From NCBI GenBank assembly GCA_040396195.1, contig JBEBPB010000005.1, positions 113,904 to 177,903 on the forward strand: a DNA stretch of 64,000 bases, given 5' to 3'. A program made the position numbers and the translations under genes. Shown one piece after another: positions 1 to 64,000 of the stretch. The notes below the pieces were generated by a model that was not told where the DNA came from, did no database searches, and worked only from the letters and a program-made list of their open reading frames with translations. The stretch is from Paenibacillus nanensis. GTDB taxonomy: Bacteria > Bacillota > Bacilli > Paenibacillales > Paenibacillaceae. How positions within the stretch are numbered: position 1 is the stretch's first letter; the number at the start of each line of letters is the position of its first letter.

Positions 1-936
1 AACGAGCGTGCAAAGGAGCACGGGATTAAAATAGTACATGAATCGCCAGCTGCATTGATTGCAGATCGAGAGCTTGATGCTGTAATCGTAGGTGTACCTA
101 ATAAATTCCATGCTGAACTAGCTATCTCAGCATTGGAGGCAGGCAAGCATGTATTGCTGGAGAAGCCGATGGCAATTAACGGATCAGAAGCTGAGCGTAT
201 TGTGGCAGCTGCCAAAAAATCAGGAAAACAACTAATGATGTCGCATCAAATGCGTTGGACGCCGCTTAGCCGTGCCGTCAAGCAATTAATAGATTCTGGA
301 CAGGTTGGAGAAATTTATAACGCCAAAACAGGCTGGTTCCGCAAAAAAGGAATTCCGGGCTGGGGATCGTGGTTTACACAAATGGAGCAATCAGGCGGCG
401 GGCCGCTTATCGATATCGGTGTTCATATGCTGGATTTATCGCAATATTTGATGGGATCGCCAAAGCCGCTGTCTGTATATGGTTCGACTTATGCGAAGTT
501 TGGACCGGAGCGCCGAGGTATCGGCAATTGGGGTACACCAAATTGGGACGGATTTTATGATGTTGAGGACTTGGCTTCTGCATTGATCAAAATGGACAAC
601 GGAGCTACTTTGTCACTTGAGGTAAGTTGGGCAGCTCATGCGGCAGGTTTGCCGGAGGAGCCGTTTATTTATTTGATGGGGACAAAGGGAGGTATTTCAA
701 TTGTTGGCAAAACTGCCACCTTTGAAACCTATGAGAACGATGAGGTTGTCACGAAAGAGATTGAACCGCTCGAAGGCGATGAAGAACGTATTTTGATGGC
801 TCGCCATTTTGTAGACTGTATTCATAATAATACAGAGCCGCTTACCTCCGCATTAAGCGGTTATACAAATAACTTGATTTTGGATGCGATATACGAGTCC
901 TCCAGAAGCGGAGATGCGATAAAGCTAGGCTGCTGA
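1..936 (+). CDS. Gfo/Idh/MocA family oxidoreductase (5' end outside window)
   Basis: Frame is open from base 1 (NERAKEHGIK...). Motifs PNKFH...GKHVLLEKPMA and GGGPLIDIGVHMLD. Confidence 0.9.
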   Translation, partial: NERAKEHGIKIVHESPAALIADRELDAVIVGVPNKFHAELAISALEAGKHVLLEKPMAINGSEAERIVAAAKKSGKQLMMSHQMRWTPLSRAVKQLIDSGQVGEIYNAKTGWFRKKGIPGWGSWFTQMEQSGGGPLIDIGVHMLDLSQYLMGSPKPLSVYGSTYAKFGPERRGIGNWGTPNWDGFYDVEDLASALIKMDNGATLSLEVSWAAHAAGLPEEPFIYLMGTKGGISIVGKTATFETYENDEVVTKEIEPLEGDEERILMARHFVDCIHNNTEPLTSALSGYTNNLILDAIYESSRSGDAIKLGC

Positions 937-993
937 ATTTGTGCTATAATGATCTGTGAATATGGACAATGAGTGAAGGACGGGATTAAATCA

Positions 994-2613
994 ATGATTA
1001 GTACTTCAGGAATAACGTTGCGCTTCGGCAAGAAGGCGCTGTTTGAAGATGTAAATATTAAGTTTACGCCAGGCAATTGCTATGGCTTGATCGGTGCTAA
1101 CGGTGCCGGTAAATCAACATTTTTAAAAATTTTATCTGGTGAAATCGAGCCGTCGCAAGGCGAGGTTCATATTACACCAGGCGAAAGATTTGCTGTGCTA
1201 AAGCAGAACCATTATGAATTTGATGATTTTGAAGTGCTCGAAACTGTTATTATGGGCTACAAGAAGCTTTATGAGGTTATGAAAGAGAAGGATACTTTGT
1301 ATGCGAAGGAAGACTTTACGGATGAAGATGGGATGCGCGCAGGCGAGTTGGAAGCTGAATTTGCAGATATGAACGGCTGGGAAGCAGAGTCGGAAGCTGC
1401 TGAAATGCTTAACGGACTTGGGATTACTACTGAGTTTCATACAAAAAAAATGAGCGAGCTTGGCGGCAATGAGAAAGTACGTGTTTTACTTGCACAAGCT
1501 TTGTTCGGCAATCCGCAAATATTGTTGCTGGATGAGCCTACGAACCATTTGGATATCGAATCGATCCGCTGGTTGGAGGATTTCCTTTCCGATTATGAGG
1601 GGACTGTAATTGTAGTCAGTCATGATCGTCACTTCTTGAATACGGTATGTACACATATTGCAGATATCGATTTTGGCAAAATTCAAATGTATGTCGGCAA
1701 CTATGATTTCTGGTATGAGTCCAGTCAGCTAGCCCTTTCTCTTATGAGATCGGAAAATAAGAAAAAAGAAGACAAAATTAAAGAGCTGCAAGCATTTGTT
1801 CAGCGCTTTAGTGCGAATAAATCAAAATCAAAGCAGGCAACATCGCGTAAAAAATTGCTGGATAAAATTACGCTTGATGATATTCGTCCATCTAACCGCA
1901 AATATCCGTTCATTATATTTAAAGGTGAGCGCGAAGCAGGCAAGCAATTGCTTTTAACTGAGGGTCTGACCGTTTCTGTGGATGGAGAAAAAGTGATCGA
2001 TAATATGACTATTTCGATTAATAAAGGAGATAAGGTTGCATTTGTTGGGCCGAACGGTATGCCGAAGACAGCTTTGTTTGAAGTGCTTGCTGGTGAGCAA
2101 GAGGCTGATTCCGGAACCTATTCGTGGGGAATTACTACCACACGTGCCTATTTCCCGAAAGATAACTCTAAATATTTTGATGATGTAGAGCTTAATTTGG
2201 TAGAATGGCTACGTCAGTATTCCAAAGATCCGGATGAAACATTTTTGCGTGGATTTTTGGGTAGAATGCTGTTCTCTGGCGATGACGCGATGAAGAAAGC
2301 AAGCGTTCTTTCCGGTGGAGAGAAGGTTCGTTGTATGTTATCGAAGATGATGCTTGAGGGAGCAAACGTATTTATTATGGATGAACCGACCAACCACTTG
2401 GACTTGGAATCCATTACTGCACTCAATAACGGTTTAATGGATACGGAGTGTACGATTCTATTTACCTCTCATGACCATCAGTTCGTGCAGACTGTAGCAA
2501 ACCGAATTATTGAGATTACGCCAAACGGTATTATTGACCGGATGACGACATATGATGAATATCTGGAGAGCGATGAAATCAAAGCAATCCGTGAGAAAAT
2601 GTACGCAGAATAA
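994..2613 (+). CDS. ykpA: ABC-F family ATPase (YkpA/YbiT-like ribosome-associated factor)
   Basis: Two ABC domains (GANGAGKST...LLDEPTNHLD; LSGGEK...MDEPTNHLD), a PtIM-type linker and no TM segments. ATG at 994 preferred over 973. Confidence 0.88.
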   Translation: MISTSGITLRFGKKALFEDVNIKFTPGNCYGLIGANGAGKSTFLKILSGEIEPSQGEVHITPGERFAVLKQNHYEFDDFEVLETVIMGYKKLYEVMKEKDTLYAKEDFTDEDGMRAGELEAEFADMNGWEAESEAAEMLNGLGITTEFHTKKMSELGGNEKVRVLLAQALFGNPQILLLDEPTNHLDIESIRWLEDFLSDYEGTVIVVSHDRHFLNTVCTHIADIDFGKIQMYVGNYDFWYESSQLALSLMRSENKKKEDKIKELQAFVQRFSANKSKSKQATSRKKLLDKITLDDIRPSNRKYPFIIFKGEREAGKQLLLTEGLTVSVDGEKVIDNMTISINKGDKVAFVGPNGMPKTALFEVLAGEQEADSGTYSWGITTTRAYFPKDNSKYFDDVELNLVEWLRQYSKDPDETFLRGFLGRMLFSGDDAMKKASVLSGGEKVRCMLSKMMLEGANVFIMDEPTNHLDLESITALNNGLMDTECTILFTSHDHQFVQTVANRIIEITPNGIIDRMTTYDEYLESDEIKAIREKMYAE

Positions 2614-2624
2614 TTAATACAAAT

Positions 2625-2669
2625 AAAAGCGCGAGAAGGAACTATTACAGGCTCCTGCTCGCGTTTTTT
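2625..2669 (+). terminator. Rho-independent terminator
   Basis: AAAAGCGCGAG...CTCGCGTTTTT stem with T-tract right after the ABC-F stop. Confidence 0.75.
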
Positions 2670-2936
2670 AATTCTAAATAATTAACTTGAAAATCGCAGC
2701 AATTATGCAGCGTTTTTTTGTTTTTTTCAATAATTTCTCATTTTTTAAACAGATAATAATATAGTAAATAATTCCCTTTGTCCCATGCAGGATAAGGGCT
2801 GTCAGTGATTCTTATCACTCCAAATATGTTGCCCGTACGCATAAAAGACGGACTATGGTCAACACTGTTTCTCTAGACCCACACAAACTATGTAAAGTAT
2901 GATACCTTTATCAAGTTTAACAGGAGGACCAAGACA

Positions 2937-3809
2937 CTGGAACAGTACGAGGACATCAAAAAAGCAGAAAAGGGCGCCTGGGTAAGCATCGCTGCCTATT
3001 TGGCTTTAACAGCATTGAAGCTTGGAGCCGGGTATTGGTTTGCGTCGAATGCCTTGACAGCAGACGGTTATAATAATTTAACAGATATAGTAGCATCTCT
3101 CGCAGTGTTGATCGGGTTGCGTATTTCTCAAAAGCCGCCGGATAAGGATCATCCATACGGACATATGCGTGCCGAGACTATAGCAGCGCTGGTTGCATCC
3201 TTCATTATGGCTTCAGTCGGGTTGCAGGTGCTGTTTTCAGCTGTGCAATCAATGGTCAAAGGAGAAGTGCAGGCGCCTAATATGATGGCGGCAGTCGTTG
3301 CACTATTTTCAGCAGTTGTGATGGGCGTTGTATATATGTACAATAACAAGCTGGCGAAGAAACTAAACAGCCATGCGCTTGATGCTGCCGCCAAAGATAA
3401 CTTGTCAGATGCACTTGTAAGTATAGGGGCTGCGGTCGGCATATTCGGGGCACAGTTCGGATTGCCTTGGCTGGATTCAGCAGCAGCAATTGTGGTTGGA
3501 CTTCTCATTTGCAAAACGGCATGGGATATTTTTTATAGCAGCACCCACGCCCTTACGGATGGATTTAATGAGGAGGAGCTGCAGTCTCTAAGAACATCTA
3601 TTTTGAAAACAAAAGGTGTTCAAGGGATTAAAGATATTAAAGCTAGAATTCATGGCAGCAAGGTGCTGCTTGATGTTATAGTGCTGGTCAATCCGGAGTT
3701 GTCACTTATTGAAAGCCATCGAATTTGTGATGAAATAGAGCATCGGATGGAAAAAAAGCATAACATTATGAGTGTTCATGTTCATGTCGAGCCGTTTTTG
3801 CTACAATAA
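2937..3809 (+). CDS. Cation diffusion facilitator (FieF/YeaB/MneP-like) transporter; probable CTG start
   Basis: ADGYNNLTD, PPDKDHPYGH.RAE, DNLSD and a C-terminal HVHVEP motif. SD AGGAGG (2922-2927) lies 9 nt before an in-frame CTG. Confidence 0.9.
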   Translation: MEQYEDIKKAEKGAWVSIAAYLALTALKLGAGYWFASNALTADGYNNLTDIVASLAVLIGLRISQKPPDKDHPYGHMRAETIAALVASFIMASVGLQVLFSAVQSMVKGEVQAPNMMAAVVALFSAVVMGVVYMYNNKLAKKLNSHALDAAAKDNLSDALVSIGAAVGIFGAQFGLPWLDSAAAIVVGLLICKTAWDIFYSSTHALTDGFNEEELQSLRTSILKTKGVQGIKDIKARIHGSKVLLDVIVLVNPELSLIESHRICDEIEHRMEKKHNIMSVHVHVEPFLLQ

Positions 3810-3982
3810 GATGCCAGATAAAGGGACAAAAGACCAAAAAAACGGTTGGTAAATTAGACCAAAATTAAAGTTGCAGCATTTAAAAATGTGAAAATAGTCC
3901 TAGATGCAATGAGAATTATGAGTTTTGGTTTAAGGGTTGTAAATTATACCAATATGCATTTATACTGGGCTCAGCTTCCAAG

Positions 3983-4013
3983 AAAGGCATCTCTATGGCA
4001 GAGATGTCTTTTT
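3983..4013 (+). terminator. Rho-independent terminator-like hairpin
   Basis: 12-bp stem AAAGGCATCTCT/AGAGATGTCTTT followed by Ts. Confidence 0.65.
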
Positions 4014-4169
4014 ATTAATTTTTTCTTAGCAAATATTAACTCGTCCAATACTCCCAACTGGCATAAATTGATTTGGGCACTCTGGTCGATACTTGTCTCT
4101 ATCTCGTAATTCTACAATGAATACGTCGCCGCATACCGGCAAACCAATCATCATGAGGAGGCGTAAACA

Positions 4170-5339
4170 TTGCAAAAATCTGCAAGAAAGAAAAGAGCGC
4201 TGGCAGCAGTAGCTATTACCGCCAGCTTGGTTATGGGGACAATAGCTTGGCCTGATCTGCCATCTGCACAAGCGGCATCATCTGCCCAACAAGTTGTGCA
4301 ATCGATAGAGTCCACGCAAACAGCTGAGGTGAAGTATGGTGTAAATATGCGTGCATCCGCATCTTCTTCCAGCAAGATTTACAGAATGCTCAAAAAAGGT
4401 GAGCAAGTTCAAATATTAAGCAAGGTAAACAGCAACTGGTATAAGGTGAAGGACAAGAATGGTAAGGTAGGATATGTTTCTACCAACAGTAAATATTTGA
4501 GCCTCTCCAATACAACCGCAGGGGAAGGCAATTCTGCAGGAACTGATGGGAACAACTCAGCAGGCAACGAGAACGGCAAGGATGATACAATTGCAGGAAC
4601 TTCAGCAAAAGTGATATATGGTGTTAACTTCCGTACACAGCCGAATGCATCCAGTAAAGTAATCCGTATGCTGCCAAAAGGTGAGTCTGTGACTATTCTG
4701 GGGCAGGAAGGCAGCAACTGGTACAAAATAAAAGATGGAAACGGTACTACTGGTTATGTTTCTTCCAATTCAAAATATTTATCATTGAATGGACAAACAG
4801 TGCCAGGCGGCAATAATGGCGGCAGCAGCGGAAACAATAATACAGGCGGAAATAGTAACGGCTCTGGAAGTACAGGCAGCGGAAATGTTGACCAAAGCAA
4901 TGCAACGGTTGAAAAGGTGATTGCTGCGGGAATGAAATATTTGGGCACGCCATATGAGTTTGGCTCTAATCGTAATTCAACAAAAACTTTTGACTGCTCT
5001 GCCTTTGTTCAACGCGCATTTCTTGATGCTACTGGTAAAAAACTGCCCGGAGATTCAAGAAAGCAAGGGCAATATGTAAAGGATAAAGGAAATGCAAAAA
5101 CGAGCATTAGCAGTTTAAAGCGCGGTGATCTTATGTTCTTTATGTCCTATAAGGGAAGCAGTGCTTCCTCCTACAGTGGCGTTAATAAGTCAACGCAAAG
5201 AATAACGCATGTCGGTATTTATTTGGGCAATAATCAAATCCTTCATACGTATTCAAAAGAAAGCGGCGGTGTCAAAACGAACAATATTAAAGGCACGCAT
5301 TGGGAACACCGCTTCTTATACGGGGGAAGCGCCTTGTAA
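4170..5339 (+). CDS. Secreted SH3b-SH3b-NlpC/P60 (C40) peptidoglycan endopeptidase
   Basis: Signal peptide, two VNxR...W..V....GYVS SH3b repeats, G/N/S linker, then FDCS...THVGIY...LHT catalytic motifs. TTG start with SD GAGGAGG. Confidence 0.93.
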   Translation: MQKSARKKRALAAVAITASLVMGTIAWPDLPSAQAASSAQQVVQSIESTQTAEVKYGVNMRASASSSSKIYRMLKKGEQVQILSKVNSNWYKVKDKNGKVGYVSTNSKYLSLSNTTAGEGNSAGTDGNNSAGNENGKDDTIAGTSAKVIYGVNFRTQPNASSKVIRMLPKGESVTILGQEGSNWYKIKDGNGTTGYVSSNSKYLSLNGQTVPGGNNGGSSGNNNTGGNSNGSGSTGSGNVDQSNATVEKVIAAGMKYLGTPYEFGSNRNSTKTFDCSAFVQRAFLDATGKKLPGDSRKQGQYVKDKGNAKTSISSLKRGDLMFFMSYKGSSASSYSGVNKSTQRITHVGIYLGNNQILHTYSKESGGVKTNNIKGTHWEHRFLYGGSAL

Positions 5340-5340
5340 T

Positions 5341-5381
5341 AAAAAAATGATGAGATTCCTGTCAAGGGTCTCATCATTTTT
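5341..5381. terminator. Bidirectional terminator
   Basis: AAAAAAATGATGAGA...TCTCATCATTTTT between convergent genes. Confidence 0.8.
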
Positions 5382-5403
5382 GTTTCATAATGATATGGTT
5401 TGA

Positions 5404-6135
5404 TTATTCCATATTAGTTGTCCGCCGTTGTTCAACAGTTAAGGGCAATGCAGGTTTACTGGCAGTCATGTCAGAAGAGGATTGTTGTTGCTCAGGCAAA
5501 GCTTGAATTGCTTCAGCAGGAGCATCTTCGGTTTGAACGATTTCGGCATTTGCATCAATAATTGCTGCGGCTGCTTTCTTCTTGCGAAGACGATTTCTAA
5601 TAATAAGAAATGCTGCGATCAGCGGGATGCTTCCAAGGAAAATATAGAGGGAAACGCCATGAACCATATTCTCTGCTGTTTTACCATACATGTAAAATAA
5701 CAAGCCTACTGCATAAAATTTAACCGCTCTGCCGACAGCCGCATATGCGATAAGACGCCATAGAGGAAAGTTAAGACAACCGGATAAAATAGTAAATACT
5801 TTGAACGGAATAGGTGTGAAGGAACCGATCAGTATAGCGGTTTCCCCGCTTTCCTGGAACTTTTTCGTCGCAGCTTCAATCCATTCTTTCTTTAAAAATT
5901 TATAAAGAACAGATTTGCCCATCAGTTTTCCAAGCAAATAACCGACTGGTGTGCCAAGTAAACAAGCAATATAGCCGAGTGTAGCAAGTACGAGTGCATC
6001 GGAAGGATTAATAAGGCTCAAAGAGACCTGCAGGAAAAAGGCGGGTATTGGGAATATCACCGCATCCAAAAAGGAGTGGATAAATAATCCCCAGGGACCA
6101 AAGGACTTCAAAAAATCTAAAATGGCTTCAATCAT
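5404..6135 (-). CDS. YqaA/DedA (VTT/SNARE-associated) membrane protein
   Basis: Hydrophobic, with FTPIPFKVFTILSG...AAVGRAVKF motif and a low-complexity C-tail. Confidence 0.85.
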   Translation of the reverse strand: MIEAILDFLKSFGPWGLFIHSFLDAVIFPIPAFFLQVSLSLINPSDALVLATLGYIACLLGTPVGYLLGKLMGKSVLYKFLKKEWIEAATKKFQESGETAILIGSFTPIPFKVFTILSGCLNFPLWRLIAYAAVGRAVKFYAVGLLFYMYGKTAENMVHGVSLYIFLGSIPLIAAFLIIRNRLRKKKAAAAIIDANAEIVQTEDAPAEAIQALPEQQQSSSDMTASKPALPLTVEQRRTTNME

Positions 6136-6261
6136 GTGCAGGCTCCTTTATATTGGTCTTGCTAGCTTATTATAGCATACTGATCTTTTGTTAGTCTCCT
6201 AGACCTGCGTATAGGAATGCATACAGCTATGTCACTGCAAAGGTAAGCAAAAGAAAAACTG

Positions 6262-7377
6262 TCATTGCAAAAAATGCAAGACAGTTTCTGGGCAGCGTGT
6301 AGGACTATAGTTCGTATTTCGTATATTGAGTAGCTGATTGCGAAAAGCCAAAGCGCCTTGTTGCTCATGAATGAGCTGGAACCATTTGTCGACAACATCA
6401 TTGGAATCAAGCATTTCTCCAAAGCCTGCTGAAATAAAGTGATCGCAATTCTCTTCCTCCTGACCAGGGATAGGCTCATAAAATAGCATAGGCAATCCTT
6501 TGCTCATCCCTTCTGTACAGGTCATGCCGCCAGGCTTTGTAACAAGCAGATCGGCAATGTCCATAAGCTTATGAACTTCCTTGGTGAAGCCCATTATTAT
6601 AATATTCGGATGCTGGAAAATAGGATCGGACTGCATTTTTTCTTTCATCTTCTCATTTGATCCGACGCAAAAAATAAGCTGCGTTGTTTCGCGCCACTTG
6701 GTCATATAGGCAAGGGCATTGTCCTCATAAAGTATACCCCAGCCTCCGCCCATAATGAGCACAGTTGGCATATCCTTCAATTTAAACTGCTCGCGTACAG
6801 CTTCTTTGTTATGTGAATCCCAAAAATTTGGATGTACGGGAATGCCGGTTATTGCAACACGCTCCGGGTGAATCCCTCGACTGACAAGTTTTGACTTGAC
6901 CGTTTCGGAAGAAACGAGAAACTTGTTTACTTCTTGTCCGATCCACGAGCCATGCGCGTCATAGTCTGTAATTAATGTATAAAGCGGAACGTCAGCTCCA
7001 AGCCGTTTCAGACGAGCAACAACAGCATTGGGAAACGGGTGTGTACAAATAATAATATCAGGCTTCAATTGGGAAATAACCTGTGATGTATGAGTGTAAA
7101 AGCCTCTGTGCAAAGCAAGCTGCGTAATGCGATTCAAAGAACGCTGATAGTTGCTTCTATACATTCGTCCTACCATTTTGGGCTGGTTGCTTACCGCTTT
7201 GCGATAAGCGGAGACGATTAACGGGCCTACAACCGGATTCAAAAACTTTCCAAGCTCGATGACACGTGTTTGAATGCCGGGGCAAAGCTGCTTTAATCCT
7301 GCTGCAAGAGCATGAGCGGCCTGAGTATGACCGGAACCAAACCCTTCAGATAGCAGCAATACTCGTTTTTTACGCAT
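6262..7377 (-). CDS. MGDG synthase/UgtP-YkoN family glycosyltransferase
   Basis: FGSGHTQAA, ICTHPFP, ITDY, GIPV, MGGGWG, TKPGGMT..E and PIPGQEEEN motifs. Confidence 0.9.
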   Translation of the reverse strand: MRKKRVLLLSEGFGSGHTQAAHALAAGLKQLCPGIQTRVIELGKFLNPVVGPLIVSAYRKAVSNQPKMVGRMYRSNYQRSLNRITQLALHRGFYTHTSQVISQLKPDIIICTHPFPNAVVARLKRLGADVPLYTLITDYDAHGSWIGQEVNKFLVSSETVKSKLVSRGIHPERVAITGIPVHPNFWDSHNKEAVREQFKLKDMPTVLIMGGGWGILYEDNALAYMTKWRETTQLIFCVGSNEKMKEKMQSDPIFQHPNIIIMGFTKEVHKLMDIADLLVTKPGGMTCTEGMSKGLPMLFYEPIPGQEEENCDHFISAGFGEMLDSNDVVDKWFQLIHEQQGALAFRNQLLNIRNTNYSPTRCPETVLHFLQ

Positions 7378-7555
7378 AAATTCACCTACTTTTCTAATTC
7401 AATATTACTGCGCGTTGAAATACAATACAAGATAAAATGTAAGGCTTGCTAATACTATTTGAATATTTTACAGTATTTATAAGAGTTTTTTGTTGCTAAT
7501 CTTAACTATTGCTTTTAATAAATGAGTATTCGTACAACGAGTGGAGGGACAAGTT

Positions 7556-7951
7556 ATGTATGCCAATGAGAGTAATGCAGAGCTGACTGAAGGTCAATTG
7601 GTGCATGCGGAAGTAAGAACGGGGAAATATATCGGTGAAATTGTACAATTCAACGGTCCGCGTGCTGTTGTAAAGGTGCTGGCAGTAGTCAAGCATCCGG
7701 ATCAAGGGGATTTGCACAGCTCCTTTAATCCTGATGCGGCCATGTTCCATGAACGCAGAGCACTTAGTTATACAGAAAAAACAACGGTTCTGAAAAGGGA
7801 TTTAAAAGCGTATAACGGATCAGTTCCTGATTATAAACAATCCCTTCTGCAAGCAGCGGAGGCCGAGATTATTGCATTAGGCAAATTAGAGCGATGGGCT
7901 GCACAAAGCCTGGAGATCTTGCAGGAACTTAAAAAAGATTACGAAAAATAA
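7556..7951 (+). CDS. kapB: Kinase-associated protein B
   Basis: TGKYIGE...VKVLAVVKHPDQGDLH...FHERRAL, recognised as the KapB family. Confidence 0.85.
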   Translation: MYANESNAELTEGQLVHAEVRTGKYIGEIVQFNGPRAVVKVLAVVKHPDQGDLHSSFNPDAAMFHERRALSYTEKTTVLKRDLKAYNGSVPDYKQSLLQAAEAEIIALGKLERWAAQSLEILQELKKDYEK

Positions 7952-8353
7952 AGGAAATATATAATATGGAAATTCCAGCAAAATAGATGAGACCATTTCT
8001 TGTATATGAAGATTTATTCTATACTTAAGCATATCAATCGGTAAGGCTGCTGAAACAATTGGCGGTCTTTTTTTATATTGAGCCCCAGGAGGAAGCTGCC
8101 ATTCAACAAAAACGAACACCTTCGCTTCTCCAATTCCATTTAAGAATTGAAATTTCTAGGCAATAAATAAGATTCTGTTTAAGAAAATAACCTATTGTAT
8201 GGTAAAATAAAAGTGAAATTAAGCTATTTATAAAAGGATGTCTTTGTGGATTTGCCTTCTTAATTTAAGGTCTAAAATGCAAAATAGCTGCCGTATAATT
8301 GGCAATAGAGCTAAAAGTTTTTTTATCATCTTATTAAAGAGAGGATAACAGCG

Positions 8354-11300
8354 ATGAAGCTTTTTAAGCATGCAACTGCATATCCGACTGTATACGGTGC
8401 TGCATTACTGGAATCCGGCTTTGCCGTTCAGGAAAACGGTATAGCTTCGCATGATATTATTCGTCGTGCCGGCTTGATTCTTGCTGGTATTGAAGAGAAG
8501 CAAGCTGCTGAATGGCCAGCAAATAATGGTGCTGCGTTACATACAGTGCTTTTTCATCAGCTGTTTGCTGATTTTTTTTCTCAATCCGCTATTCAATTGC
8601 CGCAACCGGGAGAGTATGCTGCAGCAATGTGGTACTTACCCTGTGACCTGGCAACTCGGCAAGCTTTGGAGAAGGAAATAACGGAAACGGTGGAGGAACA
8701 GCAGTTTCGCATTTTAGGATGGCGTGAAGTGCCGACGGATGAACAAGCGGCAGTAAGGAGCAATTCACCTCCGCCTTATATTAAGCAAATGTTTATTGTT
8801 CCTGCAGATTCATCCAAGCAACTGAAGCTTGATGAGGGCTTGGGAGAACAAGCCCTGTTTCGTCTCCGAAGAAAGCTTGAGCAGCTTGTTGCAGCCCATA
8901 GTTTGCCAAGCGGATCGCTTGCCGGGTTGTCCGCCAAACTGATCGCTTATCATGCGCCGTTGTCTGCGACTGATTTCTTTGAGTTTTACAAGGATTTGAG
9001 AAATCCGGTTGCGGCTGCTCCATTAGCGGTTGTATATACTTATCGTTATGGGGAAGAGAAGTTTGGCTGGACGTTGCCCTTTTGTTTGCATTATATGTTT
9101 AGAAGCGGAAAACTGCACTCAATTGAAAGCAATCGTGATATGCTGCAATGTCGTGTGCAGCAATTTCGTGCGCCATATGTACAAGGATTGAAAGATCCAC
9201 TTGAATTAGATGCCTTGGAATGTCAACTAGACAAGCGTGAGGATTATTACGGATCAGTGCTTGCGGACAGACTTGCTGAACAGTTCTATTTGTCTGATCG
9301 TTCAATTGCCCAATCTGCTTTGCAGATGATGCCGAATTTGGCGTTATCTGCTTCACCGCTAAATAAAACACTGCAAGCTTATTATCAGTTTAATAGCACT
9401 CAAATGGAACCATGGGAAGGGCCTGCTGTGCTAATATTTACGGATGGAACGCATGTGGGCGCAATGATTGACCGCAATAGTTTCCGCTCAGTACGATATA
9501 TTCGAACGAGTGATGGTTGTGTGTTGCTGTCCAGCCGACCTGCCAATTTCGACGTGCAGGAGAAGCATATTTCGATAAAGAACAGATTACGACCCGGCAG
9601 AATGCTTTATATAGATATGGCACAGCAAGAAACAATTTCTGATGCTGAGCTTAAGGATAGACTAGCGGCGGTGCATCCTTATGAAAAATGGGTCGGAGAG
9701 CAGCTAATAACGCTTAGCGAATTGCCGGAGTCTCCGCTTGGAGGAAGCTGGGAGACGAATGAGCTTGTAGAATTGCAAATCCGATTTGGGTACACTTCAG
9801 AAGATGTGCACAAAATGGTTGAGCAGATGGCGGTTACGGGGCAGGATCCTATTTTGTCGATGGGCTTTGATGCGCCGATAGCACTTTTGTCTATGCAGTA
9901 TAAGCAGCAGCGGCTGTATAACTATTTTAAACAAGACTTTCAGCAATTGCTCAGTCCTTCTATCGACCCAGTTCGAGAGCAGGCATCTACAGCAACACAA
10001 TTAACGCTTGGACCAGAGAGAGACTTGCTGAGCGCAGAGGCTGTAAGTTGCAGACGAATTTATTTGGAGACACCTATACTATTGAATCAGGAACTGACCA
10101 AACTGCGCAGGCTGCGTCGTCCTGGATTAAGAGCTATGACACTGCCAATTCATTATGAGGTAAGCAAAGGAGCCGATGCAATAGTTGCCGAATTGGAGAC
10201 GCTTGGCAAAGCAGCGGTACGCTTGGCGGAACGAGGCTATTCTCTAATCGTGCTGTCTGACCGTGACACAACTGCGGAGCAAGCGGCTATACCAGCGCTG
10301 TTGGCTACCGCAGCTGTTCATCAAGCTTTGGTGCAGGCAGGTATGCGCAATCGCTTGTCCTTGCTGGTCGAGTCAGGCGAGCCCAGGGAAACGCATCACT
10401 TTGCTTTGTTAATCGGCTATGGAGCAGACGCGGTCAATCCCTATCTTGCTTTGGAAACCATTGAGGACTTGATTGACCGCAATATTCTCAAAGGAATTTC
10501 AGAAGAGAAGGCTGTGCGCAATTTTGTACAGGCGGCAACTCGTGGTACAGTGAAAGTAATGTCCAGAGCTGGTATTGCTACTGTGCAGGCCTATCGTGGC
10601 TCTAGAATGTTCCAGATTATTGGACTTGAGGAGGAATGGTGCCGCCAATATTTCGGTAATACGAAGGTTGTTTTGGGTGGTCTGAGCCTGCAAGAGCTTG
10701 CTCAGGATACAGCTGGCGCGCATCACCAATCGCTCGCTGTCAGTGTGCAGGACGGGGCGGACTATGAATTGGAGAGCGGCGGTCAGTATCAATGGCGCAA
10801 GGATGGAGAGGAGCATCTGTTTCATCCCCAAACGATACATACACTGCAAACAGCTGCCAAAAAAAACAACTATCAAACCTATCTCAAGTTTACTGATTTG
10901 GTGCAAGGGGACCGCAAGCGTCATTTGACGTTGCGTTCTTTACTGGAGTTTTCCTATGAACGGTCTGAACAGATTGCACTGAATGATGTTGAGTCTGTAG
11001 AAAGCATTGTCAAAAGATTTCGTACAGGAGCAATGTCATACGGGGCAATTAGTGAAGAGGCATGGAGAAGTCTTGCAGTTGCGATGAACCGTCTTGGCGG
11101 TAAAGCAAATTCTGGTGAGGGAGGGCTAATTGAGTCTGACTCGGAGGAAGGCTCGGAATTAAATAAAATCAAACAGATTGCTTCGGGACGTTTTGGCGTC
11201 AATCTCGCCTATTTGCAAAAAGCAGAGGAAATTCAAATTAAAATTGCGCAAGGGGCAAAGCCGGGCGAGGGCGGACGTTTACCCGCTGTAAAGGTGTATC

Positions 11301-12901
11301 CGTGGATTGCAGAAATTCGCGGCACTACTCCGGGTATTGGCTTAGTATCGCCGCCTTCGCATCATGATATATACTCAGTGAAGGATTTGGAAGGCTTTAT
11401 TGCTGATATTAGGCTGTTAAATAACAAAGCGAAAGTTTCTGTTAAGCTAGCGGCAGGAACCTTCGATGCAGAAGCGGCTATTGAAGCGGCAAAAAGTGGT
11501 GCAGACGGTATTCTTGTAAGCGGCTATGATGGCGGAACGGCTGCTGCGCCAATCGGTTCTTTACGACATGCCGGCTTGCCTTGGGAGATTGGGCTTGCAA
11601 ATGTGCATCAGGCACTGTCTAGAGTGAATTTGCGCAAGCAAATCAGACTTGAGACTGACGGGAAATTGATGACAGGACGCGATGTTGCTATCGCTGCATT
11701 ATTGGGAGCAGATGAGTATGGCTTCTCAACAGCACCGCTTATTGTGCTTGGTTGTATTATGATGCGGGTTTGTCAATTGGACACATGCCCGGTGGGGATA
11801 GCAACACAAAATCCGGAGCTGCGTAAAAAGTTTGCTGGCGATCCAGAGCATATTGTGAACTATATGACTTTTATTGCCCAGGAATTACGTGAAATTATGG
11901 CTAAGCTAGGCTTTAAAACGTTGGATGAAATGATTGGTCGAACGGATAAGCTTCAACTTGCAGCAACGAATGAACGGATGCAGCCAGCCGCATTGCAGCT
12001 TAAGCAATTATTGGATCTGCATAGGAAATTGAAAGCAGAGGCGATGGCACACGATGGCGGTACACAAACTTCACCTGTAATAACTAATGGGGCTGCTGTT
12101 GCTGCGCTACAAAGACCGGAAATTGCCGAAGAAGCAGCCCTTTTCTCGATTAAGGTTGCGCTGGAACAAGGCAAACGATTTAGTGAATCCTTCGAGCTAA
12201 CTCAAAATATGCGTGCAGCAGGAGCTGCTGTAAGCAGCTTGGTTGGTCAATTTTTGTCCAGCGGCAGTTCCTTGCCTGATGATTTTATTTGTATTACTTA
12301 TAATGGCAGGGCAGGAGATAGTTTTGGGACATTTGCCCCGCGTGGCGTAACATTGTCTTTGATAGGTGACAGCAATGACTTTTTTGGCAGAGGTTTGTCT
12401 GGCGGAAGAATTGCCATCTCACCTGCCCGGGAAGCGACTTATGAGGCGCGTTATCAAATTATTACCGGCAACTCGGCTTTGTATGGTGCTACAAGCGGAG
12501 AAGCATTTATTAACGGAGTAGCAGGTGCCAGATTTGCCGTACGCAATAGCGGAGCGACTGCGGTTGCTGAAGGTGCGGGTGATCATGCTTGCGAGTATAT
12601 GACGGGCGGGCTGGTCATTATACTTGGGGAAACGGGACGCAACTTTGGAGCAGGAATGACAGGTGGCACCGCGTTTATATTGGATGAGCAGGATGATTTC
12701 TATTACAGATGTAATCTTAAAACAGTCAAATTAGAAAGAGTAGAGCAGGATGAGGACATAGACATATTGCACAGTTGGCTGGAGAAGCATGTTTTATTGA
12801 CAGGCAGCCCGCTTGCTGCTAAAGTATTGCAAAATTGGGAAACCTCTTACGAATGGTTTGTAAAAGTAACTCCTAAGCGCAGCCGGCGCCAAACAGATTA
12901 G
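8354..12901 (+). CDS. Glutamate synthase large-subunit-like protein with degenerate amidotransferase domain
   Basis: Full GltB architecture: MEPWEGP, MSYG, NSGEGG, KQIASGRFGV, KIAQGAKPGEGG, CIMMRVCQLDTCPVG and C-terminal GXGXG repeats. The N-terminal CG catalytic motif is missing (see findings). Confidence 0.9.
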   Translation: MKLFKHATAYPTVYGAALLESGFAVQENGIASHDIIRRAGLILAGIEEKQAAEWPANNGAALHTVLFHQLFADFFSQSAIQLPQPGEYAAAMWYLPCDLATRQALEKEITETVEEQQFRILGWREVPTDEQAAVRSNSPPPYIKQMFIVPADSSKQLKLDEGLGEQALFRLRRKLEQLVAAHSLPSGSLAGLSAKLIAYHAPLSATDFFEFYKDLRNPVAAAPLAVVYTYRYGEEKFGWTLPFCLHYMFRSGKLHSIESNRDMLQCRVQQFRAPYVQGLKDPLELDALECQLDKREDYYGSVLADRLAEQFYLSDRSIAQSALQMMPNLALSASPLNKTLQAYYQFNSTQMEPWEGPAVLIFTDGTHVGAMIDRNSFRSVRYIRTSDGCVLLSSRPANFDVQEKHISIKNRLRPGRMLYIDMAQQETISDAELKDRLAAVHPYEKWVGEQLITLSELPESPLGGSWETNELVELQIRFGYTSEDVHKMVEQMAVTGQDPILSMGFDAPIALLSMQYKQQRLYNYFKQDFQQLLSPSIDPVREQASTATQLTLGPERDLLSAEAVSCRRIYLETPILLNQELTKLRRLRRPGLRAMTLPIHYEVSKGADAIVAELETLGKAAVRLAERGYSLIVLSDRDTTAEQAAIPALLATAAVHQALVQAGMRNRLSLLVESGEPRETHHFALLIGYGADAVNPYLALETIEDLIDRNILKGISEEKAVRNFVQAATRGTVKVMSRAGIATVQAYRGSRMFQIIGLEEEWCRQYFGNTKVVLGGLSLQELAQDTAGAHHQSLAVSVQDGADYELESGGQYQWRKDGEEHLFHPQTIHTLQTAAKKNNYQTYLKFTDLVQGDRKRHLTLRSLLEFSYERSEQIALNDVESVESIVKRFRTGAMSYGAISEEAWRSLAVAMNRLGGKANSGEGGLIESDSEEGSELNKIKQIASGRFGVNLAYLQKAEEIQIKIAQGAKPGEGGRLPAVKVYPWIAEIRGTTPGIGLVSPPSHHDIYSVKDLEGFIADIRLLNNKAKVSVKLAAGTFDAEAAIEAAKSGADGILVSGYDGGTAAAPIGSLRHAGLPWEIGLANVHQALSRVNLRKQIRLETDGKLMTGRDVAIAALLGADEYGFSTAPLIVLGCIMMRVCQLDTCPVGIATQNPELRKKFAGDPEHIVNYMTFIAQELREIMAKLGFKTLDEMIGRTDKLQLAATNERMQPAALQLKQLLDLHRKLKAEAMAHDGGTQTSPVITNGAAVAALQRPEIAEEAALFSIKVALEQGKRFSESFELTQNMRAAGAAVSSLVGQFLSSGSSLPDDFICITYNGRAGDSFGTFAPRGVTLSLIGDSNDFFGRGLSGGRIAISPAREATYEARYQIITGNSALYGATSGEAFINGVAGARFAVRNSGATAVAEGAGDHACEYMTGGLVIILGETGRNFGAGMTGGTAFILDEQDDFYYRCNLKTVKLERVEQDEDIDILHSWLEKHVLLTGSPLAAKVLQNWETSYEWFVKVTPKRSRRQTD

Positions 12902-12971
12902 TGTTTTGCGCCAGGCTGTTTCAAACAAGAAGTTAGTGAAGAAAGATATTTTATGTCAAGGAGGATAACAG

Positions 12972-13892
12972 ATGGGAAATGTACTAGTTGAGATAGAAAA
13001 TGTAACAAAACGAATTGGAAAAAGAACCATTATTGACTCTTTGTCACTCAAATTAATGCCGGGTGAAGTGTTTGGCTTTTTGGGCCCTAACGGCTCAGGA
13101 AAAACGACAACGATTCGTATGATGGTTGGACTTATGGCTATGACCTCAGGGGAAATTAAAATTGACGGCTACAGTATTAAAAGCAACTATGAAAAAGCAA
13201 TTAAGCAAGTTGGTGCAATTGTAGAAAACCCTGAGATGTATAAATATTTGACCGGGTATCAGAATTTGCTTCACTTTGCAAGAATGATACCCGGCATAAC
13301 TAAAGAACGCATAAATGAAGTAATTCAATTGGTTGGCATGCAGGCCCGTATCCATGAAAAGGTTAAAACCTATTCGCTTGGCATGCGGCAACGGCTTGGA
13401 GTCGCGCAGGCGCTGCTTCATAATCCGAAACTGCTTATTTTGGACGAGCCTACCAATGGTCTTGATCCAGCTGGAATCCGTGAACTGAGAGACTACTTGC
13501 GGCGTTTATGCCATGAGGAAGGAATTACTGTATTTGTATCGAGTCATCTTCTTTCTGAAATGGAACTAATGTGTGATAAAGTAGCGATCATTCAAAATGG
13601 TAAGCTAATAGATATTAGGACGATTAAAGGTGTTGAAGCACAAGCATCAAACAAATCCATGATTATCGAAACAAATAATGCAGAGCTGGCAGCAAGGATA
13701 CTGACTGAAAAAGGTGCGGCATTGCAAGTTAAGGAAAACGGCATACTGAATGTTACAGGCAATCGGGAAGATCGCGCCGCGTATAACGCATTGCTGGTTC
13801 AAGCAGGAGTTATGGTCTATAGCATTCGAGAAGAGCAGAAATCGTTGGAGGATCAATTTTTGGAGGTTACTGGAGGTGAGCAAATTGGGTAA
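12972..13892 (+). CDS. ABC transporter ATP-binding protein (YhcH/BcrA-like exporter)
   Basis: GPNGSGKTT, YSLGMRQR and LILDEPTNGLDP. Confidence 0.92.
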   Translation: MGNVLVEIENVTKRIGKRTIIDSLSLKLMPGEVFGFLGPNGSGKTTTIRMMVGLMAMTSGEIKIDGYSIKSNYEKAIKQVGAIVENPEMYKYLTGYQNLLHFARMIPGITKERINEVIQLVGMQARIHEKVKTYSLGMRQRLGVAQALLHNPKLLILDEPTNGLDPAGIRELRDYLRRLCHEEGITVFVSSHLLSEMELMCDKVAIIQNGKLIDIRTIKGVEAQASNKSMIIETNNAELAARILTEKGAALQVKENGILNVTGNREDRAAYNALLVQAGVMVYSIREEQKSLEDQFLEVTGGEQIG

Positions 13893-14685
13893 CTATTTGG
13901 GCTTAATCAAAAATGAAAACATGAAAATTTATCGTCGTCCAAGAACTTTTGTTATGCTTGGAATTATTGTTGGCTTTGTATTGCTCATTTCGATTCTGTG
14001 GCTATCCTTCGGCAATAAAGATACGTCGATGTGGGATGTTGTTATGATGGAGACACAGATACTCTTTATGCTGGTTACGATATTTTCAGTTGTAATTGCA
14101 GCGGGTACAGTTGCAGAAGAGTTCTCAACAGGTACGATAAAATTGTTGCTGATTCGGCCGTGGACACGCTCAAAAATTTTATTATCCAAATACATTTCAG
14201 TACTCTTGTTTTTGCTGCTGACAACAGCCCTGCTCTTGGGAAGTGTGCTGCTCATTAACTGGCTTTGTTTCTCATTGTTCCAATCAAGCGAGGCAAGAGC
14301 TTCGATTGAAGAGGAATTGTTGATGAAAGACACACCGTTGGTATTCATATTGAAAACATACGGGCTGCAAGTGATTTCATCTATTATCACTGTAACAATG
14401 GCATTTATGTTGTCAACTATATTTCGAAACAGCGGATTGGCGATTGGTATGGCGCTATTCCTACTGTTGGTAGTTAATAATATTATGCAATTGGTATCCC
14501 TATTGAAATACAAGTGGATTGATTATATCTTATTTACCCATTTGAATCTTACACAATATTTGTCCGGTATGCCTATGCGCGAGGGAATGACTCTGCAATT
14601 TTCATTAGTGGTGCTGGCGTGCTACTGGATCGTATTTATTGCACTGACATGGCTTGTATTTAAAAAGAGAGATGTAGCAGCATAG
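13885..14685 (+). CDS. ABC-2 type permease (YhcI-like)
   Basis: Six TM-like segments, EEFSTGTIKLLLIRPWTRSKILLSKY, and a C-terminal F.KRDV. TTG at 13885 with SD GGAGGTG overlaps the ATPase stop. Confidence 0.9.
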   Translation: MGNYLGLIKNENMKIYRRPRTFVMLGIIVGFVLLISILWLSFGNKDTSMWDVVMMETQILFMLVTIFSVVIAAGTVAEEFSTGTIKLLLIRPWTRSKILLSKYISVLLFLLLTTALLLGSVLLINWLCFSLFQSSEARASIEEELLMKDTPLVFILKTYGLQVISSIITVTMAFMLSTIFRNSGLAIGMALFLLLVVNNIMQLVSLLKYKWIDYILFTHLNLTQYLSGMPMREGMTLQFSLVVLACYWIVFIALTWLVFKKRDVAA

Positions 14686-14800
14686 AAGCAATAGTCCAAT
14701 CACAATGAATAACCTTCCGATGCTTTAGTCACAATATAGAGGAGCATAGGATTTCGTCATTTAATAAAATGTACGAAATAAGAGAGGTGGCAATATAGTG

Positions 14801-14989
14801 ATGGGCAAATCGAAGGAAAAACAAAAAAAGTCTTTGCACAATCACCCGACTGATTCACATCTTGGAGGGCGTGAGGATGCGGACATGGATATCGATCGTA
14901 TGGTTAATGAAGGTCTTGGCGGAGGCAATGTCACGATTCATAATGGCTTAATCGGTCACTCCACTACAGATACGATGAAAGAGGAATAA
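14801..14989 (+). CDS. Small hypothetical protein
   Basis: SD GAGGTG, DMDIDRMVNEGLGGG core, followed by a terminator. Confidence 0.7.
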   Translation: MGKSKEKQKKSLHNHPTDSHLGGREDADMDIDRMVNEGLGGGNVTIHNGLIGHSTTDTMKEE

Positions 14990-14995
14990 ATTGAA

Positions 14996-15041
14996 AGCAC
15001 GGGACGGATCTATTTAGTAGACCGCGGTCCGTGCTTTTTTT
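14996..15041. terminator. Terminator between convergent genes
   Basis: AGCACGGGAC...GTCCGTGCT stem plus T-tract. Confidence 0.75.
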
Positions 15042-15088
15042 ATGAAGAGGTAGAAAGGAGTAAGTTTTAGGCAGCAAGCAGAAAAAAA

Positions 15089-15409
15089 TTATCCGCCATA
15101 AGCATCTCTAAATGCATGAGATAAAATTTTTGGTTCCACTTCCCATAATGCGGCTATATCCGCACATACATTGTCCTCCCACCAGTTTGCCTGCGCCTTT
15201 TTATTATGTTGATGCTCTACAATCCAAGCTAAATTTTCGATGACTTTTTTTATATAGATTTTTAAGGCGCTGTCAATCTTCTCGGGAGCGATCCAAGTTT
15301 TTAATCTTTTAGCTGTCCGGTACAATTCCTTGCTGCAGGCTCTTCGGATTGTGCGTACAGATGGCAAAGGGGTTGTATGTTTTTGTTGCAGATGCTTCAT
15401 TCGGGACAT
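15089..15409 (-). CDS. Hypothetical protein
   Basis: SD AAGGAGG and a protein-like 106-aa ORF (IRRACSKELYRTAKRLK...WWEDNVC). The start may be 15400. Confidence 0.75.
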   Translation of the reverse strand: MSRMKHLQQKHTTPLPSVRTIRRACSKELYRTAKRLKTWIAPEKIDSALKIYIKKVIENLAWIVEHQHNKKAQANWWEDNVCADIAALWEVEPKILSHAFRDAYGG

Positions 15410-15602
15410 CGCCTCCTTTTATGATGCATGGTATGCAGGTCGTGAGGCAATGGTCACAATAAGAATAACAGTTAGCGAAAGGAAAAAAATACCTGTATTT
15501 GCGCAATGAAAGGTGAAGTGTAGTATAATTGAGGAGTGTGGCTGGCAGTAAATTGCAGTCGCATGCAATAATTAATGATCGAATGAAAAGAGGCGGTTAG
15601 CG

Positions 15603-16166
15603 TTGAATTTATTGCATAAAAAAGGTACGGGAATTTCGTCCGAGCAGTTTATAGCAGGTATGACCAAAAACAAGGAGCAATTTGTAAGCTGGCAGAAGCA
15701 ATTTGCATGGCCAAGCGATGAAGATAGAGCATTTTTTGCCAAGTGGCTGACTGAGGATAGAGAAGTAAGCTGCTTTATATTAATGGCGGAGTGGTGCGGG
15801 GATGTTGTTCGCAATATTCCGGTTGTCCTACATATTTTGGAGCAGTGCGGAATTGATCCGGAAATTCTTGTAATGGAACAACATTTGGAGACAATGGATC
15901 AATTTCTTACGTTTGGCGGGCGTTCCATTCCAGTTGTAATATTTACAGATAAGAATGGAAATGTGCTTGGTCAATGGGGACCGCGACCTGCTTATATTCA
16001 AGAGCCAATGGCAAAATTCAAGCAGCATAATACTGATCGTGAAGCAGCCGACTATGAGGCTAATCTTAAGGATACAAGGAATGAAATTTTGCGGCGTTAC
16101 GGGGAAGGTACAGAATATCAAGCCTTGATAGTAACGGAAATGCGTCAGCTTTTGGAGAGGATGTAG
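15603..16166 (+). CDS. Thioredoxin-fold protein (single-Cys WCGD type)
   Basis: AEWCGD...GGRSIP...WGPRP. Confidence 0.85.
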   Translation: MNLLHKKGTGISSEQFIAGMTKNKEQFVSWQKQFAWPSDEDRAFFAKWLTEDREVSCFILMAEWCGDVVRNIPVVLHILEQCGIDPEILVMEQHLETMDQFLTFGGRSIPVVIFTDKNGNVLGQWGPRPAYIQEPMAKFKQHNTDREAADYEANLKDTRNEILRRYGEGTEYQALIVTEMRQLLERM

Positions 16167-16169
16167 GCA

Positions 16170-16814
16170 ATGAAGGCGGAGGATGTTACTTTTCAGATTG
16201 AAACTTTTTCTTTGGGGCCACTGCAAACAAATGCTTATTTGCTGATCAATGATAAAAAAGCAATTGTCATCGATCCAGGTATGAATCCGAAATCGTTGTT
16301 GCGACGTATAGAGCAGCTTGAAGTTAAAGTTGAAGCAATTGTATTGACACATGCTCATTTTGATCATATGGGTGGTGTGGAAGAAATACGCACTGCTGCC
16401 GGTTGCCCGGTATATATTCATGATTTGGAGGCGGATTGGCTAACGGATGCTGCCAAGAATGGCTCTACACGCTGGCCTGATGTAACCCCTCCGCTGGTCA
16501 CAAAGCCGGCAGAGTATGCGCTGGAAGAGGGACAGAAGGCAGAATTTATTGGGCATACATTTCGGATTATGCATACGCCCGGACATTCACCAGGCAGTAT
16601 TAGCCTCTTGTGCGGCAAACATCTATTTTCGGGAGATGTATTATTCCGAATGTCTGTAGGTCGAACGGATTTGCCGGGAGGAAGAGAAAGTGATTTGTTT
16701 AATTCCATTCAATCGAAGTTATACAAGCTGCCTGATGACACAATCGTTTACCCAGGTCATGGCGGCAAGACTACAATAGGTTTTGAGAAAACGAATAACC
16801 CGTATATCAGATAG
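16170..16814 (+). CDS. MBL-fold metallo-hydrolase (YqgX/glyoxalase II-like)
   Basis: THAHFDH, HTPGHSPG, FSGD and YPGHG. Confidence 0.93.
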   Translation: MKAEDVTFQIETFSLGPLQTNAYLLINDKKAIVIDPGMNPKSLLRRIEQLEVKVEAIVLTHAHFDHMGGVEEIRTAAGCPVYIHDLEADWLTDAAKNGSTRWPDVTPPLVTKPAEYALEEGQKAEFIGHTFRIMHTPGHSPGSISLLCGKHLFSGDVLFRMSVGRTDLPGGRESDLFNSIQSKLYKLPDDTIVYPGHGGKTTIGFEKTNNPYIR

Positions 16815-16852
16815 CCAATGCAGGAATATGAATAAAGGAAGGTGCACCTCTA

Positions 16853-19147
16853 TTGTCGAACAATCCAACGGAGCTTACGGAGCATGAAAGAAATGATACT
16901 TTTACAGGGCAAGAAGCGGAGGGGAAATTTGCAGCCAAATTGACCCCAGAGCAAAAGATAGCTGAAACTAAGAAACTGATTGAGCAGGTTAGCGTGCTTG
17001 CTGAACTGCCGAAAACGAAAGTAAAAGCTGCTGTTGAGTTGCTTGATGAAGGGAATACGATTCCTTTTATTGCCCGCTATAGAAAAGAGGCAACGGGAGA
17101 ACTGGATGAAAACGAGCTGCGGCTGATTGAAGAAAAAATACAATATCTGCGCGGCTTGGAGGAGCGGAAGCGGGATGTTATCCGCATAATAGAGGAGCAA
17201 GGAAAATTAACTGAAGCCCTGCGCTTACAAATAGAATCAGCTGCTAAACTTCAGGAAGTTGAGGATTTATATCGTCCGTATCGCCAAAAGCGGAAAACAA
17301 GGGCGAGTGTTGCCAAGGAGAGAGGCTTGGAGCCGCTGGCAGCCTGGTTATGGTCGCAGCCTCGGGAAGGACGGCCGCTTGAGGAAGCGGCACGATATAT
17401 TTCAGAAGAGTTGGGTGTAGAAACAAGTGAGGCTGCGCTTCAGGGGGCAATGGATATATTGGCTGAGAATATAGCTGATGATGCTTCAATCCGGGCATGG
17501 ATTAGAAGGTTTACTGGTGATCAGGGAATTTTGATATCGACAGCAAGGGATGACAGCACAGAATCTGTTTACGAAATGTATTATCAGTATCAGGAGCCGG
17601 TTCGCAAGCTGCCGCCGCATCGGATTCTGGCAATGAACAGAGGAGAACGGGAAGAAGTACTGCGGATCAGCTTGGAGGTGCCAGTTGATCGCATTGCTGA
17701 ATATATACAGCGAAAGCTCATTAAAAACAGTGCGTCTGAGGCTGTTAAATCTGTGTTAGTAGCTACGACCGAGGATGCCTACAAGCGTTTGTTGGCGCCA
17801 TCTATCGAAAGGGAAGTACGAGGAGAGCTGACAGAGACAGCAGAAGAGCATGCGATAGCGATCTTTTCCACGAATCTGCGCAACTTGCTTTTGCAGCCCC
17901 CAGTACGCGGCAATCGGGTGCTTGGTGTTGATCCGGCTTTTCGTACCGGCTGCAAGCTTGCGGCTATTGATGACACAGGCAAGCTGCTAGAGGTTGGCGT
18001 GTGCTATCCAACCCCGCCTAACAATAAGATTGCTGAGGCAGAGAAGCTTATTAATCAAATGATCGATAAATATAATTTGCAGTTGATTGTAATTGGCAAC
18101 GGCACAGCTTCCAGAGAAACGGAGCAGTTTATAGCAAATTTGATTAGCAAACGAATCAATAATGCTGCTGCAAGTAAGGGAGCTGACCCAGGGCTGCAAT
18201 ATATTATTGTCAATGAAGCGGGAGCGAGTGTCTACTCTGCATCGAAGCTGGCACAAGAAGAATTTCCTGCTCTTGATGTTGCAGAGCGTAGCGCAGTTTC
18301 GATTGCCCGCAGATTGCAAGACCCGCTTGCTGAATTGGTCAAAATTGAGCCGAAGGCAATAGGTGTTGGGCAGTATCAGCATGATGTCAGCCAAAAAAAA
18401 TTAGGAGAGACATTGGGCGGTGTTGTAGAATCAGCTGTTAACCATGTTGGGGTAGATGTAAACACAGCCTCAGCATCCTTGCTCTCATACGTAGCTGGCA
18501 TTAATACAACAATTGCGAAAAATATTGTGAAGCATAGGGAAGATAATGGTCGTTTTACAGACCGTAAGGAATTGAAAAAAGTAGCGCGTCTTGGTGCGAA
18601 AACGTATGAACAATGTGTAGGCTTTTTGCGCATCCCTGAAGCGAAAAATCCGCTTGATCGTACAGCGATTCATCCTGAGTCCTATCCTGCTGTTGAGCAA
18701 TTGTTTGGAAAGTTCCAATTGGAGCTTGGACAAATTGAAAGCAGTGAGTTGAAAAAGGCATTAGGTGAATTGAATTTGGAGAAGGCGAGCGAGGAACTGG
18801 GAATTGGACTGCCTACATTGAGAGATATTGTGGACAGCTTGCTACGTCCAGGACGTGATCCGCGTGAAGAACTGCCGCCGCCGATTTTTCATACTGATGT
18901 GCTGCAGCTTGAGGATTTAACGGAGGGGATGGAACTGCAGGGGACTGTCCGCAACGTTATTGATTTTGGCGCATTTGTAGATATTGGCGTAAAGAATGAT
19001 GGTCTTGTTCATATATCGCAATTAAGCGATAAATTTGTGAAACATCCAACTGATGTTGTTTCTGTTGGAGATACAGTAACGGTATGGGTGTTAGGTGTGG
19101 ATTTGAAAAAAGGAAGGGTAAGCCTGACGATGCGCCGTCCTCAGTAA
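16853..19147 (+). CDS. tex: Tex family RNA-binding protein with S1 domain (YdcI)
   Basis: NTIPFIARYRKE, DPAFRTGCK, IGNGTASRET, VNEAGASVYS, IGVGQYQHD and a C-terminal S1 (FGAFVDIG). Confidence 0.95.
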   Translation: MSNNPTELTEHERNDTFTGQEAEGKFAAKLTPEQKIAETKKLIEQVSVLAELPKTKVKAAVELLDEGNTIPFIARYRKEATGELDENELRLIEEKIQYLRGLEERKRDVIRIIEEQGKLTEALRLQIESAAKLQEVEDLYRPYRQKRKTRASVAKERGLEPLAAWLWSQPREGRPLEEAARYISEELGVETSEAALQGAMDILAENIADDASIRAWIRRFTGDQGILISTARDDSTESVYEMYYQYQEPVRKLPPHRILAMNRGEREEVLRISLEVPVDRIAEYIQRKLIKNSASEAVKSVLVATTEDAYKRLLAPSIEREVRGELTETAEEHAIAIFSTNLRNLLLQPPVRGNRVLGVDPAFRTGCKLAAIDDTGKLLEVGVCYPTPPNNKIAEAEKLINQMIDKYNLQLIVIGNGTASRETEQFIANLISKRINNAAASKGADPGLQYIIVNEAGASVYSASKLAQEEFPALDVAERSAVSIARRLQDPLAELVKIEPKAIGVGQYQHDVSQKKLGETLGGVVESAVNHVGVDVNTASASLLSYVAGINTTIAKNIVKHREDNGRFTDRKELKKVARLGAKTYEQCVGFLRIPEAKNPLDRTAIHPESYPAVEQLFGKFQLELGQIESSELKKALGELNLEKASEELGIGLPTLRDIVDSLLRPGRDPREELPPPIFHTDVLQLEDLTEGMELQGTVRNVIDFGAFVDIGVKNDGLVHISQLSDKFVKHPTDVVSVGDTVTVWVLGVDLKKGRVSLTMRRPQ

Positions 19148-19173
19148 TTAGAATAAAGGAGGAATAGAAAACA

Positions 19174-19818
19174 ATGATTAATACGGATATTCAAACTATT
19201 GCAGAGATAATTAATGGACGGAGAGCCATTCGCCATTATGAATCCGAATATGCGATTCCAGAAGAGCAGATTCGCGAAATGATTGAATTGGCAGCTAGGG
19301 CGCCATCCTCATCCAATCTTCAGCCGTGGCGATTTATCGTTGTCAATGATAAGGTGATGCAAGAGCAGCTTGTCCCGATTGCCTATAACCAAAAACAGGT
19401 TGGCGAGGCATCGGCAGTAATTCTTATATTTGCAGATACAAAAATGTATGAGAAAGCGCAACAGATCGCTGACAGCGCGTATGAAGCAGGCTATGCTACA
19501 GAGGAAGTTCGTGACCGGATGGCAGCAGGAGCGATCAAGCTTTACGGCGAAATGCCGCAGGAGCGTCTGAAAGATATTGCATTGTTCGATGCCGGTTTGG
19601 CAGCAATGAATATTATGCTCGTTGCTCGCTCCTATGGATATGCAACTGGACCAATGGGCGGCTTTGATCATAAAAAAGTAAAAGAAATGTTCCAACTGCC
19701 AGAGCATTATGTTCCTACGCTAATGCTTACGATTGGTAAAGCAGTAACACCAGGGCATCCTTCAGCAAGACTTCCAGTTCAAGAAATTTTGGGATTCAAC
19801 AAAAAACCAGCACAATAA
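19174..19818 (+). CDS. Nitroreductase family protein (YdgI/YodC-like)
   Basis: RRAIRHY, APSSSNLQPWRF and GPMGGFD. Confidence 0.92.
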   Translation: MINTDIQTIAEIINGRRAIRHYESEYAIPEEQIREMIELAARAPSSSNLQPWRFIVVNDKVMQEQLVPIAYNQKQVGEASAVILIFADTKMYEKAQQIADSAYEAGYATEEVRDRMAAGAIKLYGEMPQERLKDIALFDAGLAAMNIMLVARSYGYATGPMGGFDHKKVKEMFQLPEHYVPTLMLTIGKAVTPGHPSARLPVQEILGFNKKPAQ

Positions 19819-19827
19819 ACGCATTTG

Positions 19828-19885
19828 AAAACAACCGGACAATATGAGACAAGTGATTTCATCTTGTTTCTTTGTCCGGTTGTTT
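19828..19885. terminator. Long bidirectional hairpin/terminator
   Basis: AAACAACCGGACAA...TTGTCCGGTTGTTT. Confidence 0.75.
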
Positions 19886-19955
19886 ATGTCCACCATAAAA
19901 GCCGCCAGTTAATCTCTACAAACATGTAACAACAAAACACGAAACTTTGGAACAC

Positions 19956-20105
19956 TTATGTGTGCGGCAAAGATAAATCGTCTTGTTGAGGCTCCGCTCC
20001 AGTTTTAGTGCGATAAAAGTACCAGCAATCGTTCAGCATTTTTATTTGTCTTCTGTCACGCTTGAAAAAAGCACGCTGCATTTGGTTGCATAGCCATTGC
20101 GGCAT
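19956..20105 (-). CDS. cmpA: Cortex morphogenetic protein CmpA (49 aa; not in the ORF track)
   Basis: Hand translation gives MPQWLCNQMQRAFFKRDRRQIKMLNDCWYFYRTKTGAEPQQDDLSLPHT, with SD GGGAGGG. It resembles B. subtilis CmpA (MPNWLKKQMQKAF...IKLLNQCWYFY) and sits in the same tex-sprT context. Confidence 0.9.
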   Translation of the reverse strand: MPQWLCNQMQRAFFKRDRRQIKMLNDCWYFYRTKTGAEPQQDDLSLPHT

Positions 20106-20251
20106 GTGCATCCCTCCCTAAAGTACATTTCTAGATGTATTACTATACTATGGGCATAGGTGTTTGTACGTGCAGGTCCATTGTAATTTCCTTGCTGGCG
20201 AAGTAAAAGCAGCTGTTCCCGACTTGGAGAACAGCTGCTTAAGAATGATGG

Positions 20252-20614
20252 TTAAGAATGTAAACCATCTTCGTATTCCTCGTACCATTGCTCTAACTGA
20301 GCCTGAAGCGCACGTATCTCTGTTAACAATGAGATAAGCGGATAAGCTTGTTCTTTGATCGCAGCAAAATCGCTCTCCAATTTGTTAATATAGTCCAATC
20401 CAGAAATAATCGATAGTGAATGATTATGCAATTCAACATTATCGCATTCTGCTATCGCGTATGCTAAGCTTGGAATATGCTCTGCAGTTAGTTTGTCGAT
20501 TTCTTTGTGTAAACGCAAGTTCAGCGCGCTTAATTGGTAAGCATGTGATTGCGGCATTTCGACAAAAGAAATCGCATCATCCTGTTTCATTAAAACGTAT
20601 CGCATGGTTGCCAT
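20252..20614 (-). CDS. Hypothetical protein
   Basis: 120-aa protein-like ORF with SD GAGGGG; function not inferable. Confidence 0.75.
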   Translation of the reverse strand: MATMRYVLMKQDDAISFVEMPQSHAYQLSALNLRLHKEIDKLTAEHIPSLAYAIAECDNVELHNHSLSIISGLDYINKLESDFAAIKEQAYPLISLLTEIRALQAQLEQWYEEYEDGLHS

Positions 20615-20821
20615 TATAGTGTAGCTCTCCCCTCAGTCATTCGATCATGTACAATCTCCTTCAAACAGTGTAGCGTATAGCAGGTACATAATTCAAGTGA
20701 AAGAGGCTGAACACGCTGCTTGTATTATCGACCTAGCAAAAGGGGGAAGAGGAGCTGGCAACAGAAGAATATTCCTTGTAAAAAAGATAACGAGTGAGGC
20801 TATATATGTGCTAGGAGGGAA

Positions 20822-21313
20822 ATGATGCAGAAGATCAATGATCAGCAATTGCAGCAGTGGGTGGAACAAATATCATTAGAAAGCTTCGGACAGCCCTTCA
20901 AGCATAAGGCAACATTCAATAGCAGGTTGCGAGCAACCGGAGGAAGATATTTTACCCGAACGCATCATATAGAGATCAGTCCGCATCAGTTGCAGGCCTT
21001 TGGATTGGAGGAGACTGAAAAAATAATAAAGCACGAGTTATGCCACTATCACCTTCATTTGTCAGGCAAGGGGTATATGCACAGAGATGCAGAATTCAAA
21101 ATGCTGTTAGCACAAGTGGGCGGTTCACGATATTGCAAAACGTTGCCGGAACGGGAAACGAAGCATAGCAGCCGTCCAATACAACCGTTTCGCTACAAAT
21201 TGACGTGTCAAAACTGCAGTATGGTTTATATGCGAAAAAGAAAAGTAAATACTGCGCGATTTGTTTGTGGAAAATGCAGGGGAAAATTATTGATGGTTAT
21301 GCTTGACAATTGA
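20822..21313 (+). CDS. ydcK: SprT family zinc metalloprotease-like protein (YdcK)
   Basis: RLRATGGRY, HELCHYHLH, HRDAEF and a C-terminal CxxC...CxxC ribbon. Confidence 0.92.
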   Translation: MMQKINDQQLQQWVEQISLESFGQPFKHKATFNSRLRATGGRYFTRTHHIEISPHQLQAFGLEETEKIIKHELCHYHLHLSGKGYMHRDAEFKMLLAQVGGSRYCKTLPERETKHSSRPIQPFRYKLTCQNCSMVYMRKRKVNTARFVCGKCRGKLLMVMLDN

Positions 21314-21331
21314 AGCGCAACATGGTAAATT
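21303..21331 (+). promoter_or_regulatory. sigma-A promoter for tRNA-Asn/Ser
   Basis: TTGACA-17 nt-TAAATT with an extended TG. Confidence 0.8.
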
Positions 21332-21354
21332 AATAATTGTCGATTTTAAGATTT

Positions 21355-21430
21355 TCCCTGATAGCTCAGTTGGTAGAGCACTCGACTGTTAATCGAGTTG
21401 TCACAGGTTCGAGTCCTGTTCGGGGAGCCA
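21355..21430 (+). tRNA. tRNA-Asn (GTT)
   Basis: Cloverleaf: acceptor TCCCTGA/TCGGGGA, anticodon arm CTCGA-CTGTTAA-TCGAG, GTTCGA T-loop, encoded CCA. Confidence 0.97.
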
Positions 21431-21431
21431 T

Positions 21432-21522
21432 GGAGAGATACCCAAGTGGCTCAAGGGGACCCTCTGCTAAGGGGTTAGACTGCGTAAGTGGTGCGAGGGT
21501 TCGAATCCCTCTCTCTCCGCCA
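21432..21522 (+). tRNA. tRNA-Ser (GCT)
   Basis: Acceptor GGAGAGA/TCTCTCC, anticodon loop CTGCTAA, long variable arm, CCA. Confidence 0.97.
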
Positions 21523-21535
21523 CAATCGACGATAG

Positions 21536-21559
21536 AAGACCGGTTCCCGGTCTTTTTTT
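21536..21559 (+). terminator. Terminator after tRNA-Ser
   Basis: AAGACCGG-TTC-CCGGTCTT plus T7. Confidence 0.75.
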
Positions 21560-21567
21560 GTTTTTTT

Positions 21568-21756
21568 GGTCGTAAGTTGATTGAAAATATTTCTTCCCAG
21601 TTGCAAATCAGCAAAATGCAGGCAGAAACAGATGGTGAAGCCGTATCCTTTTATAAAAAATGTGGATTCTTGATCCTATCTCTAGGTGAGATTTATTCTG
21701 GCACAGAACGTTTTCTATGCACTTGGGAGCTTGAAAAAGGCAAGCGCATAATTTAA
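21568..21756 (+). pseudogene. C-terminal fragment of a GNAT acetyltransferase
   Basis: GRKLIE...AETDGEAVSFYKKCGF..SLGEIYSGTERF resembles the GNAT motif A-end/motif B. There is no start codon or 5' half. Confidence 0.65.
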
Positions 21757-21851
21757 TAGCCACTACAGACAAAAATTAACTTCCAACCGCTATCGTATGC
21801 AAAATTGTTACTGAGTTTCTCATTTTACGAAAAAGATGTATTACTTGCCCT

Positions 21852-22031
21852 AACGGTTGCCCTGGCGCTTATTAGGGGATTTTCACACCTTATTAAATTG
21901 TTACGGTTATCTTGGCGGCTATTTCACTTTTTTAAGTAAATTTCGATGCCTTTTTCTTAATTAGACGCTGTGGCAACCGTTAGCTTTCGAAAAGTTGCTT
22001 TTCCACCCGATTAGCCACCAGGGAAACCGCC
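21852..22031. repeat. Four degenerate 22-bp repeats (2 direct + 2 inverted, 50-nt spacing)
   Basis: Copies at 21852, 21902 (+) and 21960, 22010 (-); approximate consensus AACGGTTKCCHWGGCGKCTAWT. Confidence 0.75.
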
Positions 22032-22154
22032 ATGCGATATTATTTATAGCTTGATTTATGATGCAGCCGCCACCGTTTTCAGAGCTAACTATCAATCGCT
22101 TATATTAAGGTCGAGTCCTCGCTTATAAAAAAAATATTTTTTTTAAAAAATAGC

Positions 22155-22183
22155 TTGCAAGATCGCAAATAAATAGATATAAT
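22155..22183 (+). promoter_or_regulatory. sigma-A promoter for tRNA-Glu/Lys/Leu
   Basis: TTGCAA-17 nt-TATAAT with an A/T-rich UP element. Confidence 0.85.
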
Positions 22184-22236
22184 ATATCTTGTCGCCAAAA
22201 TGATAGAAGCTTTTGAAACGACAATCATTACAGTAT

Positions 22237-22311
22237 GGCCCGTTGGTCAAGGGGTTAAGACACCTCCCTTTCACGGAGGTAACAGGGGTTCGAATCCCCT
22301 ACGGGTCACCA
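22237..22311 (+). tRNA. tRNA-Glu (TTC)
   Basis: Anticodon arm CCTCC-CTTTCAC-GGAGG, GTTCGAATCC, CCA. Confidence 0.97.
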
Positions 22312-22351
22312 TTTCCTTGTTGAAGAAATAAGGAGTCTTGTACAATAGTAA

Positions 22352-22427
22352 GAGCCATTAGCTCAGTTGGTAGAGCACCTGACTTTTAATCAGGGAGTCG
22401 AAGGTTCGAGTCCTTCATGGCTCACCA
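22352..22427 (+). tRNA. tRNA-Lys (TTT)
   Basis: Acceptor GAGCCAT/ATGGCTC, anticodon loop CTTTTAA, CCA. Confidence 0.97.
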
Positions 22428-22470
22428 GTTTTCTTAACCGGTCGCTGGATCGGGATTTTTTCATTAAAAT

Positions 22471-22556
22471 GCGGTCGTGGTGGAATGGCAGACACGCTAG
22501 CTTGAGGGGCTAGTGGTAGCAATACCGTGGAGGTTCGAGTCCTCTCGACCGCACCA
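22471..22556 (+). tRNA. tRNA-Leu (GAG)
   Basis: Acceptor GCGGTCG/CGACCGC, anticodon arm CTAGC-TTGAGGG-GCTAG, variable arm, CCA. Confidence 0.97.
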
Positions 22557-22740
22557 TAATAAAACTAGCTGAAACTCTTATGTTATAAGGGTTTTTTATT
22601 TTTTATTTTTTTCTAATTTGTTTTTTATAACGGGTGTTTTTCTGAGATAATATCACTTTGGGGACGGATTGGGCACGGATTTTAAGTATCGTGATTACTT
22701 TTATTAGGTAGATATTCATATCTATTGAACAAATTTTACT

Positions 22741-22768
22741 AGGCTCCGAATAATCGGGGTCTTTTTTA
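22741..22768 (+). terminator. Terminator
   Basis: AGGCTCCG-AATAAT-CGGGGTCT plus Ts. Confidence 0.7.
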
Positions 22769-22950
22769 TTGGGTATTTGCTTTATTTTTATTCTTGTCTA
22801 ATCAAATTTGTTGTTTCTTACATAGCTTATAAAGAGTTTAAGATTATCAACTTATAAAGTTGCTTGGAGGTAATGCTAGATATTGCTGTGGACTAGTACG
22901 CTTCTTATGTTTTGAAAGATTGATGTATGAATAAAGAGGTGGAGATAACT

Positions 22951-23730
22951 GTGAAGTTTAATTACAAACAGGATTTTATTCCTAAATCAACACCGTGCAA
23001 TCGACGTCCAGGTCATTCCATGAATGCTACAACAATTACAATACACAATACAGGGAATCCAAGTTCAACTGCATTAAATGAGCGTGCTTGGCTTACAAAT
23101 CCTAGTAACAATCGTACGGCATCTTACCATATTGTTATAGACGAGCGGGAAGCCATCGAGTGTCTGCCTCTCAATGAATCCGCTTGGCATGCTGGTGACG
23201 GTAGTGGTATTAAAAGTGGCAACAGGACATCGATAGGTATTGAGATTTGTGAGTCAGGCAACTATGCTCAAACTTTGAGTAATGCTGTTGAACTGGTTGC
23301 GTCCATGCTAAAGGAACGGGGTTGGGGGGTAGATCGACTACGAAGACATTTTGACTGGTCTGGCAAGATTTGCCCACGACTGATGTACGATGGCGGTAAA
23401 TGGACAGGATGGATCGAGTTTAAAAAAAGAGTTGCGGCACAACTAGAGGAGGATGCGCCAATGACGGCAGCAGAGCGTAAGGAAATGGAAGACTTGAAAA
23501 AACAGGTAAGTGAGCAGAGGGCGATGATTGACGCTCAAGCTAATGCTCTTACCGCCGCTACAGGACGAATAGAGGCGCCGGAATGGTTTGTACAGGAGTT
23601 TGGCAGCAATGATTTGGGCGGCTTGCTATTGGATCCAGCTATGACAAAAGAGGGCTGGAGAACTGTAGCTATTGCATTACGCGCTCAAGGTTTTGGAAGC
23701 GGACGCGATAAAAAAGTAGAAATTAAATAG
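22951..23730 (+). CDS. N-acetylmuramoyl-L-alanine amidase (Amidase_2), phage endolysin-like (XlyA/CwlA type)
   Basis: ITIHNT, ASYHIVID, AWHAGDG, GNRTSIGIEICE, RRHFDWSGKICP. No signal peptide. GTG start after SD GAGGTGGAG. Confidence 0.9.
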   Translation: MKFNYKQDFIPKSTPCNRRPGHSMNATTITIHNTGNPSSTALNERAWLTNPSNNRTASYHIVIDEREAIECLPLNESAWHAGDGSGIKSGNRTSIGIEICESGNYAQTLSNAVELVASMLKERGWGVDRLRRHFDWSGKICPRLMYDGGKWTGWIEFKKRVAAQLEEDAPMTAAERKEMEDLKKQVSEQRAMIDAQANALTAATGRIEAPEWFVQEFGSNDLGGLLLDPAMTKEGWRTVAIALRAQGFGSGRDKKVEIK

Positions 23731-23888
23731 TAATTTTTCATTCCTGAGAGATAAATGGCGTGAAGTTGGGTTTGGTATTGGGATTCAATATAACAGTAGT
23801 TGGGAGGTATTTCTTAAAAATGATGAAGTTTAACGAAATAGTGCAAGCTCCCCTCCCCTATATATGAGTTAGCAGATTTATCGTTTAT

Positions 23889-23913
23889 GCCGCCAAAGAT
23901 GGCGGTCTTTTTT
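23889..23913 (+). terminator. Terminator
   Basis: GCCGCCA-AAGA-TGGCGGT plus Ts. Confidence 0.65.
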
Positions 23914-24020
23914 ATTTCAGTACATTAGCGTTTCATTAATAGCGTTGTATTAATGTTTTTTGCTCTGCATTTCCATAACTTTCTGCAACTAATGGAAGAA
24001 AGCAAATATTACTAACAATA

Positions 24021-24317
24021 TTAAAAAGAATTTCTCCATTTGATTAGTTCATGAATATAGTAGTCCATTTGGCACTGTATAGTTTCCAGATGACGCATTG
24101 AATGAATATGGCTTTGTGATCTCCTATTATTATTGTTGTCATTGTTATTGTTGTTATTACTGAGTTCCAAGTCATCCAGGGCCATTTTGGCAGCAGCAGC
24201 TGCAATGCCATCTCCAAGTGTTGTAATGGAAGCGCCGATAAAGGCAAGTCTCGCAATATGAATTTCTTTTGCGGAGGCCTCTTGAGAGTTATCGTTGCGA
24301 CTTTGCTGAGGTCTCAT
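24021..24317 (-). CDS. Small hypothetical protein with Asn-rich tract
   Basis: SD GGGAGG. ARLAFIGASITTLGDGIAAAAA helix followed by a poly-N insert. Confidence 0.75.
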   Translation of the reverse strand: MRPQQSRNDNSQEASAKEIHIARLAFIGASITTLGDGIAAAAAKMALDDLELSNNNNNNDNNNNRRSQSHIHSMRHLETIQCQMDYYIHELIKWRNSF

Positions 24318-24562
24318 AACTCATTCCTCCCTGTTTGGCTATAAGGTGATATAGGCATCATATGCATCAAATTGCCGGATTGCGATTCGGACGGGGTAAT
24401 TAATTATGTTCACAGAAGTTGAATTTGTCTGGCTATATTGATCGCGTTCTTTTATAAAAGTTAAATTAAGCCTCAGTTATTAATTATGTAGAATATTGAT
24501 TAAAACAAGCTATTGTTAGAATTAGAATAGTAATAACAGCAGTAATAACAGCAGGTGGGTGA

Positions 24563-24880
24563 GTGGCTATTCGTATCGAACGGTTGTATTTGTCAGATGA
24601 TAATAGGGTTTCTATAACGGCATATTTGCATGAACCTGATGTTAGCCATAATGATCAAACAAAGCGGCGGGCAGCAGTTGTTGTTTTTCCGGGAGGAGGG
24701 TATAGAAGCCTGTCTGACAGCGAGGCAGAGCCGATTGCGCTCAAATATTTGGCAGAGGGCTTTCACGCATTTGTGCTTCGTTATTCTGTTGGCGAGCATG
24801 CAGCTTATCCCGCTCCTCTATTAGATGCTTCACGCGCTTTAGCTGTCATTCGGCATTATGCAGGTATGGATTATGGCTGA
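24563..24880 (+). pseudogene. Alpha/beta hydrolase (Aes/BD-FAE-like esterase), 3'-truncated
   Basis: VVFPGGGY, FVLRYSV and YPAPLLDASRAL are present, but it stops at 105 aa before the GxSxG nucleophile elbow. Confidence 0.8.
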
Positions 24881-25929
24881 AGGAGAAAACAGGAAAAACC
24901 AGCTTTCACGCAGAAAGAAAGGGCTCAACAGAGTTCGGCGGAGAAGCTTATGATTGGCATATGGAAGAAGAACTGCATAATAGCCGCTGGACAGCTGAAC
25001 GGGCAAAAGCTTTTATCGAGCAGCAAGCTGCCAAGGAAGAAGAACCATTCTTCCTAAGTATTGGTTTTCAAGATCCTCATCATCCGCATGCTTTACCAAT
25101 AGAAAGGGCAGAGGGGGGGAAGGCGGGGCAAATGTCGCCGCCTGCTTATGAAGAAGGGGAACTGAATGACAAGCCGCCTCACTTTGAGGCTGTCCACAGC
25201 GGTAAATGGACAAAGGACCACCCGTTGCATGGGGAGTTTCCAATGGCGGGTCAATCCTCGCACGGCTATGATTACAGAACAGTCGACCCCGACGAAGCAC
25301 AGCTCGGAAAAGCGTATTACTATGCAATGGTGGAAATGATCGATGAAGCGATAGGCAGCATTATGGAAGCTTTGCAACAAGCCTCATTGGAGCAAAATAC
25401 AATAATTTTTTTTACGTCAGATCATGGAGAACTGCTCGGCGATCACGGCATCTGGCTGAAGGGGCCCTTCCACTATGAGCCGCTTATTAATGTGCCTTTG
25501 CTTTGTTACGGACCGGGTTATTTTTCAGCATTAAAGCAAGATGCCGTTGTAAGTTTGGTAGATATTGTACCAACTATATTGGAGCTATGCGGATTACCCA
25601 TGCCTGCGGAGTTGGATGGAGTTTCATTAAAAGGATTATTGCAAGGCAGATCATCTGAAGCCAGACAAGTTGCTTTAGTGGAATATGTAGATGATCCTGA
25701 AGGTTTACGTTTAAAAACAGTTGTTTCTACGCGCTATAAGTATACCGTTTACTATGGTGAATATGGCAAGCAGACTGGTGAACTATACGATTTGTTGTTA
25801 GACCCGGCTGAGAAAACAAATGTTTGGGGAAAAGAAGAATATATGAGTGTGCAGCAAAATATGCAATGGCAGCTCTTGCAAGAGCTCGAGAAGTTAGAGT
25901 CAAGAGCGGAACGAAAAGTATATGCTTGA
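24865..25929 (+). pseudogene. Sulfatase, 5'-truncated (C-terminal portion)
   Basis: YGLWL..., FFLSIGFQDPHHP, YYAMVEMIDEAIG, FTSDHGELLGDHG.WLKG, ELYDL..DP.E. There is no CxPxR/SxPxR FGly motif, and homology extends upstream of the first start codon. Confidence 0.8.
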
Positions 25930-25953
25930 AAAACAAGCCGAGCCGTTTTTTTA

Positions 25954-26990
25954 CTAGCTGCCTAGCTGCCAAATGGATTGCATATGATGCAGTTTTTTGC
26001 CAAGTGCCTCCATAAAAAAGTAGTCGCCAAATATCGTATATACTCCTTGCCCATTTTGTTGCTTCAACACTCCTGGAGTATGCAAATTATAATCGGTATA
26101 TCGAGTCGCAAGCGTATGCAAAATACGATTTTCAGCTTGCTCAATGATCGGATTGCTTTCGTATTTCAAAATTTCATGAAAAGCACAGGCAGCTATGGCG
26201 GCAGCAGAAGTGCCTACGTTCAAATGTGTATTTCCGGGATCGGTAAAATCCCAGTTGATCCAGCTTTTATTGCCGCAAGCAGCGGCTGGTTGGTTGGAGG
26301 GCAGCTTGAAATCCCACAGAGGAATACCATCTTCCTCACAGTACTGAATAAAGGTAAGGGATAGACTAAGCGCAGCATCCAAATATCGTCGATATCCCGT
26401 ATAGGCATAAGCAACGGTAAAGCCGTAAATCGCCCAAGCCGTCCCTCTTGCCCAGTGAGAATCGGGGGAGTAACCGCAATAATTGTCTTCTCCAAGCGGT
26501 TTTCCGGTATGTTCGTCAAACCGGTAGGCATGGCAGACTGAGTAATCATCTCTAATAAAAAAGCGCAAGGTTGTATCGGCATGAGCCTCGGCAATATTTC
26601 TATAAAAGGGATGTCCAGTTTGTTTACTCGCCCAAAATAATAACGGCAGATTCATCATACAGTCGATAATGGCAAGTCCTTTGCTCTCTGTGAAAAAATG
26701 GTTTTTCGCCAACTCGGGAGCAACATAGTCAGGAATTTGGTTGTCCATTCTTCCCCAGGCACGAATATAGCTTCCCTTTGGAACGAAACGCTTCGCCAGC
26801 TCATCGGCAGCCTTGATTGCCATTATCTTCAATTGCTCATCATTCACAAGATGGTGTAGGGCTACAACATAAGGCGTATACAAAAAGCCTAAATCGTGCA
26901 TCGTTTCCATAGGGGTGCTAAATACTTTTTCTTTGTATTGATCAGGAAAGCTATAAAGCCAACGAAGCCATTTGGGATCTATAGTAAGGA
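25954..26990 (-). pseudogene. Glycoside hydrolase family 88 (unsaturated glucuronyl hydrolase), apparently 5'-truncated
   Basis: HDLGFLY, IRAWG, IIDCMMNLPLLFWAS, WARGTAW and IFGDYFFMEAL are present. The N-terminal W..GFW.G segment is absent and the first ~40 codons look non-coding. Confidence 0.7.
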
Positions 26991-27207
26991 AAAAAAGTAA
27001 TGAACATGAAGCATCTCTCGATTTTCTGCACATAATCATGAAGTAATCTATACACACATGTAAAAGCAACAATGGAGTGGTAGAAGCACTAGCGACGATC
27101 GCATATTGCAACCAAGATATTTAAGACAGTTTATCGACAGCCTCCATACGGTTGCTAAGACGCCAGTCGCTAGGTCGCTAAAAGGCAACCAGGAGAGGAG
27201 AGTTGGG

Positions 27208-28032
27208 ATGAAGAGCAGCTTTAACATGGATACACTCGTTCCTTCTTTTGAACATATTGTTCAGCGACGTTGCAGCCCAAATTACATCGTCCCGCCGTCT
27301 GTAAGAGATTTTCATAATTTTATGTTTATATTTTCAGGAGAAGGATTTTGTGTGCACGGCAACCAGACAGAAGCGATTAAGGGGCCTATGCTTATTTACA
27401 ATCCGCCAGGTACAAGGTTTGGATACTATGCAGGCAGGCATGCAACAATGCATATTGTAGGCATTAATGTGTATTTGGCGAATGTAAGATATAAGAATAA
27501 AGGCTGGATATTGGACAAGGCGGATCAATTGGAACTGGCGCATAAGATGAAAATTGAGGAAACTGAAAGATTGCTTAAGCTGTTGGAGAAGCTTGTACAA
27601 TGCTGGTCATTATCAAAAAATATGACAAGTTTACATTGCCGGAGCTGGTTTATGGCGCTATTGGCAGAGCTGCCGAGATTGACTGGCAACAGTAGATCTG
27701 CTTTGACAGAAGCAGCAATCAGACCAGCCCTGCAATACGTGCATAAGTTTTATAAAGAGAAAATTACGCTGGAAACACTAAGCAAGGAAGCGGGGCTAGC
27801 GCCAAGCTACTTTGGTATGTTATTTAAAGAAATAACAGGATATTCTCCGATAGTCTATATACATCGCTATCGAATTGAGGCGGCCAAGGAGTTGATCGAC
27901 GCCGGTTTTTCGGTAAGTGAAGTTTCACATAGCGTAGGCTTTCAAGATTCATTTTACTTTAGCAGAGTGTTTAAAAAAGTGACAGGAGTTTCTCCCAAAA
28001 AATACGTAACAGATATGTTAATACCTGATTAG
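27208..28032 (+). CDS. AraC family transcriptional regulator
   Basis: N-terminal cupin-like region plus C-terminal double HTH (LAPSYFGMLFK...VGFQDSFYFSRVFKKVTGVSP). ATG at 27208 after SD AGGAG. Confidence 0.93.
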   Translation: MKSSFNMDTLVPSFEHIVQRRCSPNYIVPPSVRDFHNFMFIFSGEGFCVHGNQTEAIKGPMLIYNPPGTRFGYYAGRHATMHIVGINVYLANVRYKNKGWILDKADQLELAHKMKIEETERLLKLLEKLVQCWSLSKNMTSLHCRSWFMALLAELPRLTGNSRSALTEAAIRPALQYVHKFYKEKITLETLSKEAGLAPSYFGMLFKEITGYSPIVYIHRYRIEAAKELIDAGFSVSEVSHSVGFQDSFYFSRVFKKVTGVSPKKYVTDMLIPD

Positions 28033-28046
28033 ACCTCGCCAGGACA

Positions 28047-28089
28047 GCGAATGGTTATTCCTTTAGGGTAAATAATCATTCGCATTTTT
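28047..28089 (+). terminator. Terminator
   Basis: GCGAATGGTTATT...AATAATCATTCGC plus Ts. Confidence 0.75.
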
Positions 28090-28193
28090 ATATTTGCTGG
28101 GGGTAAGCAGTTCGCGTAATTAGAGTTGGATTTTTTCGTGGAATCCGGTAAAATAATACATATTGTATAATAATCCACTGAAGGGGCTGTTCT

Positions 28194-28697
28194 GTGAGAA
28201 TGATCATTGCTGCTTCTCTTTTAAGTTTCATTTGTATACTGACCGTTTTGTCAATTGTAATTTTTCACTTTAAAAAACAGCGGAATCGAATGATATTTTC
28301 GGGAATTCAAGAAATCGATCATATGGACAGTCATCATTTTGCTTATTTTGTAATTCATTTGTTTCATGGGTTCGGTTATTCGGTTAAGCATTTTTTGCAA
28401 CAGGACCCTTCCTGTTTGGATATTGTGTTCAGCAAAAATAATGAGCAGATGCTCGTTCAGGCGAGTAATCAGAAGAAATTTTTCGCAGCCGATGCAATAA
28501 ATCGCTTGGCAGAGGAAATGTCACGCAGTAAAGCAACGACAGCCTGGCTAATTACTACCTATGATTTTACACCTGAAATCTATGAGAAAGCGCTAGCAAA
28601 TAAAGTTGAGCTGATCAATCGTGATAGATTGATAGATATGGTCATCACCTTGAAAAAAAATCAGCAAATGCTGTCCATGCTCGGAGTCGGAAAATGA
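28194..28697 (+). CDS. Membrane-anchored Mrr-like (PD-(D/E)xK) restriction endonuclease-fold protein, degenerate active site
   Basis: N-terminal TM, then SGIQEIDHMD..F....LF...GY...D.......VQ...AWLIT..DFT...A..N.VELINRDRLI, which follows the Mrr_cat pattern. Confidence 0.7.
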   Translation: MRMIIAASLLSFICILTVLSIVIFHFKKQRNRMIFSGIQEIDHMDSHHFAYFVIHLFHGFGYSVKHFLQQDPSCLDIVFSKNNEQMLVQASNQKKFFAADAINRLAEEMSRSKATTAWLITTYDFTPEIYEKALANKVELINRDRLIDMVITLKKNQQMLSMLGVGK

Positions 28698-29069
28698 GAG
28701 CAATACTAGTTGGACCATGAGGAATGGAAGTTTGAGGAAGAGAATAAACCAAATACTTACAGTAATTCAAGTCCGCCAGAACAGCAGCAAAGGCTGCATA
28801 GAGCGGGCTATTTTTGAATTTTGAAAATAGCAACTATTTTGACGGATGCTGCGTATAAAAAACATATATAGATTGAAAACTGTTATCATAATATAGCAGA
28901 TTGCGTAATACATATAACATAGAGTAGAGAAGAAAGCGAACTGGTTACAAGATGAAAGATAGAAAAAGTGAAATTTAATGTCCATAGTGACATATTCCCT
29001 AATTAAAGTTCAAATGTTTCAAAAATGTTTCAAAACGATGCGGTATAATTAATGGAGCTATAAAATGAG

Positions 29070-30224
29070 GTGAGTATTCAAATGATTTGGCTGGTTTATG
29101 TTACAGTGGCAGTAATTGCAGTTGCATGCGGCTGGTTTTATTTTGTTCGTTCTGTAACGAAGCATTTCGGGCGCCGAACTAAAGAGGCGAAAATGAATAC
29201 GAGATGGTACAGCACTTTATACGAGAACCATGAGGATGCGATCATTTCGGTCGATCATAATTTTAGAATTATTAGAGTGAATCAATCAGCCGGACGATTG
29301 CTTGGCATCGATCTGGAGCCATATGAAGGACGTCCCGTGGAGGCGATTGTTGCTGCAGTGCATAAGGATGATCAGGAAATGTTGCGTGATTATTTTATGC
29401 GGGCGTATTGTGGAGAAGCAGCTTCGTTTGAGACTAAAGCAGTTCATGAAGACAAGAGAATTCGTGATCTTCACATTTATTGCATGCCGTTCAAAATCGA
29501 TGAACAAACAACCGGCAGCCATTTTGTATTAAGGGATATTACAGAAGAAAATGAATATATCGATCAAATGAAGCAGCTTGCTTTTATCGATGAGTTGACA
29601 GGGCTTTCGAATCGGCGCAGATTTTATGAAGTGTTGGAACAAGCCATATCACAAAGCCGCCATGAAGAACGTCCGTTTGCCGTTTTGCTGATGGATTTGG
29701 ATGGCTTCAAAACGATTAATGATTCAGTTGGTCATTTTGCAGGCGACCGTTGTTTGCAGCAGGTTAGCAAAATGCTCAGCGATGCAGCAAAGCCGTATGG
29801 CGCAGAGCTTGCAAGGCTCGGTGGCGATGAGTTTGTTGCTGTGCTGAAGGATGAGGATATTTGGACAACGTCAGCAACGTTTGCCAAGCGCATACTTTCT
29901 TTGCTTGAGGCTCCGATGATTGAAAAAGGCGAGCAGTATCATATTTCGATTAGTATTGGGATAGCTATATATCCAGAGCACAAGCTGGATGTGGCAGAAT
30001 TGCTGAAAGCAGCAGATGAAGCTATGTACGATGTGAAAAGCAGCGGGAAAAATAACTTTAAGTTTTATAAAGAACGCAATACTGCTGATGTGAAAAAAGA
30101 TGTTTATATTGCTCAAAACAGAGCAAGTAAAGAAATGGCGGCGGCTAAACAGCAGTACGGCAATGGAGTATTTGCTATTAGCGATCTCGAAAGATTATTA
30201 AATGATGATTCCGCCGGAAAGTAG
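29070..30224 (+). CDS. Diguanylate cyclase (TM-PAS-GGDEF)
   Basis: DELTGLSNRR, DLDGFKTIND..GH..GD, RLGGDEF, SIGIA..P and ADEAMY..K..GKN. Confidence 0.92.
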   Translation: MSIQMIWLVYVTVAVIAVACGWFYFVRSVTKHFGRRTKEAKMNTRWYSTLYENHEDAIISVDHNFRIIRVNQSAGRLLGIDLEPYEGRPVEAIVAAVHKDDQEMLRDYFMRAYCGEAASFETKAVHEDKRIRDLHIYCMPFKIDEQTTGSHFVLRDITEENEYIDQMKQLAFIDELTGLSNRRRFYEVLEQAISQSRHEERPFAVLLMDLDGFKTINDSVGHFAGDRCLQQVSKMLSDAAKPYGAELARLGGDEFVAVLKDEDIWTTSATFAKRILSLLEAPMIEKGEQYHISISIGIAIYPEHKLDVAELLKAADEAMYDVKSSGKNNFKFYKERNTADVKKDVYIAQNRASKEMAAAKQQYGNGVFAISDLERLLNDDSAGK

Positions 30225-30243
30225 TATAAATTAGTTGAAACGA

Positions 30244-30285
30244 AAGCCCCTGCCTTGCAACTGTATGCTGCAAAGCAAGGGCCTT
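30244..30285. terminator. Hairpin/terminator between convergent genes
   Basis: AAGCCCCTGCCTTGCA...TGCAAAGCAAGGGCCTT. Confidence 0.55.
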
Positions 30286-30289
30286 ATAT

Positions 30290-31582
30290 TTAGTCTTTCA
30301 TTTTCTCATGATCATTGGAAAGCTTCAATACATCGAATAGCTTAAACAATAGACCGAATACGATAGCTACTATTGTAGCAAGTGACATACCTTTAAGCGC
30401 AAGTTCTCCGATAACAATTTCAACACCGCTTAGTCCGGTAATCAGTACGATTGTCGTTAAAAACAGATTTGTTGGCTTGCCGTAATCGACTTTGGATTCA
30501 ATTAGCATACGCAAGCCTGATGCTGCAATAACACCGAATAGGAGCAAGGATACTCCGCCCATCACTTCTTCAGGAATTTCTGAAATGAGTGCGGAAATTT
30601 TTCCTGAGAATGATAGTATAATTGCGAAAATTGCTGCGCCGCCGATAACAAATGTAGAGTACACTCTTGTAATAGCAAGTACGCCGATGTTCTCACCATA
30701 GGTTGTGTTCGGCGTTGATCCGGTAAAACCGGAAATAATTGTGGAAATACCGTTACCAAGCAAAGAGCGATGCAGCCCGGGATCTTTTTGTAAATCCTTT
30801 TCAACAATATTGCTTGTCACAATCAAATGCCCGACATGTTCTACAATAACGACGAGCGCTGCAGGTGCGATAGCGATGATTGCTGTCCAGTGAAACTCAG
30901 GGAACGTAAAGGTCGGCGATGCAAAAAAACTGGCATCGTGGAACCTGTCAAATTTCGCCATCCCCATAATATTAGCTAATACATAGCCGAATATAATTCC
31001 GAATAAAATCGGAATGATACGCATAAATCCGCGGAAAAGCACAGAACCAAGCACTGTTACAAGTAAGGTTGCCGTAGACAAAATAATTTTGTCTGTATTG
31101 TAAGTCCAGTCTAAAGCTCCGTTAGAAATCCATCCCGACTTTTCAGCTGCTACCGGAATCAGTTCCAAACCGATTATAGCGACAATAGCACCCATTGCTG
31201 CGGGAGGGAAAACAACATCAATCCATTTTGTCCCTGCCCTTTGCACAATAAAAGCAACGATAACGAAGATAACCCCGACAACAATAAATCCGCCAAGTGC
31301 GGCAGCATAGCTGTTATCCCCGTATACCTTACTAGCAACAACAACGCCAGCCGGTGTTAGAAAGGCAAAGCTGGAACCGAGATATGCCGGAATTTTACCT
31401 TTACAGATAAAAATATAAAGCAAGGTTCCGATACCGTTCATCAACAAGCAAATTGCCGGATCAATACCGAGAATATTTGGTACCAAAACTGTAGAGCCGA
31501 ACATGGCGAACAGATGCTGCAAGCTAAGCATTGCACTTTGGCCAAGCGGCGGCCTTTCATGAACCCCGATAGATTTTCTCAT
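30290..31582 (-). CDS. uraA: Uracil permease (NCS2 family)
   Basis: SLQHLFAMFGSTVLVP, IPAYLGSSFAF, EHVGH and PNTTYGENIGV. ATG at 31582 with SD. Confidence 0.92.
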   Translation of the reverse strand: MRKSIGVHERPPLGQSAMLSLQHLFAMFGSTVLVPNILGIDPAICLLMNGIGTLLYIFICKGKIPAYLGSSFAFLTPAGVVVASKVYGDNSYAAALGGFIVVGVIFVIVAFIVQRAGTKWIDVVFPPAAMGAIVAIIGLELIPVAAEKSGWISNGALDWTYNTDKIILSTATLLVTVLGSVLFRGFMRIIPILFGIIFGYVLANIMGMAKFDRFHDASFFASPTFTFPEFHWTAIIAIAPAALVVIVEHVGHLIVTSNIVEKDLQKDPGLHRSLLGNGISTIISGFTGSTPNTTYGENIGVLAITRVYSTFVIGGAAIFAIILSFSGKISALISEIPEEVMGGVSLLLFGVIAASGLRMLIESKVDYGKPTNLFLTTIVLITGLSGVEIVIGELALKGMSLATIVAIVFGLLFKLFDVLKLSNDHEKMKD

Positions 31583-31824
31583 TCGAACCCTTCCTTCTAC
31601 AATTATCAACATGTTATAACCTTTGTTGATTCTACCGAGTCTTCTAATGTTTGGCAAGCAGAAAATTGTCACACTGCAGCGAAAGATGGACGAAAGTGGG
31701 ACAAGCGTTATAACATACGCAGAAAAATAAAGAGGGATCTACGATTGATTTTTAAAAAAATGTTACTAAAATAAATATGATGCGTAAATAAAGAATAGAT
31801 ATAGACAGCGAGAGGAGAGATGGT

Positions 31825-32910
31825 ATGAACTTTACAAATCAAGAAGGTCAATCTGCTTCCCAAACCAATAACAATATGAAGAAGCCTGAAATCAAGCCGG
31901 CTACGATTAAAAAACTGACATGGCTTGCTATCATTGCAGTTCTTGTTATTTATTTGGGATCAACATCTTTTTATACGGTGCAAGAGCAGGAGAAAGCTGC
32001 CGTATTAACGTTTGGAGCTTACGATCATGAAAAAGGAGCAGGGCTGCATTTCAAATGGCCGTATCCGATTCAGGAAGTCGTGCTGGTTCCTGCGGAGCTG
32101 ACACAGCACATTATGCTTGGATACCATGAGGATAGTAAAGGGAATATGGATACGATTGACGAGGAAGCCATGATGATAACAGGAGATGAAAATATTGTGC
32201 TCGCGGATGCTGTTATTACATGGAAGATCTCCAATATTGAAAAGTATTTGTACAATATAGATGAGCCGGAGCTGTTTCTGCGCAATGCTGCAAGTGCCTC
32301 AGTACGCTCTGTCATAGGAGCGCAAAAGCTGGATTATGCGATTACGGATGGGAAAACCGTTATTCAGGAAGAGGTGCGTCAACGACTTGTTGAGCTGCAA
32401 GAGAAATATAATACCGGTATACAAATTATCGATATCAAGTTTCAGGATATTGAGCCGCCAGGCGGCGAGGTTGAGGCAGCATTCCGTGATGTAACTAATG
32501 CGAGGGAGGAAAAGAATACAAAAATCAACAATGCTACACGCTATGAGAATGAGCGCATACCTAAAGCACGCGGTGAAGCGCAGGCGCTAATTGAAAATGC
32601 TGAAGCCGATAAAAAATCTCGTATTTTGAATGCGCAGGGTGATGTAGCCAAGTTTAATGCAATCTATACGGAATATGCAAAAAATAAAGATGTTACACAA
32701 AGTCGATTGGTCATTGAAACTTTAGAGAAAATATTGCCGAATGCTCAAATCTTTATTACAAATTCCGGTTCGGAAACAGTAAATTATCTTCCGCTTAATG
32801 AGTTGCTTCGCGAGCGCGGCAAGAATCCGACATCCCAGCCGTCAACCCAGGGAAATTCAACAAATCCATCCCCTCAATCTCAACAGGAAGCTAATGGAGG
32901 TGGACAATAA
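31825..32910 (+). CDS. hflK: FtsH protease modulator HflK
   Basis: SPFH domain, GLHFKWPYPI, MITGDENIV, ARGEA. Confidence 0.92.
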   Translation: MNFTNQEGQSASQTNNNMKKPEIKPATIKKLTWLAIIAVLVIYLGSTSFYTVQEQEKAAVLTFGAYDHEKGAGLHFKWPYPIQEVVLVPAELTQHIMLGYHEDSKGNMDTIDEEAMMITGDENIVLADAVITWKISNIEKYLYNIDEPELFLRNAASASVRSVIGAQKLDYAITDGKTVIQEEVRQRLVELQEKYNTGIQIIDIKFQDIEPPGGEVEAAFRDVTNAREEKNTKINNATRYENERIPKARGEAQALIENAEADKKSRILNAQGDVAKFNAIYTEYAKNKDVTQSRLVIETLEKILPNAQIFITNSGSETVNYLPLNELLRERGKNPTSQPSTQGNSTNPSPQSQQEANGGGQ

Positions 32911-33776
32911 TGAATAAAAAACTATTTGGAATAATAGCGCTGGTTGTCGTACTAATTATTGTTGGTGCCGGATCATTATATATCGTTAAGGAAGGCGAGT
33001 ACAAAGTGGTGCTTCGTTTTGGAGAAGCAAAGCGGGTAGAAGCAAAACCTGGGCTTAAATTTAAAATACCATTTGTGGAAAACTTGATGACTCTTCCCAA
33101 GTACCAAATGACTTACGAAAGTGTGCCGACTCAAATTTTAACGAAGGACAAAAAAATGCTGTTTGTGGATAACTATACTGTTTGGAGAATCGATAGACCC
33201 GAAAAGTTTATAAAAAAATTGAAAACGATAAGCGGGGGCAAAAAACGGATCGATGAAGCAGTATACAACTCGGTGCGACGCAAATTGTCAGAAGTGAATT
33301 ATGATAATATCATTAGCGAGAATACAGAGCGCGGAAATATTAATGAAGAAATTACAAACGATGTTATTGCGGCTTTAACACGTGATGACTATGGCATAAA
33401 TGTTATTGATGTGCGTATCAAACGGACGGATCTTCCTGAAGGCAATAAGCAGAGCGTGTACAATCGGATGATATCAGATCGTCAATCGATGGCGGCACGC
33501 TACTTGTCAGAAGGTGATGAGGAATCCCGTAAAATTACATCAAAAGCAGATCGTACCGTGAAGGAATTAATTGCAGAAGCTGAGTCAAGCGCGAAAAAAA
33601 TAATTGCGGAAGGCGAAGCGGAAGCGGCTAAAATTTATAATGAAGCTTATGGCAAGGACCCGGCATTCTATAATTTATATCGTACCCTTGAGAGCTATAT
33701 TGTCACAATGAAAAATGAACCAGTCATTATGCTGCCAATCGAATCGCCATATGCCAAAATATTGTTAGGTGAATAG
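32910..33776 (+). CDS. hflC: FtsH protease modulator HflC
   Basis: SPFH domain, PGLKFKIPFV, DVRIKRTDLP and YGKDPAFYNLYRTLESY. Coupled to hflK (TAATG overlap). Confidence 0.92.
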   Translation: MNKKLFGIIALVVVLIIVGAGSLYIVKEGEYKVVLRFGEAKRVEAKPGLKFKIPFVENLMTLPKYQMTYESVPTQILTKDKKMLFVDNYTVWRIDRPEKFIKKLKTISGGKKRIDEAVYNSVRRKLSEVNYDNIISENTERGNINEEITNDVIAALTRDDYGINVIDVRIKRTDLPEGNKQSVYNRMISDRQSMAARYLSEGDEESRKITSKADRTVKELIAEAESSAKKIIAEGEAEAAKIYNEAYGKDPAFYNLYRTLESYIVTMKNEPVIMLPIESPYAKILLGE

Positions 33777-33877
33777 ATACAGCACAGCAAATACACACCA
33801 ATACCATAAACACCAGCGTGTTAAATGGAGTAACACTGAACAATAAAATTGAACAATAGGCACAGAAAATAAATGAT

Positions 33878-33911
33878 AAAGCTTGCTCATTTTTGATGGG
33901 CGAGCTTTTTT
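33878..33911 (+). terminator. hflKC terminator
   Basis: AAAGCTTGCTCAT...ATGGGCGAGCTTTT. Confidence 0.7.
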
Positions 33912-34227
33912 ATATGATGAATCGTATAAAAGCGGTACACAAGCGTGAGTTTCGGGGCGGTTTATACAAAAATCGTATATGTTGACCAATTCTCTCTGGG
34001 TGGTATCTATTGTCCCCCCGTAGTGTCATTCATACGTTGTTCCTCGTAAAATTCCATCCAAAGCTCTCCCAAGTGCCTCTCAAAGTCGCAGCAGCAACCT
34101 GTATAACAAAAATGCATACAAGCAAGTATACAAACAATACGAGGCTGTCGGAAGTCAGTTTTCACTAACCACCTATGACAGCCTCTTTCAGAAATCAACA
34201 GTTGCGCTCTTGCCAAGCGCGTATCTA

Positions 34228-34455
34228 TTAGTATAAGGAAATAGTTAAGGTATCACGTTCAGAAAAGGAGTGTAGTGTAGCTTCACTACCGATGATTTCG
34301 ACGCTGATTAATGAAGCGATACAAGTTTTCAAAGCATTTTTGCCCGTTTGTATTTTTCTGTGAAGTATGGTTACGAGCTTGTCCAGTGCTTGCTTATTAG
34401 TATCTGTTAAGTATACGGGTATAGTCTTGTCTTGGAATTGCATGACGGTTCTCAT
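34228..34455 (-). CDS. Small hypothetical protein
   Basis: SD GGAGGT plus ATG; 75-aa protein-like ORF. Confidence 0.75.
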   Translation of the reverse strand: MRTVMQFQDKTIPVYLTDTNKQALDKLVTILHRKIQTGKNALKTCIASLISVEIIGSEATLHSFSERDTLTISLY

Positions 34456-34746
34456 CGTTATACCTCCATCCAAATTTAATTTTTGTCTAGTTCTCTATAC
34501 GAGTTCAAATCTTCTTGTAAGTATAATAAAACATAAATATTAAATAATTCTTAAAAATGAATAATAAGAAAGTTACAAAGTTGTGACTATTCAGTATATT
34601 TGAATTTTATCCGCAAAAACTACAAATGACAAAATAGCATAAGAAAATGCTAACTGCGGAGCTGTTATTAAGTAGAATGGAATCTTATAATAGCAGTGAT
34701 AAACAAATATGAATCAGCGTTCATTTACAAAAAGGAGTTGTATAAC

Positions 34747-35511
34747 ATGACACGTATGAGCATTGGCTTGCAATTGTATACTTTACGCGATGTAATGGCA
34801 GATGATTTTGAAGGCACGCTCCGTAAAGTTGCAGCAATGGGATATGAGGGCGTGGAATTTGCAGGATATGGCGGTATGGCAGCAGAGGATTTGAAGAATT
34901 TGTTGGACGAGCTTAATTTAAAAGCGATTGGTAGCCATATTCAACTTAGCGCTTTGGAGGAAAATCTGGAAGAAGAGCTTCGTTATTTGCAAACCATTGG
35001 CGGAAATTATGTTATTTGTCCGTGGTTCCCTGTAGAGCAACGTGATTTGGCATCATGGCAAAGTCATATTGTGGCATTTCAAAGCATTGGCAAACGTGTT
35101 GCTGAAGCTGGTCTAGTGTTTGCTTATCACAACCATGATTTTGAGTTTCATGTGGAAATGGATGGGGAATTTGTTTTCGATGCCATTTATAATAAGGTTG
35201 ATGCGGATCATCTGAAAGTGGAAATGGATATTGGCTGGGTACAATTTGCGGGCAGAGATCCGCTTGCTTATATTGCCAAATATGCAGGGCGGTTGCCGTT
35301 GCTTCATTTGAAGGATTACCGCAAAGGTGAGGCGGGAATTGATACTGTTGAGCTTGGTCGCGGGGAGTTAGCTCTTGTTGATATCATTCATGCGGCTGCT
35401 GATGCTGACGTTGAGTGGATCATTGTCGAGCAGGATATGTGTGCTAATCCACCGCTTGAATCTGTAGCAGAAAGCATGGAATGGCTAAAGAATAATTACT
35501 TGAATGCTTAA
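34747..35511 (+). CDS. Sugar phosphate isomerase/epimerase (IolE/AP-endonuclease 2 TIM barrel)
   Basis: IGLQLYTLR, GYEGVEFAG, AYHNHDFEF, EMDIGW, HLKD and VEQD. Confidence 0.9.
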   Translation: MTRMSIGLQLYTLRDVMADDFEGTLRKVAAMGYEGVEFAGYGGMAAEDLKNLLDELNLKAIGSHIQLSALEENLEEELRYLQTIGGNYVICPWFPVEQRDLASWQSHIVAFQSIGKRVAEAGLVFAYHNHDFEFHVEMDGEFVFDAIYNKVDADHLKVEMDIGWVQFAGRDPLAYIAKYAGRLPLLHLKDYRKGEAGIDTVELGRGELALVDIIHAAADADVEWIIVEQDMCANPPLESVAESMEWLKNNYLNA

Positions 35512-35558
35512 TAGCTAACAATCGGAATGTGTAGAATATATAAAAAAGGAGCATGAAA

Positions 35559-36584
35559 ATGAAAAAAATTCGTGTAGCAGTTATCGGCTGCGGTTCTATT
35601 GCTAAACATCGTCATATTATTGAGTATGCTGCTAATGAAAATGTAGAATTGGTTGCTTTTAGTGATCCGGTTATTACTCGAGCTGAAGAGTTTGCTGAAA
35701 AATATGGAGCAAAAGCATATGCAGATCATAAGCAATTGCTTGCAGAAGTAAAGCCTGATGCAGTAAGTGTATGTACACCAAACTATGTACATGCTTCTAT
35801 TAGTATTGACGCAGCGAATGCCGGTGCTCATGTATTGGTTGAAAAGCCAATGGCTGTTTCTGATGAAGAAGCAGCAGCGATGGTAGAAGCAGCTGCAAAA
35901 AACAATGTAAAGCTTATGGTTGGTCATAATCAGCGTTATATGCCTCCCCATGTGAAAGCAAAGCAAGTATTGCAAGCTGGCGCATTAGGAAAAGTGCTTA
36001 CTTTCCGTACATCATTTGGTCATCCGGGACCGGAAGGCTGGAGTGTTGACGGACGTGGAAGCTGGTTTTTCCGCAAAGACGAAGCAAGCATGGGCGCAAT
36101 GGGGGATTTGGGTGTTCATAAATCTGATCTTATTCGCTGGTTGCTTGACGATGAAGTTGCAGAGGTGGCAGGCTTTATTGGAACAATCGACAAGAAAGAT
36201 ACTGATGTAGATGATAATTCCTCTTGCCTGGTAAGAATGAAGAGCGGTGCGATTGGTACACTGGTAGCAAGCTGGACATATTACAAAGGTGAGGACAATA
36301 CAACGATTCTATGGTGCGAGAATGGTGTCATGAAAATTGGTACTCATCCTGATGATCAAGTTATTGTTGAGCTTCGTGACGGTACTGTGGAAAAATATAA
36401 GGTTGGAGCAATTTCGACTAATGATAAGCAAGAATCTAGTGGTGTAGTCGATGCGTTTATTGACTCCATCACGAATGATACACCATCTCCGATTAGTGGA
36501 GAAGAAGGTCGCAAATCGTTGCAAGTTATTTTGGCTATGTTTGAATCTCAAGCGAAGGGCCAGTTTGTAAAAGTGAACGCGTAA
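35559..36584 (+). CDS. Gfo/Idh/MocA family oxidoreductase
   Basis: VIGCGSIA, VCTPNYVH, HVLVEKPMA, GAMGDLGVH. Confidence 0.93.
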   Translation: MKKIRVAVIGCGSIAKHRHIIEYAANENVELVAFSDPVITRAEEFAEKYGAKAYADHKQLLAEVKPDAVSVCTPNYVHASISIDAANAGAHVLVEKPMAVSDEEAAAMVEAAAKNNVKLMVGHNQRYMPPHVKAKQVLQAGALGKVLTFRTSFGHPGPEGWSVDGRGSWFFRKDEASMGAMGDLGVHKSDLIRWLLDDEVAEVAGFIGTIDKKDTDVDDNSSCLVRMKSGAIGTLVASWTYYKGEDNTTILWCENGVMKIGTHPDDQVIVELRDGTVEKYKVGAISTNDKQESSGVVDAFIDSITNDTPSPISGEEGRKSLQVILAMFESQAKGQFVKVNA

Positions 36585-36609
36585 TAACTGTTTTGCATGC
36601 TATTTTTGT

Positions 36610-36662
36610 AAAAAGATCTTGTATACATCAGCATATTTGTGCTGAATGCAAGATCTTTTTTT
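36610..36662 (+). terminator. Terminator
   Basis: AAAAGATCTTG...CAAGATCTTTT. Confidence 0.75.
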
Positions 36663-36920
36663 TGTTTTTTCCCCAATCTCCTCATTATTCCATCTTAAAA
36701 AAATCTAATAAACACCTTATACAGAAAAAAATATGCTTTAATATGTATGGCAAATATGAAGAGCTTCTCATAAGCAGGATGAGGATAAATTCATAATGAC
36801 GATTTGACGCGGGTTTGCGCACATAATTAGCTCATTTGGAAAATTTTGAGCCATGAAACTGCAGGAAATAGCATGCTACCATAGTCACGTCAACACAAGC
36901 TGATTATGGGAGATGAAGTG

Positions 36921-37763
36921 ATGTCAACACAAAAATGGAAGAAGAGAGCGGCAGTAGCAGTTATTTCAACATTTTTATGTGGGGCGGCAATTGCTCCTCA
37001 CAGCTATGCAGCAGAGAAGAAGCAAACAACCGATGCAGGAATGGGGCCTGTAATCGAATACGTTCAACAACTACAGTTTCAGATTTGTTCTCTGGTTGCT
37101 GACAAGTATGGTTTGCAATCGGGTAAATTGGACCTGTTAAATCAATTGCAAAAATGGATAGCTACTTATCCATCAGTATTACAGCCGAAGCCGACACAAG
37201 CGCCGACAGCGACGCCAAAGCCGACACAAGCGCCGACAGCGACGCCAAAGCCGACACAAGCGCCGACAGCGACGCCGAAGCCGACACAAGCGCCGACAGC
37301 GACGCCGAAGCCGACACAAGCGCCGACAGCGACGCCGAAGCCGACACAAGCGCCAACAGCGACGCCGAAGCCGAGTCCAACCAATAATGGAGGACAGGCA
37401 ACAATTGATGAACAGATTTTAAATTTAGTCAATCAAGAGCGACAAAAGCTTGGACTAAAGGATTTAAAGCTTGATAGTTTGCTTAGTAAGGTGGCAACTG
37501 AAAAAGCGAGAGATATGGATGAGAATAATTATTTCAGTCACACCTCCCCAACATATGGTTCACCATTCGACATGATGGCTTCTTATGGAGTTTCGTATAG
37601 ATATGCAGGTGAAAATATCGCCTCTGGCTATACATCAGCGGAAGCAGTAATGAAAGGATGGATGAACAGTCCTGGACATAGAGCTAACATTGTCAACGCC
37701 AACTTTACAAAGCTAGGTGTTGGAAAAGTAAATGGACAATGGGTGCAAATGTTTATAGGATAA
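36921..37763 (+). CDS. Secreted CAP/SCP domain protein (YkwD/YlbC-like) with Pro/Thr linker
   Basis: Signal peptide, PKPTQAPTAT repeats, then LVNQER...YFSHTSPTYGSPFDM...GENIA...WMNSPGHRANI. Confidence 0.92.
   Translation: MSTQKWKKRAAVAVISTFLCGAAIAPHSYAAEKKQTTDAGMGPVIEYVQQLQFQICSLVADKYGLQSGKLDLLNQLQKWIATYPSVLQPKPTQAPTATPKPTQAPTATPKPTQAPTATPKPTQAPTATPKPTQAPTATPKPTQAPTATPKPSPTNNGGQATIDEQILNLVNQERQKLGLKDLKLDSLLSKVATEKARDMDENNYFSHTSPTYGSPFDMMASYGVSYRYAGENIASGYTSAEAVMKGWMNSPGHRANIVNANFTKLGVGKVNGQWVQMFIG
37185..37374 (+). repeat. 30-bp coding tandem repeat, 6 copies plus a partial
   Basis: CC(G/A)AAGCCGACACAAGCGCC(G/A)ACAGCGACG x6, encoding PKPTQAPTAT. Confidence 0.97.
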
Positions 37764-37787
37764 AAAATATTAAAGGAGTTTTTATTT

Positions 37788-38741
37788 TTGAAGAAAACAA
37801 AATCTGCAATTTTGATGGTATGTTTGATGACTATTCTTTTTACAGCAGGTACTGCTAGCGCAGGAATTACGCTGTTGAAGGATGAAGCATTATGGAAGGA
37901 GAATGGGCAGGCAACGGCCTCGGTGGAAAAGCCGTCACTCGATAATCCTTCCCTATCTGTAAAAGCTGCAGAAGATTTATATAACAAGCAGATTGACGTA
38001 ACAAAAGTGAAATTTATGTCGGCGCCAGCCAATGTAATGGAGCAGCGATTGAATGCAACTGTTTTTGCAGCAGATCCTACGTCAATTGAAGAAAAAGCTT
38101 CAGAGGATGAAGCGAAAAGCAGCGCAGCGGCAAACCAGCCCGCTATTGCGAAGGAAGCGGCCTTGCCAGCAAAAGAAAAGGATCCTGCTCCAAAAGTAGA
38201 ACCTAAAAAAACAGAAGTGAAGAAGTCAGAGCCTAAGAAGACAGAATCCAAGAAAGTAGAGTCTAAAAAAGTAGAAGCTAAAAAAGCGGAGCCTAAAAAA
38301 AGTGTTGCACCCACACCTGCAGTGAAAAAAGAGGTTGGAAGCAAAAAGCCAGTCGCTGTTTCAGCAAACAAGACAAAGGATGCTCCACTTGTAACAGCAG
38401 CGAATGGAAAAACATATCGCTATAAAAAGGCACTGGACATGAAAGCAACTGCCTATTCGGCAGCTGCTTCTGAAAATGGAAAATGGGGAGCTGTTGATTA
38501 CTTTGGTAACAAGCTGAAGGTAGGAACAATTGCAGTTGATCCTAAAGTAATACCGCTTGGTACGAAAGTGTATATTACAGGCTACAACTACGCAGGGCTT
38601 CCCAAAGGCGGTATGATTGCTGTAGCAAGCGACATAGGCGGTGCGATAAAAGGTAATCGTGTAGATGTCTTTGTACCGGGGAGCAGCAGTGAAGCCAGTA
38701 CATTCGGTATTCAACAGCTAAAGGTATATATTATAGACTAG
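37788..38741 (+). CDS. Secreted 3D-domain (YocH/YabE-type lytic transglycosylase-like) protein
   Basis: Signal peptide, Lys-rich linker, ATAYS...IAVDPKVIPLGT..Y...A.DIGGAIKGNRVDVF. Confidence 0.92.
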   Translation: MKKTKSAILMVCLMTILFTAGTASAGITLLKDEALWKENGQATASVEKPSLDNPSLSVKAAEDLYNKQIDVTKVKFMSAPANVMEQRLNATVFAADPTSIEEKASEDEAKSSAAANQPAIAKEAALPAKEKDPAPKVEPKKTEVKKSEPKKTESKKVESKKVEAKKAEPKKSVAPTPAVKKEVGSKKPVAVSANKTKDAPLVTAANGKTYRYKKALDMKATAYSAAASENGKWGAVDYFGNKLKVGTIAVDPKVIPLGTKVYITGYNYAGLPKGGMIAVASDIGGAIKGNRVDVFVPGSSSEASTFGIQQLKVYIID

Positions 38742-39543
38742 CGGGTTTGTCCAACAGTTGTGAAATTTTTACGATTTCATAACCGCGTTCTTGAAGCAAC
38801 TTAATAATTTTCGGCAAAGCCTCGATGGTTCCCATCAGGCTTTGTCCTTTTCCACCCCCTGCATGCTGCAAAATAATGGAGCCTGATTGCAGGGTCTTTT
38901 TTATATTATCAATAATTTGTTCGCTTGAAGGATCGTTTTTCCAGTCCTCTGAATCAACATCCCAGTTTACAATAATGAAATCTTTTCCTTTGCTCCATTT
39001 CATTTGTTCCTCATTTATTTCTCCATACGGGGGTCGTATAAAGCGCGGTGTACTTCCAGTTATTGATTTAATAATTCGGTTTGTTTCATTTATTTGGTAT
39101 TTGAATTTATCCAATGTAAGCTTTGTAAATAGAACATGGTCATAGGAATGATTGCCGATATCATGACCTTCATCCAATATTCGTTTAACCAATTCCGGAT
39201 GCTTTAATGCGCGATCGCCTACGATAAAAAAGGTTGCTTTTATTTTGTGCTCTGCTAAAATGTCCAAAATTTGTGGCGTAAATCGTTCATCAGGAGCATC
39301 ATCAAAACTTAGAGAAACTTGATTAGAATCACGTGGTCCATGCAAAAAATAATGTTCCGGAAATTGCTTCTGTAACGCTGCCCAAGAAATAGCTCTTGAT
39401 TGCAGCTCGTTTGGTTTAGATTTCTTCTTTGTAGAAGCTGAAACTGAGTTCGATGGGCTTACGGCGGCTGCTGCTGCAAGGATAAGAAGCAGAACCAACA
39501 GGAGGCGCAGTTTAATTCTCAAATGGAATGTATTGGGCAGCAT
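38731..39543 (-). CDS. Polysaccharide/peptidoglycan deacetylase (NodB/CE4)
   Basis: SFDDAP, ATFFIVG, GNHSYDH, RPPYG, WDVDSEDW and IILQH; N-terminal signal/TM. Confidence 0.93.
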   Translation of the reverse strand: MLPNTFHLRIKLRLLLVLLLILAAAAAVSPSNSVSASTKKKSKPNELQSRAISWAALQKQFPEHYFLHGPRDSNQVSLSFDDAPDERFTPQILDILAEHKIKATFFIVGDRALKHPELVKRILDEGHDIGNHSYDHVLFTKLTLDKFKYQINETNRIIKSITGSTPRFIRPPYGEINEEQMKWSKGKDFIIVNWDVDSEDWKNDPSSEQIIDNIKKTLQSGSIILQHAGGGKGQSLMGTIEALPKIIKLLQERGYEIVKISQLLDKPASL

Positions 39544-39647
39544 ATTGTTTAATCATCCTTTATTTCGTATAGTTTTAAGCATTCACCATTTAACTTACCC
39601 CAAACGATAAGGAAAATTCGCAGTATGCAAATGGAGTCATTAGAAAA

Positions 39648-39685
39648 AAGCTTCTCCCAACGCATATTTGCGCTTGGAGAAGCTT
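39648..39685. terminator. Hairpin terminator (MCP 3' end)
   Basis: AAGCTTCTCC...GGAGAAGCTT. Confidence 0.65.
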
Positions 39686-39697
39686 CACTATGTATAG

Positions 39698-40960
39698 TTA
39701 TTTAATTTTAAATACTTGGATTGTTCGTTGCAGCTGAGTTGAGATAGACAGCATTTTTTCTGTTTCCTGAGCAACCGCTTGTACTGAAGCGATTTGCTCA
39801 TTCATTGATGCCGAAACTTGCTCTGTGCCAGCTGCAGACTGTTGGGTAATAGCTGATATATTCTGAATTGTATTGGAGATGTGCTGAGCATTTTCAAGCA
39901 TTGCGTCACTTTCTTCTGCAAAGGATTGGATTTGCTCTGTAATAAATTGCACACTGCTCACAATCTCTTTAAAAATAGCCTCTGATTGTTGGATATGCTC
40001 CGCTTGCATTGCAACTACTTCCTCATTAGCCTTCATATCATTGATTGCCCGTTTAATGCGCTCGTCAATATCTTTAACCAAACCGAATACTTCCTTAGTG
40101 GATGCTGAAGATTCTTCTGCCAGCTTTCTAACTTCCTGGGCAACTACTGCAAAGCCCCGACCATGCTCACCTGCACGAGCTGCTTCTATTGATGCATTCA
40201 GGGAAAGCAGATTAGTTTGCTCAGCAATATCAGAAATTGATTTGGTAATAGAAGAGATGCCTTGAGCACTTTTGGCAAGCTCTTGAATAGTTTCAGCTAC
40301 CTTGCTTGTTGCCTCCATATTTCTTTGCATGCTCTCTGCTTGTACCTCAAGCGCATCGCGCCCTCTGTTAACCAATGAAACGGTATGATCGCTGCGCTCA
40401 TTCATCTCATGAGTCGTTTGAGCGTAGTTCGCTACCTTTTCTTCGATTTGTGTGATGGAATGGCTCATTTCGGATACATCGTCCGAAATCTCATTGGCAC
40501 CGGTAGCCAGCTCATTTGCTGATGCAGCTACTTGCTCCATTGCGGTTTGAATTTGTGTATTCTTCTCAAAAATTCCTCTGCTGGTCTCGGCAACAAGTCG
40601 AGTGATATTCGTTGTTTCCGACAAAATATCTCTCAGCTTATCGATCATACTGTTAAAGGAATTAACGATACCGCCTGCTTCATATGATCCTGAGTCAATT
40701 TTCTGTGTAAAATCGCCTTTTGAAATACGATAAGCTGCATTTGATATTTCATCAAAAGAGCCAGTTAGCGCACTTTCAAAAAAGGATATAGCAGGAAGTA
40801 AAATGATTGCGGTGACAACGGTTACAATAATTATGGGCAGAATGGGGCCGCCAGCGATTAGCATTGCTATTATCGTCAGCACTGCAAACAGCAGCAAGTT
40901 TATGTACACAGTTACAAGCAGCTTTTTGCGCACGGACAGAGAATAGTACCATTGACTCAT
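39698..40960 (-). CDS. Methyl-accepting chemotaxis protein (2 TM-HAMP-MCP signal)
   Basis: [38 protein letters not shown]. Confidence 0.95.
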
Positions 40961-41213
40961 AAACATACTCTCCTTTTTTTGGTATAAAAACAGTATATCA
41001 TCACTAGAAAAAAAGGTCTATAATCGCAACAAATAATAACGTTGTATATAGGTAATTAGTTCTCGATATTAATTTTATTGGGTATAAAGGCGCATTTTTC
41101 TATTCGGAAAATACTAATAATCTTTTCGGTGATACCGATTGTGTGTCATGATACGATGTTTTTGGAAGAAAAAAGAAAGTTACTGTCGAAGGTGACTGTT
41201 ATTAAGAGGAGGA

Positions 41214-41642
41214 ATGAACATGACAAAAGATTCTGCTTCATTAACAAAGCAAATTGATTTTGTTTTTCGGCAATTACAAAAAGAATTAACGGATGCAATA
41301 GCAGGAACGGTCCAAATTCATATCCGAAACAATACAGTTGGCAAATTTGGAATTAAGCATCATCCTATTAATTCAAGCAATGGACAATTGGAGGAGAGTT
41401 CTGGAAAAGGAATGACAGAGCTGCAAGTAAAGGCATTTCACCAAATGGCGATCGATGCATTGAAGTATAGAAAGAACTGGACACATGGAGAAATAACGTA
41501 TGACTTTGCAGTCAGAGGCAAAAACAATTCTTGGTCCGCAAGCGTATTATTTGAATCTAATTATAATATGGCCTATTGGAATTCTAATTTTTCAACAGCA
41601 AATTATAAGCAAAAATCCTATTCTAATCGTTTTTCGCAATAA
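41214..41642 (+). CDS. Hypothetical protein
   Basis: SD GAGGAGG; IHIRNNTVGKFGIKH...NWTHGEITYDF; function not inferable. Confidence 0.8.
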   Translation: MNMTKDSASLTKQIDFVFRQLQKELTDAIAGTVQIHIRNNTVGKFGIKHHPINSSNGQLEESSGKGMTELQVKAFHQMAIDALKYRKNWTHGEITYDFAVRGKNNSWSASVLFESNYNMAYWNSNFSTANYKQKSYSNRFSQ

Positions 41643-41686
41643 ACATCTTGAATGCAAAGCTAGAGCAAGTCTGCAGAACACAGCAA

Positions 41687-41869
41687 TTATTGCTGTTGTT
41701 CTGCTTTTCTGCGCAATCGGGCTTTAACGATAAATCCGGCGCCAGTGCTGAAAAAGGCAAGTGTCGCAAATAAAAGTACAAGCCAGCCGTTGTGACTGAT
41801 GGATATTGCGGTAAGACTCATAAAAACAACAGTGATAATAGCAAAGAAAAGTGAAAGATGTTTAGGCAT
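41687..41869 (-). CDS. Small 2-TM membrane protein (YlaF/DUF5325-like)
   Basis: Two hydrophobic helices ending G.GF..KARLRRK; SD AAGGAG. Confidence 0.75.
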   Translation of the reverse strand: MPKHLSLFFAIITVVFMSLTAISISHNGWLVLLFATLAFFSTGAGFIVKARLRRKAEQQQ

Positions 41870-41933
41870 AACGGGCTCCTTTTTGATCAATCTACCTGTT
41901 GCAAAAAAAAAATAAAAAAAATATTAAAAAATT

Positions 41934-41963
41934 TGAATACGATTTTATTTGTTGCACATAATA
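41934..41963 (+). promoter_or_regulatory. sigma-G type promoter for the SASP gene
   Basis: TGAATA-17 nt-CATAATA matches the forespore sigma-G consensus upstream of a SASP gene. Confidence 0.8.
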
Positions 41964-42019
41964 TCTTTGCAAGCTTGCAACACACTAAAAGTGCAGAACT
42001 CGAAGGGAGAAACACAAAA

Positions 42020-42241
42020 ATGGCAAACAATAACCGCAGCAGTAATCAACTAGTAGTTCCACAAGCTACTCAAGCTCTTAACCAAATGAAAATGGAAGCA
42101 GCTCAAGAATTGAGCATCCAATTCTCAGCAGACGGATACAATGGTAACCTGTCTACTCGTGACGCTGGTTCTATCGGCGGATACATCACAAGAAAACTTG
42201 TTCAAATGGCTGAACAACAATTGTCTGGAAATATGCGTTAA
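42020..42241 (+). CDS. Alpha/beta-type small acid-soluble spore protein
   Basis: SSNQLVVPQA..ALNQMK.E.AQEL...GNLSTRDAGSIGGYITRKLVQMAEQQL. Confidence 0.95.
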   Translation: MANNNRSSNQLVVPQATQALNQMKMEAAQELSIQFSADGYNGNLSTRDAGSIGGYITRKLVQMAEQQLSGNMR

Positions 42242-42261
42242 TTCTTGCTTATACATGAAAG

Positions 42262-42293
42262 AAAAGCTCAGGACAAAACCTGGGCTTTTTTTT
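42262..42293 (+). terminator. SASP terminator
   Basis: AAAAGCTCAGG-ACAAAA-CCTGGGCTTTT plus Ts. Confidence 0.8.
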
Positions 42294-42442
42294 ATGCCAT
42301 ACGATCAATGCGGTCTGCAAATCTGATTTTATCATGATTAGATAGAAATATAAACGACAGCTATCTTCATTAAACTCTAAATTGCATATCGACATAACAA
42401 AAAAACGCGATTTATTTTTTGCTCGCATTTTTTGTTAGTGTT

Positions 42443-43429
42443 TTAGTAAGTATTCAATTTCAATCGTTTGTTTAAGCGTTTGTCGCTAAGCCAGCCAATA
42501 TAGGTTCCTGTAGTTGCAAAATTTAAATCCATTAGAACAACTGCTACAAAAGGGTACTGCTTGCGGTGTCTGTAACGTACATCGAACCAGCGTACTTCAT
42601 AGCCCCATGAATGCTCGATTACTTCTGAGCAAGCAAAGTCGGTCAAATATAAGAAGGCACCTACAGCAGCGGTATCTTTCGATTTACTAACCGCTTTATG
42701 TGTAGAGCAAGCGACATGATCAGCCCAAGTCAGCGTTTTATTATTTAAGCCCCCAATTTTAAAACTCCCATCAGCACATGCTTTCACAATATTCCATTTC
42801 ATAAGAGAAACAGTGGGAATCGCATAATAATGCTCGTTAGCTTGGCGTGTTGGATCAATTTGAGGGAGGAGCCTCAATACTTGGTGTGCGGCTTTAGTTC
42901 GCCAGGCAAAATAGATCATTAACAGTAAATAAAGAACAGGAAAGATTTGCTCTGGTCTTGCAATTTGAAACACCCATAACGATATTGCAACAATGTGACT
43001 AATAAATAGAAACGGATCAAAAATGTGAATAATATTCCATGAAATCCATTTCTCTGAAAAAGGTCGTAAAGCTTGCGTACCATAAGCATTGAACAAGTCT
43101 GTAAATACATGAACGGAAACTGCGAGCAGAATCCATCCGCCCAGATGCACCCATGACAATCCTCCTTTGTATATCAACTGCAGAATAGAAGTGATAAGCA
43201 CCGTCCAAATTGCAATTGCAGGTAAAGAATGTGTAGGTCCGCGATGGTTTTTTATATACAGTTCATTGCTCTTAAAACGCAATAAGCCATCCATATCAGG
43301 TGCTTGAGAGCCAACAACTGTTCCAATGATAACGGCTTGTTGCAAACTGGGGTCAGCGGCACAAACCGGATCGGCCATCGCCAGACCAGCTAGTCCAATG
43401 CCCATTAATAGGTGTGTTCCCGTATCCAA
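42443..43429 (-). CDS. yfhP: YfhP-like membrane metal-dependent hydrolase (YdjM family)
   Basis: MDTGTH, GSQAPDMD, HRGPTHS, HVFTDLFNAYGTQALRPF and RWFDVRYR. Confidence 0.85.
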   Translation of the reverse strand: MDTGTHLLMGIGLAGLAMADPVCAADPSLQQAVIIGTVVGSQAPDMDGLLRFKSNELYIKNHRGPTHSLPAIAIWTVLITSILQLIYKGGLSWVHLGGWILLAVSVHVFTDLFNAYGTQALRPFSEKWISWNIIHIFDPFLFISHIVAISLWVFQIARPEQIFPVLYLLLMIYFAWRTKAAHQVLRLLPQIDPTRQANEHYYAIPTVSLMKWNIVKACADGSFKIGGLNNKTLTWADHVACSTHKAVSKSKDTAAVGAFLYLTDFACSEVIEHSWGYEVRWFDVRYRHRKQYPFVAVVLMDLNFATTGTYIGWLSDKRLNKRLKLNTY

Positions 43430-43593
43430 AATAAATCCTCCTTATACAAGCAAGTGGTCTGCATTTTGTGATGCCTTACAAGTTGAGCTATAATTCAATA
43501 CATGCCACTGACTTTTCGTCTTGGCATTTATGTAGTGTTTTCCAAACTTAGTGAATTTATGAGGGGAAATCCCGTACGGAAAGGAATAATAGC

Positions 43594-43872
43594 ATGTATA
43601 TATGTTTTGTTGAATATAAAATAGAGCCTTGGCACAGGGAGAGCTTTCTGATTTTTACAGCAGATATAAAAAAACAGTTTCCAGAGGTACTTATTTACGA
43701 GGGAGCCGATCAGCCGAATTTATTTGTTGAGGTATGGAATTGCCAAACGAAAAGTGCTGCCGAACAAATAAAAGAAGAACGCTTGAGCGGGCGTTCTCCT
43801 TGGGCTGTCCTGACAGATTGGATCGTTGGCGGCCGAGCCAAGCTGCATGTGTGGACCTTTCAGGCTATATAG
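43594..43872 (+). CDS. Small hypothetical protein (possible dimeric alpha-beta barrel)
   Basis: SD AAGGA; FVEYKI...YEGADQPNLFVEVW...LHVWTF. Confidence 0.75.
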   Translation: MYICFVEYKIEPWHRESFLIFTADIKKQFPEVLIYEGADQPNLFVEVWNCQTKSAAEQIKEERLSGRSPWAVLTDWIVGGRAKLHVWTFQAI

Positions 43873-43887
43873 CAACTTAAAAATGTA

Positions 43888-44349
43888 CTATCTGGATTGG
43901 ATAGGTGTCTCTTCCGTTACAACAGAGCCATGAAATGGATATTCATATGCAACAGGCTCATCAAAAGTAACATAATCCAAATTAAGCATTAGCAATAAAT
44001 GTCTGACACCTGTTTCGGGATCGCTAATAATAATATGGTCACGTCCTGCGGCTTCAATTCTGCCTCGAAAAACTTTAGCATTCCATTCCTTATTGTTTTC
44101 GTAGGTCATATAGAAGGTAGCTATTTTACCGCGATTCAAGCGTAAAATGTTTTCTACATAGGACTCTTCTCTGCCAGCCGTGCCGGGGAAAACGGTTCCT
44201 GTCGGAGAAATCATTGAACCGTTGCTAACAGGCGGGGGCATTGTCATTGGATTGACTCCATAATAGTAAGGCATATTATTACGTGTCTGGTTCCATGCAG
44301 ATTGGCCGCAGCCTCCTTGTTGTCCATAATAGAAATTAGGTTGAAACAT
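43888..44349 (-). CDS. gerQ: Spore coat protein GerQ
   Basis: EESYVENILRLNRGK...EAAGRDHIIISDP...LDYVTFDE; adjacent to cwlJ. Confidence 0.95.
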   Translation of the reverse strand: MFQPNFYYGQQGGCGQSAWNQTRNNMPYYYGVNPMTMPPPVSNGSMISPTGTVFPGTAGREESYVENILRLNRGKIATFYMTYENNKEWNAKVFRGRIEAAGRDHIIISDPETGVRHLLLMLNLDYVTFDEPVAYEYPFHGSVVTEETPIQSR

Positions 44350-44383
44350 AAGTCAACTCATCCTTTCAAACAAGGTTTTTAAT

Positions 44384-44806
44384 TTAGTAAACATTAGGGC
44401 ATTCGTTCCTGAGCGGCACGAAAAAACAATGGTTTTTATATCGACCACTATGATTCTGATCCCACCATGTTGCCGGACAAGCTCCTGTTGGACGGAAAAA
44501 CCATAGAGCATTCGATGCCGGATGCTGGCGTTCGCCACGAATGGAACGTTCTGCCAGCCGAATATCTTTATCTCTTGCGGATTGGTAAAAATAACTTTTT
44601 TGTATAGCCTCGAATCCGCCGGGACTTTGATAGACCATATCAGGAATAGAACGGATATTACGAAAATCAAGACAGTTTCCCCGCACACGGTTTACTCCGA
44701 CATTGCCGACCATTAACATGCCGAGTTCCCCTTCGCCTTCTGCCTCAGCACGCATCAGCCGAGCAAGCATCTTGGTGTTCTCTGAATTTGTTTTAATAAC
44801 AGCCAC
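44384..44806 (-). CDS. cwlJ: Spore cortex-lytic enzyme CwlJ
   Basis: LARLMRAEAEGEG..GML.VGNVGVNR...PGGFEA...LWFFRP...GRYKNHCF. Confidence 0.95.
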   Translation of the reverse strand: MAVIKTNSENTKMLARLMRAEAEGEGELGMLMVGNVGVNRVRGNCLDFRNIRSIPDMVYQSPGGFEAIQKSYFYQSARDKDIRLAERSIRGERQHPASNALWFFRPTGACPATWWDQNHSGRYKNHCFFVPLRNECPNVY

Positions 44807-45028
44807 TGCGCTACTCCCTTCTTCGTATGATGAAAGCCTATAGGCGATTTCCTATACGACAGTTTATTGGCAAGAAACGAAATTGGTGACAAAATGAAGA
44901 AGAAAATTGCGTGTCGAAATAATGAACAAAGGCTTGGAACGTTGTTTTTAAGCCGATTTTTAGGTATGATTAAGGACGATTGTATGAGATAGAGTGACGT
45001 TTTTCATTGAAATTGGGAGGATCGCTTC

Positions 45029-45883
45029 GTGTTAAAAGACTTGATTGCTTTGACGAAACCTCGGTTGCTGCGTTTGAATATGTTTGCCGCGCTTGGGGGA
45101 TACTGGGTGGCTTCCAAATGGCAAATTGATATTATGCTAATGATTTGGATGCTGCTGGGCTCAACCTTTACTATGGCATCTGCAACCGTAGTGAATAACT
45201 ATTGGGACCGTGAATTCGATCTCCGTATGGAGCGGACAAGAAATAGAACGCTTCCTATGGGAAGAATGACACCAGGTCAAGTGCTTGCGTACGGAATTAT
45301 TATGGGAATAGCGGGTATAGCCATTTTGTACTTCGCTGTGAATCCACTGACAGGATTGCTGGGACTGATTGGCTGGCTTGCTTATATTGTTATCTATACA
45401 ATGTGGCTGAAAAGACGGTCGACCTGGAGCACATCTGTAGGCGGTATTGCCGGGGCGATGCCGCCGGTAATCGGATACTGTGCAGTTACGGGAAACGCTG
45501 ATATCGGGGCTTGGCTGTTGTTTGCATTTTTGTTTCTGTGGCAACCAGCTCATTTCTGGTCGCTTGCTATTCGCAGAGTAGAGGAATACAGAACAGCAGG
45601 ATTTCCTTTATTGCCTGTAGTAAAAGGAATCAAGCGCACTAAGATACAAATGATTCCTTATATTGCATTGTTGTTTCCTACAGTGATTTTGCTTTATGTG
45701 TACAACTATGCAGGTATTTATTTCTTGATCGTATCATTAGCATTGACATTGATTTGGTTTGTGCATACTATTGGCGGACTTCGAACCGATAATACGGACA
45801 AGTGGGCCAAAGTCAACTTTATTATTTCTATTAATTACTTAATGATCGTATTTATTGCAATGATCGCCAACACATTATCGTAA
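45029..45883 (+). CDS. ctaB: Protoheme IX farnesyltransferase (heme O synthase)
   Basis: LTKPR, NNYWDREFD..MERT.NR.LP, YTMWLKR, GAMPPVIG, WQPAHFWSLA. Confidence 0.95.
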   Translation: MLKDLIALTKPRLLRLNMFAALGGYWVASKWQIDIMLMIWMLLGSTFTMASATVVNNYWDREFDLRMERTRNRTLPMGRMTPGQVLAYGIIMGIAGIAILYFAVNPLTGLLGLIGWLAYIVIYTMWLKRRSTWSTSVGGIAGAMPPVIGYCAVTGNADIGAWLLFAFLFLWQPAHFWSLAIRRVEEYRTAGFPLLPVVKGIKRTKIQMIPYIALLFPTVILLYVYNYAGIYFLIVSLALTLIWFVHTIGGLRTDNTDKWAKVNFIISINYLMIVFIAMIANTLS

Positions 45884-45897
45884 ACATATTAACTGAG

Positions 45898-46515
45898 GTG
45901 AATAAGATGAGTTTTGTACGCCAACATGGTTTCAAAATTGCTGTTATTGCGTTATTGCTGGCAGTAGGCGCTTATTTGCTATACTCCTATGTATGGAAGG
46001 AGCAAGAGCCGCTTCCAATAGAAAAAGCTGCTCCGAATTTTGAATTGCAAGATATAGACGGGAATACAGTGACACTGGATACGGATAAAGGAAAAGTACA
46101 AATTGTCTATTTCTTTTTTGCCAATTGTCCGGATGTCTGTCCTCCAACAACATTCTTGCTTTCACAAGTTCAGGAAAAGCTGATTGAGCAAGGAAAAATG
46201 GGCTCGAAAGTTGTATTCAATTCGATAACCTTTGATCCAGAACGTGATACAGCTGATGAAATAAAGGCATTTGCTGAGCGCAACTATGCTAAATTGGAAG
46301 GCTGGCACTTCCTGCGCGGTGAAGAGGAAGCAACAATTAAACTAGCTGAAGATTATGACGTCGGGGTATTGAAAATCGAAGAGCAGAATACATTTGCTCA
46401 CTATAACTTTATTATTATTGTTGACCAGAATGGTCAAATTCGCAAATGGATCAACGGCAGCGATGAGGAACTTACAGCTGATGATATTGTGAAAGATATT
46501 AACAAGCTGCTCTAA
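45898..46515 (+). CDS. SCO1/SenC family copper chaperone
   Basis: N-terminal TM, CPDVCP motif, ITFDPERDT and a conserved His (FAHY). Confidence 0.93.
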   Translation: MNKMSFVRQHGFKIAVIALLLAVGAYLLYSYVWKEQEPLPIEKAAPNFELQDIDGNTVTLDTDKGKVQIVYFFFANCPDVCPPTTFLLSQVQEKLIEQGKMGSKVVFNSITFDPERDTADEIKAFAERNYAKLEGWHFLRGEEEATIKLAEDYDVGVLKIEEQNTFAHYNFIIIVDQNGQIRKWINGSDEELTADDIVKDINKLL

Positions 46516-46544
46516 AAATACTTCGATAAAAAGTCAATTAAGTG

Positions 46545-46608
46545 AAAGACCACCAATGCTCACATCCACCTAGAGATAGGTAGGTTTTGAACTTTGGTGG
46601 TCTTTTTT
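46545..46608. terminator. Bidirectional terminator with large loop
   Basis: AAAGACCACCAA...TTGGTGGTCTTT. Confidence 0.7.
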
Positions 46609-46626
46609 GATCAGCTTGCCGAGCAA

Positions 46627-47004
46627 CTAAAATCGATCCTTTTCCCACTGAACAAATGGCAATTCCTCATAGCGAATAAACTCTTCCAATCCAGCCTTTT
46701 CTAATTGCTGCACTAAGTAATCAAGCGGGGTATGCTCTACTCCTGAGTATCCTCGTCTTGTATAAATATGGTCGGCATCAGGGAATATATCTGCGAGCAG
46801 CTTCCTGATTTTCTTCCCGGATGAATCGTTATCAGTAAAAATATAAACTTGTTTGCCTGCTCCGCCTTGTCTCAATTGCTCCAGCAGCTCAGTTCCCGGA
46901 GTGCCGAAGGTACAACTGATTTCCAGTTGGTCTCCAAGCACTTTTTGCAGTTGTCGCTTATCATTCTTGCCCTCAACGATAATGAGGAAGTCCATAGCGT
47001 GCAT
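46627..47004 (-). CDS. Toprim domain protein (YusF-like)
   Basis: IIVEGKNDK, FTDNDSSGKKIR, GVEH. Confidence 0.88.
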   Translation of the reverse strand: MHAMDFLIIVEGKNDKRQLQKVLGDQLEISCTFGTPGTELLEQLRQGGAGKQVYIFTDNDSSGKKIRKLLADIFPDADHIYTRRGYSGVEHTPLDYLVQQLEKAGLEEFIRYEELPFVQWEKDRF

Positions 47005-47080
47005 TGGCGTCCCTCCTTGTAAATGCGACTATGCCCTTTCAATGTTAGTGTAACATCAAAGAAGCGGGAAACAAAATCGA

Positions 47081-48244
47081 TTAGTTTTGTACCTGCGCGT
47101 TGCCTGTATAAGTGCGCCAATGTATAATCGGCAATATCGTAACGGCGATCATAAGAAACATAAAGGCAAGATAGTAAGGTGAAACAATATGGCGCAATTG
47201 TCCGGCTGCGACTGGTCCAATGAACGCGCCGATTGATGTTGCAACCGACAGGATGGAAAATGTTTTTCCATATTTTTCTCCACCGCTCAACTCAATTAAC
47301 AAGGTGGACAACGCTGGCAATGTTACTCCTTTGCTCATTCCAATTGCAAACAGGAAAAAAACAAGCGGAACTTGCATTTCAGATGCAATGCCAAAATAGA
47401 ACAAAGCCAAAGCAAAGGCCCCCCATAATGTTCGCTGAAAGGCAGATAAATTGTTTAGAAACATCATACTTAGCGTCACTAGCGCCCCGATACTAATCAC
47501 TGAAAACAACAGACCTGTTGTCATCATCGCCTCTGTAGTTTTGGCTAGCAACGGTATTTCAAAAGAAAGAATTCCCTGTGCACAGCTTAGTGCGACTGGC
47601 AGCAAATAAATGAGCCAAGGAACCTCTTGAGGCGCTAGCTCTGGCATAGCTGTATGATTGCTCTTTTCCTCCTTTTTCTGAATAGGCAGCAATGGCGCTT
47701 TTATGTCTTTTATAAAAACAATAGCAAGAATAGAAGTTCCGATCAAAATCCAGCCGAGCATTGTAAAGGCAGCGGCAAAGCCGATTTTGGCTACGAGATA
47801 AGCTCCGGCAGCAGGAGAAGCGACAGCAGCAATTGTATGGACCAAGCCATTGCCTGCCATTAGCTTGCCTTGCTCCTTCAAATCACTGGACATGCGGGCA
47901 AGCAGCGCCATACATGCCGGCGACAGGAAAGCAAGGACAAAGCCGCTTATAGAACGAAGCACAAGCAGCTGCCAAGGATCCACTACATATGCCTGTACCA
48001 GTAAAATAATGCCGGCTCCCATTAAGCTGAAAATAATAAATTGCTTGCTGCCTAATCGGTCAACACCGATTCCGGCGATAACATTGCCAGGCAAATGAGT
48101 AATCGAGTACATCCCCATCATAAGCCCAACAAACGATGGAGCAGCACCTAGCGATATAGCAAACGGAGTAAGAATTGGATACTGGGCATGCAGGTCGAAA
48201 AAGGCGACAAACAGAAACAGATAAAGCCATATAGCGTTCCTCAC
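47081..48244 (-). CDS. MFS transporter
   Basis: About 12 hydrophobic segments and an MFS motif-A-like GIGVDRLGSK. Confidence 0.9.
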   Translation of the reverse strand: MRNAIWLYLFLFVAFFDLHAQYPILTPFAISLGAAPSFVGLMMGMYSITHLPGNVIAGIGVDRLGSKQFIIFSLMGAGIILLVQAYVVDPWQLLVLRSISGFVLAFLSPACMALLARMSSDLKEQGKLMAGNGLVHTIAAVASPAAGAYLVAKIGFAAAFTMLGWILIGTSILAIVFIKDIKAPLLPIQKKEEKSNHTAMPELAPQEVPWLIYLLPVALSCAQGILSFEIPLLAKTTEAMMTTGLLFSVISIGALVTLSMMFLNNLSAFQRTLWGAFALALFYFGIASEMQVPLVFFLFAIGMSKGVTLPALSTLLIELSGGEKYGKTFSILSVATSIGAFIGPVAAGQLRHIVSPYYLAFMFLMIAVTILPIIHWRTYTGNAQVQN

Positions 48245-48419
48245 TAATGAAGCCTCCTTAAATTATCGGTCATATCTACTTGTACGTAAAAGGTGGACAG
48301 GATATGTCTAATCCCAAAATATAGCGTATTTATTTAGAGACATTTACGTTGGATAGCTGCTACGCTATAATATTTTGTATTGAACAGAACGAGAAGGTAT
48401 AATAATGGGGGGAAGCAAT

Positions 48420-48872
48420 ATGGATTTTTTGAATTTTTCTAATTATGACTTAGACACCTGGATGACGTTTTTTAAAGAAAAGTGGATTATTATTGCCATT
48501 GTACTGCTTGTTTTATTTTTAATTATGAAAGTAGTCAAAACAGTAGTGAAATGGCTGCTGGTTCTTGTTATTGTAGCCGGCTTAATTATTTATAGCGGCT
48601 ACTCACTGGATGATGTAAAGGAGTTTGGCAGCAAAGTTACGGATACATTGAAGCAGGAAGCGCTGCAGGCGATGATCACAAGCGCCAAAGATGCCAAATA
48701 TGAAGTGAATAAAGATGGCTCCTTTACAGTAAAAGCATCGGCTCTAGAAGTAAAGGGCAAGGCAGGCAGCAACACTGTAACGGTTTCGTTTCAGGGTGCA
48801 GAGCTTGGCAAGCTGGAAGTAGATAGTACAATTAAAGCATTTATAGAGCAGGCAAAAAAGAACAGCAACTGA
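48420..48872 (+). CDS. Hypothetical membrane-anchored protein
   Basis: Two N-terminal TM helices and a soluble C-terminus. Confidence 0.78.
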   Translation: MDFLNFSNYDLDTWMTFFKEKWIIIAIVLLVLFLIMKVVKTVVKWLLVLVIVAGLIIYSGYSLDDVKEFGSKVTDTLKQEALQAMITSAKDAKYEVNKDGSFTVKASALEVKGKAGSNTVTVSFQGAELGKLEVDSTIKAFIEQAKKNSN

Positions 48873-49036
48873 GGATTGTAACGGTTGGCGGTTCCGGCAA
48901 ATGCATTTGCCTGCATAGCGAGTCTGTCGATTAACTGTGAACAACTTTTTGTTTGCAATGACGAATAAGTGTTATGTTTAAAGTTATTTATGAGCAATAA
49001 TCGACAGCCTCATAGCATGTGATAGGAGAGAGCAGG

Positions 49037-51136
49037 ATGCAGGAAGAGGAACAAAAACGCCAGAGCAGCAAACGAAGAAACTTTTCATTTCGGCTTAATT
49101 TTTTCTTTTTTATTATTTTTGCCTTATTCAGCCTGTTGATTGTAAGGCTGGCGGTACTGCAATTTGTTGAAGGACCGCAATTAAGTGTTGAAGGGATTCG
49201 CAAAAGTACGCGTTATAATGAAATTGCTCCGATAAGGGGCAATATTTATGATGCCACCGGTAATCCGATCGCTTATTCGACATCAACTCAATCCATTTAT
49301 TACAGTATTCAGCCATCATCGGGGACGGAAGAATCAGTGAAAATAGCGAAGCAGGATGCAGAGAAACTGCAGAAAGTATTTAGCGAATTTGGTGATCAGG
49401 AAGATATCATGACCGTGGATGATATTATTTTTCATATGGATTTGGAATTCAAACGAAATACGATTTCCACTCCGCGTCGGATTAAATCGGGGCTGACCAA
49501 TGAAGAAGTCGCCTTTTTTATGGAAAACAGAACCAATTTTAAAGGCATCGAAATTATCGAGGAAAGTGTCCGGCATTATGATAAGGATACCGTTGCTGTA
49601 CAATTGGTCGGGTACTTGAAAAAATATAAAGGCGTGCGTGAAAGCTACGAGTTTTATAAAGAAAAGAGCAAGGAAACAGAGCCTGATCTGAAATATCTGG
49701 AAGAGGAGGAAGTGGGGCTTGACGGAATCGAGTATATGTATCAGGACATGCTGCGCGGCAAAAACGGTCTGAAAAGCTACCCTGTGAACAATAAAGGTCA
49801 AATTATTGGGCCGATGAGGTTTACTCCGCCAGAGAAAGGTTCCGATGTTTATTTGACCATTAACAAAAAAGTACAGCTTAAAACCGAAGATGCGATTACG
49901 GAGCATCTGGAAGTCATTCGCAAATCATCCAGTAAATTCGAACGTGCTGAATATGCCCAAACCGGTTTTGCAGTTGCTATGGAGGTAGATACAGGCAAGG
50001 TTGTGGCTATGGCGAGTATGCCGGACTACGATCCGAATATTTGGGCTGGCGGCAGTATTAGTACAGAGAACTGGAACAATTTTATGAATGTACTGCCTAA
50101 TGGTACGATTAGAACCGTTTATGGCAGCTATGAGACGGATAAAGAGCGTAATCGCCATCCCTCCTCCATTGTTCCGCTCGGTTCTACGATTAAGCCGCTA
50201 ACTGTTTTAATTGGTTTGAATGAAAAGCTGTTCCCACCATCGAAAGTATATACAGATACGTCCAAATTTGTATTTGGTAAAAAGGGATACGAGCGGGCAA
50301 TCAATAACTCGCAGTTCAAACCTTTTGGCAGAATTAATGGCTCGCAAGCGATCGAGCATTCCTCCAATGCCTTTATGGCTGCAATGATTGGCAACCCGCT
50401 GTATATGCGCGGGTCTGTCGATGGCAAGAGGGGGATAGATATATGGGATGACTATATGAAGCAGTTCGGTTTGGGTGTTTCGACTGAGAGTGGCTTGCTT
50501 GGGGAATCACCCGGAGTAATTGACTATTTCAATGAGGCAGAGAGTGGGAGTGAGCAGTCCGCGTTAATATTTTCCTCTTTTGGACAGATGGGACGCTATA
50601 CAACCTTGCAGCTGGCTCAATACACAACGATGCTTGCCAATCACGGGAAGCGTCTGAAGCCGCAGTTTGTCAACGAAGTAAGAGACTCTTCAGGAAATGT
50701 TATAGAAACATTTGAGCCGGTTATATTAAATGAGGTCGACATTCCGGAGGAATACTGGAATGTGATTGAAAAGGGAATGAGCAAGGTTTCTGTGCGCGGA
50801 TTTGAAGGCTTTCAGCATAATTTTATGAGGAAAACAGGGACTTCAGAGCAGGATGTTGCAACAAGAAGAGCGAATAACGCTGTATTTATAGCCTATGCTC
50901 CTGCTGAGAATCCAAAGCTTGCAGTTGCAGTTGTTGTGCCGGATGGAGGCTATGGCGCATATGGAGCAGCTCCTATTGCCCGGAAAATATTCGATGCATA
51001 CGATGCTGAAATCGGCTTGACAGGAACGCCTAACAAAGCGCTAAAAACACCGGAAGAGCTGGAAGAGGAAGAAAAACAGGCTGAAGGAAAGCAAGAGGAA
51101 ACAGAACAAACCGAGCAGACTGAGCAAAATGAATAA
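49037..51136 (+). CDS. Class B penicillin-binding protein (PBP2/PbpA type)
   Basis: TM, dimerisation domain, SxxK (GSTIK), SSN and KTG motifs; acidic tail. Confidence 0.93.
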   Translation: MQEEEQKRQSSKRRNFSFRLNFFFFIIFALFSLLIVRLAVLQFVEGPQLSVEGIRKSTRYNEIAPIRGNIYDATGNPIAYSTSTQSIYYSIQPSSGTEESVKIAKQDAEKLQKVFSEFGDQEDIMTVDDIIFHMDLEFKRNTISTPRRIKSGLTNEEVAFFMENRTNFKGIEIIEESVRHYDKDTVAVQLVGYLKKYKGVRESYEFYKEKSKETEPDLKYLEEEEVGLDGIEYMYQDMLRGKNGLKSYPVNNKGQIIGPMRFTPPEKGSDVYLTINKKVQLKTEDAITEHLEVIRKSSSKFERAEYAQTGFAVAMEVDTGKVVAMASMPDYDPNIWAGGSISTENWNNFMNVLPNGTIRTVYGSYETDKERNRHPSSIVPLGSTIKPLTVLIGLNEKLFPPSKVYTDTSKFVFGKKGYERAINNSQFKPFGRINGSQAIEHSSNAFMAAMIGNPLYMRGSVDGKRGIDIWDDYMKQFGLGVSTESGLLGESPGVIDYFNEAESGSEQSALIFSSFGQMGRYTTLQLAQYTTMLANHGKRLKPQFVNEVRDSSGNVIETFEPVILNEVDIPEEYWNVIEKGMSKVSVRGFEGFQHNFMRKTGTSEQDVATRRANNAVFIAYAPAENPKLAVAVVVPDGGYGAYGAAPIARKIFDAYDAEIGLTGTPNKALKTPEELEEEEKQAEGKQEETEQTEQTEQNE

Positions 51137-51146
51137 ATGAAATAAG

Positions 51147-51189
51147 AAAAGCATAAGTTTGGTGGAAACACCTGGACTTATGCTTTTTT
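51147..51189 (+). terminator. Terminator
   Basis: AAAAGCATAAGT...ACTTATGCTTTT. Confidence 0.75.
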
Positions 51190-51363
51190 GTCATGCAAGT
51201 TAGTTAAGTAAGTTGTTTGAAACAGCGACTATGCCTAAATTCAGGAAAAGATATAATGCGATAATTTGGTTTCTTAGCAATATGTGCTAGAATAATAAGG
51301 ATGGAAAGTCGCGGATTATGGAATTTGATACAGTATAAAAAAGAGAAACAGGAGAACGAATAT

Positions 51364-52116
51364 ATGAAATATAAATTGCTTGCTATTGATATGGACGGAA
51401 CTTTATTGAATGATCAAAGTGAAATTAGTAATGAAAATGAACAATGGATTCATAAAGCGCTAGAAGCTGGTGTAACGGTAAGCTTTTCTACAGGTCGAGG
51501 CTTTATAAGCGCCAATCCCTATGCCGAGCAAATCGGCTTGCAAACTCCGATGATTACGGTAAACGGGGGAGAGGTTTGGAGTAAACCGCACGAGTTGTAC
51601 AAACGTACGGATATGAATGCTGACCATATTGAGAGGTTGCATCAATTAGCGATTGCTAATGAAGAGGCATGGTTTTGGGCATATACGACAGAAGGTATTT
51701 ATAACAAAACAAAATGGATAGAAAAGGATCGCACTTATTCTGATTATACTTGGCTGAAATTTGGATTTAATACTGAAAATGACCTGCTTAGAGAACATTT
51801 ACTTCAAGAGGCAAAGTCTTGGGATTGCTTCGAAATAACCAATTCATCACCTTGGAATATGGAGTTTAATCCAAAAGGGGTAAACAAAGCTGCCGGCATA
51901 AAGGAAGTTTGCAATCTTCTAAATATTTCTATGGAAGAGACGATTGCGGTAGGAGACAGCTTGAATGATATGGCTGCAATTTGTGCTTCCGGGCTTGGCA
52001 TTGCAATGGAGAACGCACAGGATGAAGTGAAGGCAGCGGCAGACGCAATAACGGTACACAATAACAAGCACGCTATTGCGGAAGTAATTAAAAAATATAT
52101 ATTTGAATTGTCTTGA
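51364..52116 (+). CDS. Cof-type HAD-IIB hydrolase
   Basis: DMDGTLL, STGR, GVNKAAG, GDSLND. Confidence 0.93.
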   Translation: MKYKLLAIDMDGTLLNDQSEISNENEQWIHKALEAGVTVSFSTGRGFISANPYAEQIGLQTPMITVNGGEVWSKPHELYKRTDMNADHIERLHQLAIANEEAWFWAYTTEGIYNKTKWIEKDRTYSDYTWLKFGFNTENDLLREHLLQEAKSWDCFEITNSSPWNMEFNPKGVNKAAGIKEVCNLLNISMEETIAVGDSLNDMAAICASGLGIAMENAQDEVKAAADAITVHNNKHAIAEVIKKYIFELS

Positions 52117-52183
52117 GCGACAATATGATTGAAAATAGCAGTTGGAAACGATTGGGCTATAGAATGGTTAGAGGAGGAAGTAT

Positions 52184-52663
52184 GTGGAGATAGTTGGATG
52201 GATATTAATTATTATTTTATTCGCTGTCGGCATGGCGGGGGCGATTGTACCTATATTGCCGGGAGCGCTAGCCATTTTGGCAGCATTTTTTGTCTACGGC
52301 TGGTTTTTCTCCTTTTCTCCTTTTGGAGCCTGGTTCTGGATCACGCAGACGCTGATTATCGTTGTGTTGTTCGTCGCGGATTATGCGGTAAGCGCATGGG
52401 GAGTAAAAAGATTTGGAGGAACAAAAGCCTCTGTTATCGGCAGTACGATCGGTATTATCGTCGGTCCGTTCGTAATACCTGCATTTGGACTCATTATAGG
52501 GCCGTTTGTCGGTGCTTTTTTTGGTGAATTGCTTACCGGAGCCAGTATGATGACCTCCTTTAAAGCAGGTGTTGGCTCTATAGTAGGTTTGTTTACAAGT
52601 ACTGTTGTCAAAATTATATTACAGATCGTCATGATCATTCTATTTATTGTTTGGATTGTATAA
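52184..52663 (+). CDS. DUF456 family membrane protein (YqgC-like)
   Basis: Hydrophobic; VKRFGGTK and GPFVGAFFGEL. Confidence 0.82.
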   Translation: MEIVGWILIIILFAVGMAGAIVPILPGALAILAAFFVYGWFFSFSPFGAWFWITQTLIIVVLFVADYAVSAWGVKRFGGTKASVIGSTIGIIVGPFVIPAFGLIIGPFVGAFFGELLTGASMMTSFKAGVGSIVGLFTSTVVKIILQIVMIILFIVWIV

Positions 52664-52709
52664 GACAATATACGCAGCCTTTATGGATAGGGGATGGCAA
52701 TAATCCATC

Positions 52710-54386
52710 ATGTTAAAAAAAGATACATTAATTAGAGGAACATTAATTCTAACAGCAGCAGCATTGACTGCCAGGGTGCTCGGGTTATTTCAGAGGGTGC
52801 CGCTTGATTATATGCTAAGTGAAGAAGGCATGATCGCCTTTACGATAGCCAATCAGGTGTATATGGTATTGCTGACGATAGCAACGGCAGGTTTTCCTAG
52901 TGCAGTCAGCAAAATGGTTTCTGAACGTTATGCATTGGGGCAGCCCGCTGAAGCAAAGCGGGTTTTTCAAGCAGCACTTGTATTTGGTGCTGTAACCGGG
53001 TTTATTTTGGCAACATCATTGTTTATATTTGCTCCTGCTTATGCAAGGATGACTAATTTGCCAAGCTCTTATTTGGCTGTTCGTGCAATTGCTCCTGCCT
53101 TGCTGCTGTTTCCGATAATTGCTATGATGCGCGGTTATTTTCAAGGGAGGCAGTTTATGTCTGCCGGCGGAATCTCGCAAATCGTAGAGCAGTTTATGCG
53201 AGTAATTCTTGGTCTTGGCTTAGGGCTTGTTGTTATTCAGCTTGGCTGGGGGGATGATTGGGCGGCAGCCGCAATAACATTCGGTAGCGTGTTTGGGAGC
53301 GTCGGGGCTTTTTCTGTGATGATCTGGTTTGGCAGAAAGCTGAAAAAGCAAGACAAAATGACTGCGCCCAAGAAGAAGTTCAATGCTGAGGGTGCTGCAG
53401 CTTTGATGTATACTCCGCCAAGACAAGTAAGCGGCAAGCCAAGCACAACAAGGTATCGTGATATTTACAAAGAGATACTGGCAATGTCGCTACCAGCTTT
53501 GCTTACTTCCATGACCGTAACTTTGATTTATTTCTTTGACACATCCTTCTTCAAGCGACTGACAGGAGGATTTTACACAGAAGAAATGTCAAATTTGGTG
53601 CTCGCTGATTATGGAATAAAAGCTATTTCATTAGCTGGTATTCCGCCTATACTAGCTATAGCACTCGGATCAACCATTATTCCGGTCATTTCGTCAGCCT
53701 ATTCGGTCAAAAATATGAAAGAAGTTCAAAAGCAAGCATCACTTGTTATGCGAATTGTCTGTTTTACAGGTGTTCCTGTCGCAATTATGCTGACAGTTGC
53801 ATCTTTTTCTGTAACAGGCTTGCTATTCGCCAGTCCAAGCGGTAGTGAAGCCGTTGCATTTTTGACCGTTGGAACGATTGTGCAAATTACGATGATGACA
53901 ACTAACTCTATTTTGTATGGAATGGGTAAACAAAAAGAGTCAATGAATCATACGATACTCGGGTTAATTTTAAAAATAGTGTTCAGTGTTGCGCTAGCGC
54001 CTTTTATGGGGATATACGGATTTATTATTGGGTCCACGGTATGTTTCCTAGTTATTACGTTGCTCAATGTACGTACCATAAATGCCGATGTAAAACTGAA
54101 TGTGCTTGGCAGCAGATGGATGAAGTATATTATTGCTGTTGTTATATCAGCTGGAGCAGGATGGCTTATCGAAACCTGGATACTGAGATGGACTGGAGGC
54201 TGGCATGCAAAGCTGTCCTATTTCTTGGGCGCTTCGATGACAGCTGCAGTAATAGGCGGCATCTATTTGTTATTGCTGGTCGGTCTGAGGGTCGTTACAC
54301 CAGAGGACATTGCGTTATTCCCAGCTAAGCTTAGAAAACCGTTTCAACTATTAATGAAGCCCTTCTATAGAAGCCGACAGCATTAA
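52710..54386 (+). CDS. Polysaccharide biosynthesis/MOP flippase (MurJ/YtgP-YabM-SpoVB family)
   Basis: RGTLIL...ARVLG, TAGFPSAVSKMVS, MMRGYFQG and SQIVEQ..R. Confidence 0.88.
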   Translation: MLKKDTLIRGTLILTAAALTARVLGLFQRVPLDYMLSEEGMIAFTIANQVYMVLLTIATAGFPSAVSKMVSERYALGQPAEAKRVFQAALVFGAVTGFILATSLFIFAPAYARMTNLPSSYLAVRAIAPALLLFPIIAMMRGYFQGRQFMSAGGISQIVEQFMRVILGLGLGLVVIQLGWGDDWAAAAITFGSVFGSVGAFSVMIWFGRKLKKQDKMTAPKKKFNAEGAAALMYTPPRQVSGKPSTTRYRDIYKEILAMSLPALLTSMTVTLIYFFDTSFFKRLTGGFYTEEMSNLVLADYGIKAISLAGIPPILAIALGSTIIPVISSAYSVKNMKEVQKQASLVMRIVCFTGVPVAIMLTVASFSVTGLLFASPSGSEAVAFLTVGTIVQITMMTTNSILYGMGKQKESMNHTILGLILKIVFSVALAPFMGIYGFIIGSTVCFLVITLLNVRTINADVKLNVLGSRWMKYIIAVVISAGAGWLIETWILRWTGGWHAKLSYFLGASMTAAVIGGIYLLLLVGLRVVTPEDIALFPAKLRKPFQLLMKPFYRSRQH

Positions 54387-54530
54387 TAGGGCAGTTGTAT
54401 GGACAAGCTTGAAGAATACAAGGATTAGACAAAACAAGAGCATTTATGCTGTTTACAAAAACATTCCAATTCTTGTACAATCAAGGAAGCTATAGGTTTA
54501 GGCTGAATATATGTTAAGGGAGACACTCGA

Positions 54531-56087
54531 ATGTCCAAAAAAATGTTAAGAGGTTTTATGTTGCTGCTATTGGCAATGTCGTTATTAATTGCGGCAGGCT
54601 GCCAGGCTGTTGGCGGCAAAGACCTTAATAGCATGCTTAGCAATGCTTTTAAGGTAACTTCATCAGAAAGCAAGCAATCACTTTCCTTGAAATTCGATCT
54701 GAACGAGGATGTATTGGCGTTTTATGATGTGACGGACACCTTTATGTTTTCATTGTTATCTGACGTTAAAATTGAACTTGATCAGGTTCGCGTAGCAGAT
54801 CGCGATAAAGGTGAGATGTCATTTGAAGGGAATGTTACCCTTAAGGATACAAAACCAATTCATTTTGCCGCTCAATTGACCAACACACTGATGTCTTTCC
54901 AGGTTGATGGTGCCAAGCAGCCTTTTGTGATTGATCTACGAGAGTATATGGATGATGAAGACGATATGGAATTGGATCTGCTTGCAATGAACCAATTTCA
55001 ACTCAAAGTGTTTGAGAAAGCAAGCAGTCTTTTCATTGGACATTTGCCAAATCCAAAAACATTGACTGTAGAGCCTGTTACAGAGAAAATTAATGGCATC
55101 GATACTTCACTGTTTCATGTACATACTGAATTCGATGGTGAAGAATTGTGGAAGCTGGCTAAAGGATTTCTTGATTCCCTACTAAAGGATCGTGAAGGAA
55201 TCACAGCTTTTATGACTGAGCTGTTTACATTGTTTGAAGAAAATGCTGAAATAGCTTACTGGCTTGAGGGTTTTTATGATAGTTCTGAGCTAGATGCGCC
55301 AACAAAAGAGGAAATGATTAAGGAAGCCGTCGAGGAACTAATTGAGGAAGTATCAGAGTTCCGCAAGGAGATGGATAAATCTTCAGTTTCGACTGTTATG
55401 ATGCAAACCTTTATTAATAAAAATCTTAAATTGGAAGCTGATTTGTATTTTGATGATAAGCTGGATATGAGAAAACAAGATATTAAGCTAAGTTTGGACT
55501 TTGCCAATGGAGAAGATGCAGCTTTCATTCCATTCGGCAAGATTGAATTGACAAGTGCATCAGAAATGTGGAATGTCAATGGTGAAGTAAAGGCTGATAA
55601 ACCAATAGTAACAAAAGATAGCGTAGATTTATTAGAACTGGATTATATGGAAGGCTTTGAAGTTGTTAAGCTTTTTGAAGAGGACTCATTTATTTATGAT
55701 TTATTGAAAAATAAATTGCATATCACAAAGCAAGAGTATTATGCATTTAACGATGAATATAACGCGCCTGTTATGATGCCGGGTTATATTACACTTGTAC
55801 CGATTCGTGATGTAGCTTATGCATTTGGCGCCGAAACATCTTATGATGCCAAAACAAAAACGATTACTTTGAATGATATTGCAACAGGAACAATTATTAA
55901 AACTCAAGTAGGCAGCGATATTGCAATTGTAAACGGAAAAGAAGTAAAATGGAGTTTCCCAACTACAATTATTGATTCTACCGGTTATGTAGCAGCTCGC
56001 AGCCTGTCTGATGCGCTTGAAGCAAAAATTGAATGGACAACAATATATGAAGACATCAAGATGCTCGTCATCGAACGTGAGTTGTAA
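54531..56087 (+). CDS. Lipoprotein with C-terminal copper amine oxidase N-terminal-like domain
   Basis: Lipobox AAGC; C-terminal LVPIRDVAYAFGAETSYD...AIVNG...YVAARSLSDALEA. Confidence 0.82.
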   Translation: MSKKMLRGFMLLLLAMSLLIAAGCQAVGGKDLNSMLSNAFKVTSSESKQSLSLKFDLNEDVLAFYDVTDTFMFSLLSDVKIELDQVRVADRDKGEMSFEGNVTLKDTKPIHFAAQLTNTLMSFQVDGAKQPFVIDLREYMDDEDDMELDLLAMNQFQLKVFEKASSLFIGHLPNPKTLTVEPVTEKINGIDTSLFHVHTEFDGEELWKLAKGFLDSLLKDREGITAFMTELFTLFEENAEIAYWLEGFYDSSELDAPTKEEMIKEAVEELIEEVSEFRKEMDKSSVSTVMMQTFINKNLKLEADLYFDDKLDMRKQDIKLSLDFANGEDAAFIPFGKIELTSASEMWNVNGEVKADKPIVTKDSVDLLELDYMEGFEVVKLFEEDSFIYDLLKNKLHITKQEYYAFNDEYNAPVMMPGYITLVPIRDVAYAFGAETSYDAKTKTITLNDIATGTIIKTQVGSDIAIVNGKEVKWSFPTTIIDSTGYVAARSLSDALEAKIEWTTIYEDIKMLVIEREL

Positions 56088-56089
56088 TA

Positions 56090-56129
56090 AAAAAGCTATT
56101 TTCAGGTTAAAATCTGGGAATAGCTTTTT
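56090..56129 (+). terminator. Terminator
   Basis: AAAAAGCTATT...AATAGCTTTTT. Confidence 0.75.
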
Positions 56130-56279
56130 CTCTTGGCAAAATTCCTTGCGGTTAAAAGTTGAGAAGGCAGGGCAGCAAATGTCGAATATTACAAGATTCA
56201 CATTTTAAACATGGCTTTTGTACAAGCAAGTCGCTATAATTGATATGTTATAAATTTTTTGGAAATAGGTGATTTTTTT

Positions 56280-57206
56280 ATGGTAACCGGCCGCTTTCGC
56301 TTGTTAGCGAATATTACCTGCATAGGGATGCTGCTAGTACTTCTTGCCGGAGCATTAGTTACGAATACGGATTCAGGAATGGGCTGCGGCACTGACTGGC
56401 CGCTATGTAATGGAAAGTTTATTCCCGCTTATACGCTGGAATCAATGATTGAATATTCGCACCGTTTTGTAAGCGGAATAGAAGGCATTCTTGTACTTGT
56501 TGTTGCCATATCTCTCTACAGAAAGTATCGCAGTAACAAGGCAGTCTTCAAAGAGCCTTTTTTGTATGGTGCTTTTGCACTTGCGTTTACCGTTATTCAG
56601 GCATTGATGGGAGCGGCAGCAGTGAAATGGCCGCAAACGCCTGCCGTAATGGCGATTCACTTCGGAATATCATTAGTGGCTTTCGCCTCAACCATGCTGC
56701 TTGTTATTTGGGTGTATCGTGCCAAGCATGAAGTTCCGCCGATCTACAAAGTATCAGGAAAGTTGGCAATGCCGCTTCTGGCGCTGTCTATTTACAGCTA
56801 TGTAGTCATTTATCTTGGTGCTTTCATTCGACATACCAAATCAGCAGGCGGTTGTTCAGGATGGCCTTTATGTAACGGTGAGTTGATTCCTGATTTGCAA
56901 GGAGCAACAGGGGCAGTGTTTATACATAGAGTTGCGGCATTGATTTTTGCACTTGCAGTTATAAGCATTTATTTTTATGTGAAAAAAGTTGAAGGCAGTC
57001 AAGAGGCTGGTCTAACTCGTGCTCTAGGCTGGGTAGTAATTATGGTTATAGCACAAATATTTAGTGGTGCTTGGCTAACAATTACGGTTACTAATGAGAA
57101 CTTGTTTATATTTACGAGTCTTGTCCATAATTTGATTATTGTTGCCTTATTTAGTGTTTTACTGGATGCGCTCATCCGAGCATGGCGTTTCGGGAAGCAT
57201 AATTAG
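56280..57206 (+). CDS. ctaA: Heme A synthase
   Basis: SGMGCGTDWPLCNG, EYSHR, HFG, GCSGWPLCNG, HR and VHN motifs. Confidence 0.95.
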   Translation: MVTGRFRLLANITCIGMLLVLLAGALVTNTDSGMGCGTDWPLCNGKFIPAYTLESMIEYSHRFVSGIEGILVLVVAISLYRKYRSNKAVFKEPFLYGAFALAFTVIQALMGAAAVKWPQTPAVMAIHFGISLVAFASTMLLVIWVYRAKHEVPPIYKVSGKLAMPLLALSIYSYVVIYLGAFIRHTKSAGGCSGWPLCNGELIPDLQGATGAVFIHRVAALIFALAVISIYFYVKKVEGSQEAGLTRALGWVVIMVIAQIFSGAWLTITVTNENLFIFTSLVHNLIIVALFSVLLDALIRAWRFGKHN

Positions 57207-57233
57207 AAAACCAATAAGGGGGCTGTTGCCGGC

Positions 57234-57959
57234 ATGCTTAGATTTTTATTTAATGAACCGCAATCAGTGCCTGAAGGTAAGCTTCTGGAGACTTATCAAG
57301 CGATTGATCAATTTGTGTCGCTTCTACAAAAAAAAGCAGAAACGACCAGGGCTGAACAAACAACCTTTATGGAGAAGCTGCGCAAGTATGAAATTTGGTC
57401 GCTCGGCTTATCGGCTTCTCTAAATGAGCTTGAGCAAAGCAAATATGCTTCAGCCATGTTTTATAAGGAAATTAAATCTAGCTCATTGAAAGATATGAGC
57501 AATGAGGAACGTTTGAATTACAATCGATATGTTTATTTTGATAAAGACGGATTTATTCGTGTATTCTCCTTGCTGGATAAGCTAGGTACTTTTTTAAATG
57601 AAATGCTTCAAATGAAAACAGAGCGCATAAAACCTCATTTTTCTTACTTCACTGTACTTCGCAATATGCGCGAGAATAAGGCGCACCCAGAGCTGACTTG
57701 GAAACTAAATGATGTCAAAGAACAATATAAGGAACCGATGAGTCGTCTGCGGAAAAGACGAAACACTGAAATTCATTATATGAATTCCGAGATGCACGAT
57801 GATTTGATTTTGAGCCAGCGAATGTACGGAGAGGACAATCCTCTGGAAAATTTGAAACAGCAAGCCAATGATTTATCAGATTGCTTGATGATGGCAACCG
57901 ACTCATTGTCGCTTGTGTTTCAATACGGCTGCAAACTGGCTCGTAAAAAACAGCTGTAA
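57234..57959 (+). CDS. HEPN domain protein (Cthe_2314-like)
   Basis: All-helical; F..IRVFSLLDKLG.FLN and an RxxxxH motif (RRNTEIH). Confidence 0.75.
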   Translation: MLRFLFNEPQSVPEGKLLETYQAIDQFVSLLQKKAETTRAEQTTFMEKLRKYEIWSLGLSASLNELEQSKYASAMFYKEIKSSSLKDMSNEERLNYNRYVYFDKDGFIRVFSLLDKLGTFLNEMLQMKTERIKPHFSYFTVLRNMRENKAHPELTWKLNDVKEQYKEPMSRLRKRRNTEIHYMNSEMHDDLILSQRMYGEDNPLENLKQQANDLSDCLMMATDSLSLVFQYGCKLARKKQL

Positions 57960-57982
57960 ATTCAGGGGAAGCGGGGATTAAT

Positions 57983-58762
57983 GTGGGATTGCAGGGGAAA
58001 ACGGCACTAATTACGGGCAGTGCAAAAGGGCTGGGGAAGCGTGCTGCTTTGCAGTTGGCAGAGCAAGGCTGTCATATTGTGTTGAATTATAATTCCAGTG
58101 AAGCGGAAGCGGCCAAAGTGAAGGGGCAGGTAGAAGCTTACGGTGTTAAAGCTATAATGGTGCAAGCCGATATAGGAACACCGGAGGGGACAGAGAAGCT
58201 CGGCTCAGCAGCTGAAAGCTTTATGGGCGGTGTAGATATTCTTATTAATAATGCGGGCCCCTTTGTTCGTGAAAGAAAGCTGTTTTCACAATATGATCAA
58301 CAAATGATCACCAAATTAGTCAACGGTAATTTGCTTGGGGCGATGCTCCTTGATCATAGAATGCTTCCAGGTATGATTGAACGACGCTGGGGAAGAATTA
58401 TTCACTTTGGATTTGGTCATGCCGGCGAAGCGCGTGCGTGGCCGCATCGTGCCGCATATGCTGCTGCTAAGACCGGTTTAGTCTCGTTTACCAAGTCGCT
58501 TGCAGTCGAGACTGCTCCTTATGGCGTTACGGTTAATTTAATAGGCCCGGGTGATATACGAGGTGACAATAAGGAATTATCGATCAATGAGGCTATTCAT
58601 ATGCATGATCCAGAATCGCCGCTAGGCAGACCTGGGACAGGAGAGGATGTCGCAAGGGTGATTTTGTTTCTTTGTGAGGAGAAATCGAGCTTTTTAACGG
58701 GCAATGTAATAGATGTAACAGGTGGATTCGATCCGATAAAAGCCAATATAAAAGGAATTTAG
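57983..58762 (+). CDS. SDR family oxidoreductase
   Basis: TGSAKGLG, NNAG, YAAAK and NVIDVTGG. Confidence 0.93.
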   Translation: MGLQGKTALITGSAKGLGKRAALQLAEQGCHIVLNYNSSEAEAAKVKGQVEAYGVKAIMVQADIGTPEGTEKLGSAAESFMGGVDILINNAGPFVRERKLFSQYDQQMITKLVNGNLLGAMLLDHRMLPGMIERRWGRIIHFGFGHAGEARAWPHRAAYAAAKTGLVSFTKSLAVETAPYGVTVNLIGPGDIRGDNKELSINEAIHMHDPESPLGRPGTGEDVARVILFLCEEKSSFLTGNVIDVTGGFDPIKANIKGI

Positions 58763-58781
58763 ACAATAACAGCGAAAAGCG

Positions 58782-58834
58782 AAAAAAAGGCGTTCAGAGC
58801 TAATTTGCACCAGCTTGCTGAACAGCCTTTTTTT
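58782..58834. terminator. Bidirectional terminator
   Basis: AAAAAAGGCGTTCAG...CTGAACAGCCTTTTTTT. Confidence 0.75.
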
Positions 58835-58850
58835 CTTTAATTGCTCAGTA

Positions 58851-59096
58851 TTAGAATACTTGAACAACCTCTACAACGCCTTCCACTTCTTCAAGAAGTG
58901 CGCGCTCGATTCCTGCTTTAAGTGTGATTGTGGAGCTTGGGCAGCTTCCGCAAGCACCCATTAGACGTAGTTTAATAATGCCGCCTTCTACATCGACTAA
59001 TTCAACGTCGCCCCCGTCGCGTTGCAAGAACGGACGTAATTTATCTAGGACATCAAGCACTTCATCATACATGGACTCTCTTACTTCGTTACTCAT
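58851..59096 (-). CDS. yutI: NifU/Nfu-type Fe-S carrier (YutI)
   Basis: [14 protein letters not shown]...[18 protein letters not shown]. Confidence 0.93.
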
Positions 59097-59160
59097 TGCA
59101 ATCAACTCCTTTCTACCCTATTATAGTACAATAAGTAATTAAGTTAAAGCTGGTGACAAT

Positions 59161-59436
59161 ATGTTTAAACCATTAGTTGAATTTTGTGCAAGCAATATGC
59201 ATCATGGCACAGATAAAGTAATGCAACAATTCGAGCAGGACGATCAATATGAGGTCGAGGAGTATGGCTGTTTGGGCAACTGCGGTGAGTGTTACCTAAT
59301 GCCTTACGCCCTTGTTGACGGTACAATCGTAACTGCAGAAAAGGCGGATGCGCTTTATAATAATATTGTAAAATTTCTTGAGCAGCAGCAAGTGGATCAA
59401 GCAGCATTGGACAAGCTTCTTGATGATATGGATTAG
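59161..59436 (+). CDS. yuzB: YuzB/DUF1450 family protein
   Basis: LVEFCASN...EYGCLGNCGEC...ALVDG. Confidence 0.88.
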   Translation: MFKPLVEFCASNMHHGTDKVMQQFEQDDQYEVEEYGCLGNCGECYLMPYALVDGTIVTAEKADALYNNIVKFLEQQQVDQAALDKLLDDMD

Positions 59437-59459
59437 TCATAGGTTATTGTAAGCTCAAA

Positions 59460-60530
59460 TTATCCTTTATGACGTTTGGAATTCCATAGAACACCGCTTT
59501 TAATCAATCGGGGAACACGACCAAGAATCGGGGTATGCCCCATTATGCCGAATCCGCTCTTTTTCCCTAATGATCCAAGTACACCCTTTAGTTTAATGGC
59601 GCCCAGCTTGGGCATTCGATTGTCCCAGAGCGCAAGGAGCACTTCCGAAACTTGCTTGCCTTGTGCTCCTGCCGCTTGACCGCTTGGCGAGAAGGGAAGC
59701 GAAGCACAATCGCCAATAATATACACATTTGTATGCTGCGGCAATTGATGGTATTCATTAATGATCAGCCTCCCCATTGAATCTTTAGGCAAGTTGATTT
59801 GCTGTACAATCGGCACAGGCTGAATGCCTGCAGTCCAAACTGTTGCATCCGTATAAATAATATCAGACGGGGCATTTGCATCATGCAATTGACCCTCTTC
59901 TACACGAAATAACTGGGTGTTGCCTCGCATTTCTATTTGATGTTCAGTAAACCAATCCATAACAAAGGTTTGAAGCTTTCCGGGAAAGGCTGACAGTGGT
60001 TTCGGTCCCCTGTCGATCAGCCGAATATTCAAGTCCGGTCTGCTTTCTCTTAGCTCAGCAGCAACCTCTACACCGCTCAGCCCCCCGCCGATAATAGAAA
60101 TTTGTCCATGCGGCTTCACATTATTGAGCAGAGAGTAAGTTTTCCGCGCGGCTCCGAAGGTTTGAATACTTGTTGAAAATTGTTCTGCTCCTTCGATGCC
60201 ATGATATTTGTCCGTGCAGCCTAATCCAAGGACAAGCCAATCATAAGCTACTGGCTCCTCGTCTTCCATATAAACAAGCTGTTTCTCAAGATCAATATTG
60301 GTAATTTCTCCGTACAAAATAGAAAGTCGTTCATCTTCTGGAAAATTGACTCGCAAATCCAGATCAGAGGCAGTGCCTGCTGCTAATGCATAAAATTCGG
60401 TTTTCAAACCTTGAAAAGGCATACGGTCAATTAAAGTAATGGAAATATCTGCGGGAAACTGTTTTTCAAGCAAATCACTAACGAGTGCCTGACCACCGTA
60501 GCCGCCTCCTAATACCACTAAATTTCTCAT
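59460..60530 (-). CDS. yutJ: NAD(P)/FAD-dependent oxidoreductase (YutJ, NDH-2-like)
   Basis: LGGGYGG, IGGGLSGVEVAAEL, WTAG, GDCA and KGVLGSLG. Confidence 0.88.
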   Translation of the reverse strand: MRNLVVLGGGYGGQALVSDLLEKQFPADISITLIDRMPFQGLKTEFYALAAGTASDLDLRVNFPEDERLSILYGEITNIDLEKQLVYMEDEEPVAYDWLVLGLGCTDKYHGIEGAEQFSTSIQTFGAARKTYSLLNNVKPHGQISIIGGGLSGVEVAAELRESRPDLNIRLIDRGPKPLSAFPGKLQTFVMDWFTEHQIEMRGNTQLFRVEEGQLHDANAPSDIIYTDATVWTAGIQPVPIVQQINLPKDSMGRLIINEYHQLPQHTNVYIIGDCASLPFSPSGQAAGAQGKQVSEVLLALWDNRMPKLGAIKLKGVLGSLGKKSGFGIMGHTPILGRVPRLIKSGVLWNSKRHKG

Positions 60531-60621
60531 AAGACCAGCACCGCCACTTCATTATTATTGTTGTAGGATTCACCAAATCCCAAATAACTACTCATGCAGC
60601 AAACTCTACATTTCATCCAGC

Positions 60622-61725
60622 TTATTCATAAACCTTAATCTCATTATAGAAAGTATCACGCTCAACAGGAATCCGTCCTGCTCCTTTAATCAACCAAATT
60701 AAATCCTCGCGTGTAATCCCCTCTGGAGTAAGTGCACCTGCTGCGTGACTAATTTTTTCCTTTACAATCGTTCCATGAGCATCCGAAGCTCCCATTGTCA
60801 GCGCGACCTGTGTAAGCTGTACGCCAATATTGATGAAATAAGCTTTAATATGCTGGAAGTTATCCAGCATTAAGCGGCTGATTGCGATTGTTTTCAGATC
60901 TTCAAATGCAGAATTGCGACGGCGAATACCTGCTCTTGGGTTGATTGGCTGCATAGAAAGCGGAATAAAAACTAAAAATCCATTAGTCTCATCTTGCAGC
61001 TCTCTTAAGTGCATCAAGTGACGAATACGATCTTCCTTCGTTTCTATAGCACCGTACAGCATCGTTGTATGTGTTTTCAGCCCTAGCTCATGAGCTGAGC
61101 GATGTACATTCAGGTAAGCAGTTACGTCAGCTTTGTCGACATGCATTTTTTTGCGATAATGGTCAGACAAAATTTCTGCTCCGCCGCCTGTAAGTGATTT
61201 AAGACCAGCAGCCATTAATTCTTGCAACACTTCTTTGTAGGAAAGACCGCTAATTCTTGAAAAGAAATCTATTTCTGCAGCAGTGTAAGCTTTTAATGTA
61301 ACTTCGGGATAACGATCGTTTAAAGCTCGCAAGGAATCTACATAATATTGGAAGGGAACATGTTGGTTATGGCCGCCAACAATATGAAATTCACGGACTC
61401 CAGGATGAATATGCTGTTCAACATAATCAATCATTTGCTCGCCAGTAAGAGTATAAGAGCCTTCATCGCCTTCGTCCTTGCGGAAATTACAAAAAGCACA
61501 ACGGGATTCGCAGACGTTAGTAAAGTATAAGCTCATATTTTCGATAAAATAAACTTTCTTGCCGTTCTTTTTTAAATTGACTTCATTGGCTAATTGACCA
61601 ATTGTTAACAAATCATCAGATTGATATAGGAATACTCCGTCTTCTAACGTAAGGCGCTCATTGTTGCGGACCTTCTCTACAATATGTTGCATTTGAGATG
61701 ATTGGTTGGGTAAAATAATATTCAT
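60622..61725 (-). CDS. mqnE: Aminofutalosine synthase (radical SAM, futalosine menaquinone pathway)
   Basis: TNVCESRCAFCNF, LTGGGAEI, TTMLYGAIE, AISRLMLDNFQHIKAY, GRIPVERD. Confidence 0.88.
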   Translation of the reverse strand: MNIILPNQSSQMQHIVEKVRNNERLTLEDGVFLYQSDDLLTIGQLANEVNLKKNGKKVYFIENMSLYFTNVCESRCAFCNFRKDEGDEGSYTLTGEQMIDYVEQHIHPGVREFHIVGGHNQHVPFQYYVDSLRALNDRYPEVTLKAYTAAEIDFFSRISGLSYKEVLQELMAAGLKSLTGGGAEILSDHYRKKMHVDKADVTAYLNVHRSAHELGLKTHTTMLYGAIETKEDRIRHLMHLRELQDETNGFLVFIPLSMQPINPRAGIRRRNSAFEDLKTIAISRLMLDNFQHIKAYFINIGVQLTQVALTMGASDAHGTIVKEKISHAAGALTPEGITREDLIWLIKGAGRIPVERDTFYNEIKVYE

Positions 61726-61756
61726 TTCTTATTCCTCCGCATATACGTAAACTTAC

Positions 61757-61774
61757 TTGTGAAAAAAATAACAA
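61757..61774. promoter_or_regulatory. Candidate Fnr/Rex operator
   Basis: TTGTGAAAAAAATAACAA: one mismatch from TGTGA-N6-TCACA and two from TTGTGAA-N4-TTCACAA. Confidence 0.45.
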
Positions 61775-61995
61775 AGAAACAACTTCTTTAATTATAAACC
61801 TCGTGGACAATAGGGGCAAGGGTAGAAACCATTCGAAATAAAGTAAGCTATTGCATAGTTCAAGGGAGAGCTTCATAACATAATCTGATGATAAGCTGCT
61901 AAAAGTATATACTAGTCCGTCTTGAGCGATATTTCGATATGCAGTATACTATAGTAACAGGTTTTATTTATTTAGAGTTATTGGAGGGATGTCGC

Positions 61996-62352
61996 ATGAT
62001 CACAGTTAGTGAACTCGCATCTGAAAAAATAAAAGAAATGCTGGAGGAGCAAGAGCTTCCCAATCTTTTTTTGCGTTTAGGTGTTAAGGAAGGCGGCTGC
62101 AGCGGTTTTTCTTATGGCATGGGCTTTGACGATGAGCTCAATGACGGTGATGAAGAGATGGAGGTTGACGGCATTAGAGTAGTCGTTGACGATGAGAGCA
62201 AGAAATATTTGTTCGGCTTGCAAATTGATTTCAAAGAAACGGCGATGGGTGGCGGTTTTACAATCGACAATCCTAACGCTCATGTAACTTGTGGCTGTGG
62301 TTCCAGCTTCCGTACCAAGACTGATGCGGGCAAGCCGGACAAAGACTGTTAA
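61996..62352 (+). CDS. HesB/IscA (SufA/YutM) A-type Fe-S carrier
   Basis: LRLGVKEGGCSGFSY...NPNA..TCGCGSSF. Confidence 0.95.
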   Translation: MITVSELASEKIKEMLEEQELPNLFLRLGVKEGGCSGFSYGMGFDDELNDGDEEMEVDGIRVVVDDESKKYLFGLQIDFKETAMGGGFTIDNPNAHVTCGCGSSFRTKTDAGKPDKDC

Positions 62353-62357
62353 TATCC

Positions 62358-62394
62358 AAAACTCCCTTTGCATGGATGCAAGGGGAGTTTTTTT
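62358..62394 (+). terminator. Terminator
   Basis: AAAACTCCCTTTGCA...TGCAAGGGGAGTTTT plus Ts. Confidence 0.8.
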
Positions 62395-62597
62395 ACTGGG
62401 GAATTTTCAAACAATCCCTAATTTTGAATAGCTTTGTAGAAATAGATCGCATCGTTACAACTCACCTGAATTCAATCCATACGTTTTAGATGGAGCTATA
62501 AAAAAATGCTGTATCCCAAAACAGCCAACCATAAGCCGACGTTTGGGATCAGCACCAATAAAAAGTAAACTTTTTCCACACATTATCCTGCCATTGT

Positions 62598-63389
62598 TTA
62601 GTTCCCCTGATGTATAAGCAACTGATCATCAGTGAGTTGCTGGCGAATAAGGTTGGCAGCATGCGCTACTTCTTCTTTACTCGGAGGCTCTACGTCATCT
62701 AGAGCATAGTCCAATCCTAGCTGTTCCCATTTATATTTTCCCATCGTATGATAAGGAAGCAGTTCTAGTTTGGCGACAGTCCCCAGTTTCTCTATAAACT
62801 GTCCTAGCTCGATCAAATCTTCATCATGGTTCGTAATTCCCGGTATAACTACATGTCTGATCCATAATTGTTGCTTGCGTTCTGCCAAAAATCTTGCAAA
62901 TTCCAAAATTCGTTTATTGGACTGAGTCGTTAAAGCCTGATGCTTTTTCTCGTTAATCATTTTAAGATCAAGCATAATGAGATCGGCTGCATCGAATAAT
63001 CCGAAGGCATCTGCATGATGGGGCTCACAAAAGCCTGACGAATCCAGTGCTGTATGCAGACCCAGTTCTTTTTTTACCGCACGGAAGAGGGCGGAAACGA
63101 AGGGAGCCTGTAATGTTGGCTCGCCTCCTGAAACCGTTAATCCTCCGCCTGAACGTTTATAGTAATGGATATAAGGGCGAATTTCTTCAATAATTTCAGC
63201 GACGGTCATCACTTTGCCTGTTCCTGTATCCCAAGTATCGGGATTATGGCAAAATTGGCATCTAAGCGCACAGCCTTGCAAGAAAAGGACAAAGCGTATG
63301 CCCGGCCCATCCACCGTTCCAAAAGTTTCGACTGAGTGGATCCTTCCTTTCACTTCCAAATCCGACTGCGAAAGAGTGGCTTTAGTCAT
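62598..63389 (-). CDS. pflA: Pyruvate formate-lyase activating enzyme
   Basis: ETFGTVDGPGIRFV.F.QGCALRCQFCHNPDTW, SGGEP, LPYHTMG. Confidence 0.96.
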   Translation of the reverse strand: MTKATLSQSDLEVKGRIHSVETFGTVDGPGIRFVLFLQGCALRCQFCHNPDTWDTGTGKVMTVAEIIEEIRPYIHYYKRSGGGLTVSGGEPTLQAPFVSALFRAVKKELGLHTALDSSGFCEPHHADAFGLFDAADLIMLDLKMINEKKHQALTTQSNKRILEFARFLAERKQQLWIRHVVIPGITNHDEDLIELGQFIEKLGTVAKLELLPYHTMGKYKWEQLGLDYALDDVEPPSKEEVAHAANLIRQQLTDDQLLIHQGN

Positions 63390-63435
63390 AGTCGTTCATC
63401 CCTTTCTTTTGGTCATCGTTGTTTCAGTATTTATA

Positions 63436-64000
63436 TTACATTTCACCGTGGAAAGTACGGCTAATGACTTCAAGCTGCTGCTCTTTGGTCAATTTAATAA
63501 AGTTGACTGCATAGCCGGATACCCGGACTGTCAGTTGAGGGTACTGCTCAGGATGCTCCATCGCATCGATCAATGTAGCTCGATCAAATACGTTTACGTT
63601 CAAATGATGGGCATCTTGCGACATATAACCATCGAGCAGGGAGGACAAGTTGTTCATTTGCGCGTTGCTGTCCTTGCCCAAAGCCTTTCCAATAATGGAG
63701 AAGGTGTTGGAAATACCGTCAAGCGAATGGCTATACGGCAACTTTGCGACACTGGATAGGGAGGCTAACGCCCCCTTTTGATCGCGTCCATGCATGGGAT
63801 TGGCGCCTGGTGCAAACGGTTCGCCAGCTTTGCGGCCGTCCGGAGTAGATCCGGTCTTTTTGCCGTAAACGACGTTTGATGTAATAGTTAGAACCGATTG
63901 TGTTGCAGTAGCGCCGCGATAAGGCTTATGCTTTTCAAGTTTGGTCATAAATGTTTTAACTAGTTGAACAGCTAACTGATCTACACGATCATCATTATTA
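63436..64000 (-). CDS. pflB: Formate C-acetyltransferase (C-terminal part; 5' end outside window)
   Basis: The frame stays open to the window edge (NNDDRVD...). [17 protein letters not shown] and the glycyl-radical motif RVSGYAV are present. Confidence 0.96.

What the first reader, a model, noticed from the sequence alone, without database searches (positions are those of the whole stretch)
8354..12901. Glutamate synthase paralogue with a dismantled glutaminase but intact FMN/2-OG/Fe-S core and no small subunit
Seen: an uninterrupted 1515-aa GltB-like ORF. Compared with canonical GltB as recalled from B. subtilis GltA and Azospirillum, every Ntn-amidotransferase motif is lost: the HDA|CG nucleophile Cys1 is absent, HRG reads IEEK, GDGAG reads NNGAA, VYKG reads AYHA, HSRFSTNT reads VYTYRYGE, and HNGEIN reads RSGKLH. 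The loop-4 Glu that couples the two sites (YSIEDL; E978 Azospirillum/E1013 Synechocystis) is Lys here (YSVKDL). The synthase domain is kept: MSYG, NSGEGG, KIAQGAKPGEGG, the 2-OG-binding Arg (IRGTTPG), DGGT, and the 3Fe-4S CX5CX4C. No gltD flanks the gene. Inference: domain-selective loss without frameshifts points to repurposing rather than decay. Possibilities are an ammonia-dependent or reverse FMN oxidoreductase, a 2-oxoglutarate/redox sensor, or a regulatory decoy, given that B. subtilis GltAB binds and inhibits GudB.
Basis: partly seen in the sequence, partly recalled or inferred. Interest (0 to 1): 0.78.

Follow-up and report, generated by a model that had tools for sequence, protein, structure and literature searches.

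The report
Glutaminase-dead resident glutamate synthase gene
In a small group of Paenibacillus species the normal glutamate synthase large-subunit gene, still in its usual place, has lost its glutamine-splitting site and ammonia channel. It has kept its flavin/iron-sulfur half under selection, so it is probably a glutamine-independent redox enzyme of unknown role, not a spare copy or a dying gene.

Summary
ORF 8354-12901 encodes a full four-domain GltB homologue. It lacks Cys1, the oxyanion Asn and every other PurF-type glutaminase motif. It keeps the FMN, 2-oxoglutarate and 3Fe-4S residues.

The interpretation needs correcting in four ways.

1. It is not shown to be a paralogue. It sits in the same slot (ugtP-kapB-[lipase]-gltB-...-ABC) and behind the same promoter block as the canonical gltB of 12 other Paenibacillus genomes.
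2. Those canonical genes also have no adjacent gltD. "No small subunit" is therefore the family norm.
3. The synthase half is not fully intact. The ammonia-tunnel gate (TN to LS), the coupling loop (IE to VK) and SPPPHHD (to SPPSHHD) are changed. These positions are invariant in about 370 intact enzymes. They are also changed in two independent glutaminase-dead GltBs.
4. The degenerate form is shared by at least four species-level lineages. dN/dS is about 0.1 (0.23 in the dead N-terminal half, 0.06-0.07 elsewhere). The protein nevertheless evolves 5-8 times faster than canonical GltB.

This is repurposing, not decay. The function is inferred: a glutamine-independent 2-oxoglutarate/glutamate oxidoreductase. 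I could not establish whether another canonical GOGAT exists in these genomes.

The parts
8179..8208 (+). Putative promoter (TTAAGA-18-TAAAAT with an extended -10 TG). It lies inside a block, CTATT(G/C)TATG(G/A)TAAAATAA, shared with canonical and degenerate gltB genes of other Paenibacillus.
   Evidence: Consensus scan. The block is conserved upstream of gltB in clade members and canonical species. Function as a promoter is inferred.
8339..8345 (+). Ribosome-binding site GAGAGGA, 8 nt before the ATG.
   Evidence: Read directly from the sequence.
8354..12901 (+). Complete ORF of 1515 aa: a GltB (glutamate synthase large subunit) homologue with a dead glutaminase.
8354..9073 (+). Residues 1-240: the N-terminal half of the former Ntn amidotransferase domain. 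Cys1 is L19 (8408-8410), Arg31 is K49, and YTYRYGEE (9035-9058) replaces HSRFSTNT. This is the fastest-evolving structured part.
   Evidence: Alignments. dN/dS 0.23. Only 2-7 of every 30 columns are invariant within the clade.
9074..9733 (+). Residues 241-460: the C-terminal half of the amidotransferase-like domain. RSGKLH (9101-9118) replaces HNGEIN, and G300 (9251-9253) replaces Asp270. It is well conserved within the clade through its own motifs (ALQMMPNLALSASP, MIDRNSFRSVRY).
   Evidence: dN/dS 0.06.
9734..10723 (+). Central domain (residues 461-790). The tunnel-gate pair Thr507/Asn508 (Azospirillum numbering) is L533/S534 (9950-9955).
   Evidence: Pfam PF04898. Numbering by alignment to 1EA0. 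TN is present in 366 of 369 intact enzymes.
10724..11953 (+). FMN/synthase domain (residues 791-1200).

Kept residues:
- E922 (NSGEGG)
- Q966 and K969 (AQGAKPGEGG)
- R989 (IRGTTPG)
- 3Fe-4S Cys 1134, 1140 and 1145 (11753-11788)

Changed residues:
- R975 (11276-11278) where intact enzymes have Q, E or H
- S1002 (11357-11359) for the invariant Pro
- V1009-K1010 (11378-11383) for the invariant Ile-Glu of loop 4
- A1063 in GGTAAA
   Evidence: Pfam PF01645 at 3e-138. Alignments to 7MFM, 1EA0 and 1LLW. Position statistics. dN/dS 0.07.
11954..12223 (+). Variable linker (residues 1201-1290). It is barely conserved within the clade.
   Evidence: dN/dS 0.36.
12224..12901 (+). C-terminal GXGXG beta-helix domain and stop codon. 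The ~45-aa helical tail (IPKDYKRML...AAFEAN) present in the other clade members and in canonical GltB is missing here.
   Evidence: Pfam PF01493. Alignment. Identical in a second assembly of the species.
12972..14685 (+). Neighbouring ABC ATPase (12972-13892) and ABC-2/DUF2705 permease (13876-14685). They start 70 nt after the stop, with no terminator detected between. The pair is ancestral to the locus: it lies 1-4 kb downstream of canonical gltB in other species. It is probably not functionally tied to the ORF.

Best explanation
**What it is.** This is the resident gltB of a small Paenibacillus lineage, not an extra copy by position.

**How it arose.** In the ancestor of that lineage three things were lost together: the PurF-type glutaminase site, the ammonia-tunnel gate and the loop that couples the two active sites. 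The residues that bind FMN, 2-oxoglutarate and the 3Fe-4S cluster were retained. Since then the whole protein has stayed under purifying selection, but with a constraint about 4-5 times weaker than canonical GltB.

**What it most likely does (inferred).** The protein can no longer use glutamine. It still works as an FMN/Fe-S oxidoreductase on the 2-oxoglutarate/glutamate pair. The reaction would be either reductive amination with free ammonia or glutamate oxidation. Electrons would pass through the 3Fe-4S cluster to or from a partner (GltD or ferredoxin) encoded elsewhere. The dead amidotransferase domain, especially its conserved C-terminal half, is kept as a structural scaffold for the central and FMN domains. 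The dead glutaminase domain of carbamoyl-phosphate synthetase I is a comparable case.

**Shown:** loss of the motifs, orthologous position, selection, and retention of cofactor ligands.

**Inferred:** cofactor binding, substrate, direction of the reaction, and the electron partner.
For: **Architecture and family scores:**

**Glutaminase residues replaced in all clade members:**

**Same slot as canonical gltB.** The slot is ugtP-kapB-(GDSL lipase)-gltB-...-ABC/ABC2. It holds canonical gltB in P. albus and 11 other genomes. The same promoter block is present. P. albus GltB is the standard Paenibacillaceae enzyme, with hundreds of relatives at 77-97% identity.

**Selection**
- IITD108 versus the JGI contig: dN/dS 0.10 overall. 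By domain it is 0.23, 0.06, 0.07, 0.07 and 0.07 for GAT-N, GAT-C, central, FMN and GXGXG.
- Three near-identical strain pairs: 0.10-0.13.
- Window versus a second assembly: 7 synonymous and 2 conservative changes.
- The frame is open in a further relative about 7% diverged.

**Kept residues:** K969, R989, E922, Q966 and three cluster cysteines. 128 of 178 canonical-invariant FMN-domain columns are kept in all four clade proteins.

**Tunnel and loop-4 positions.** These are invariant in about 370 intact enzymes. They are changed here and in two independent glutaminase-dead GltBs. This fits a coordinated loss of the glutamine-to-synthase relay only.

**An independent case.** P0348 has a GltD gene 1 kb downstream. 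A dead-glutaminase alpha subunit can therefore stay paired with the NADPH-feeding subunit.
Against: - There is no biochemical or expression evidence. No RNA run holds the gene.
- The protein evolves 5-8 times faster than canonical GltB relative to UgtP. All domains are relaxed, not only the glutaminase: FMN-domain dN/dS is 0.07 against 0.01-0.05 in canonical pairs.
- Changes near the flavin site could weaken FMN binding or alter the substrate. These are GGTGAS to GGTAAA, the GVGTIAAGVAK strand rewritten, and Arg at a position that is Q, E or H in 373 intact enzymes.
- From my own knowledge of the Azospirillum and Synechocystis enzymes, canonical glutamate synthases use free ammonia very poorly. 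An ammonia-dependent reaction would need a new entry route, and that cannot be judged from sequence.
- The electron donor is unidentified.
- It is not known whether these genomes carry another GOGAT or a GDH.
Confidence: 0.5

Rival explanations
1. It is a neofunctionalised oxidoreductase. The FMN/Fe-S module now acts on a different 2-oxo, amino or hydroxy acid. The clade-invariant Arg975 and the rewritten loop 4 and tunnel exit form a new substrate pocket.
For: Arg975 is invariant in the clade and never seen in 373 intact enzymes. Sixteen canonical-invariant FMN-domain columns are changed in all four clade proteins, many to the same residue. Sustained fast evolution is typical after a change of function.
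Against: The residues that hold 2-oxoglutarate in solved structures (K969, R989, E922, Q966) are all unchanged. Loop-4 position 1010 differs among clade members (K/R/R/Y). That looks like lost constraint rather than a new pocket.
Confidence: 0.2
2. It is a true spare copy. A canonical gltB (with gltD) exists elsewhere in these genomes, by duplication or transfer. That would have freed the resident copy to lose its glutaminase. This is the first reader's "paralogue" scenario, and it is compatible with any of the biochemical readings.
For: Relaxed, accelerated evolution is what redundancy predicts. In metagenome run X1, a 5187-bp contig about 79% like Paenibacillus canonical gltB has depth 10.7. 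The window organism has depth about 8 in the same run.
Against: The degenerate gene, not a canonical one, occupies the ancestral slot and promoter. Isolate-genome run X9 (7.07 Mb of contigs, IITD108-type) shows nothing at least 80% like Paenibacillus gltB. The control shows that this test has low sensitivity. X1 is a complex metagenome, so its contig may belong to another bacterium.
Confidence: 0.25
3. It is a non-catalytic regulator or scaffold, for example a binder of glutamate dehydrogenase or of a transcription factor, as B. subtilis GltAB binds GudB. The enzyme fold would be kept only for binding.
For: B. subtilis GltA inhibits GudB through a loop between the Ntn and central domains (bioRxiv 10.1101/2021.04.12.439528, read). 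Overall constraint is weaker than for the enzyme.
Against: Cofactor ligands and substrate-binding residues are invariant across the clade, and the FMN domain is its most conserved part at 65-72% identity. The segment equivalent to the GudB-binding loop is not conserved within the clade. Fully non-catalytic GltB relics do exist, and they look different: they have also lost the FMN and Fe-S motifs.
Confidence: 0.1
4. It is a pseudogene in slow decay, or an assembly or sequencing artefact.
For: The catalytic motifs are lost. The C-terminal tail is missing in the window species. The protein evolves fast.
Against: Seven independent sequences have open frames of 1515-1555 codons, across synonymous divergence that is saturated. 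dN/dS is about 0.1. Clade-specific motifs are conserved. The same sequence appears in two assemblies and four metagenome runs.
Confidence: 0.03

Closest known systems
Canonical Paenibacillaceae GltB (e.g. P. albus P0005; stand-alone gltB in the ugtP-kapB locus)
   Same: Same genomic slot, same promoter block and same four-domain architecture. 47% identity. No adjacent gltD in either.
   Different: The canonical enzyme keeps Cys1, HRGG, GDGAG, RFSTN, HNGEIN, the tunnel TN, loop-4 IE and the C-terminal tail. It evolves 5-8 times more slowly.
B. subtilis GltA in GltAB (PDB 7MFM/7MFT), Azospirillum alpha-GltS (1EA0, 2VDC, 6S6x)
   Same: Best solved relatives (E = 0). The FMN, 2-oxoglutarate and 3Fe-4S residues align one to one.
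   Different: Those are glutamine-dependent, work with GltD encoded next door, and have intact tunnel and coupling elements.
Ferredoxin-dependent glutamate synthase (Synechocystis 1LLW/1OFD)
   Same: A single large polypeptide without an adjacent small-subunit gene, and the same cofactors (review PMC8097209).
   Different: Fd-GltS has a working glutaminase (Cys1, Asn227, Glu1013). Identity to it is lower than to Firmicute NADPH-type alpha subunits (916 bits against 1224).
Enzymes that keep a dead glutaminase domain: carbamoyl-phosphate synthetase I; the AsnB-derived beta-lactam and carbapenam synthetases (from my own knowledge, not tested here)
   Same: A glutamine amidotransferase domain is retained without its nucleophile while the synthetase half goes on working. 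The AsnB-derived cases involve the same Ntn class.
   Different: Different synthase chemistry. For the present protein neither ammonia use nor any activity is shown.
Other degenerate GltB homologues found here: P0348 (metagenome, GltD gene downstream), P0368 (Chloroflexi MAG), and 1200-1380-aa "glutamate synthase-related" proteins (Micrococcales MAG, Pseudaeromonas sharmana)
   Same: P0348 and P0368 have a dead glutaminase with intact FMN motifs, and changes at the same tunnel and loop-4 positions.
   Different: They arose independently (26-31% identity in the GAT domain) and are singletons. The 1200-1380-aa group has also lost the FMN and Fe-S motifs.

Membership tests
Glutamate synthase large subunit (GltB / alpha-GltS; NCBIfam NF008730) | Four-domain architecture: Ntn amidotransferase, central, FMN/synthase, GXGXG beta-helix | tested here: met
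   All four Pfam domains hit at 1e-69 to 3e-138.
Glutamate synthase large subunit (GltB / alpha-GltS; NCBIfam NF008730) | Scores above the curated equivalog cutoff | tested here: met
   1189.6 bits against a cutoff of 1047. It passes on the strength of the other three domains.
Glutamate synthase large subunit (GltB / alpha-GltS; NCBIfam NF008730) | N-terminal nucleophile Cys1 and PurF-type glutamine-binding and oxyanion residues (Arg31, Arg206/Thr209/Asn210, Asn227-Gly228, Asp270; Synechocystis numbering) | tested here: not met
   L19, K49, YTYRYGEE, S251 and G300 stand in their place.
Glutamate synthase large subunit (GltB / alpha-GltS; NCBIfam NF008730) | Ammonia-tunnel gate (Thr507/Asn508, Ser976/Ile977) and coupling Glu978 (Azospirillum numbering) | tested here: not met
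   L533/S534 and V1009/K1010 stand in their place. These positions are invariant in 366-372 intact enzymes. The roles of these residues are from my recollection of the structural literature.
Glutamate synthase large subunit (GltB / alpha-GltS; NCBIfam NF008730) | 2-oxoglutarate and FMN site residues (Glu903, Gln969, Lys972, Arg992; Synechocystis numbering) | tested here: met
   E922, Q966, K969 and R989 are kept. The neighbouring Gln978 position is Arg975.
Glutamate synthase large subunit (GltB / alpha-GltS; NCBIfam NF008730) | Three cysteines ligating the 3Fe-4S cluster (CX5CX4C) | tested here: met
   C1134, C1140 and C1145 are invariant in the clade.
Glutamate synthase large subunit (GltB / alpha-GltS; NCBIfam NF008730) | Glutamine-dependent glutamate synthesis with GltD/NADPH or ferredoxin | not testable with these tools
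   This needs an enzyme assay. No gltD lies in the window.
Class II (Ntn, PurF-type) glutamine amidotransferases | Processed N-terminal Cys as nucleophile | tested here: not met
   The position is Leu/Ile/Ile/Thr in the four clade proteins. The former propeptide is replaced by a clade-specific motif, YPx[IV][YF]G.
Synthetases with a retained dead glutaminase domain (a working analogy, not a sequence family) | Amidotransferase fold kept under selection without catalytic residues | tested here: met
   The Pfam GATase_2 match spans 22-446. dN/dS is 0.23 and 0.06 in its two halves.
Synthetases with a retained dead glutaminase domain (a working analogy, not a sequence family) | The synthase half works with free ammonia | not testable with these tools

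The most novel reading that the evidence does not exclude
These Paenibacillus species have no other GOGAT. Their only gltB would then have become a glutamine-independent, ammonia-using (or glutamate-oxidising) Fe-S flavoenzyme. The GS-GOGAT cycle would be naturally broken and replaced by a GOGAT-derived glutamate dehydrogenase. The same route may have been taken independently in at least two other lineages.
Probability: 0.2. Interest if true: 0.8.

Novelty: new variant of a known kind. Interest (0 to 1): 0.55.

Why it matters
Glutamate synthase is the textbook case of two active sites coupled through a gated ammonia tunnel. Here evolution has removed the glutaminase, the gate and the coupling loop together, while the redox half has stayed under selection for a long time. 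This happened in the gene that normally carries out central nitrogen assimilation.

That provides three things:
- A ready-made natural "uncoupled" alpha subunit for testing what the synthase half can do alone.
- An evolutionary cross-check of which residues belong to the relay. The same positions fall in three independent dead lineages.
- A physiological question: how do these bacteria make glutamate?

It is also a warning for annotation. The protein passes the curated gltB equivalog threshold and is named "glutamate synthase large subunit" in public records, although it cannot use glutamine.

Tried and rejected
1. **Second canonical gltB in the same genomes.**
   - tblastn of the window finds only this gene.
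   - Canonical Paenibacillus gltB laid on metagenome runs X1, X2, X5 and X6 gave many short pieces from mixed organisms, which cannot be interpreted.
   - On isolate run X9 it gave nothing. A 20-kb control probe showed that genes at about 77% amino-acid identity are also missed, so this negative is weak.
2. **Expression.** No RNA run holds the gene.
3. **Nitrogen-regulator sites.** There is no TGTNAN7TNACA (GlnR/TnrA-type) box upstream of gltB in the clade or in canonical species. The one perfect box at 12954-12970 is not conserved in relatives.
4. **Riboswitch or leader RNA.** No Rfam match in 7900-8420.
5. **Functional link to the downstream ABC transporter.** Rejected as an inference. The pair lies 1-4 kb downstream of canonical gltB too, so it is ancestral synteny.
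6. **dN/dS from organism A (about 7% diverged).** Only 40 of about 560 differences are printed, so it could not be computed. Only the in-frame status was taken from it.
7. **Literature.** Six full-text searches found no description of a Cys1-less glutamate synthase.
8. **Structure prediction.** Not run. The tool returns no coordinates, the protein exceeds the 1200-aa limit, and a canonical-rich alignment would give a confident canonical fold whatever the function.
9. **Gln978 to Arg as a diagnostic change.** Toned down, because intact enzymes carry Q, E or H there.

Full report
**1. The observation**

The window holds one uninterrupted ORF, 8354-12901 (+), of 1515 aa, behind a good ribosome-binding site. 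It has all four GltB domains: GATase_2 22-446, Glu_syn_central 475-759, Glu_synthase 823-1187 and GXGXG 1284-1468. It passes NCBI's curated gltB equivalog model, 1189.6 bits against 1047. Its best solved relative is B. subtilis GltA, 7MFM.

Cys1 is L19. HRGG is EEK. GDGAG is NNGAA. VYKG is AYHA. HSRFSTNT is YTYRYGEE. HNGEIN is RSGKLH, so the oxyanion Asn227 is S251. The Asp of GSD (Asp270) is G300. YSIEDL is YSVKDL.

There is no gltD in the 64-kb window.

**2. It is a clade, and it is under selection**

A search of 5.8 billion proteins found only three close relatives: Paenibacillus sp. IITD108 (57%), a JGI metagenome contig (56%) and P. yanchengensis (51%).
- Cluster look-ups add Paenibacillus sp. 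GXUN7292 and several Logan contigs.
- Run searches add a relative of the window species about 7% diverged, with the frame intact.
- The IITD108 type occurs in sediment, root, soil and gut metagenomes.
- A scan of 1.84 billion representatives with the GAT domain finds one representative for the whole clade (428 bits). The next hit scores 218 bits.

All clade members lack the glutaminase motifs. They share their own conserved motifs instead: YTYRY, RSGK[LI]HS, ALQMMPNLALSASP, MIDRNSFRSVRY and GGRLP.

Nei-Gojobori dN/dS for IITD108 against the JGI contig (dS 1.5) is 0.10 overall. By region it is 0.23 for residues 1-240, 0.06 for 241-460, 0.07 for the central domain, 0.07 for the FMN domain, 0.36 for the linker and 0.07 for GXGXG. 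Three near-identical strain pairs give 0.10-0.13. The window and a second assembly of the same species differ by 7 synonymous and 2 conservative changes. This excludes decay and assembly error.

**3. It is not a paralogue by position**

The closest canonical hit, P. albus GltB (47%), lies in the same slot: ugtP (MGDG synthase), kapB, GDSL lipase, gltB, then an ABC ATPase and ABC-2 permease a few kb downstream. No GltD-type gene is called within 6 kb of it. That protein is the standard Paenibacillaceae enzyme, with hundreds of relatives at 77-97% identity.

I scanned species genomes with the window's UgtP. This returned 12 loci. In 11 of them the slot holds a canonical gltB 82-83% identical to the P. 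albus gene. In the twelfth (IITD108) it holds the degenerate form.

A promoter block, CTATTCTATGATAAAATAA (an extended -10), lies upstream of both canonical and degenerate genes. In the window it is the promoter-like site at 8179-8208.

On a UgtP tree the three degenerate-bearing species fall outside the tight group of canonical-bearing species. On a GltB tree the degenerate proteins form one long-branched group inside Paenibacillaceae.

The simplest reading is that the resident gltB changed in the ancestor of this lineage. "No flanking small subunit" is the rule for the family, not a peculiarity of this gene.

**4. Rate**

I measured GltB protein distance relative to UgtP from the same loci. 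The ratio is 0.53 (median) among canonical species and 2.5-4.2 within the clade. That is 5-8 times faster, and it is sustained after the split of the clade members. Canonical dN/dS is 0.02-0.03. Constraint is therefore relaxed about 4-5 fold in all domains, and most strongly in the first 240 residues.

**5. What was lost besides the glutaminase**

Sixty-seven columns that are at least 97% invariant in 116 canonical sequences are changed in all four clade proteins: 39 in the GAT domain, 8 in the central domain, 16 in the FMN domain and 4 in the C-terminal domain.

The central- and FMN-domain changes include QVTNPPID to QLLSPSID, SPPPHHD to SPPSHHD and YSIEDL to YSVKDL. By alignment to 1EA0 these correspond to Thr507/Asn508, Pro970, and Ile977/Glu978. 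From my recollection of the Azospirillum and Synechocystis structures, these residues are the tunnel constriction and the loop-4 glutamate that contacts Cys1. That assignment was not re-verified in a paper here. The review PMC8097209 confirms only that the tunnel is lined by the central and synthase domains.

An independent statistical check agrees. Among 373 glutaminase-intact sequences:
- the third Pro of SPPPHHD is present in 370 of 371;
- Ile-Glu is present in 372 of 372;
- Thr-Asn is present in 366 of 369.

All three sites are changed in this clade. They are also changed in the two unrelated glutaminase-dead, FMN-intact GltBs that turned up, P0348 and P0368. The whole glutamine-to-synthase relay has therefore gone, not only the nucleophile.

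Position 1010 varies inside the clade (K/R/R/Y), as expected once its partner is lost. Arg975 is invariant in the clade and is never Arg in intact enzymes, but the position is naturally Q, E or H, so I give it limited weight.

**6. What it most likely does**

The FMN domain is the best-conserved part (65-72% identity within the clade). It keeps the cofactor and 2-oxoglutarate residues, so a redox-active synthase module is the most economical reading.

Without a glutaminase, the nitrogen would have to be free ammonia (reductive amination), or the enzyme would run towards glutamate oxidation. Electrons would enter or leave through the 3Fe-4S cluster to a partner encoded elsewhere.

The C-terminal half of the dead GAT domain is as constrained as the catalytic domains (dN/dS 0.06), which fits a scaffold role.

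All of this is inference. The evidence against it is as follows:
- Constraint is relaxed across the whole protein.
- There are changes near the FMN phosphate site (GGTAAA).
- Canonical enzymes use ammonia poorly (my own knowledge).
- There are no expression data.

The rivals are a new substrate (0.2), a non-catalytic regulator (0.1) and decay (0.03). As a separate question of origin, a canonical GOGAT may exist elsewhere in the genome (0.25).

**7. What could not be settled**

I could not establish whether these genomes encode another gltB, a gltD or a GDH. The isolate run X9 shows nothing at least 80% like Paenibacillus gltB, but the control shows the test is insensitive. Metagenome X1 contains a canonical-like 5.2-kb contig at a similar depth, which may or may not belong to the same organism.

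**8. Comparison and novelty**

The protein is a homologue, and by position an orthologue, of GltB. It fails the family's defining glutaminase and tunnel features. It should not be filed as a glutamine-dependent glutamate synthase, although public records name it so.

The nearest functional analogies are enzymes that keep a dead glutaminase domain: CPS I, and the AsnB-derived beta-lactam and carbapenam synthetases. These come from my own knowledge.

Six literature searches found no description of such a GltB.

Degenerate GltB homologues are not unique to this clade. Two other glutaminase-dead, FMN-intact sequences exist; one of them has a GltD gene 1 kb downstream. There is also a scattered set of 1200-1380-aa relics that have lost the FMN and Fe-S motifs as well. 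All are unstudied, and most are singletons.

I rate this a new variant of a known kind, of moderate to good interest.

Noticed in passing
L021:214-4758 (protein P0348), with a GltD-like gene at L021:5747-7219: An unrelated metagenome GltB (1514 aa) has also lost Cys1, RFSTN and HNGEIN but keeps the FMN and Fe-S motifs. A Fer4_20/Pyr_redox_2 small-subunit gene lies 1 kb downstream. It is a singleton, with nearest relatives at 47-48% identity. The contig has low coverage (2.59x).
   Followed up: partly
Proteins P0263, P0279, P0294, P0301/P0396, P0375, P0386, P0393/P0403: These are GltB-like proteins of 1200-1380 aa that lack both the glutaminase motifs and the FMN/2-oxoglutarate/3Fe-4S motifs. 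Sources name them "glutamate synthase-related protein" (Micrococcales MAG) and "glutamate synthase central domain-containing protein" (Pseudaeromonas sharmana). They appear to be fully non-catalytic relics of GltB.
   Followed up: partly
window 12854-12901, compared with L001, L003 and L005: The window protein ends at ...VKVTPKRSRRQTD. It lacks the ~45-aa C-terminal tail (IPKDYKRLL...AAFEAN) kept by the other clade members and by canonical Firmicute GltB. The intergenic gap to the ABC gene is only 70 nt, so the tail-coding DNA has been deleted.
   Followed up: partly
L008:7641-7760 and the equivalent regions in L006 and L009-L018: Canonical Paenibacillus gltB genes share a leader of about 110 nt, conserved up to ...AAAAATCTTCTCATAGAAAGGTTGCA before the start codon. 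The degenerate clade keeps the promoter block but not this leader. No Rfam family matches the window's leader.
   Followed up: partly
L009 (DATJKM010000233.1): This contig is labelled "Candidatus Udaeobacter sp." MAG. It carries a typical Paenibacillus ugtP-kapB-lipase-gltB locus (UgtP 77% and GltB 82% identical to Paenibacillus proteins). It is probably mis-binned.
   Followed up: no
window 12954-12970: A perfect TGTNAN7TNACA palindrome (GlnR/TnrA-type consensus) overlaps the ribosome-binding site of the ABC ATPase gene. It is not conserved in the three other clade loci, and the window-wide count of such sites is at chance level.
   Followed up: yes
Run X1, contig record 2 (5187 bp), laid on L008:4783-7491: The insect metagenome that holds the window sequence at 100% also holds a contig about 79% identical to canonical Paenibacillus gltB. 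Its depth is 10.7, against about 8 for the window organism. It may come from the same genome or from another Paenibacillaceae; this was not resolved.
   Followed up: partly
window 57234-57959: An ORF of 241 aa gives a strong match to the Cthe_2314-like HEPN domain (PF18730, 8e-60). It sits between a CtaA-like gene and a short-chain dehydrogenase gene.
   Followed up: no
window 25954-27111 (-): An ORF of 385 aa has no Pfam match at 1e-5.
   Followed up: no
window 1-22291 compared with L004: The window is 99.75% identical to contig JBEBWW010000048.1 of GCA_040391905.1 (37 mismatches and 1 gap in 22.3 kb). It comes from a second strain or assembly of the same species. The same sequence occurs in four runs labelled insect metagenome.
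   Followed up: yes
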